Both the position numbers and the translations under genes were made by a program. A stretch of DNA of 62,786 nt, counting the filler, from Dugesia japonica (taxonomy: Eukaryota): the NCBI GenBank assembly GCA_001938525.1. It is 7 parts of 7 records of this genome, joined end to end, with 100 filler letters (N's around TTAATTAATTAA, not from the genome) between each part and the next. Parts side by side here need not be neighbours in the genome. Positions count along the whole stretch, not along the records: positions 25,947 to 35,722 come from MQRL01585464.1; 6 more parts are not named here. One strand, given 5' to 3'. Below the pieces are notes generated by a model. It worked only from the letters and a program-made list of their open reading frames with translations. It was not told where the DNA came from and searched no databases. Numbering within the stretch: the first letter of the stretch is position 1; every line of letters begins with the position of its first letter. Below, piece after piece: positions 1 to 62,786 of the stretch.

Positions 1-14297: not shown

Positions 14298-14942
14298 NNN
14301 NNNNNNNNNNNNNNNNNNNNNNNNNNNNNNNNNNNNNNNNNNNNNNNNNNNNNNNNNNNNNNNNNNNNNNNNNNNNNNNNNNNNNNNNNNNNNNNNNNNN
14401 NNNNNNNNNNNNNNNNNNNNNNNNNNNNNNNNNNNNNNNNNNNNNNNNNNNTTAAAAATACGTAACAACTTATGAATTTACATGGGTGCGAACAGACTTT
14501 TGAAACGGACTGTATATATATGTTGGGGTCCCATTTGGCAAAGTGTTAAAAAGATATGACTAGAAGATCAGTCCTCAGTGGAACTCCTCGAAGAATTTAC
14601 CTAATATTCTTAGTTAGGTCTTCGAAATGGAGCCGTTGACACCAAAATCGTAGTTGGAGTACATATCCCATTTCTTTTGGTTGGGATTCAAAATCTGTCT
14701 TTAGCTTACACAAATTAGTGCAATTACTAGAACACATCAAGAAGATTTATTTATAAAAAAAATCGAGAAGGCTAAGTATAGTCCCATTGGACTGCACGTC
14801 ATCCATAAAATCGAACGCCGCCTCATCATCTTGATTGTCCCATGGTTCTAGTGTTTTAAGACTTTAGCGCACAGTCAAGTCTGCAAAATATTGGGTCAAG
14901 AAATTGACCTTATTGAACAACTGATTGAAATTTAATTTTATA

Positions 14943-15096
14943 CGCCCTATTATTATTAATGTTACAGAGAATAATTCTTATCATATTAAATTAATACTAT
15001 TATAATTATCGCTATTAATAATAGCAATAATTATTATGGTATTAATTTAATATGATAAGAATTATTCTCTGTAAAATTAATAATAATAATAGGGCG
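14943..15096. repeat. Near-perfect ~75-bp-arm palindrome (foldback/MITE)
   Basis: cgccctattattatt..acagagaataattcttatcatattaaattaatac..gctatta is mirrored by tagc..gtattaatttaatatgataagaattattctctgt..aatagggcg. Confidence 0.85.
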
Positions 15097-15412
15097 CATG
15101 AAAAAAATTTAATTTTTTGATGCAAATTCATGTGCCTTTAAAAGATCATCTACTTAAATAACTAAAAAACAAAACAATTGTTATATAAAAATTGTTTTCC
15201 TACTTTATTCCCTTTTTATTATTATTATTATTATTATTNNNNNNNNNNNNNNNNNNNNNNNNNNNNNNNNNNNNNNNNNNNNNNNNNNNNNNNNNNNNNN
15301 NNNNNNNNNNNNNNNNNNNNNNNNNNNNNNNNNNNNNNNNNNNNNNNNNNNNNNNNNNNNNNNNNNNNNNNNNNNNNNNNNNNNNNNNNNNNNNNNNNNN
15401 NNNNNNNNNNNN

Positions 15413-15475
<63 letters not shown>

Positions 15476-15719
15476 GTTATTCTATTAATTTATTTACACT
15501 AATACTGTGACACCTGTCTGTACTCTGTACTCTCAGTACATTATAATTATTTATTTTTGTCTGATGTCCCATACGTTGTCTCCGTACTTTAAAGAATTAA
15601 CTAATAATGTCATTATTTAATACTTTGCGTCTTTGTTTTGTTATGCTACTAAACGAAAACAAAAGTTTAAACCCCTCTTCATATATTCCTGGCTACGCCA
15701 ATTATCACATTCATTATAT

Positions 15720-16686
15720 TTATTCTTCATCTTCAATCGCATGTACTCGATTATATCGGTTTCTTTATCTTTCTGAAGTGATAAATTTCTCACTTGTTCT
15801 TTTTGCTTTCAAATTTGTGTAACACTCTTTTGTTCTATGTCCANCATTTCCACATCGTTTACACTTCACTTCTTGACATAACCTTCTAATATGGCCAACC
15901 TTTCCACAACCAAAACATTTAGTTGGTTTTTTATTCGGACAATCTCAACTTATATGTCCTGTTTTATGACAACTCCAGCGCTCAACCACTTTTTTGTAGG
16001 ACAATTTGCTTTAGTATGACCGATCTTATGACATAACTAACATTCGATATTTTGTTTTTCCTTTCTTTGTTCCACATGTCCATTCACTGTATGATTTACA
16101 TGGTTTTGATAATTTAGACTTGAAACTCTCGCGGAACTTCTAACTGCATCAACTCGATCTCTGTTTTTCTCTACTTGATCTACTAACGTCATTATTTCTT
16201 CAATTTCTTCTATATTCTNTCTTCTATATTCTATATTGTTTCCGCAAAGTCACTTTTTCTTCTTTTTGTTATGTAAACAATATACTAGCATCTTTGCTAC
16301 TATTTTTCTTCAGTAAAATCTTTATTTGGAAATAATCTTATTACTAAATCTTTTACATTTTTAAAATAAACTTAAATCTCTTCATTTTCACGCATGTAGT
16401 TAATCTAATTTTGAAAATCTTTGATAACACCTTTCTCTTTCTCAAATTCCATACGTAAACGAGCCTTAAAACCTTCAACATTTTTCAACGTCTTTACATA
16501 TTCTTCCTACAAATCGTCATCTAGTAAACAAGAAATTAGTCTCTCCTGTTGTTTCATCTGGGTGATGTTTTTAGCTTCAAAATAAAATTCGCACAGCTTG
16601 ATAAATTTCTCAATATCATCTCCTCTGCAGAACTCATTTGGCAATAACCTCTCTGTAATAGAATTGGTATTTACCGCTGTCACCAT
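15720..16686 (-). mobile_element. Decayed LTR-retrotransposon gag with four CCHC-type knuckles and no pol
   Basis: MVTAVNTNSITERLLPNEFCRGDDIEKFIKLCEFYF...; knuckles C..CHKIGHTKANC, (C)WSCHKTGHIS*DC, (C)FGCGKVGHIRRLC and CKRCGNVGH. PBS-like TGGTGACAGCGGT at 16685-16673. Confidence 0.8.
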
Positions 16687-17287
16687 GTTTTGTAAATCTT
16701 CAATTGGTAATCACAATTGGTAATTATTAATTATAACTGAAATTAGTAGACATCATTTTTTTTACTACTAATATACATGTTTGATAAAATAATTATAAAT
16801 GATAACAATATTTTCAATATTAATATTCAGTTAACTCGATTTCTTTTATATGAAATTATCAAATAATAATTATTTCCTCATAATTATTATTATNNNNNNN
16901 NNNNNNNNNNNNNNNNNNNNNNNNNNNNNNNNNNNNNTTAATTAATTAANNNNNNNNNNNNNNNNNNNNNNNNNNNNNNNNNNNNNNNNNNNNATTCTAG
17001 TATAAGTTATTAATTTCAATTAGAACTAGCTGCTGCATGTATTGGATCTTTCATCTGTGCTTTGCTTTATGAATTATTTAAAGTAATTTTTAGTTGTAAA
17101 TCGTATAATTTTGAATAGATTTCAATTTAATATTCTTTGGTTAAAAAATATGTATCTATTATCTTGTCAATATTTCAACTAATTTTATTATTTGTATAAA
17201 TTAATTTATTACATTAAATTAATGATTATTTTACGAAACCTATTATTAATATTATTACTATCATTATTATTATTATCGTTATTATTA

Positions 17288-17321
<34 letters not shown>

Positions 17322-18059
17322 NNNNNNNNNNNNNNNNNNNNNNNNNNNNNNNNNNNNNNNNNNNNNNNNNNNNNNNNNNNNNNNNNNNNNNNNNNNNNNN
17401 NNNNNNNNNNNNNNNNNNNNNNNNNNNNNNNNNNNNNNNNNNNNNNNNNNNNNNNNNNNNNNNNNNNNNNNNNNNNNNNNNNNNNNNNNNNNNNNNNNNN
17501 NNATTATTATTATTATTATTATTACTATTAATTATTAATTATAATTACAACCAATCATAATAGAGAATGTTTTAATATTCTATTAAATAAAATATAATTG
17601 TTTTATCTAATTGTTTATCAAATCTATGCCTTGATTTGTTGAATAAAATTAATAATTAATTCTATGCTGTGTTTAACAATCATTAAATTATACAAAATTG
17701 ATTTCTGACTTCAATTATTTCGACCATGATTTGATTTATGTCATTTGTTAATAAACAAAATACGCTATACAAATATAAACAATAAATTATTTGTTTAAAT
17801 TAATATTTTAAAAAATTTATTTCTTTTGAGTTGACGAATAAATCGTGAGTGGTTTTTAAAATATAAAATTGTAAAAAAATTAATCAATGATATGATCTCC
17901 GTTATTATTGTATTATGGATGTGAAATTGAACAAAATAATGAAGTTTAAAAATGAACTTTTATATTTGCAGAGGTAAAAAACGCTCAATAAGCACAATCG
18001 AAAAATAATTTTCAAAATTCAAGTACCTTTGGTTATCCAATTACAGAAACCAAGACAAA

Positions 18060-18485
18060 AATTTGGTGGTACCAAATGCATTTGTGATGGTAGAAATATA
18101 TGCAATAAGAAAAATGTCAATTATCAAATAACATGCACGTTATGTAAAGAAACAAATATAAAGACAGAACAAGAATTATAGAAAACTTCAAACAGAAAGA
18201 AAGTGAAGTCTTCAAACACTTTCAACACAAACATAATATTTCACCAGAACAACATCACATTACATGGAAAATATTAGGAACATTTCCACACTATACATGA
18301 AGAAACATGAAGAAATACTTTTTAAAAAAGATAAACCTAAAATCAATGTAATTTATAGTAATGAAATTAATCATCCCAATTGAAATTCAATTAAATAAAA
18401 TAAATTCCCAAAATTTTTCTTTGTCAATAATAAATCTTAAATAAATCCAAAAGTTATTTCTGAAAAAGGCAAAAATCGAAAATTC
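18060..18485 (+). mobile_element. Penelope-like element 3' remnant (GIY-YIG endonuclease plus tail)
   Basis: KCICDGRNICNKKNVNYQITCTLCKE...SEVFKHFQHKH..HITWKILG. Homologous to 21160-21440. Confidence 0.65.
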
Positions 18486-20794
18486 TAATTACTATAAAAA
18501 CTACTAAAAAAAATATTTTAAAAAACAACATTTTAATCGAAGCTTTTAATATAATGAAATCCCAATATACCATATTTTAAAATTAAAAATAATCGTTTTA
18601 TCGATTGTCACAATACTTTATTAAACACAAAAAAAGATTTTAAAATAAATTCTGATAATATCTTATTTTATTTGATAATCAATAATATTTTTTAAAAAAT
18701 TTTTATTGTTAATTATTTATTTAATAATTTTTTAAATTAAACTTTTGTTTACATACTTAATGTCAGTTTATTTTTTTTTAAATTTCATTTAAATATAAAA
18801 TATTCTGGAAACATTTTTGAAATTAGTAAAATTAAAATTAATTAATTAATTAATTCAAGTTAATTAAATGTTCTGCATGCAACCTATAAAAGTCTAAATA
18901 TTCACATATTCCTATAAACCTACATGAGGGACATATGTAATACTTTTGTAATAAAATAAATACAATCAAACATACAACATTTACATTTTCAACTACAATG
19001 TTGATTATAATTCACATGTCAATTTTCATCTAGAATGTTGATTTTTAAGCCACAATAGATAATGTTGACTTCAGGTTGTTGTAAATGGATTTTAAAATCT
19101 AATTTTGTTATATTCAATTGGGTTTGATATTTTTGAGAGATGTGAGATGTGAATAAAATCCAAGTGGATCAAAAACTGAAATAATTTGAGTCTAATGATA
19201 AACGGATATTACCATTTTTAATATTAATTATAATATTTTTAAAGAGGAAATATACCCTTATGTCAAACTTTTATATACATGTATAAAAACCACTAAAATC
19301 AGTAGAGTGGCTTTATAGTAGTTTTATTGATTTATACAAGAATTACCTATTCAACTTAAATAAGATGTTCGTACTGTACAAGGTGATTAATAAGAAACCA
19401 AAGGATTTATAATGATATTTTTATTTTACAATTTCAATTTTTGAGAGAATAATTATTGGACGTAAGCATTGATTGTTTTTCAGAATTCATTAAAATAAAA
19501 GCTTTGATGAAAATTTTTTTATTGTACTTCTAATTTTCTACTTTGACTTCATCAGGAATTGAATTTTTTGATTTAGTCAACATTTATGTTTATAATGGAA
19601 ATATTTTTTTAAATTAATTTAATTTACTACTTCAATGTAATATATGTCCACTGTGAAATAGTTTCATATATAATCGTTTAAGTTATTATTTCACCAGGTT
19701 TTGTTTTGGATTAAAGTGTCTAAATGATATTTGCTTTCGATTTAATGAGGAGNGGGATTTGTCAGTGACGTAACTAAGGAAGCAAATGGGGCATGAACAT
19801 GCCGGACACCAAATTAATTATTTGATAAAGTTTATTTGATTAAAATTTTCAGCTTTAGAATTTTCAAATTTCAATGATGTGAATAATTTAAAGAAAAAAT
19901 GCATTAACAATTTTTACAATTCTGATGTGGATTATAACGAATTGTATAATTGAAACGATTGACTGCAATATACATCTTAATTCCCGTAAATAATTAAAAC
20001 ATTAATTATAAAATAATAATAATAATAAATAATAATAATAACTATAATAATAACAAAAGAAGGAGAAAGGAAAAGAATGTCATAATATTATTGTTGCTTT
20101 AACTATTTCAATGTAATCATTATTAATGTTATTATTATTATTATTATTATTGAATACAAAAGTTAATTTTTTAGAAAATATGATTTAAAAAATAATTATT
20201 TTTCTAAACTTAAATAAAACACTAACTACTCTTGTACTGTTTTACTGTAATCTGATAAGTCGATAGCTAGATTAAAAATGAAATTTCGTTGAACGTTTAA
20301 GTTATCATTTTTGTGAAAGTTTTATTATTAATTTTATCAAACGAATGTGTATAATGTTGAGAAATAGTCGTTCAATAGTTAGATAACATTGTTACATAAC
20401 ATACTTCAATTTAAGCCTGTTGAATTATCATACTACGTATTCAAGTTTTATTTAAAACATAATTTTATTATTCATACTCATCAAATTAAAAACAGGTGCA
20501 AATATTTTACTATTATTAACTGTATTTTATAAAATAATAATTTATTTTTGAAATAATAATTTATTATCTCTACAAGTCAGTAATGAATGAAGTAATTTAT
20601 CAAGTATTGATTTCAGATTTTANNNNNNNNNNNNNNNNNNNNNNNNNNNNNNNNNNNNNNNNNNNNNNNNNNNNNNNNNNNNNNNNNNNNNNNNNNNNNN
20701 NNNNNNNNNNNNNNNNNNNNNNNNNNNNNNNNNNNNNNNNNNNNNNNNNNNNNNNNNNNNNNNNNNNNNNNNNNNNNNNNNNNNNNNNNNAGAA

Positions 20795-21690
20795 AAGAAA
20801 CTAAAGCTTAGATCTAAAAAANNNNNNNNNNNAAATTATTTTTAAAGTTACAAAAATTTCTAAAAATTTTGATATTTACCCAAATTTTCGATTTTATTTT
20901 CTTTAGGAGTTGTGATTGATTTATTTAATTTAAAAGTAAACAAAGATTTTTCTAAAATTAATTGTTTTTATCCTGAATGATTTTAGAAAAAATAAAAATA
21001 GAAAAAATACTATTACAATGATTAAACTTCCATATATCAATGAAAAATGTAGTCAATTGATTATTATTTAGAAATCGAAGATCACATATTCACCTAGGAT
21101 AATATTAAAAACACAAACAACTTTAAGAATTCAACTCAAAAAACCAAAGAATAACTCACGTGGGCCAAAATGCATATGTAATAACAGGTACATATGTAAT
21201 AAAAAAATGTAACTTATAAAATTACTGGTTCTTGCAATAAATTATACACAGACGAAATCTTCAGAACAATCAGAACCAGAATCAAAGAACATATCAAACA
21301 GAGGGAGAGTAAAGTCTACAAACAATAAAGTCTACATACATGATCATAATATTCTTGCTGACTACAATATATTAAATAGAAAATATTAGATTCCTACTAT
21401 ATGCCATCACTCCATGAAAGAAAACACAAAGAAATTTTAATTAGAATATTTTAATTAGATATTAAAATTATTTTTAATAATATTATCCAATCAAAATCAG
21501 GATAAAAAATTTAATTAAAAAAAAATCTTTATTTACTTTAAAATTGAATAAATCAATCACAACTCCTCAAGGAGATAAAACCAAAAATTTATGAAAAAAA
21601 TACAAAATTCTTTTGAAATTTTTGTAATTTTAATGAAACATTAAAAAAAACATTTTTTTGACCTTAGTTTATTTTCTTAATTTAGAAAAT
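20795..21690 (+). mobile_element. Penelope-like GIY-YIG remnant bracketed by ~200-bp inverted repeats
   Basis: KCICNNRYICNKK...YTDEIFRTIRTRIKEHIK corresponds to YIGET.R....RIKEH. 20795-20980 is the reverse complement of 21490-21690. Confidence 0.7.
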
Positions 21691-22280
21691 ATTTAATTTT
21701 ATCATTCAGGTATCAATTTTTCAAAATTTTAAGAGTGAATAATTACCTAGAAAATAACTTTTACAATAAACGAAAAAAATATTAATGAAAATAATAAAAA
21801 ATAATTAAAAATAATTAAATTCAAAATTTCACAACTCTCCATAAGTTTTTATTTATTATTACAAGTTTTTTGATTAAAGTAACAATGATGAATAATTCAT
21901 AGGATTCAAACATAAAATCTGGGAAATTTAAAAAAAATATTTTAAAAAAATATCGATTTTAATTTTATAAAACAATTTTATTCTACATTTATCTTTAATT
22001 ATTTTTAAACATAATTTCAAAAAATAATCTCTATACTTTTTTTAATTTTGCCTAATATAATATATGGAAGTTATTTACTTAATTTGCATTTAAANNNNNN
22101 NNNNNNNNNNNNNNNNNNNNNNNNNNNNNNNNNNNNNNNNNNNNAATGTTTTATATTTTAAAAATTTGTTTTTACTTTATTTACAATAATTTTTGGATTT
22201 TTCAAAGAGATAAATTTTGATTAAATATATATAAAAATTAAAAAATCTCCCAGATATTTCAAATCTATGAATCATTCTTA

Positions 22281-22710
22281 CAGAAGCGTAGCTAGTGTGT
22301 TTGGGGCCCGGGGACAAGATTTATATTTTGCGCCCCCCACTGAAAAATTAAGAGTCATCCAATGTAACGGCTACTAAAGTAAAGACTAAAGAAGAAACTG
22401 ATGCAGATGAAACATGTGATTAGTCAAGCAAGAAATACTATATTCATATAAGATATATTTTTCTAGTCATAGGTTACGAAATCTGTAGTCTATAGACTAG
22501 TCTTAGCAATATTAAATTCACACAATAAGATTGATAGTGCATAACAAAAAGTTGACTGCAAGAGAGTGACAAACCGTCAATCTTGATAGATATCATATTA
22601 AAACGATAAAAAGAATACACAATACAAATATTTCAAACTCCATTTTGGCGCCCCTCAGATCTGGCGCGTGGGGATACTTGTCTTTCTTGTACCCCCTAGC
22701 TGCGCCTCTG
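22281..22710. mobile_element. hAT-type non-autonomous element (MITE)
   Basis: Exact 8-bp TSD cattctta (22273-22280 and 22711-22718). 15-bp TIRs cagaagcgtagctag / cagaggcgcagctag match at 13/15. Confidence 0.88.
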
Positions 22711-22806
22711 CATTCTTACAGTAATAATAATAATANNNNNNNNNNNNNNNNNNNNNNNNNNNNNNNNNNNNNNNNNNNNNNNNNNNNNNNNNNNNNNNNN
22801 NNNNNN

Positions 22807-22866
<60 letters not shown>

Positions 22867-25299
22867 CAATAATATTCATATTCAATACATATAAGTGATT
22901 TCATATTTCACAATTTCTAGGTTTGCCTGACAGCTGATTTTAATGACAATTTTAATTTTTATTTAATTTATTGTTACTTCTTGTTTTGCTATGTTTAATA
23001 ATGTTGGAAAGAATTCCTTTATTTACTATTAATTATAAATATAGTGTTTTGTCAATTTAATCTTGAACTGAATTTAAATTTATAAATATAAAAAAATATT
23101 TCAGGAAACATTTTTTTACTTTAAAATAAAATAATTTAAAAATACGTTATTATATAATATGTGTGTCGAATAGACAAAGTCGATTTATGTAATGAATTAT
23201 ATGATTAGGGATTACTTTGAAAAAACTTGTTATTGATAACAACGCTATTTAAACTAGATATACACTTTTAACTTAATTACTTCAATTTGCCTAGGTAAAA
23301 CGCTTGAGAAGTTTTATTTAAAAGATAATTTTAAGAGTCAGTATTTATAGTAATTTTTGGTATTTCTGNNNNNNNNNNNNNNNNNNNNNNNNNNNNNNNN
23401 NNNNNNNNNNNNNNNNNNAAAAAAATAATAAAATTTACCACACATTAAAAAGATTGTTAATAAAATATATGAAATTACTACGCTTATTTATTTACAGTGA
23501 AATTGATAACAGAAAAATATTTGAAAATTTTGACAATAAAATTGATAATAATAATGAAGGTGTCTAAAAATATTTAGAACAGAATTAATAGCAGTAAAAT
23601 ATTGATAATTGATGATGAAACTGTTTATAAAATTGATAATAATAGAATCACTGTTTGGATATAAATGTCTAAATAAAATTGCCATTAGATTCGGCATTGG
23701 TACTGCTTTGGAATAATTGAGACACTCATTGATTTCAATTGTTTTGATGATCACATTGAGGTTTGTTGGGTTGTTCTTATTATCCCGTTGATGTTGATTT
23801 GTTGTGATGTTTGTTATGATTATATGTATTGTGTGTATTTCAAAACCCAATAATTTCTTATTCTTTATTTTTATTAAACTACTCATTTTAACTCAGCTCG
23901 TAATAATTCCATATAGTTGATATTGTTTCTGTAATTGTTGTTTTAGTAGCTGGTAAAGTTATTGTTGTTGTCGTTATCGTCATTATTTTTATTAGAATAA
24001 TTTTTTCAAGAATATTTGGAAAATCTTCACTATTCTTGAAGATTACAAAAATAATCATTTAAAATTTTATTCGAAATAGTTATAATTAGTTATTTATTAT
24101 TTTTGAAATAAAAATGTTTTCCATTATATAATATTATATTAAAAACAATTTTTTTTAATTCGTTATTTACAATAAACAAAATATTTTAATTAATATTTTA
24201 AGAAGTGATTTTATTGAATTTTTAAAGCATGGATTTTTTGTAAAAAACCGCCTGCATTTTATTAATCAGAAATTTTGTTTGATGTCAATTTGTATATTTG
24301 AGTGTTATTTACTTTTAGCTATTGTATTGGTTAATTCAGATTCAAATTGAGTGTGGTAATTTTAATTCATATTGTAATCAAAATTGTTTATTTGTAATAT
24401 TTTTAAATTTGTAATTTTTAAACTTTACTTAGTAACTTAATTAATTTGATAAAATTTGTAATATTGGATTATAGTTAATAAAATTCTTACCTTGCTAAAT
24501 GTGTCATATTCATTAAAATGTATTTATCAGATCTTAACTAAGAAACTGCTAACAGATATAATATATAATTTAATTTGTTTTTCAATAGATAACTTTAACA
24601 AGTTTGTATTTAAAATGTTTTGTAATAATAAAAATATTTAAAATTCATAAGGTAATGAAGAGAGTTCCCCCTTATTGGCGACGAAAGTGAGCCACAGTGT
24701 CAATATTAATATTAAGACTAATATGCATTTTATTATTCTTTGGAAACCATTTTCCGATTTCTGTGATTTTTTTAAAATTTATTATTAAGGAATAATATAA
24801 ATCTAAGAAAATATTAATTGCATAGCAACTGTTTTTTATATATATGCTTTAATTTTTCTTTGATAAATTTGAAAATCATTTAATTTAAGATAATACTTGG
24901 CTATAATTAAAATGAATTTTAAAGAAGAATTTTTAAAAACTTTTTTAAAAGAAATTAAAGTTGAACCTAAAATTTAAGGCTTATTTAATTTTTTTGAAAG
25001 AACCAATTAAAATTGTTATTTTTAATAAACATTTCTTCTATTCAAAAACTCCTAAATTCAACCGTTATATAATCTGTTTGTTTATCTGATTCGATTCTTA
25101 AGTCGAGTAAATTAAATAATTTAAATAAGTAATCATTTTTCTAATTTTGTAATGTAAATTAAAATAGTTTAGATGGCTCAGTTAGATGAAATTATATCAA
25201 CAACAAAGTTAAAGAGGATTGACATGAGTAAAAGAGCATATAAGTTGGAGTATAGAAGAATGGAAACAGTTAATATGGTCAGACAAATCATACGTGTTA

Positions 25300-25670
25300 A
25301 GGTTTCAGCATTCAAAACGCGTTTGGAGACTTCAATATGAGTATTATTCCAAATCATGTATGACATGAACAGTCATACAAGATAAAATAATAATGATCTG
25401 AGGATGCTTTGCCTCGAATGGTGTTGGAAGCCTTTACAGGTTAAAAGGAACAATGGATAAAGAACAATATCGTCAAATATAAATTAGATAAATCGTACCT
25501 CCTCAAAAAAATGTTCCCAGATAGTAATTACATTTTCCAGCATGACAACAATCCGAAACACAAAACGAAAATTATTCAAAAATATTTGGAGAGGAAACAT
25601 ATTAAAACTTTGGACTGACCATCTCAAAGTCCAGATTTAAATCCTATTGAAAACGTGTACATTTTTCTGG
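25300..25670 (+). mobile_element. Tc1 (DD34E) transposase remnant
   Basis: RVWRL...IMI*GCFASNGVGSL, FQHDNNPKH and *PSQSPDLNPIENV. Confidence 0.85.
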
Positions 25671-25812
25671 AAAAATCTTTGGTCTTTCCAAAGATTTTCC
25701 ATTTTAAAATTCCAAATTTTTCAAAAACATTTAAACAAAATAGTTAATTAAAACAAATGTTAATTAGAAATAAAACAATTTATCTAAATTAAAATTAAAT
25801 TTATTAAATCCA

Positions 25813-25846
<34 letters not shown>

Positions 25847-25946
25847 NNNNNNNNNNNNNNNNNNNNNNNNNNNNNNNNNNNNNNNNNNNNTTAATTAATT
25901 AANNNNNNNNNNNNNNNNNNNNNNNNNNNNNNNNNNNNNNNNNNNN

Positions 25947-27100
25947 TTTTAATACATTCTCTAATTCTTCATCACAGTTTAGTTCATCCATATTGAAAAA
26001 ATCATTGTTGTCCATAAATGTATCAATTATCATGTCTGTTTGACAAATTTCGTTTTTAATTTTTATTAGGTCAATTGTGTCCCCTCCAACATTAATTCAT
26101 TCCTTTTGGTTTACGTTTTCTTTAACTTTCTGGGAATTATTGTCAATTTTCTTTGACGTTGAAGGTAACATTGTTGTTATATTCTCTTCTTCCACAATCA
26201 TGCATTCTGGACTTTTATCCCATTGTTCCTTTCCCGTTTTTGGTTCCTTTTCTGATACCACTTTTCGTCTTTTTGTATTTGATTCTTCTCTTGTTTGTCG
26301 CAATTTTCTATTATGATATTTCTGTAATTATATTTTGTTGCATTTAAACTGTAGTGGATAAAGATTGATATCGTCTATCCATTCATTTTCAATTTGCAAA
26401 TATATTTCTCTCACTGCTTTTTTTTGTTAGTTTCTTTGTTAGTTTCCGCAATTAATCGTATAGTATATTTTTTTACTAGTAATTCGACCCATTTCTTTGA
26501 AGATATAATAAAATCATTATTAATATATCTCTCTAGATAAGTAATTTTCATAGGATATGGAACTTCCCGTTCCAAATTTTTATATTTAACAAATCTTTTA
26601 TTTTGAGTTAGTGTATCAATTATTATTACATTTAATCCATGAAATTCAATTTTAACTTTAATATATTTAAGAGGATTCCAAAAGATATGAATNNNNNNNN
26701 NNNNNNNNNNNNNNNNNNNNNNNNNNNNNNNNNNNNNNNNNNNNNNNNNNNNNNNNNNNNNNNNNNNNNNNNNNNNNNNNNNNNNNNNNNNNNNNNNNNN
26801 NNNNNNNNNNNNATTATTTGGCTTCAAATGTCGAATAACGACTTTATTTCTTTTATTATTCAGTTCCACAACTTTATTGCCTGTATTATTTAAATTTCTA
26901 AACAAGCACATTTCATTGGAATAACCCTTAAAATACCATAGGATTGTGCTATGCATAGTATAAATTGAAATTTTCTCCATAAAATTTGCCTTAATTGTAA
27001 TATTACTTATATCAACATTTTGAATACAAGTTCCTGATATACATCCACTCATAAATAATACAAATAGTAACAAATATTTAATTGCCGGGTCAGTGTTCAT
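25947..27100 (-). pseudogene. Post-integrase extension: signal peptide plus two FN3-like repeats and a charged tail
   Basis: In frame with integrase: MNTDPAIKYLLLFVLFMSGCISG, then STILWY...VVIRHLKPNN and IHIFWNP...YKNLEREVPYPMKITY (FN3 W...L.P..Y pattern). Continues through a frameshift and stops to the contig end. Confidence 0.5.
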
Positions 27101-27104
27101 TATA

Positions 27105-39929: not shown

Positions 39930-41720
39930 AAAGTAAAAGCTCTTATAACAAAGTTCATTACAAAGGTTTTATTCAAAATAATCTATGGATTTTTCACTAA
40001 TGTCATAATAATTTATTGATACTCAATTGAAAAAATCTCGATTTCTGCAGTCAATGAAATCTTTGAATGCTGTTTTGATATTGCGATGATTTTTGAACCT
40101 TTTATAACTTCAAGAAGTGATCAACATGTTTAGTTGAAAATATGGTGGGTGAGCAAGAGTTTTATACTATAACTTATGGAGTTTTCTGTGCGACAATTCG
40201 TGAAACATTGATACTTGTTTTGTCGTGAAGGGGTATTTATTAGGGACCTGTGAATCCAAAGACTCAATTCGGATTCGATTCGAAATATTTTTGGATTCGT
40301 TTCGAATCCGAATCCAAAATATACCCTTTTCATTGAAAAGTTTTCAAGTTAATAAAATTAAATTCACATTTTAATATTATCGTCTTTTATTGTTTGCAAA
40401 TATCTTGTTGAATACAAATTAAGGTCCAAATTATTATTTATGCATGGTAATAAAGCATATTTGTTTGTATTTATACTAAATATAAATTTATTGATACTTC
40501 CGGCACTTTGATCTTCACCAACTTTTTTGTATCTCTAAGGAACGTTTTAAGATGCCACCATTTCATTCACACTTCACTAAATCAAAGGATGAGAAATATT
40601 ACCATTGTAAAAAATGCAACAAAAAGTATGTAGTCAATGATGGTGGAACTACTTCTCATCTATGGACGCACATACGTGATTTTTACGCTGAAATTTACAC
40701 CACTCTTCAAGCAGAAAAGCAGACCTTTATTAAGAATGATTCAGTCAAAACAAGTCAATCTATCTTGGTCAATCTTTTTAAAAAGCCTTTATCAAATGAA
40801 TCCAAACATAAATTTGATGAAGCTATTTTAGATTTCATAGTTATGGATGGTCGACCATTCGAAACAGTTGCTGGAATTGGATTTAAAAAATTATGCAGAA
40901 CAGTTATATCAGAAGATTATACACCACCACAGCCAACCACATTATCCAGAAGATTATCTTTGTCGATTGAAAATAAGAAATTATTATTTACTGAGAAAAT
41001 CAAATCTCAACTTGAATCTACAAAGTATCATGTAACTTTTGACCATTGGCGTGCATCTAATTATTCTAATTTTCTTGTTATAAATACTATTTATTCCTAG
41101 TTACTGATTGAAACTGGTTGTGTTTGCATCAATTATTTGTGCACTTATTCGTACTGTTCGCAGAAAAATGTTGCAGTAACTGATTACCAGTGAATAACTT
41201 CCGTAGTTAACCAACATGCAATAAATGGAGACTTCTTTAGACGGAGCTTCATTTTCAAAAACTGAAAAACCTTTGAGGTTACCAGAAATAATTTAATTTT
41301 CATTGCAAATAATGATGGAATCTAAGAGAGGATCGGTGGAATACTTTCTAAGGAGAGATATTGCTATCTCTTGTCTCCTTATCATGTAGCATCCTATTTT
41401 TTGACTTTGCCGATAAACTTCAGATATTTAAAAGCAGTTGATTGCAATACATGCATCTTAACAGTTATTTTGGACACAATTTGCCCTGAGTTTTTTCGTA
41501 ATACTTATACAACAGCAGAAGATTGTTCAGTTATCTCTTTATTTTTAAGAGACTACTTTCCACTTCGAAACTTCTGGAACTATTTCTCAACGCTACACTG
41601 AGCTGCAGTACCATCTTCTCCAGCTTTGTTTACAGTTTCAATTACACGGTGACCCAGTGTAAATTCGTGAAGTATAATGATACAAATATTCTATCCACGG
41701 TAACTAGTTTGTCAACTGAT
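39930..41720 (-). mobile_element. Mariner remnant split by a hAT insertion
   Basis: N-half 41720-41095 (FQKFRSG, IGKVKK, VTATFFCEQ..QPV). C-half 40240-39930 (PLHDK, LAHPPY, KRFKN..AFKDFIDCR). The halves rejoin in frame when 40241-41094 is removed. Confidence 0.7.
40241..41087 (+). mobile_element. 5' half of a hAT element: left end plus BED-finger transposase (ORF 40552..41100, truncated)
   Basis: tagggacc end with clustered gaatcc/ggattc subterminal motifs. BED finger CKKC..GTTSHLWTH, DGRPFETVAG.GFK and first catalytic D in TFDHW. Confidence 0.85.
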
Positions 41721-44624
41721 AACTAAAGATTAATTTAATTTCTACAAAAAATCTTAACAATATATAGAAAACATGGTTGTTAATTATATTAACATAAACA
41801 ATCAATTGGAAATAGATAATCTTTATAGATATTCTTGAAATTATGGACTATTAGAAAATCCGTTAACTCTTTCCGAATGACATAATGTTTATTTAATTAT
41901 TTTACTTTTAGCAATTATAAAAATATTCATTAGATAAAATCGATTTGGAGTAATAAAAAACATTGAATAGTCATAAACATTATTAACCAAGGACAATAAG
42001 AATATTACTGCAATTTATTGGGTAATATAATTTCTTATCAATGTTGATTAATCAAAAAGATAATAATAGAAATAATCTAAATTAATCCCAATTGCAAATG
42101 GTTTACAATTCTAATATAAAACTAATTAAAAGAGTCTGTGAATTTTTAGTCACATAATTTGAAATTAGATTTATTTCAACTTTTTATATTTAATATTATT
42201 TCCTTTTTGTAAATTTAAACAAATGAAAAAATCATTTCCTAATAGTTTTCTTTTAAAATAATCAGATATTTAAATTGATATTAAGAAACATAATTGAAAT
42301 GTTTTATCAACTGAATTCTTAATAATAAATATATGAGGATATCTAATATGAGCTTAACAATGAAATGCTATAGTTTATTTATTTCGTGTGTGTCTGAAAA
42401 TGTTCAAAATAGTACAATGTGTAGTGCAACAGTTTCATCATTGAGCTTAATGAATAAACTAATTATCTTAATGTTGACATTCTGATAACTGCAAGTAATC
42501 GTTTTGCCACTTATTAGCTCAGCATAGTCTAAATCTTGGTAGTCATTAATAAAGCATATAAAATCAAAGTCATAATAATTTGCGTCATCAAATTAACAAA
42601 AATCATCTATTGAAATCTCCAATTTGCCTAATATGAATATGATAACCGTTTTCCTGGATTCTTTTGTCGAACAGATTCAATTTACCAGCATAATTATCTT
42701 TCTCTAATAATTCTATATTTGCATAAGATTGAGGACAGTAACAATTTGAAGAAAGAAAACGAGATCGGTATAATGCAATTCAAAATTTAAAAAATAACTC
42801 AAAAATAAAAATGACTTCAATCTTTAACTAAAATATGATTAATAATAAATAAAGGATAAATAAATGAAGGATAATGTTCGAAATTAATGCTGCATGAACG
42901 CAATTTTATTTTGGTATTTACCACAAAATCTTTTCAATTATCACAGAGTTCTGATGTTTTTAGAAACTTGTATACGTTTGATAACGTTTTAGTATAATAT
43001 TTAATTATTTATTATCTTATTATTATCGGTTATTATTATATTAATTATTATGATTATTATATTAATTATTATGATTATTATATTAATTATTATGATTATT
43101 ATAATTATAATAGTAATAATTATTATAATTATTATTATAACTATTATTATTAATTTTATTATTACTATTATTTATTGAAATTATCTGTAAATTCTTAAAA
43201 TTTCTAAATTATAGAAATTTTAAAACTTCAGAAAAATAAACAAATGTATAAAGAAAATTAATCCATTTTAAACAAATTTGAGTGTGAAAATTGTTTTAAT
43301 AAAATAAAAATTTAGTAAATTAAAAAATAAAATTATAAAATAAAGTTATTTTTCCTACATTATTTTTATAATTTTTTATATCCTGTAAATAAAAGAAAAC
43401 AAATATCCATAATCAAAGTTGAATAAATTGAAATTTTAATTTTTTCTTTTTTTTTATCAACAGATATATTTTATCAAAAAAAAATTTTTTAATATAAATT
43501 AGCATAATTTCTATTTGAATTTGTCAAATAATAATCGAAGTGGATTTTCAATTTCTCAGTGTAATAGATTCAGAAATTTTCTCAGATTTAAAGAAGTCAT
43601 TAGTTTATTTTAATACTGTAACGTCTTTTTACTGCTTGTCTACAGTTTCAAATGTTACAGTGTAATGATTAATGACACATCTCATTTTCTTTCGTAAATC
43701 AGTTATTTATATTTAAAAATTATGTTCAAATTATTATTAAAACTTGTTTAACATTAATGAAATTAATATATAATATTCAAATGAAACTTTATTAATTTTC
43801 AAAACACTCCGTCATTTTGTAATTTTCTATCGAATATTATTAATTAAATTGATTATTAATTATTAAAAAATTTCTTTTCTTACATTAATTCTAGAATAAT
43901 AAGTACTAAAATAACTAAATTTAGATATATTTAGACATAAGGGTTGAAGTAACTTCTAATGATGACAATAAGGTGAGAGTAAATCTGTGAATTTGTTCCA
44001 TTAACATGAATTATATATATATATCTTTTATCTGCATTGGCTTTAATAGTCTTACCAGTTTCGAAGACTTTAGTAGTAATATACTTTTACAGAAAAGATT
44101 GGTTTTTTATTTCAAATTTGTTTTGATATTCTTCTATTTTTGAATTCGTTTCAATCTGATTTCTAGCTATTAATTATTTTTTTTGAAGTTCTTTGAGATC
44201 GTTTTCTTCCTCAATATTTATTAATTATTAGACGGGTTTTGATATTTTTGTTATAAAATATATTTGAAATTTTAAAACTATTTTCAAATATAATTATCAT
44301 GAATTAATATAAAATAACATATTGTAATAATATATATAATTATAATTAATTATAAAATAATTATAATTATAAAACTCTAAATATTTCAACAATTAATATT
44401 AATATTAAAAATTAACAGCCAAAGTTCAGTTATAAATAAAATAAATAAACAATTTAAATATTTAAAGAAGGGATTATAAAGACAATCAATGATAAATTAA
44501 TGGTAAATTCAATTCTTTTTTTTTNNNNNNNNNNNNNNNNNNNNNNNNNNNNNNNNNNNNNNNNNNNNTTAATTAATTAANNNNNNNNNNNNNNNNNNNN
44601 NNNNNNNNNNNNNNNNNNNNNNNN

Positions 44625-44810
44625 TGCAAAAATATTACCTTAGTTTCATATGTTCCAAAAAAGAACAGAGCTGTTATTTTGTTATCTACTATGCACCATA
44701 GTAAACAATTTGACGCTAACAACAAAATTAAATCGGAAATTAATATTTATTATAATAAAAAAAGATGGTGTTGATACAATGGATCAGTTAGCACATGAAT
44801 ACACAAATTT
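44625..44810 (+). mobile_element. piggyBac transposase fragment
   Basis: VSYVPKKNRAVILLSTMH...YYN...GVDTMDQLAHEYT. Confidence 0.8.
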
Positions 44811-45401
44811 AAAAGATTTTCTATGTAGTGTTTGTCAGACCCTACTGGGTTGTTTTAGTACAAAAGCTTTCTGGGCGGTTACATGTTAAATAAACCAATA
44901 AAATGTCGATAAAATCTAAAGAATTAAGTAACAAAGATCTATTGCATTGAATATATCTAGAAGCCAACATGTTCCTGAAAAAGATTATTGTCGAAAATTT
45001 GAACTTTTTTACAAATAAATTTTATTTTGATCGAAGCTTTTATTTTATATTAATGAAATCTAAAATGCGATCAATGGTCAAGTCCAGCAATTATTCTCAT
45101 AATAATTGTAATTATAAAGTAATTTTAGTGCATGAATTAATTTCATGAATTGAGTTAAATTTTGTATGATGGAATGAAATTTTTGTGTGATTGATTATAA
45201 TTTTAATGTAATTTGTTACAATTTTGAATGATAGATTAAANNNNNNNNNNNNNNNNNNNNNNNNNNNNNNNNNNNNNNNNNNNNNNNNNNNNNNNNNNNN
45301 NNNNNNNNNNNNNNNNNNNNNNNNNNNNNNNNNNNNNNNNNNNNNNNNNNNNNNNNNNNNNNNNNNNNNNNNNNNNNNNNNNNNNNNNNNNNNNNNNNNN
45401 N

Positions 45402-46122
45402 CGCTATGACATTTGCTCAGAACTCATTTTCAGGATGAAAAACGAGCCATTTCTTCATCGATTGATTACTTGTGAAGAAAAATGGTTGTTATAACAACAA
45501 TAATAAACGTTCAGCCCAGTGGTTAGACATCCATGAATCTCCAAAGTCCTTCCCAAAACCAAGTCAACACGAAAAAAAGATAATGGTTACGGTATGGTGG
45601 TGTTCAAAAGGAGTGATTCGTTACGATTTCCTATTAAAGGGAGAAATGATAACAGCAGATGAATACTGCCTAGAGATTGATATTATGCAAGAAAAGTTGA
45701 TAAAAATGTACCCAGCATTGATCACTAGAAAAGGTTCAATTCTTTTGCATGACAACGCCCGTCCACACATAGCAAAGCAAACCATGGATAAACTGAAGAG
45801 CCTAAATTATGAAATTCTGAGACACCCACCGTACTTACCTGATCTCTTGCCAACTGATGTCCATTTATTCAAACATTTACAAAATTATTTGAATGGGAAA
45901 AGATTTGAGATCGAAGGGGTGTTAAAAAAGGAATTTGAACAGTTCCTTGCCTCCAGGTCTGCCGAATTTTATCGCATAGGAATGGGAAATCTACCAATTT
46001 GTTGGCAAAAGTGTGTAAACGCTAATGGTTTTTATTTTTATTAATAAACCTTTTGTTTCGGCTCACTTATGATGTTTTAAAATTAAGGTTCAAAAACGTG
46101 CAAAACTTTCTGAACAACCTAA
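45402..46122 (+). mobile_element. Mariner (cecropia-like, DD34D) 3' two-thirds with right TIR
   Basis: ITCEEKW, KIMVTVWW, LLHDNARPH, HPPYLPDLLPTD; end ..ctttctgaacaacctaa|ta. Confidence 0.9.
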
Positions 46123-48130
46123 TATTATAATTTTATGTGATGAATTATAATTATATGCGTTGACTTAGAAAATTTACATGTTGTCTTATAATTTGTATGT
46201 GTTGGTTTAGAAATTTATGTAAATTTTTGTAAAATTTTACGCTAACTCTAAAAAGAATACTTATAAAACCATATTAATCCTTAAAATTATATACACAAAG
46301 ACTTAGTTTCTCTATGCTATTAAAAGCTCCCTCGTCAATGTTAACATTAATGTTCTCCGATCAATATTAATGTTAAAACTTGGAGTTTTCTTGTTGAGTG
46401 TTAATTTTTATGAGTTAGATTAGACATTTGTGAGATGGATCTAAATTTTAAAGCGTTGGCATAGAGATTTCAATGGGATGAACTACATTTTAGGGCGACA
46501 GATTATAAGTTTAACTTGTTGGTTGAAAGTTTTATGAGTTACGGTGACTTAGAAGTTTTATGTGACAAAAGTAGTTTTAGTGCCTGAATTATAATTTTAA
46601 AGTAATAACTTAAAACTTTCAATGTAATAAACTATAGTTTAGTGTGATTGATTATTAGTTTATCTGATTGGTTAGAATTTTTGTGTTGACTTAGAAATTT
46701 TTTTTGACTTTTTTGTAATTTATGAAACTTTTTAAAAACCTTTTTGTAATTTTTAAAAAGTTTTCTTGACTTCTAAGTAATTTATGATAATTTCTCATGA
46801 CTTCTATTTAATTTTAATAAAATGGATTATAATTTTATGTGATGAAATGTTCTTTTTATTTGATGAAATGTAATTTTTGTGTGTTGGCTTAAAGTTAATA
46901 CATGTTCAGTGTTAATTTTTGTTTGACGGAATGCAATTTTGGTATGAGGAATGATAATTTTAATGACTTCTATGTAATATTTGAAGACTTCAATTGACTT
47001 CTAGTAAATCTTTGAAACGTTTTTTGACTTCTATGTAATGTTAGACTATGTAATGCCGACCAATCAAATTTCAGGAAACATGTGTACGGCCAATCAAATT
47101 GAACCCCCAAAAAGTTCCTACCCCTGGGGGAGGGGAATGGTGAGAAGTATGCAGGACAGTGCGGACCTATTCTACTACTGATAATTAGTAATAATTGTCT
47201 CTAATGGTCTAATTTAAAGATTTATTTAATATCATGCGTTGAATTGATAACAATCGACTTGGAATTCTTGACTATTTTGCCGATCTGTGTCTAACCAAAT
47301 ACTGGCGTTGACAGATAAATGTTTTTATCTTATAAAGGCTAGACAGTAGTTACGGTGTACATTTGAGTCCGGATGTAAACGATCGGAAGCACAGCTGTCA
47401 GAGATGAATATCCCGTAATCTTGCTTAACCTAGTTAAAACTACGCAATCATTATAGTTAATACAAGCTGATCGATTAGTTCAATTATGAGCGGACTCAGT
47501 TGGATCCTAACAGACCTTAATGGTTTCACCCAGTTGGACTGTTCATGTTGGTGGAGGTAATGTAGTGGTTTGAAATAAAAACAAAACTTTTATTGAAACA
47601 ATGTATGAATATAATTGTTAATGATATTATTAATAATTTTACTTAGACATAAAAATTAACAATGATTTTCCTTGGGATAGTAACCGTTTTCTCGAATTAT
47701 AATCAAATAATAATCAATCAAAAATCATCTAATGTCGGAGCACTTAATAGTATGAATCAGGAAGCGTAGATTAGTTTTTTAAAGAAACATCTAATGTCAA
47801 ATGCAGACAAGTGTGCAAACCCATAAATATGCCAACGTTTGAACCCTGAACAGCTAATAGTATGAACCCATGAATTGCTCATAGTATAACACCTGATGAA
47901 CTAATTTTAATATTGCCCAAGGAGCTATTATTGTTAATATTAATATTGCCCGGGATCTTCTAATGTTGATATTAATATTGACCAGTGTAACTAATATTAA
48001 TATTGTCCGGATGAAACTTAGCTTAACTATCTAAGATTTTCGTTAATTCAAACAAAAATAATTCATTTCACCTTATTTAAACAAAATTAATTTCACTTAA
48101 TTTAAACATCTAACATTTATCACATATAAG

Positions 48131-48400
48131 ATGGTGACCAATGTATCTATGAATCAATATTTTCTGGAATCTTCAAGAAAGATGACGATGTTGAAATGTT
48201 TATTAAGAAATATAACAAAATATTATGATTAGTCCAGAATAAAGACAAGTTGCAGAAACGTATTGGTAGTTGCTCTACTTGATAAAAAACTGCGAGAAAG
48301 TTAGGAAAATAAAGATGACACACTATGAGTTGAAGAACGATTAAGAAAGGCTTTCTTAAAGCAATCGTCAATGATTTAAAATTATTCTTTACAGTAATGA
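48131..48400 (+). mobile_element. Short gag remnant related to the 16686 and 50505 copies
   Basis: ATGGTGACC start; FKKDDDVEMFIKK and ERLRKAF parallel FRGDDLEKFIK and ER*RLAF. Confidence 0.5.
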
Positions 48401-48579
48401 AAGTTGTTAAAGAAATAAGAAAATACCCACAATAATTTCCAATTTCGTTATTTTAGTTTGTTACTACAATATTAGGTATATTACTAAAACTTTAAAATTT
48501 TCAATAAAATGAAATCATTTATATAAAACAATTTAAACTTTTATCTTATATTTTAAACTTCTTTATATATTTAGACAAT

Positions 48580-48840
48580 ATGCTTTTTAGCAAAACAATG
48601 ATTTTCGTTATATTAATATCAGGTCAATGCATTTCTGTTCTTTCTTGTTCGATATATTTAGATCCTTATGAAAATTTGTGCTGCAATTTATGCCAAAATT
48701 ACGGAAAAGGTGGATATTTATGCAATTGCATTAGCGAAGTTCACAACGGAAAACGAATTTATCCGACAAATAAGTTTAATGAAATTAAACGCAGAGGATT
48801 CAAACAACTTTGGAATTTAAATTATAAATATAAATTTTAA
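48580..48840 (+). CDS. Small secreted Cys-rich peptide / neuropeptide prohormone candidate (86 aa)
   Basis: Hydrophobic N-terminus, six Cys after it (C..CC..C..GKGGYLCNC), GKR amidation/cleavage site, KRR site. Acceptor ttag at 48574 just before the ATG; AATAAA at 48910. Confidence 0.6.
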   Translation: MLFSKTMIFVILISGQCISVLSCSIYLDPYENLCCNLCQNYGKGGYLCNCISEVHNGKRIYPTNKFNEIKRRGFKQLWNLNYKYKF

Positions 48841-50504
48841 GTACAATTTTCTTTTTCTTCTGTTTCTCTTCTAATTTTATTGTCATTAGACATGATGTAA
48901 TTAATGCCTAATAAATTTTGAGTTACCCGTCCTAACTGGTGTTATTTTTCCAGAAACATTTTGAACACTTATAATTATAATTATTAACCTACCCACAATT
49001 TGTATTTTGTTTATAATTTTTTAGAGAGGTTCTAATTTAATATATGATAATGGAACTTCAATATGTTATTATTTGTCGTTTTATCTTTTTCAGTTTTCAA
49101 TAATTTAAAACTTACCGATCCAAAAGTGACTTATGGTAGTCTTATTAATGATTTAGTTTTCTAAAAGTTTATATCTTTTAGCCGTCGCGAGTTACTAAAT
49201 CGATATTTTTACATAATGTTTTAGTTTATATTATTACATGTTATTATTAACAATCGAGAAATCCTAGTGTTGCATTTCCAGGAATTGTTTATGTTCAATT
49301 TTCTTTAAATGTTTATTTCATTTGTCTAATTTCACTTGCTCTTTAAATTTCATTTGTCAAAGAATTATAGAAACCACAANNNNNNNNNNNNNNNNNNNNN
49401 NNNNNNNNNNNNNNNNNNNNNNNNNNNNNNNNNNNNNNNNNNNNNNNNNNNNNNNNNNNNNNNNNNNNNNATTTTTTCTCCTAGTAAAATTAACCATATC
49501 TATATATACATAAAATCTGTTTCATTAAAAGTTGATCTTATTTGTTAGTCCTTGACATATTTTCCTACTTCTCTGTTCTCTTCGGTTGAATTCTTTCTAA
49601 AATATTTTCATATTCGTGAACAAAATTTTTATCTGCAAGCATAACTCTTTGTTATGTCAATAAACAACCGATTTTTGTGCGCCAATGTCAGTTCAAGATT
49701 TCTACTGATTTAGTGCTTATTTTCAAACTCTTCTCATATTTTCAGCCCTTTGATTTCGTTTATAAGTGCAGTTTACTTCACTTAAAATACATTGCTCAAA
49801 GGACTAGTATTTTTGAATGGTATAATATATATATATATATATAAAATTATACAATAAATTAAAAATTTCCTATATATTGCCACAGGACAACAATTTAAAA
49901 ATGCTTTCTTCATATCATAAACAATTTTTTAGAAAAGGGAGCACATGCTCCCCTATATCCAAATCTGTACATTTAAATAGAAAATTAAAAAGTAAGATAG
50001 GAACGTTTCATAAACTTATATCGTAAAATGCTTCCTTTCCTATTAAAATGGCAGCAAAAGCACATAAAAGCACGTCAAAGTCCAATTAGAAACATGTTTG
50101 GACAACGAACATGATATTGTTGGATGCTTAATGAGTAGAAATAATAAAATATAAAAAAGCATATTTCGAAAAGAAAGGTTTGTGATTAAGTTTTGAAAAG
50201 CCAGTTTAAATTTATTGTGTGGCTAGTGATCATTTTTCTTAAAATCCTTTTTTTAAAAAAATTTAAATTGCGGATGAGTATTTTGTTTGAAATTTTAAGT
50301 GACAATTTAATAATAAAGTTAAAATTTTAAATAACCTTAAATAAGTTTTAAATAATTTTAGAAATGATCACCAATTAAAACACGGGATTTTACTTTGTTT
50401 GAATAAACAAATAGTGTTAAATATAGGTTTGTTTTGTGAAAAAAGTTTCTATGGAAATGAGTTTTGACATTATTGATCCGATGAGTATTTCAAAGTTATT
50501 AACC

Positions 50505-51569
50505 ATGATGGCAGAGGTAAACACCGATGAAATCACAAAGAGATGGTTGCCAAAAATAATTTTAGAGGCGATGATTTAGAGAAGTTTATTAAACGGTGTG
50601 AAATATACTTCAAGGCGAAGAGTATCGTCAATAAGAAAGATCAGGAGCGCTTGATAACATGTGTGCTTGATGAAGATTTAAAGGAAGCATATGTGAAAAC
50701 ATTGAAGAAAGCGGACGGATATCGAGAGAGATAGCGATTAGCTTTTGAGAGCAAAAGAGATATAATAAAAGATTTTCTGAATCTTGTAAGCTATTGTCGT
50801 GGTGGTAAAGAACTGGAGGTGTTTTTAAAAAAGTGGAAAATTTTATCGATATATTTCTAGTAAATAGAATGCTGATGAAAGAAAAACTTTTCTTTAAAAT
50901 GCTAATAAATTGTGCAGATAGTAAAAAGGCAGAAAAGAAATAATCCTGCAAAAATGGAAGAAAGTAGAAGATATAAAAGAAACACTATCTTCAGTAGAAA
51001 AAATAAAAAGAAGAGAACCTAATAACGTAGTAAAGAGTTGCGCAATTGTAACACATATAGCACGTACTTGAGAAAAAAACAAAATATCGATAGAGTTATG
51101 AAAAGAACAGAACCACAGTGATAGACATGCCAGAGTTATGGGCATACAAAAAGATTGTCCGAAAAATTCTCAACTTGAATGTTGGACTTGCCACAAAAAA
51201 AGCATTTAAGTAGAAATTGTCCAGACAAAAAGCCAGCAAAATGTTTTGGGTGTGATAGGATTGCTCATATCAGAAGGAGGTACACAGAAATTGTATGCGT
51301 TAAATGTGAAAGATCAAGTCACAGAGTGGAAGAATATTTTTTGAACATTAAAAAAACCAAGACTAGAAAAGATAGGAAAAAATTTTAAAGGCGGACAACA
51401 AACAAAAGATTGGAGTCAGAACAAACAAATCCATGCCATTTGAGAAAATTATGATAATGAGAATGATGAGATAATTTCAGAGAGCATAATAGAAAATGAA
51501 AATCCGAGAAGAAAATACCCAAAAGGCAGGGCTTCATTAATAGAGAAGTTGACCGGAGCTATTTGTTAA
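50505..51569 (+). mobile_element. Decayed gag with four CCHC-type knuckles, same family as 15720-16686, no pol
   Basis: FRGDDLEKFIKRCEIYFKAK..QERLITCVLDEDL; C*TCQSYGHTK.DC, CWTCHKK.HLSRNC, CFGCDRIAHIRR and CVKCERSSH. Confidence 0.8.
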
Positions 51570-51899
51570 ACGAAATACCGTTTGATTATTCTGTAACATA
51601 TTGGTTAATTATACTCATTTGTTTACTGTATTACACTGTACTAACTAATGTATTTGTCTTAACAAAATTGTTATATCACTTAATAAATAATTATTTAAAT
51701 TGATTAATTCTACCATTCGTTGTAAGATGAAGTGAATTATGTTGGTAGACTATGAAATCATGTTGACCCTCACTAAATATTATACTTAATTTGATCATTT
51801 ATTTTAATGAAAATAATGACTATTGCTTATGTCTAGTGGAACAAATTAAGCATATTCAATTAATTACCTGGTTGTATTAATTAATTTGAACTATTAGAT

Positions 51900-52060
51900 T
51901 AAGATTAATGAAAGCATTGAATACAATATATAAGCCAAATATGTAAATGAAATGAATGTATAGGTTTATACATGTATCAGGTTCATTGAATGTACTTGGT
52001 TTATTGATTGTATTGTGTTAATGAATGTATCGAGATTATTCATTTGTATTGGTCTAGATA
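51900..52060. repeat. Dispersed repeat with internal 18-bp units; inverted copy at ~57000-57200
   Basis: gaatgtataggttt..ggttcattgaatgtact.ggtttattga.tgtattg is the reverse complement of 57020-57090. Confidence 0.65.
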
Positions 52061-53039
52061 GAAGGTATACAAGTGTTGTGACGTTTTCCTTTATAATATT
52101 GAACAATTTTTAAAGTATTTGACTTGTTTATACAAATAANAAAAATTTGAAATTTGAAAAGATTACATGTATTATAAACAATGAATTTAAACAAAATATA
52201 TTTAAAATGTTAATATAATTAATTAATAATTTTAATTAAATTTATTTAAAATCAATATTAGGCATAATTTGAAATATTACTAAATAACATTCAAGTTTTT
52301 AAGTACTCTATTGTCAAGAATTGATGATTGCATCCATAAAACAAATATGTGTAACAACTTTTATTAACCTAAAGGATGACAAATTCATGATTACAATGGA
52401 AATTCTTGGACATAGTTAAATAGAGTATGAAATATTTTATCAACGTATAACAATTTATGACTTCTGTGAAATCTTTATTAATTTTTACATACTACTTGGA
52501 AATTTTGGATATATTTCCATGACATTAGTGAAATCTTTGATAGATTTCTATGACTACTCGGAAATTTTGAATAAATTTTCAAAAACATCTCGGAAATAAT
52601 TGAATTATTTTCCCATTGTTTTACATACGTTTTGAGAATTTTCCAATATTTCTCGGAAATTCTGTGTAAATTTCCAACCATTTTCTGAAATTATTTATAA
52701 TATTCCAACATTTCATGTAAACTCTGTGCCATTTTTCCAACACTTCTTAAATATGATAATCATTTATTCTTCATCATCACCATCTTCTTACATGTATGCG
52801 TGCACCTCTGCATATAACTCGTCTACCCCATTAATTTCAACTCTGTTTTCTCCAAACATACAATCTCAAGAACAAAAAATCTCTAGACAACACAAACATT
52901 CATCGATAAAACCCCCCTTTCCAAATCGTACGTCACATTTGATGTTTTTTTTCTTTATTAATTTCTAAAAATTAGAAATGTTAAATAAATTTTAGTATTA
53001 TTTTATGATAATTTAAGATTATAAGATAGGAAAATATTT

Positions 53040-53338
53040 ACTTATTTTTAAACATGATTTTTGTGCTCGTTTTTTTTCTAAGATTTTTGGGATCAAAAAT
53101 TTGTAATCGGATCAGTTTTTTTATCCTAGGTGTGTGTATTTTTAAATTTTGTGTGTGTTTGGGTTGCTAAGGTAGATTTTAAAAAGTAGGTCAAGTTGAG
53201 TTTTTGTGTGTGTAAGAGGAGGAGGAGCTAGAGATATTGGAAATAATTTTTTGTAGTTTTAAAAATTTGGTTGTGGTTGGACAAAAATTTGGTCTATATA
53301 TTGTCTAAAGGACTTTTGAGTTTGGATGGATGGTTTTC
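53040..53338. repeat. Inverted homolog of 62420-62740 (candidate Maverick/Polinton TIR)
   Basis: Shared blocks tttctaagatttttgggatcaaaaa, gtgtgtgtttgggttg, aagttgagtt, gaggagg and aaatttggtctatatattgt. Confidence 0.7.
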
Positions 53339-53438
53339 NNNNNNNNNNNNNNNNNNNNNNNNNNNNNNNNNNNNNNNNNNNNTTAATTAATTAANNNNNN
53401 NNNNNNNNNNNNNNNNNNNNNNNNNNNNNNNNNNNNNN

Positions 53439-54045
53439 TTTTCATGTGAGAATTCAGTTGATAACATTGACCAGCATACAAAGGTTTTTGTTAATGTTTA
53501 TAAACTAGAATTTTGAAACTGAAATGAATCAGTAAGTCGTGCCGTGACACAATTTCCAATATTGGACAAAAATTGACAAAAACAATTAGTTGTTTGTGCG
53601 ACTGGACTGAAATTCAAACTTAGAAATTAGTTCATCGCATATTTGATGGTGTATTGTGAATCATAACCTTTAAAGTTATGAAAAATCAACAGGGAAATCC
53701 ATTCTAATCTTGCGTGATAAATTGCACTGATTGCACCCAGCTGCGAGACATTTTCCCGTATAATGATCATGATCACGAAAAAGCTTGTTTTTATTGCTTC
53801 CACACATTTAGTAAAGGTATCTTGTTCTGTTGTTGTCTAGTTCATTTTCATACACATATTTTTATATTAACGGACACGACATTCCCTGACAATTCATCAA
53901 GACATTTTAGAAACTTTACCATGCAGTTTGTACCAGAAAACGAATAGTACTTTCATTGTTGTATTCAGTAATGAAATTATTAAAAACCATATAGGTATTG
54001 GCGCATGTTTCACTAAATTACTATCTTCTTCTGGTAGTAAACTAT
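53439..54045 (-). mobile_element. Maverick/Polinton protein-primed DNA polymerase B fragment (endo-VII-like and exonuclease region)
   Basis: SGTNCMVKFLKCL, RDHDHYTGKCLAAGCNQCNL, FPV..HNFKGYDS and RLTDSFQFQNSSL. Frameshifted. Confidence 0.8.
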
Positions 54046-55411
54046 TAAAATATTAAAAGTAATAAAAATATTAAAATTAATAAAAATATATAGATTACAT
54101 AAACAAATTACTTGTATTCTTAATATTTCAAAATATGTCTTTTTCTATTATGGTTTGATAATAAGGTTTCTGATTAACCTAAACGTACTAAAAGATTTCG
54201 TTTTTTACGGAGAAATTGGTTAAATCCAAAGATAAAGCTGTTAGATAAGTTTGAAGTAGTCATCGGATCATCAATATCAAAACTCAATNCCATAGAAAGT
54301 TCATTCACAAAACAAAACTATACTAACACTATTTGTTTATTCAAACAAATTAAAATACCATGTTTTAATTGGTGATCATTTTTCAAATTATTTAAAAATT
54401 TTAATTTATTATTAAATCATCATTAAAAATTTAAAACCAAATATTCGTTCATTCAAAATTTTAATTTATTATTAAATCGTCTCTCAAACTTAAAACCAAA
54501 ATTCGTTCTTTAAATTTTTCATCTATAATTTAAATCTTTTTAAATAAAAGGTTTTAAGAAAAATGATCACCAATCACACAAAAATTTCAACTCGCTTTTC
54601 AAAACATTCTTTGCGGAAGAGATTGTATGATATAACTCCTTGCAAGCTACCAATGAGGATCAGATTGCTCGATATAATATGATGAATACTGATATCTTTG
54701 TTCGGTCCCTCTAATATTAGTAATATGATAAGTTTTTTAACATTTAAATTTTTAATAGGCAAATTTCATATAATGAAAATAAACAATGCCATAGCAATGG
54801 TAATGTAAAAAATCAGCTACCGAAACAAATATTTTTTAAACTTTGACTTGTGAGTCACTTCTTCTTGTTCATTGCTAAAACAACATTCACACAAAATGAA
54901 AAATAATAATTTAATTTGATGCATTTTTTATTGTTTAAAAAAATTAGGGAGGAATATTTTTAAAAAAATTATGAAACCAGTATCGGAATAAAATTGATCT
55001 GGGTAATTCATCCAGCTTCCATGATTAATAGAAACAAAATTGCCGCTCTGGGCGTTCAGCTCCCATTGCCCCACCCTTCCTACTCTACTGCATATTTTAT
55101 GGTCATATTATTCGAGGAATCATACTATTTAAATAGTATAATCAAAAAAAAATTATTATGGTCATACTATTTGGTAATATTTATTAGTATTTATCTCAGT
55201 CTGGAAATTTAATTGAAAAATTAAAAAATTTATAGACGAAACTAAATTACATTTAAAAATCCAACAGTGGTTTTAAAAAATTATAAAATACATTTGATAA
55301 ATTCAATATTTCACAATAAATAGAAGTTAAAAATTATTCTTTCACTAAATTACAATTTTTGTTTTTGAAAAAATTAATTAAAATAAATCTTTTCATTTTT
55401 ATTTTTAATAG

Positions 55412-55656
55412 ATGGTACAAAGTTGATTATTCTGGTGTTGAAGATTTAGATTACGGATATAAAAGAGGATGCCTTCTACCAGAAGGGGGGTGTTATAAAT
55501 ACATGAAATCCAAGTAAAATAATAATTTCTTTAATAATTTATCTTCTGATAGATCTTTAAGTTTGGATCCATTTTGTAATAATCCATTTGGAAAAGGGAA
55601 AACTCTTGGCTGTTCATTATTTAAAAATTATTTTTATTATTGTGATCTTCAAAAGA
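55412..55656 (+). CDS. Leishmanolysin/invadolysin-like (M8) metallopeptidase exons 55412-55513 and 55553-gap
   Basis: Spliced over a 39-nt GT-AG intron: WYKVDYSGVEDLDYGYKRGC....GC......LDPFC...LGC...CDLQK, matching LMLN GWYKANYS.AE.LDWG.G.GC...C...PYC...C...CNLQK. Confidence 0.75.
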
Positions 55657-57969
55657 NNNNNNNNNNNNNNNNNNNNNNNNNNNNNNNNNNNNNNNNNNNN
55701 NNNNNNNNNNNNNNNNNNNNNNNNNNNNNNNNNNNNNNNNNNNNNNNNNNNNNNNNNNNNNNNNNNNNNNNNNNNNNNNNNNNNNNNNNNNNNNNNNATT
55801 ATCACTATTTCTTAATTTATTTAAATCAAATAGAATATTACTCCAAGTCAATTTTAATGTAATATGCAAATTGTAAAAAATACATATATTAATAACTACT
55901 CCAAACCTTTGTACCATATGAAAATCCTGAATGCATGATCATAATAGTTGATGACAATTTGATTAAAAACTTAATTCAAAATAATCTGTATTGTACAACT
56001 ATTAATATCATAGGTATACAAAATGCGTCTCAAAAGATTATTAAGACTATTTGCATTGTCTGATACGTATCTTAACAAATACTTTGAAAAACAAATTTTC
56101 ATAAAATATATTTTCAATTGCAAAGATCAAAANNNNNNNNNNNNNNNNNNNNNNNNNNNNNNNNNNNNNNNNTATGCCTTCTTCAGGAATTATTGCTCAA
56201 TTCATTCTGATTATAAACGTTTAAATAGAAACACAATTTACATTAATCTGATTAAAATTAGTTTTCATTGGTAACTAATTATAACATTAAATTTTAAATT
56301 TATTAAGCATATTGAAAGGTTAATACAGGATAACTTTATTTAAATTTTTATTAAGGGAATACCTTTTATTATTTTGATTAATAATTATTTTATTTGTTAA
56401 GAGAACTTGTAGATCTCAGCAGAGTCACCAAATACAATATTTCCTCGTAGGAACAGCTGATGTGTATGCTATCTTGGTGTATATTACGCAGAGAGCAGTT
56501 TAATAATTTAATAAAATTACTTATAACAAACAAGTAACCAAAACTTTACAAATTTTATTTAACGAACATAAAAGATTAATAATTTACTCTGTTTTTGCTG
56601 CAATTGGAAATGTTTTGACCTTCTATGGGTTTGATTTTCTTGAGATAAGTTGTGGGTTTCCAATTTAAATTACACGATAATTCCAAATCACAAAAGTAGG
56701 ACCAATTTAGATTCTTCAGATGGTGCCTAGAGTTTTCTTTTAATTGTGAACAGATTTTTTAAAATTTAATTTGTGTTGTGTTTGTCCTCCAATTTTCTGT
56801 TATTTATAACATTTGGCGTTTGCCAAGAATTCGCATTTCTTTTTAATTAGAAATTTTAAATTGTCTATATTAATAATTGAACTTTTTCTATCAGTAATAT
56901 TTATTTCAATAATTAAAAATCATAATCATAAAAATACATAAATATAAAAGTACATTAACATTTTATTTATAAAATAATAAAATAAATAGCGTAACACAAA
57001 AATTAAACCTGATATATTCTTTAACCCAATACAGTCAATAAACCTAGTACATTCAATGAACCCGATACATTCATTTAAACCTATACATTCAATTTGTTTA
57101 CGTATTTGAACTAAAAAGTTGTATTTAATGCTTTCATTTTTCTTAATTTTATCGTTCAAATCAATAAATACAGTCCCTTAATCCATCGAATATGCTTAAT
57201 TTTTTACATCAGACATAAATCTATAAAAAATAGTTATTATTTTCAAATTTTCAAAATTCTATTTAGATAAACTAATTTTATAAATTCATATAGATTTACC
57301 AAAAATTATTACTTAGTCTATAAGTAATTTCATTAAAATATATAGACACATAATTAAAATTTAGACTAATCTTATTAAGATTAGTTAAATTGCCATTAAT
57401 TTTCTTAAGTTTAAAAAACTTCAGTTATTAAGTTATTTAAAATTAATTAATTTCATTGAAATTCATCGAATATAATAGGTTTAATAGATTTATAGTACTT
57501 ATTAGAGTTCAGCAGTTGTATTTACATAGTATGCCATTGGTTATAATATATGGATAAGTAAAAACAAAAGTTTATCATATGGAGATTATAGCACTTTTTT
57601 CCTTGATGATCATGATTCAAATCAAGAATAGTTACAAGTTATGATTTTATTTTGATATTTCCTAACATTATAATTGTAACATTTAAGTAATTTCAATAAA
57701 GATAGTAATCCATTCAGTCATCCATTCGTCAGATTTTCATTTTGCTAAAAATATCTTTGTATTGTTATTTTGTTCTTTACTTTGTTTTTAATAATAATTG
57801 TTCAGTGAGTAACCTATAAAAGTACCTGTTTTTCAATTTATTTCATCAAGAATAAATATTGATGATTTTTAACCATGTTATTTGTAATGAGCATCAAATA
57901 CTCTGTCGAAAAGACAACATGATGTGCAAATTCGTGTTACTTCATAATTTCCTCAGGAAGACTCAAAAC

Positions 57970-58230
57970 TTAAAATGATGGATTTAATGAAAGTAATGGT
58001 ATTTACGTAAAAATGATGTATTTTTAAATATATTTTGAGAATATTTGATTATTTTTGAACAGGGAAGGTTTTTTTTTAATATTTTTCAATGTGGAAGATT
58101 AGAGTCTTGATATTTTTAAAAAACCTTTGAAGGGAAATCAAAAATTATTTTTTGGCGACAAATTTAAAATATTTCATTTTTGGGAGAGAAATTTTTTAAT
58201 TTAATTAAATTTTTTTAAAATTATACATAC
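57970..58230. repeat. Inverted repeat of 61840-62055 (inner TIR-like arm)
   Basis: ttaatgaaagtaatg, gtaaaaatgatgtatttt, acagggaaggttt, caatgtgg, gagtcttgatattttt and tttttgggagagaaattttttaattt are all found reverse-complemented there. Confidence 0.75.
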
Positions 58231-59009
58231 ATAAATAACAAGTATATAAATGGAAATTCTTTTAAATATCTCATAATTTTCAAAATGGTAGATATTCGCA
58301 ATTCATCACACAAGCAATATGAAATGCTCAAGCAAATAGATATATGCAACAAAAATAATGTAGATACTCTAACCAATCAAAGATACAAAGTGTTGTCAAT
58401 CATCAATCAAGCCTATACACTGAACTATATGGACAATTTGAATAGACGTATAGTTAATAAAGCAGAGAGGATAAAAGAAGAATACAATCTGGAAGCCTTT
58501 ATGAATCCAATGATAGAAATATCCAACAATGCAATTTTATTGTAAGGCTATTTGAATTTGATCCGCCAACAGCAGCTATCGAGATTTATAAGGAAGAAAA
58601 AGTAAACATTACTAATAAATTGAACATGGACATACAATATCAATAGAAATAATTAATATAAACAGAATAAATGTTAAAATGCAAGCTCTATCCATTTCAT
58701 TTGGTAAGCAAAGACAGTGTTGTGTGGATAGGAAGAAAAATAGCGGTAATATATTTTTTTTATTTATGTAAATTTATTAGTTATTAGTTTAGATCCAGTG
58801 TGCAATGTCAAAATATCACACCAGCATCTTGTTTCTTGGTTGTAACAGACTTTTTTGTCAAGTGTTGTAAATATTTTATATACTTTTATGTGTTGTTTAT
58901 TTTCAATGTTATATAATAAATCTTATTTAATCAAAGTCTTTTTTTTATTTTAAACATAATTTTAATTAAATCTTATAATTAAATTAAAAAATCTTTTTTT
59001 AAATTACCT

Positions 59010-60333
59010 TCTTGAATATATATAGTGGTATCTGTCTACATATTTTCACAAATCAGTTTATGCTTTTCATTTTCTACTTTATTTTTTAATCCATTGAGAC
59101 AGTTGGGACACCATGTTGATTGAATGCGAACAACCTGTCTTTTTTTATCCCTGTTTATTAGGCGATTTAGATTTATTACTGTAGTGTAATGAAATCTGTT
59201 GTTATTTTCCAGTAATAACATATATATTTTCTCTTCATCTATTTCTTTTGATCGCTGTATTATGTCCAAATTTAGATGTTTCATTACTATGTCATCTTCT
59301 TCATCCTTAATTGATTCTTGATTCCATGATAAGACAATGATGGATAGTCCTGGATTATTCTTCTCAAACTTTGGTATATAAATCAGTTTCATTGGCATAT
59401 CCTCTTCNNNNNNNNNNNNNNNNNNNNNNNNNNNNNNNNNNNNNNNNNNNNNNNNNNNNNNNNNNNNNNNNNNNNNNNNNNNNNNNNNNNNNNNNNNNNN
59501 NNNNNNNNNNNNNNAGACTTTATCATCGTTCTTGATGTTTACGATTGCTCCTTTCATTTTTAATTCTTTCGGGGTTGGAATATAACTTTTTCCCGAAAGT
59601 TGACAAATATCTGCAACTTTTGTGATCTTGAAATTAGTTCGCTTCTTATTGTTATTTTCTCATTTAATTGGTTGATCCCATCTTCAAAATAGTTATCAGT
59701 TAATGCAACGGCTCTTTTTGATATTCTACAGGTTTTAAGCTCCTTCACCTCTCCATCAGTAGTTGTTGTTATCCTTTAAGACTCAACATGCACCCCAAAT
59801 TGTATTTTAACTTTCTTCATTTATTCTATTGTCTGGAATAATTTGTTTACTATAGCTTCTGGTAACATTATTTCACGACAATTTCATCTTGAAACATCTA
59901 TTTTAAGTATCCTATGATAGCAATAAAAATTCTATTCTATAATAACTTCATCATCCACAGTATTATTTGCTGATCCATCAACTTGATTATTATTTCCCGC
60001 TTCTTCTGCATCCATAAATTGTTGAACCATGATATCTTCTTCAGTATTCATTATCAACCCACCAACTTTATTGTTTTCTGCTTCTTCTGCATCCATGAAC
60101 TCATGAAATATAATATCTTCTTTATTGAGTTCATCAATTATTTCAAAACTGTTCCAATCATCTGATTCAATATTTATTGCTTCTTGTACAATATTTGTTG
60201 CTTCTTCTTCTTGTACAATATTTGCTGTTTCTTCTTCCGGTTCCAAATTGTTAATTTCTTCAACATATTCAATTATTACAATAGGCTCATCCTTGATTAT
60301 TATTATTTCTTCATCGTTTATCCTCAATAACAA
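59010..60333 (-). mobile_element. Maverick/Polinton polB N-terminal region (decayed) with acidic leader
   Basis: KVKIQFGVHVE, AIVNIKNDDK, PMKL..IPKFEKNNP.LSI, LLL...HY..V.NLNRL and WCPNCL......H...C match the polinton pPolB N-terminus. Confidence 0.75.
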
Positions 60334-60799
60334 TTATTTCAACTGGTTCATTCTTAACTGTTATTTCTTCTGTCTTAATTCACTTATTTACTGTTGCTTT
60401 ATAAAATTCATTGTCTTTCTGCCTATCTTGTATTGATGTTAATATATTTTTTTTACTGTTACTAAAACAAGTCAAGTGTTTGTTATGTGCCCTATAAAAA
60501 CTTAAGTAGTCCCTTAAAACCTAATACTTTACAATTAGGACACACAAAATAAGTCTTTCCATAAAACAATTGGCCATATTATCCTTCCATGATACTTTGG
60601 CAGTCACCATTGTGACTCGCACTTGTGCAATGGTTGTATAATTTGCAATGTTCTCAAATAATAATATAATAATTTCAATAATATAATAATTTAATAATAA
60701 CATAATGATTTTAATAACATTTTATTTCTTTATAAAATATATGAGCTATGATATTTTTCCATAAAAAAAACATATAAGAGTGGTAAGTTATAAGAACAA

Positions 60800-61010
60800 A
60801 ATTTCATTAGTAATGCAATTTTAAAAAAACAATCTCATTAGTGATGCAATTTTAAATAAACAATCTCATTAGTGATGCAATTTTAAATAAAATATCACAT
60901 TAGCAATTCAATGTTTATTAAAAAATCTCATTAGCGATGCAATTTTTAATAAAGAAATTTCATTGTCGATAAAACCTTCCAAAATAAAACATTGGTGATG
61001 CAAGTTTATC
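60800..61010. repeat. ~31-bp tandem repeat (ctcattagtgatgcaattttaaataaacaat), ~6 degenerate units
   Basis: Seen directly. Confidence 0.8.
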
Positions 61011-61679
61011 AGAAAAATGAAAAAAGAATAGAACTTTTCATTTAAAAAACAGAGCCTTTTTTCATAACATAGAGCATTTTTTCATAATATCATAGCATAA
61101 AACATAGCATAGAACATGTTTTTGGAACATAGCCTATTTCTCTTCACAATAGTTTATTTTATTTAAAATTTAACTAATAAAAAAGTATTTAAAAAACATT
61201 AAAAAATCGAAAAACTAACGTGAATCTCTATTCACGATCATTCGAGATCCTTCACCTCTATGTCTCATTTCGTCAAAATTCTAAATTACATAATCAATTT
61301 ATTAATAATAATAAATAATAACAACCTTACAGCATTTATAGTTGAAATAAATCTTCTTCCATTTTGTTTATATGAATTCATGATAATTCTAAAAAAAATA
61401 AAAGTTAATAATGTTAATAATAATAATTATAAATTACTTCAAGCTCTCTTGAATTGTTCACTTGTTTTCTAAAAATAATTTGAAATTGTGATGAACAATA
61501 ATAAATTTTACCAAGGTTTTCAACTCTAACCAATCATATCTAATCAATCAATTTCGAGTATGTGGGTATTTTAAAATGTCAAATTAATTTAAAATATTGC
61601 AGACATATTACTTTGTGTTATTTTAAATCAATTTTAAATCACATTACTTTGAATTTTAGACTGCTCCATCCCTTGAAAA

Positions 61680-61850
61680 ATATCAAGTCGGCCAAATACT
61701 ATGCAAAATACCAAGACTGTCCATACCATGCTAAATATAGAAACTCCCCGTTTCATACATAATAAAGAGGCTCCAAATACCAAGCTAAACATAGAAACTC
61801 CCCATGCTAAATATCAAGACAAATCCATCTCATACATAAATATAAAGTCT
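61680..61850. repeat. Degenerate tandem repeat (ccatgctaaatatagaaactcccc-type)
   Basis: Seen directly; adjacent to the TIR-like arm. Confidence 0.6.
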
Positions 61851-62786
61851 TAAAAAAATTTAATGAAATTAAAAAATTTCTCTCCCAAAAATAAATTTTT
61901 GAATTTCCCACCAAAAATCTTTAAAAAAATATCAAGACTCCCCTCTTCCCACATTGAAAGAAAATAAAAAGAAACCTTCCCTGTAAAAAAATACTCAAAA
62001 ATACATCATTTTTACAAAAATATCATTACTTTCATTAAATTCATCATTTTAAGCAAAATACAGCATTTTTACCCAAAATAAAGATTTCAAAAGATTATGA
62101 CGTCATAACATTTTGCCCGAAAAATTTCAAATAAATCTTATAAAATTTGATAATTAATTGCCTTTCCGCCCATACCTTTGTCCGCATCCCGAAAAATTTT
62201 TTTTACACACTTATACTACTTACAAAAATCAACCACTCAAATTCAAGTTCTTAAAATAAAAAATCAAAGCACATTCGACATGCGAAATCTTCTTCATCAC
62301 ATTACCTCATCAACCATCCAAATCTAATAACATATTACAAACTTACAGCCTCCAAAAAAAAACCAAACTAAAACTCATACCACTGTGCTGATACGCTACC
62401 ACACTTCTAGGACAAACTACCCATCCAACCTCATAAGTCCTTTAAACAATATATAGACCAAATTTTTGCCCATTAACAATCAAATCTTAAAAACCCCCGA
62501 AAAATTATTTCCAAGATCTCTACCTCCTCCTCGAGTTCAAATTCCCTCTTACACACACAACCACACACACAAACTCAACTTGACTTTTTTTTGAAATCAC
62601 CTTAACAACCCAAACACACACAAATTTTTAAATTTATAAATACACACACACCGCAAGGATCAAAAAATTATTCGATCAAAATTTTTTGATCCCAAAAATC
62701 TTAGAAAAAAAACTAACCAAAAAATCATAGCACAAAAATCATAACACAAGCGTAATGTGTTTCCGAGCACTTCCCCCTCGGGGGAG

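Follow-up and report, generated by a model that had tools for sequence, protein, structure and literature searches.

A putative second membrane glycoprotein behind integrase in gB-env Ty3/gypsy elements and its remnant in Dugesia japonica

RESULTS

Remnant of a putative surface protein in frame with integrase

The coding segment that follows integrase in a decayed retroelement of Dugesia japonica is read here, with somewhat better than even confidence, as the remnant of a second putative type I membrane glycoprotein, which would form the C-terminal end of a Gag-Env-Pol polyprotein in one clade of gB-env Ty3/gypsy elements. The anatomy of this module, taken apart from any role, is held with high confidence. 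In intact relatives the whole module was found to consist of integrase, a signal, 2 to 3 repeats, a Ser/Thr stalk, a transmembrane (TM) helix, and a tail ending in [ST]-x-[V/M].

The element and the frame lie on the minus strand of the window, by which is meant the whole stretch of DNA analysed (62,786 nt). Frame 27850-26411 was found to lead from the integrase core by way of the C-terminal domain to KYLLLFVLFMSGCISG and to terminate at a stop codon at 26411-26413, with about 190 codons after KYLLLFVLFMSGCISG, a 40-codon N-run included (Table 1). The hydrophobic stretch of KYLLLFVLFMSGCISG is the segment of highest Kyte-Doolittle hydropathy in the piece (2.63 over 11 aa), and a signal-like segment occupies the equivalent position in 7 relatives. 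The signal was judged by hydropathy and residue pattern, with the cleavage site placed by eye; the hydrophobic core is 11 to 14 residues long and, again by eye, ends in small residues in all eight sequences, as in cleaved signals. A profile of the 7 related rows, from which the window row was excluded, matched the window frame at an E-value of 2.5e-30 among 4229 stop-free pieces, and no second match to it was found among these pieces of the window. The hydrophobic signal that an earlier note on this DNA had placed in frame after integrase was recovered, as were both of its N-glycosylation sequons, and the positions that it gave for Trp in strand B and for LKPN and LEREVPY just before strand F agree with the window model. 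The frame is uninterrupted save for two N-runs (27520-27777 and 26693-26812), so that its continuity in the window copy is an assumption. Other copies, to which the earlier note had looked for the residues missing at 26693-26812, provided a counterpart in the closest relative, and the gap was left unfilled.

The protein proved shorter than the 25947-27100 first proposed: positions 26411-27100 are in frame, but the match to relatives ceases at about 26435, where 12 nt are duplicated in tandem, and when 25947-26410 was compared in three frames with 9 proteins no significant match was found (the best was equalled in 22 of 300 shuffles). A candidate assignment of 25947-26410 as the tail of an exonuclease-like accessory ORF was unsupported (164 of 300 shuffles scored as high). 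Repeat 3, stalk, TM helix, and tail, all present in relatives, are missing from the window copy, which is dead, its anchor lost.

Table 1. Features of the element in the window, listed from the module towards gag
Feature	Position in window	Strand	Remarks
Internal signal-peptide-like segment after integrase	27032..27100	-	Basic n-region; hydrophobic core of 11-14 residues; likely cleavage site with small residues
Linker and predicted FN3 repeat 1 (strands A-E seen; N-run takes up F and G)	26813..27031	-	Orthologous repeat of P0004 modelled with 7 strands
Sequon NIT, residue 33	27004-26996	-	
Sequon NNT, residue 71	26890-26882	-	
Assembly gap, 120 N, unfilled, read as X	26693..26812	.	Closest relative has 45 residues against 40 N-codons in the window
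Predicted FN3 repeat 2, strands B-G	26456..26692	-	Model pLDDT about 60-74; closest in structure to FN3 domains of CD45 and fibronectin
Break point, with the beginning of repeat 3, a tandem duplication of 12 nt (26446-26423), and the stop codon	26411..26455	-	
Repeated DNA with broken acidic reading frame, outside the FN3 protein	25947..26410	-	Many contigs; depth like that of the extension
Integrase with H2C2 zinc finger; part of core in N-run; two losses in C-terminal domain	27101..28168	-	Stop 27851-27853
Reverse transcriptase and RNase H, broken	28155..29200	-	
Aspartyl protease, frame common with end of env membrane region	29586..29879	-	RVP E 3e-4
Fusion glycoprotein of gB/chuvirus type (Monjiviricetes) with its membrane region, interrupted by stops and frameshifts	30380..32134	-	PF24664 E 2.6e-20 and 1.6e-11
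Ubiquitin-like region between gag and env, weak	32380..33038	-	Ubiquitin E 0.11; equivalent in L003 E 0.018
gag (Retrotrans_gag, CCHC knuckle), broken	33316..34472	-	

Host element around the frame

About 9.5 kb of the element is visible, at roughly 25950-35400 of the minus strand. Both in the window and in the relative L003, pol has the order PR-RT-RH-IN of gB-type Ty3/gypsy errantiviruses, and env is placed between gag and pol in the window, giving the gag-env-pol order. The fusogen that the earlier note had postulated upstream is present, as judged by two PF24664 matches in the window (Table 1); the same family was matched in L003 (E-value 1.3e-83), to whose env the window env is 34% identical over 548 columns. 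The intact ORF on which inclusion in the survey PMC13524379 depends is lacking in the window copy, while L003 passes as intact. With its stops, frameshifts, and losses, the window copy is thus a decayed relative of the gB-type errantiviruses. As to flanking LTRs, neither a second copy of 34601-36200 in the window nor an internal repeat in L003 was found, and N-runs truncate the window element on both sides. Overall, the window contains a decayed Ty3/gypsy element in which gag, env, and pol follow in that order and the fusogen is of gB/chuvirus type; such (Burro-like) elements are already known from flatworms.

The integrase C-terminal domain of the window shows two in-frame losses (about 18 and 6 residues) compared with relatives. 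A short [RK]-Y-x-[LF]-R motif closes integrase in all 6 distinct relatives checked and is lost at window 27140-27150; it is reminiscent of foamy-virus and similar nucleosome-binding motifs.

Other features of the window include (i) CBP/p300-type acetyltransferase exons (PHD, HAT_KAT11, ZZ, TAZ) at 2839-4587 and 7315-8061 on the minus strand; (ii) a hAT-like DNA transposon remnant (BED finger, Hermes DBD) at 40495-41100 on the plus strand; (iii) a mariner/Tc1 DDE transposon remnant at 45466-46044 on the plus strand; and (iv) a decayed Tc1-like piece, identified by eye, at about 25200-25750 on the plus strand, where it adjoins the gap at the 3′ side of the element. Since the TTAATTAATTAA spacer occurs in many N-runs (e.g., 25847-25946), adjacent contigs are not necessarily contiguous.

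Relatives and distribution of the module

Relatives were obtained as proteins from searches (P) and as loci from contig scans (L). Searching with integrase returned 8 proteins, of which P0002 (82% identical), P0003, and P0004 run on in frame beyond integrase; scans confirmed 16 loci of 97 candidates in metagenomes and 1 of 47 in genomes. Uninterrupted frames of integrase, signal, ectodomain, TM helix, and tail were found in P0003, P0004, L001, L002, and L003, and L017 has the same order of parts with one internal stop before it runs off the contig end. The extension, whose absence from other full-length copies would have counted against the proposal of the earlier note, was present in these other elements, and the membrane anchor that the note had sought was detected in the five with uninterrupted frames as a single C-terminal TM helix followed by a short tail; none is found in the truncated window copy. 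Three repeats are carried by the relatives closest to the window, and the number varies from 2 to 3 across relatives. L003 is a single frame of 3703 aa that comprises Gag, gB, PR, RT, RH, IN, and the module. The gB fusogen and the module are visible together in two elements only, the window and L003, the other contigs ending short of env.

In an integrase tree of 24 rows (L017 standing for P0002, P0005 excluded), the 7 module-bearing rows formed one side of a branch (85/85); this branch was present in 86% of bootstrap trees, and none of 500 shuffles scored as low, in a tree that does contain long branches. Between the integrase motif and the stop codon of the more distant loci L004-L016, no 11-residue stretch with a hydropathy of at least 2.2 was found (13 of 13), though some of these loci may merely be broken there. 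A HMMER search against 1.84 billion proteins yielded 12 matches, 7 of element type, three of them duplicates or near-duplicates of known rows, and 5 others, which scored through summed weak repeats and four of which are canonical fn3 tandems; as a source of a named host donor these five were rejected. A word-index protein search with the window extension found nothing among 437 candidates, an Atlas search with the 96-aa unbroken window piece gave no match, and none was found in scans of viral contigs.

Several further observations were made on these loci. The apparently intact element at L003:97-11208 has two ubiquitin-like stretches and two tandem protease-like domains (Pfam gag-asp_proteas, 2 stretches) in its 3703-aa polyprotein, and downstream of the polyprotein (L003:11375-13473) are a 222-aa frame without family and an RNase_T-type exonuclease (E-value 0.001). 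In L001 (2055-5876) and L002 (2684-6448), the accessory frames downstream encode a C3HC4 RING protein and a long product without Pfam match. L017, with 75 to 82% DNA identity to the window in pol, sits in a bacterial MAG labelled Turicibacter; this label of L017/P0002 is probably due to mis-binning of animal DNA, because of the gypsy content.

Fold of the repeats

The extension of P0004 was modelled by AlphaFold as three domains of 7 strands each (pLDDT about 70-90), after which come a disordered stalk and, at 355-390, a TM helix. The best PDB matches of this model were fibronectin FN3 tandems (Foldseek E-value 6.4e-10; VIA Z 10.0, with a large rmsd that stems from domain orientation), and a single domain aligned with the FN3 domain of CD148 at Z 8.5 and rmsd 2.4 over 81. 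Viral FN3 proteins matched the model equally well. The window model, with X in the gap, was poor (mean pLDDT 47), with a best Foldseek E-value of 0.012 and no match at E ≤ 0.001; its top rows were FN3 domains, namely CD45 (Z 8.5, rmsd 2.8) and fibronectin (Z 8.2, rmsd 2.2), over 77 residues. A language-model search with P0011 returned fn3 at 0.94 with 178 shared features. The 7-stranded beta-sandwich of about 90 residues by which FN3 is recognized is thus seen in the P0004 model and, at lower confidence, in repeat 2 of the window.

The Pfam fn3 gathering score was reached neither in the window nor in P0002 (fn3 E-value 0.21), P0004 (fn3_2 E-value 0.69), or P0011 (none); Pfam gave no match at E ≤ 1 in the window extension; and sequence-profile searches of the PDB found no match. 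On the strength of the models, the repeats are predicted to be divergent FN3-fold repeats below Pfam recognition. For the L001-L003 ectodomains, which matched nothing in Pfam or by sequence in the PDB and align weakly to the window subfamily (hhalign probability 2.6%, E-value 0.017; profile E-value 0.059), an FN3 fold is assumed. The two FN3-like domains of the earlier note are therefore supported in their fold, by P0004, the window, and P0011, though not in their number, the closest relatives carrying three repeats. The note's suggestion of capture from a host receptor found no support: identity to every solved FN3 match was 4 to 18%, and because FN3 tandems are common in viral proteins too, no donor can be named.

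Selection, divergence, and the C-terminal tail

Comparison of L001 with L002 gave dN/dS values of 0.017 for integrase, 0.30 for the repeats (bootstrap 0.16-0.59), 0.44 for the stalk (0.17-1.4), and 0.11 and 0.14 for the TM helix and the tail, respectively, with synonymous sites largely saturated between elements (dS 1.1-2.5). Purifying selection acts on the repeats, although their divergence is faster than that of integrase. Between the window and L017, identity was 75 to 84% in RH/IN and 29 to 43% in the extension.

Class I PDZ ligands are defined by a C-terminal [ST]-x-hydrophobic pattern. All 9 C-termini analysed were found to end in [ST]-x-[VILMF], against 41 of 691 in the background, and 8 of the 9 in T-x-V, against 1 of 691; these 9 represent about 6 related lineages, P0014 and P0018 being without DNA context, and the count excludes truncated or open-ended rows (the window, P0002, P0013/L017, P0015, and P0019). 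The tails fit this motif, and we take them to be predicted class I PDZ ligands. A precedent for contact between a retroviral Env and a PDZ protein is available in the tail of HTLV-1 Env, which binds Dlg according to the accessible part of PMC3395148.

Sequencing-read evidence

Four of 24 sequencing runs (including two of DNA type and the RNA runs X21 and X22) were examined in 30 bins. Contigs from both DNA-type runs spanned all 30 bins, and the summed contig depth over 25947-27250 was 320 to 640, compared with 7 to 28 for most of the long pieces listed; this depth fits many related copies and is not an estimate of copy number. In four bins of X22, first mates were present at 3.1 to 4.9 on the plus strand and 0.01 to 1.1 on the minus strand, with both strands represented in the other bins; this bias would be sense transcription if the library was stranded in the usual way. 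As only 5 of 1436 of these reads reached 99% likeness, they derive from related copies. X21 had zero depth over 26599-27250, which counts against the best reading. Spliced subgenomic RNA, for which the earlier note had proposed to look, had no RNA support among the joints listed (15 of 66), at a depth of 3 to 5×. A contig depth of about 16000 was observed at window 35401-35720, against 300 to 3600 elsewhere, which suggests a high-copy repeat or a portion of an LTR at the 5′ side of the element.

DISCUSSION

On balance, attachment or adhesion for spread, including from cell to cell, is the most likely role of the second glycoprotein. At about even confidence, the FN3 rod would be an attachment or adhesion factor, with the PDZ-type tail holding the rod and the site of assembly at cell-cell contacts before gB fuses the membranes. 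More tentatively, and at rather less than even confidence, we propose a herpesvirus-like division of labour within a single polyprotein with four membrane passages, in which gB is the fusogen and the post-integrase FN3 protein the adhesion protein, whose PDZ tail would build a contact site for transfer, for example into stem or germ cells.

In the main reading, the polyprotein would thread the ER membrane four times: (i) Gag would remain cytosolic; (ii) signal 1 would direct gB into the lumen; (iii) the gB TM helix would bring PR-RT-RH-IN back to the cytosol; (iv) signal 2 would direct the FN3 repeats into the lumen; and (v) TM 2 would leave the tail cytosolic. Signal peptidase would release the FN3 protein from the polyprotein, and FN3 protein and fusogen would be made at about 1:1. 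The main hydrophobic segments of L003 lie at 1208, 1774, 3305, and 3591 (KD19 2.1-2.6). This intact relative suggests release from one polyprotein rather than expression from a spliced message. The charge bias (K/R) in L003 agrees for signal 1 (6 vs 1) and TM 2 (2 vs 5), is indecisive for signal 2 (3 vs 2), and is reversed around the TM helix of gB (3 before, 1 after). Beyond that helix lies another hydrophobic stretch, with a KD19 of 1.1 in L003 and, by eye, greater hydrophobicity in the window; were it membrane-spanning, the proposed topology would fail. Sequon density is not raised in the L003 ectodomain (0.75 per 100 aa, compared with 0.68 in Pol). A complex prediction for the gB and FN3 ectodomains of L003, run without alignments, scored 0.03 against a mark of 0.34; it gave no answer and is evidence neither way.

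Less probable, though still a serious alternative, is a real surface protein that acts on the host cell rather than in entry, whether as a decoy or mimic of an FN3 receptor, in a block to superinfection, or as a modulator of PDZ scaffolds. The succession of FN3 repeats, stalk, TM helix, and PDZ tail is a cellular receptor layout, with CD45, CD148, and cytokine receptors among the matches, and host conflict would account for the rapid divergence of the repeats just as well; however, sequence kinship with any one receptor was not found. The RING and exonuclease-like accessory frames downstream in relatives also favour a host-directed role, as do the apoptosis- and ubiquitin-related domains of Burro elements (as given in the available portion of PMC6431247), but the RING and exonuclease-like genes are separate frames whereas the module is fused to the structural polyprotein. 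An unlikely explanation is that the module is a device for assembly, in which an uncleaved signal 2 tethers the integrase end, the tail sets the site of assembly, and the FN3 repeats serve only as a spacer in the lumen or as a sorting signal. The variation in repeat number (2 to 3) and the stronger constraint on TM helix and tail than on the repeats (dN/dS 0.11 and 0.14 versus 0.30) would suit such a device, but a spacer would need no 2 to 3 folded domains under selection, and the short core with its small-residue end is like that of cleaved signals. That the frame came from a host exon captured by one copy and is carried as a neutral passenger, or that it arose by chance in AT-rich DNA, is very improbable and already largely refuted, for although the window copy is broken and gapped and its extension is blank in Pfam at E ≤ 1, position and frame are conserved across elements with a dS of 1.1 to 2.5, dN/dS is below 1, many contigs of the same species cover the extension, and the profile E-value is 2.5e-30.

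The type of element is known. GAG-ENV-POL elements of Platyhelminthes with an HSV/gB-type env, Smed_errantivirus_1 and _2, were described by Chary and Hayashi (PMC13524379), and in the parts of that work available they resemble the window element in their Ty3/gypsy pol, gB-type env, and GAG-ENV-POL order; long residue runs are common, by eye, to the window env piece and the two Smed rows of the supplement, a likeness that makes a planarian host probable. No post-integrase membrane protein is mentioned there, "fibronectin" occurring 0 times in the main text and, with "FN3," 0 times in 7 supplementary files (figures and GitHub material lie outside this count). Burro/GYPSM1, as presented in the available portion of PMC6431247, has one long ORF with Gag, a ubiquitin/SUMO-like domain, an in-frame env between gag and pol, and PR-RT-RH-IN, together with accessory ORFs, and shares with the window-type element this long-ORF gag-env-pol plan, the ubiquitin-like domain, and the accessory ORFs. 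Burro differs in exceeding 30 kb and in its MATH, BIR, ankyrin, and BCL2-like domains, and no domain after integrase is named in that portion (PMC6431247). None of these four domains was found by Pfam in 13 window pieces or in the L003 polyprotein; with about 9.5 kb visible and none of these Pfam families, the window element falls outside Burro proper.

Extra membrane proteins also have parallels elsewhere. Atlas virus (Belpaoviridae) is likewise a retroelement with an extra membrane protein, its env being Gn-Gc-like and phlebovirus-like, as far as the accessible text of PMC9094657 goes. The MDG1-group sORF2, in the part of PMC11952523 available, is an extra membrane protein for transmission, in some cases encoded downstream of pol, but it is a FAST-like protein of 63 to 107 aa in env-less elements; neither "Fibronectin" nor "PDZ" is used in the sORF2 paper (0 occurrences each). 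Cellular FN3 proteins (fibronectin, CD45, CD148, and cytokine receptors) have tandem FN3 domains in common with the module, and the receptors a single TM helix as well, whereas the module is 4 to 18% identical to them in structural alignment and has a short tail with no catalytic cytosolic domain. Two-component entry is familiar from viruses, in herpesvirus gB with gD/gH-gL and in paramyxovirus F with H/HN/G. Like these viruses, the module-bearing elements combine a fusogen with a second, putative type I surface glycoprotein within a single genome; by analogy the latter may be such a partner, but in this case it would consist of FN3 repeats fused behind integrase in a retroelement polyprotein. 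No description of a post-integrase FN3 membrane protein was found in the literature searched, which covered few subscription papers and in part only excerpts (Repbase reports could hold an annotation); within that literature, the FN3 module behind integrase appears undescribed.

A gB-type fusogen often requires a partner, as in herpesviruses. The putative FN3 membrane protein behind integrase is a concrete candidate for the fusogen partner in env-bearing gypsy elements outside insects, and the polyprotein that it implies, with two luminal and two large cytosolic parts, would be unusual for a retroelement. Furthermore, an unannotated domain is added to a family of elements that is abundant in a regeneration model animal.
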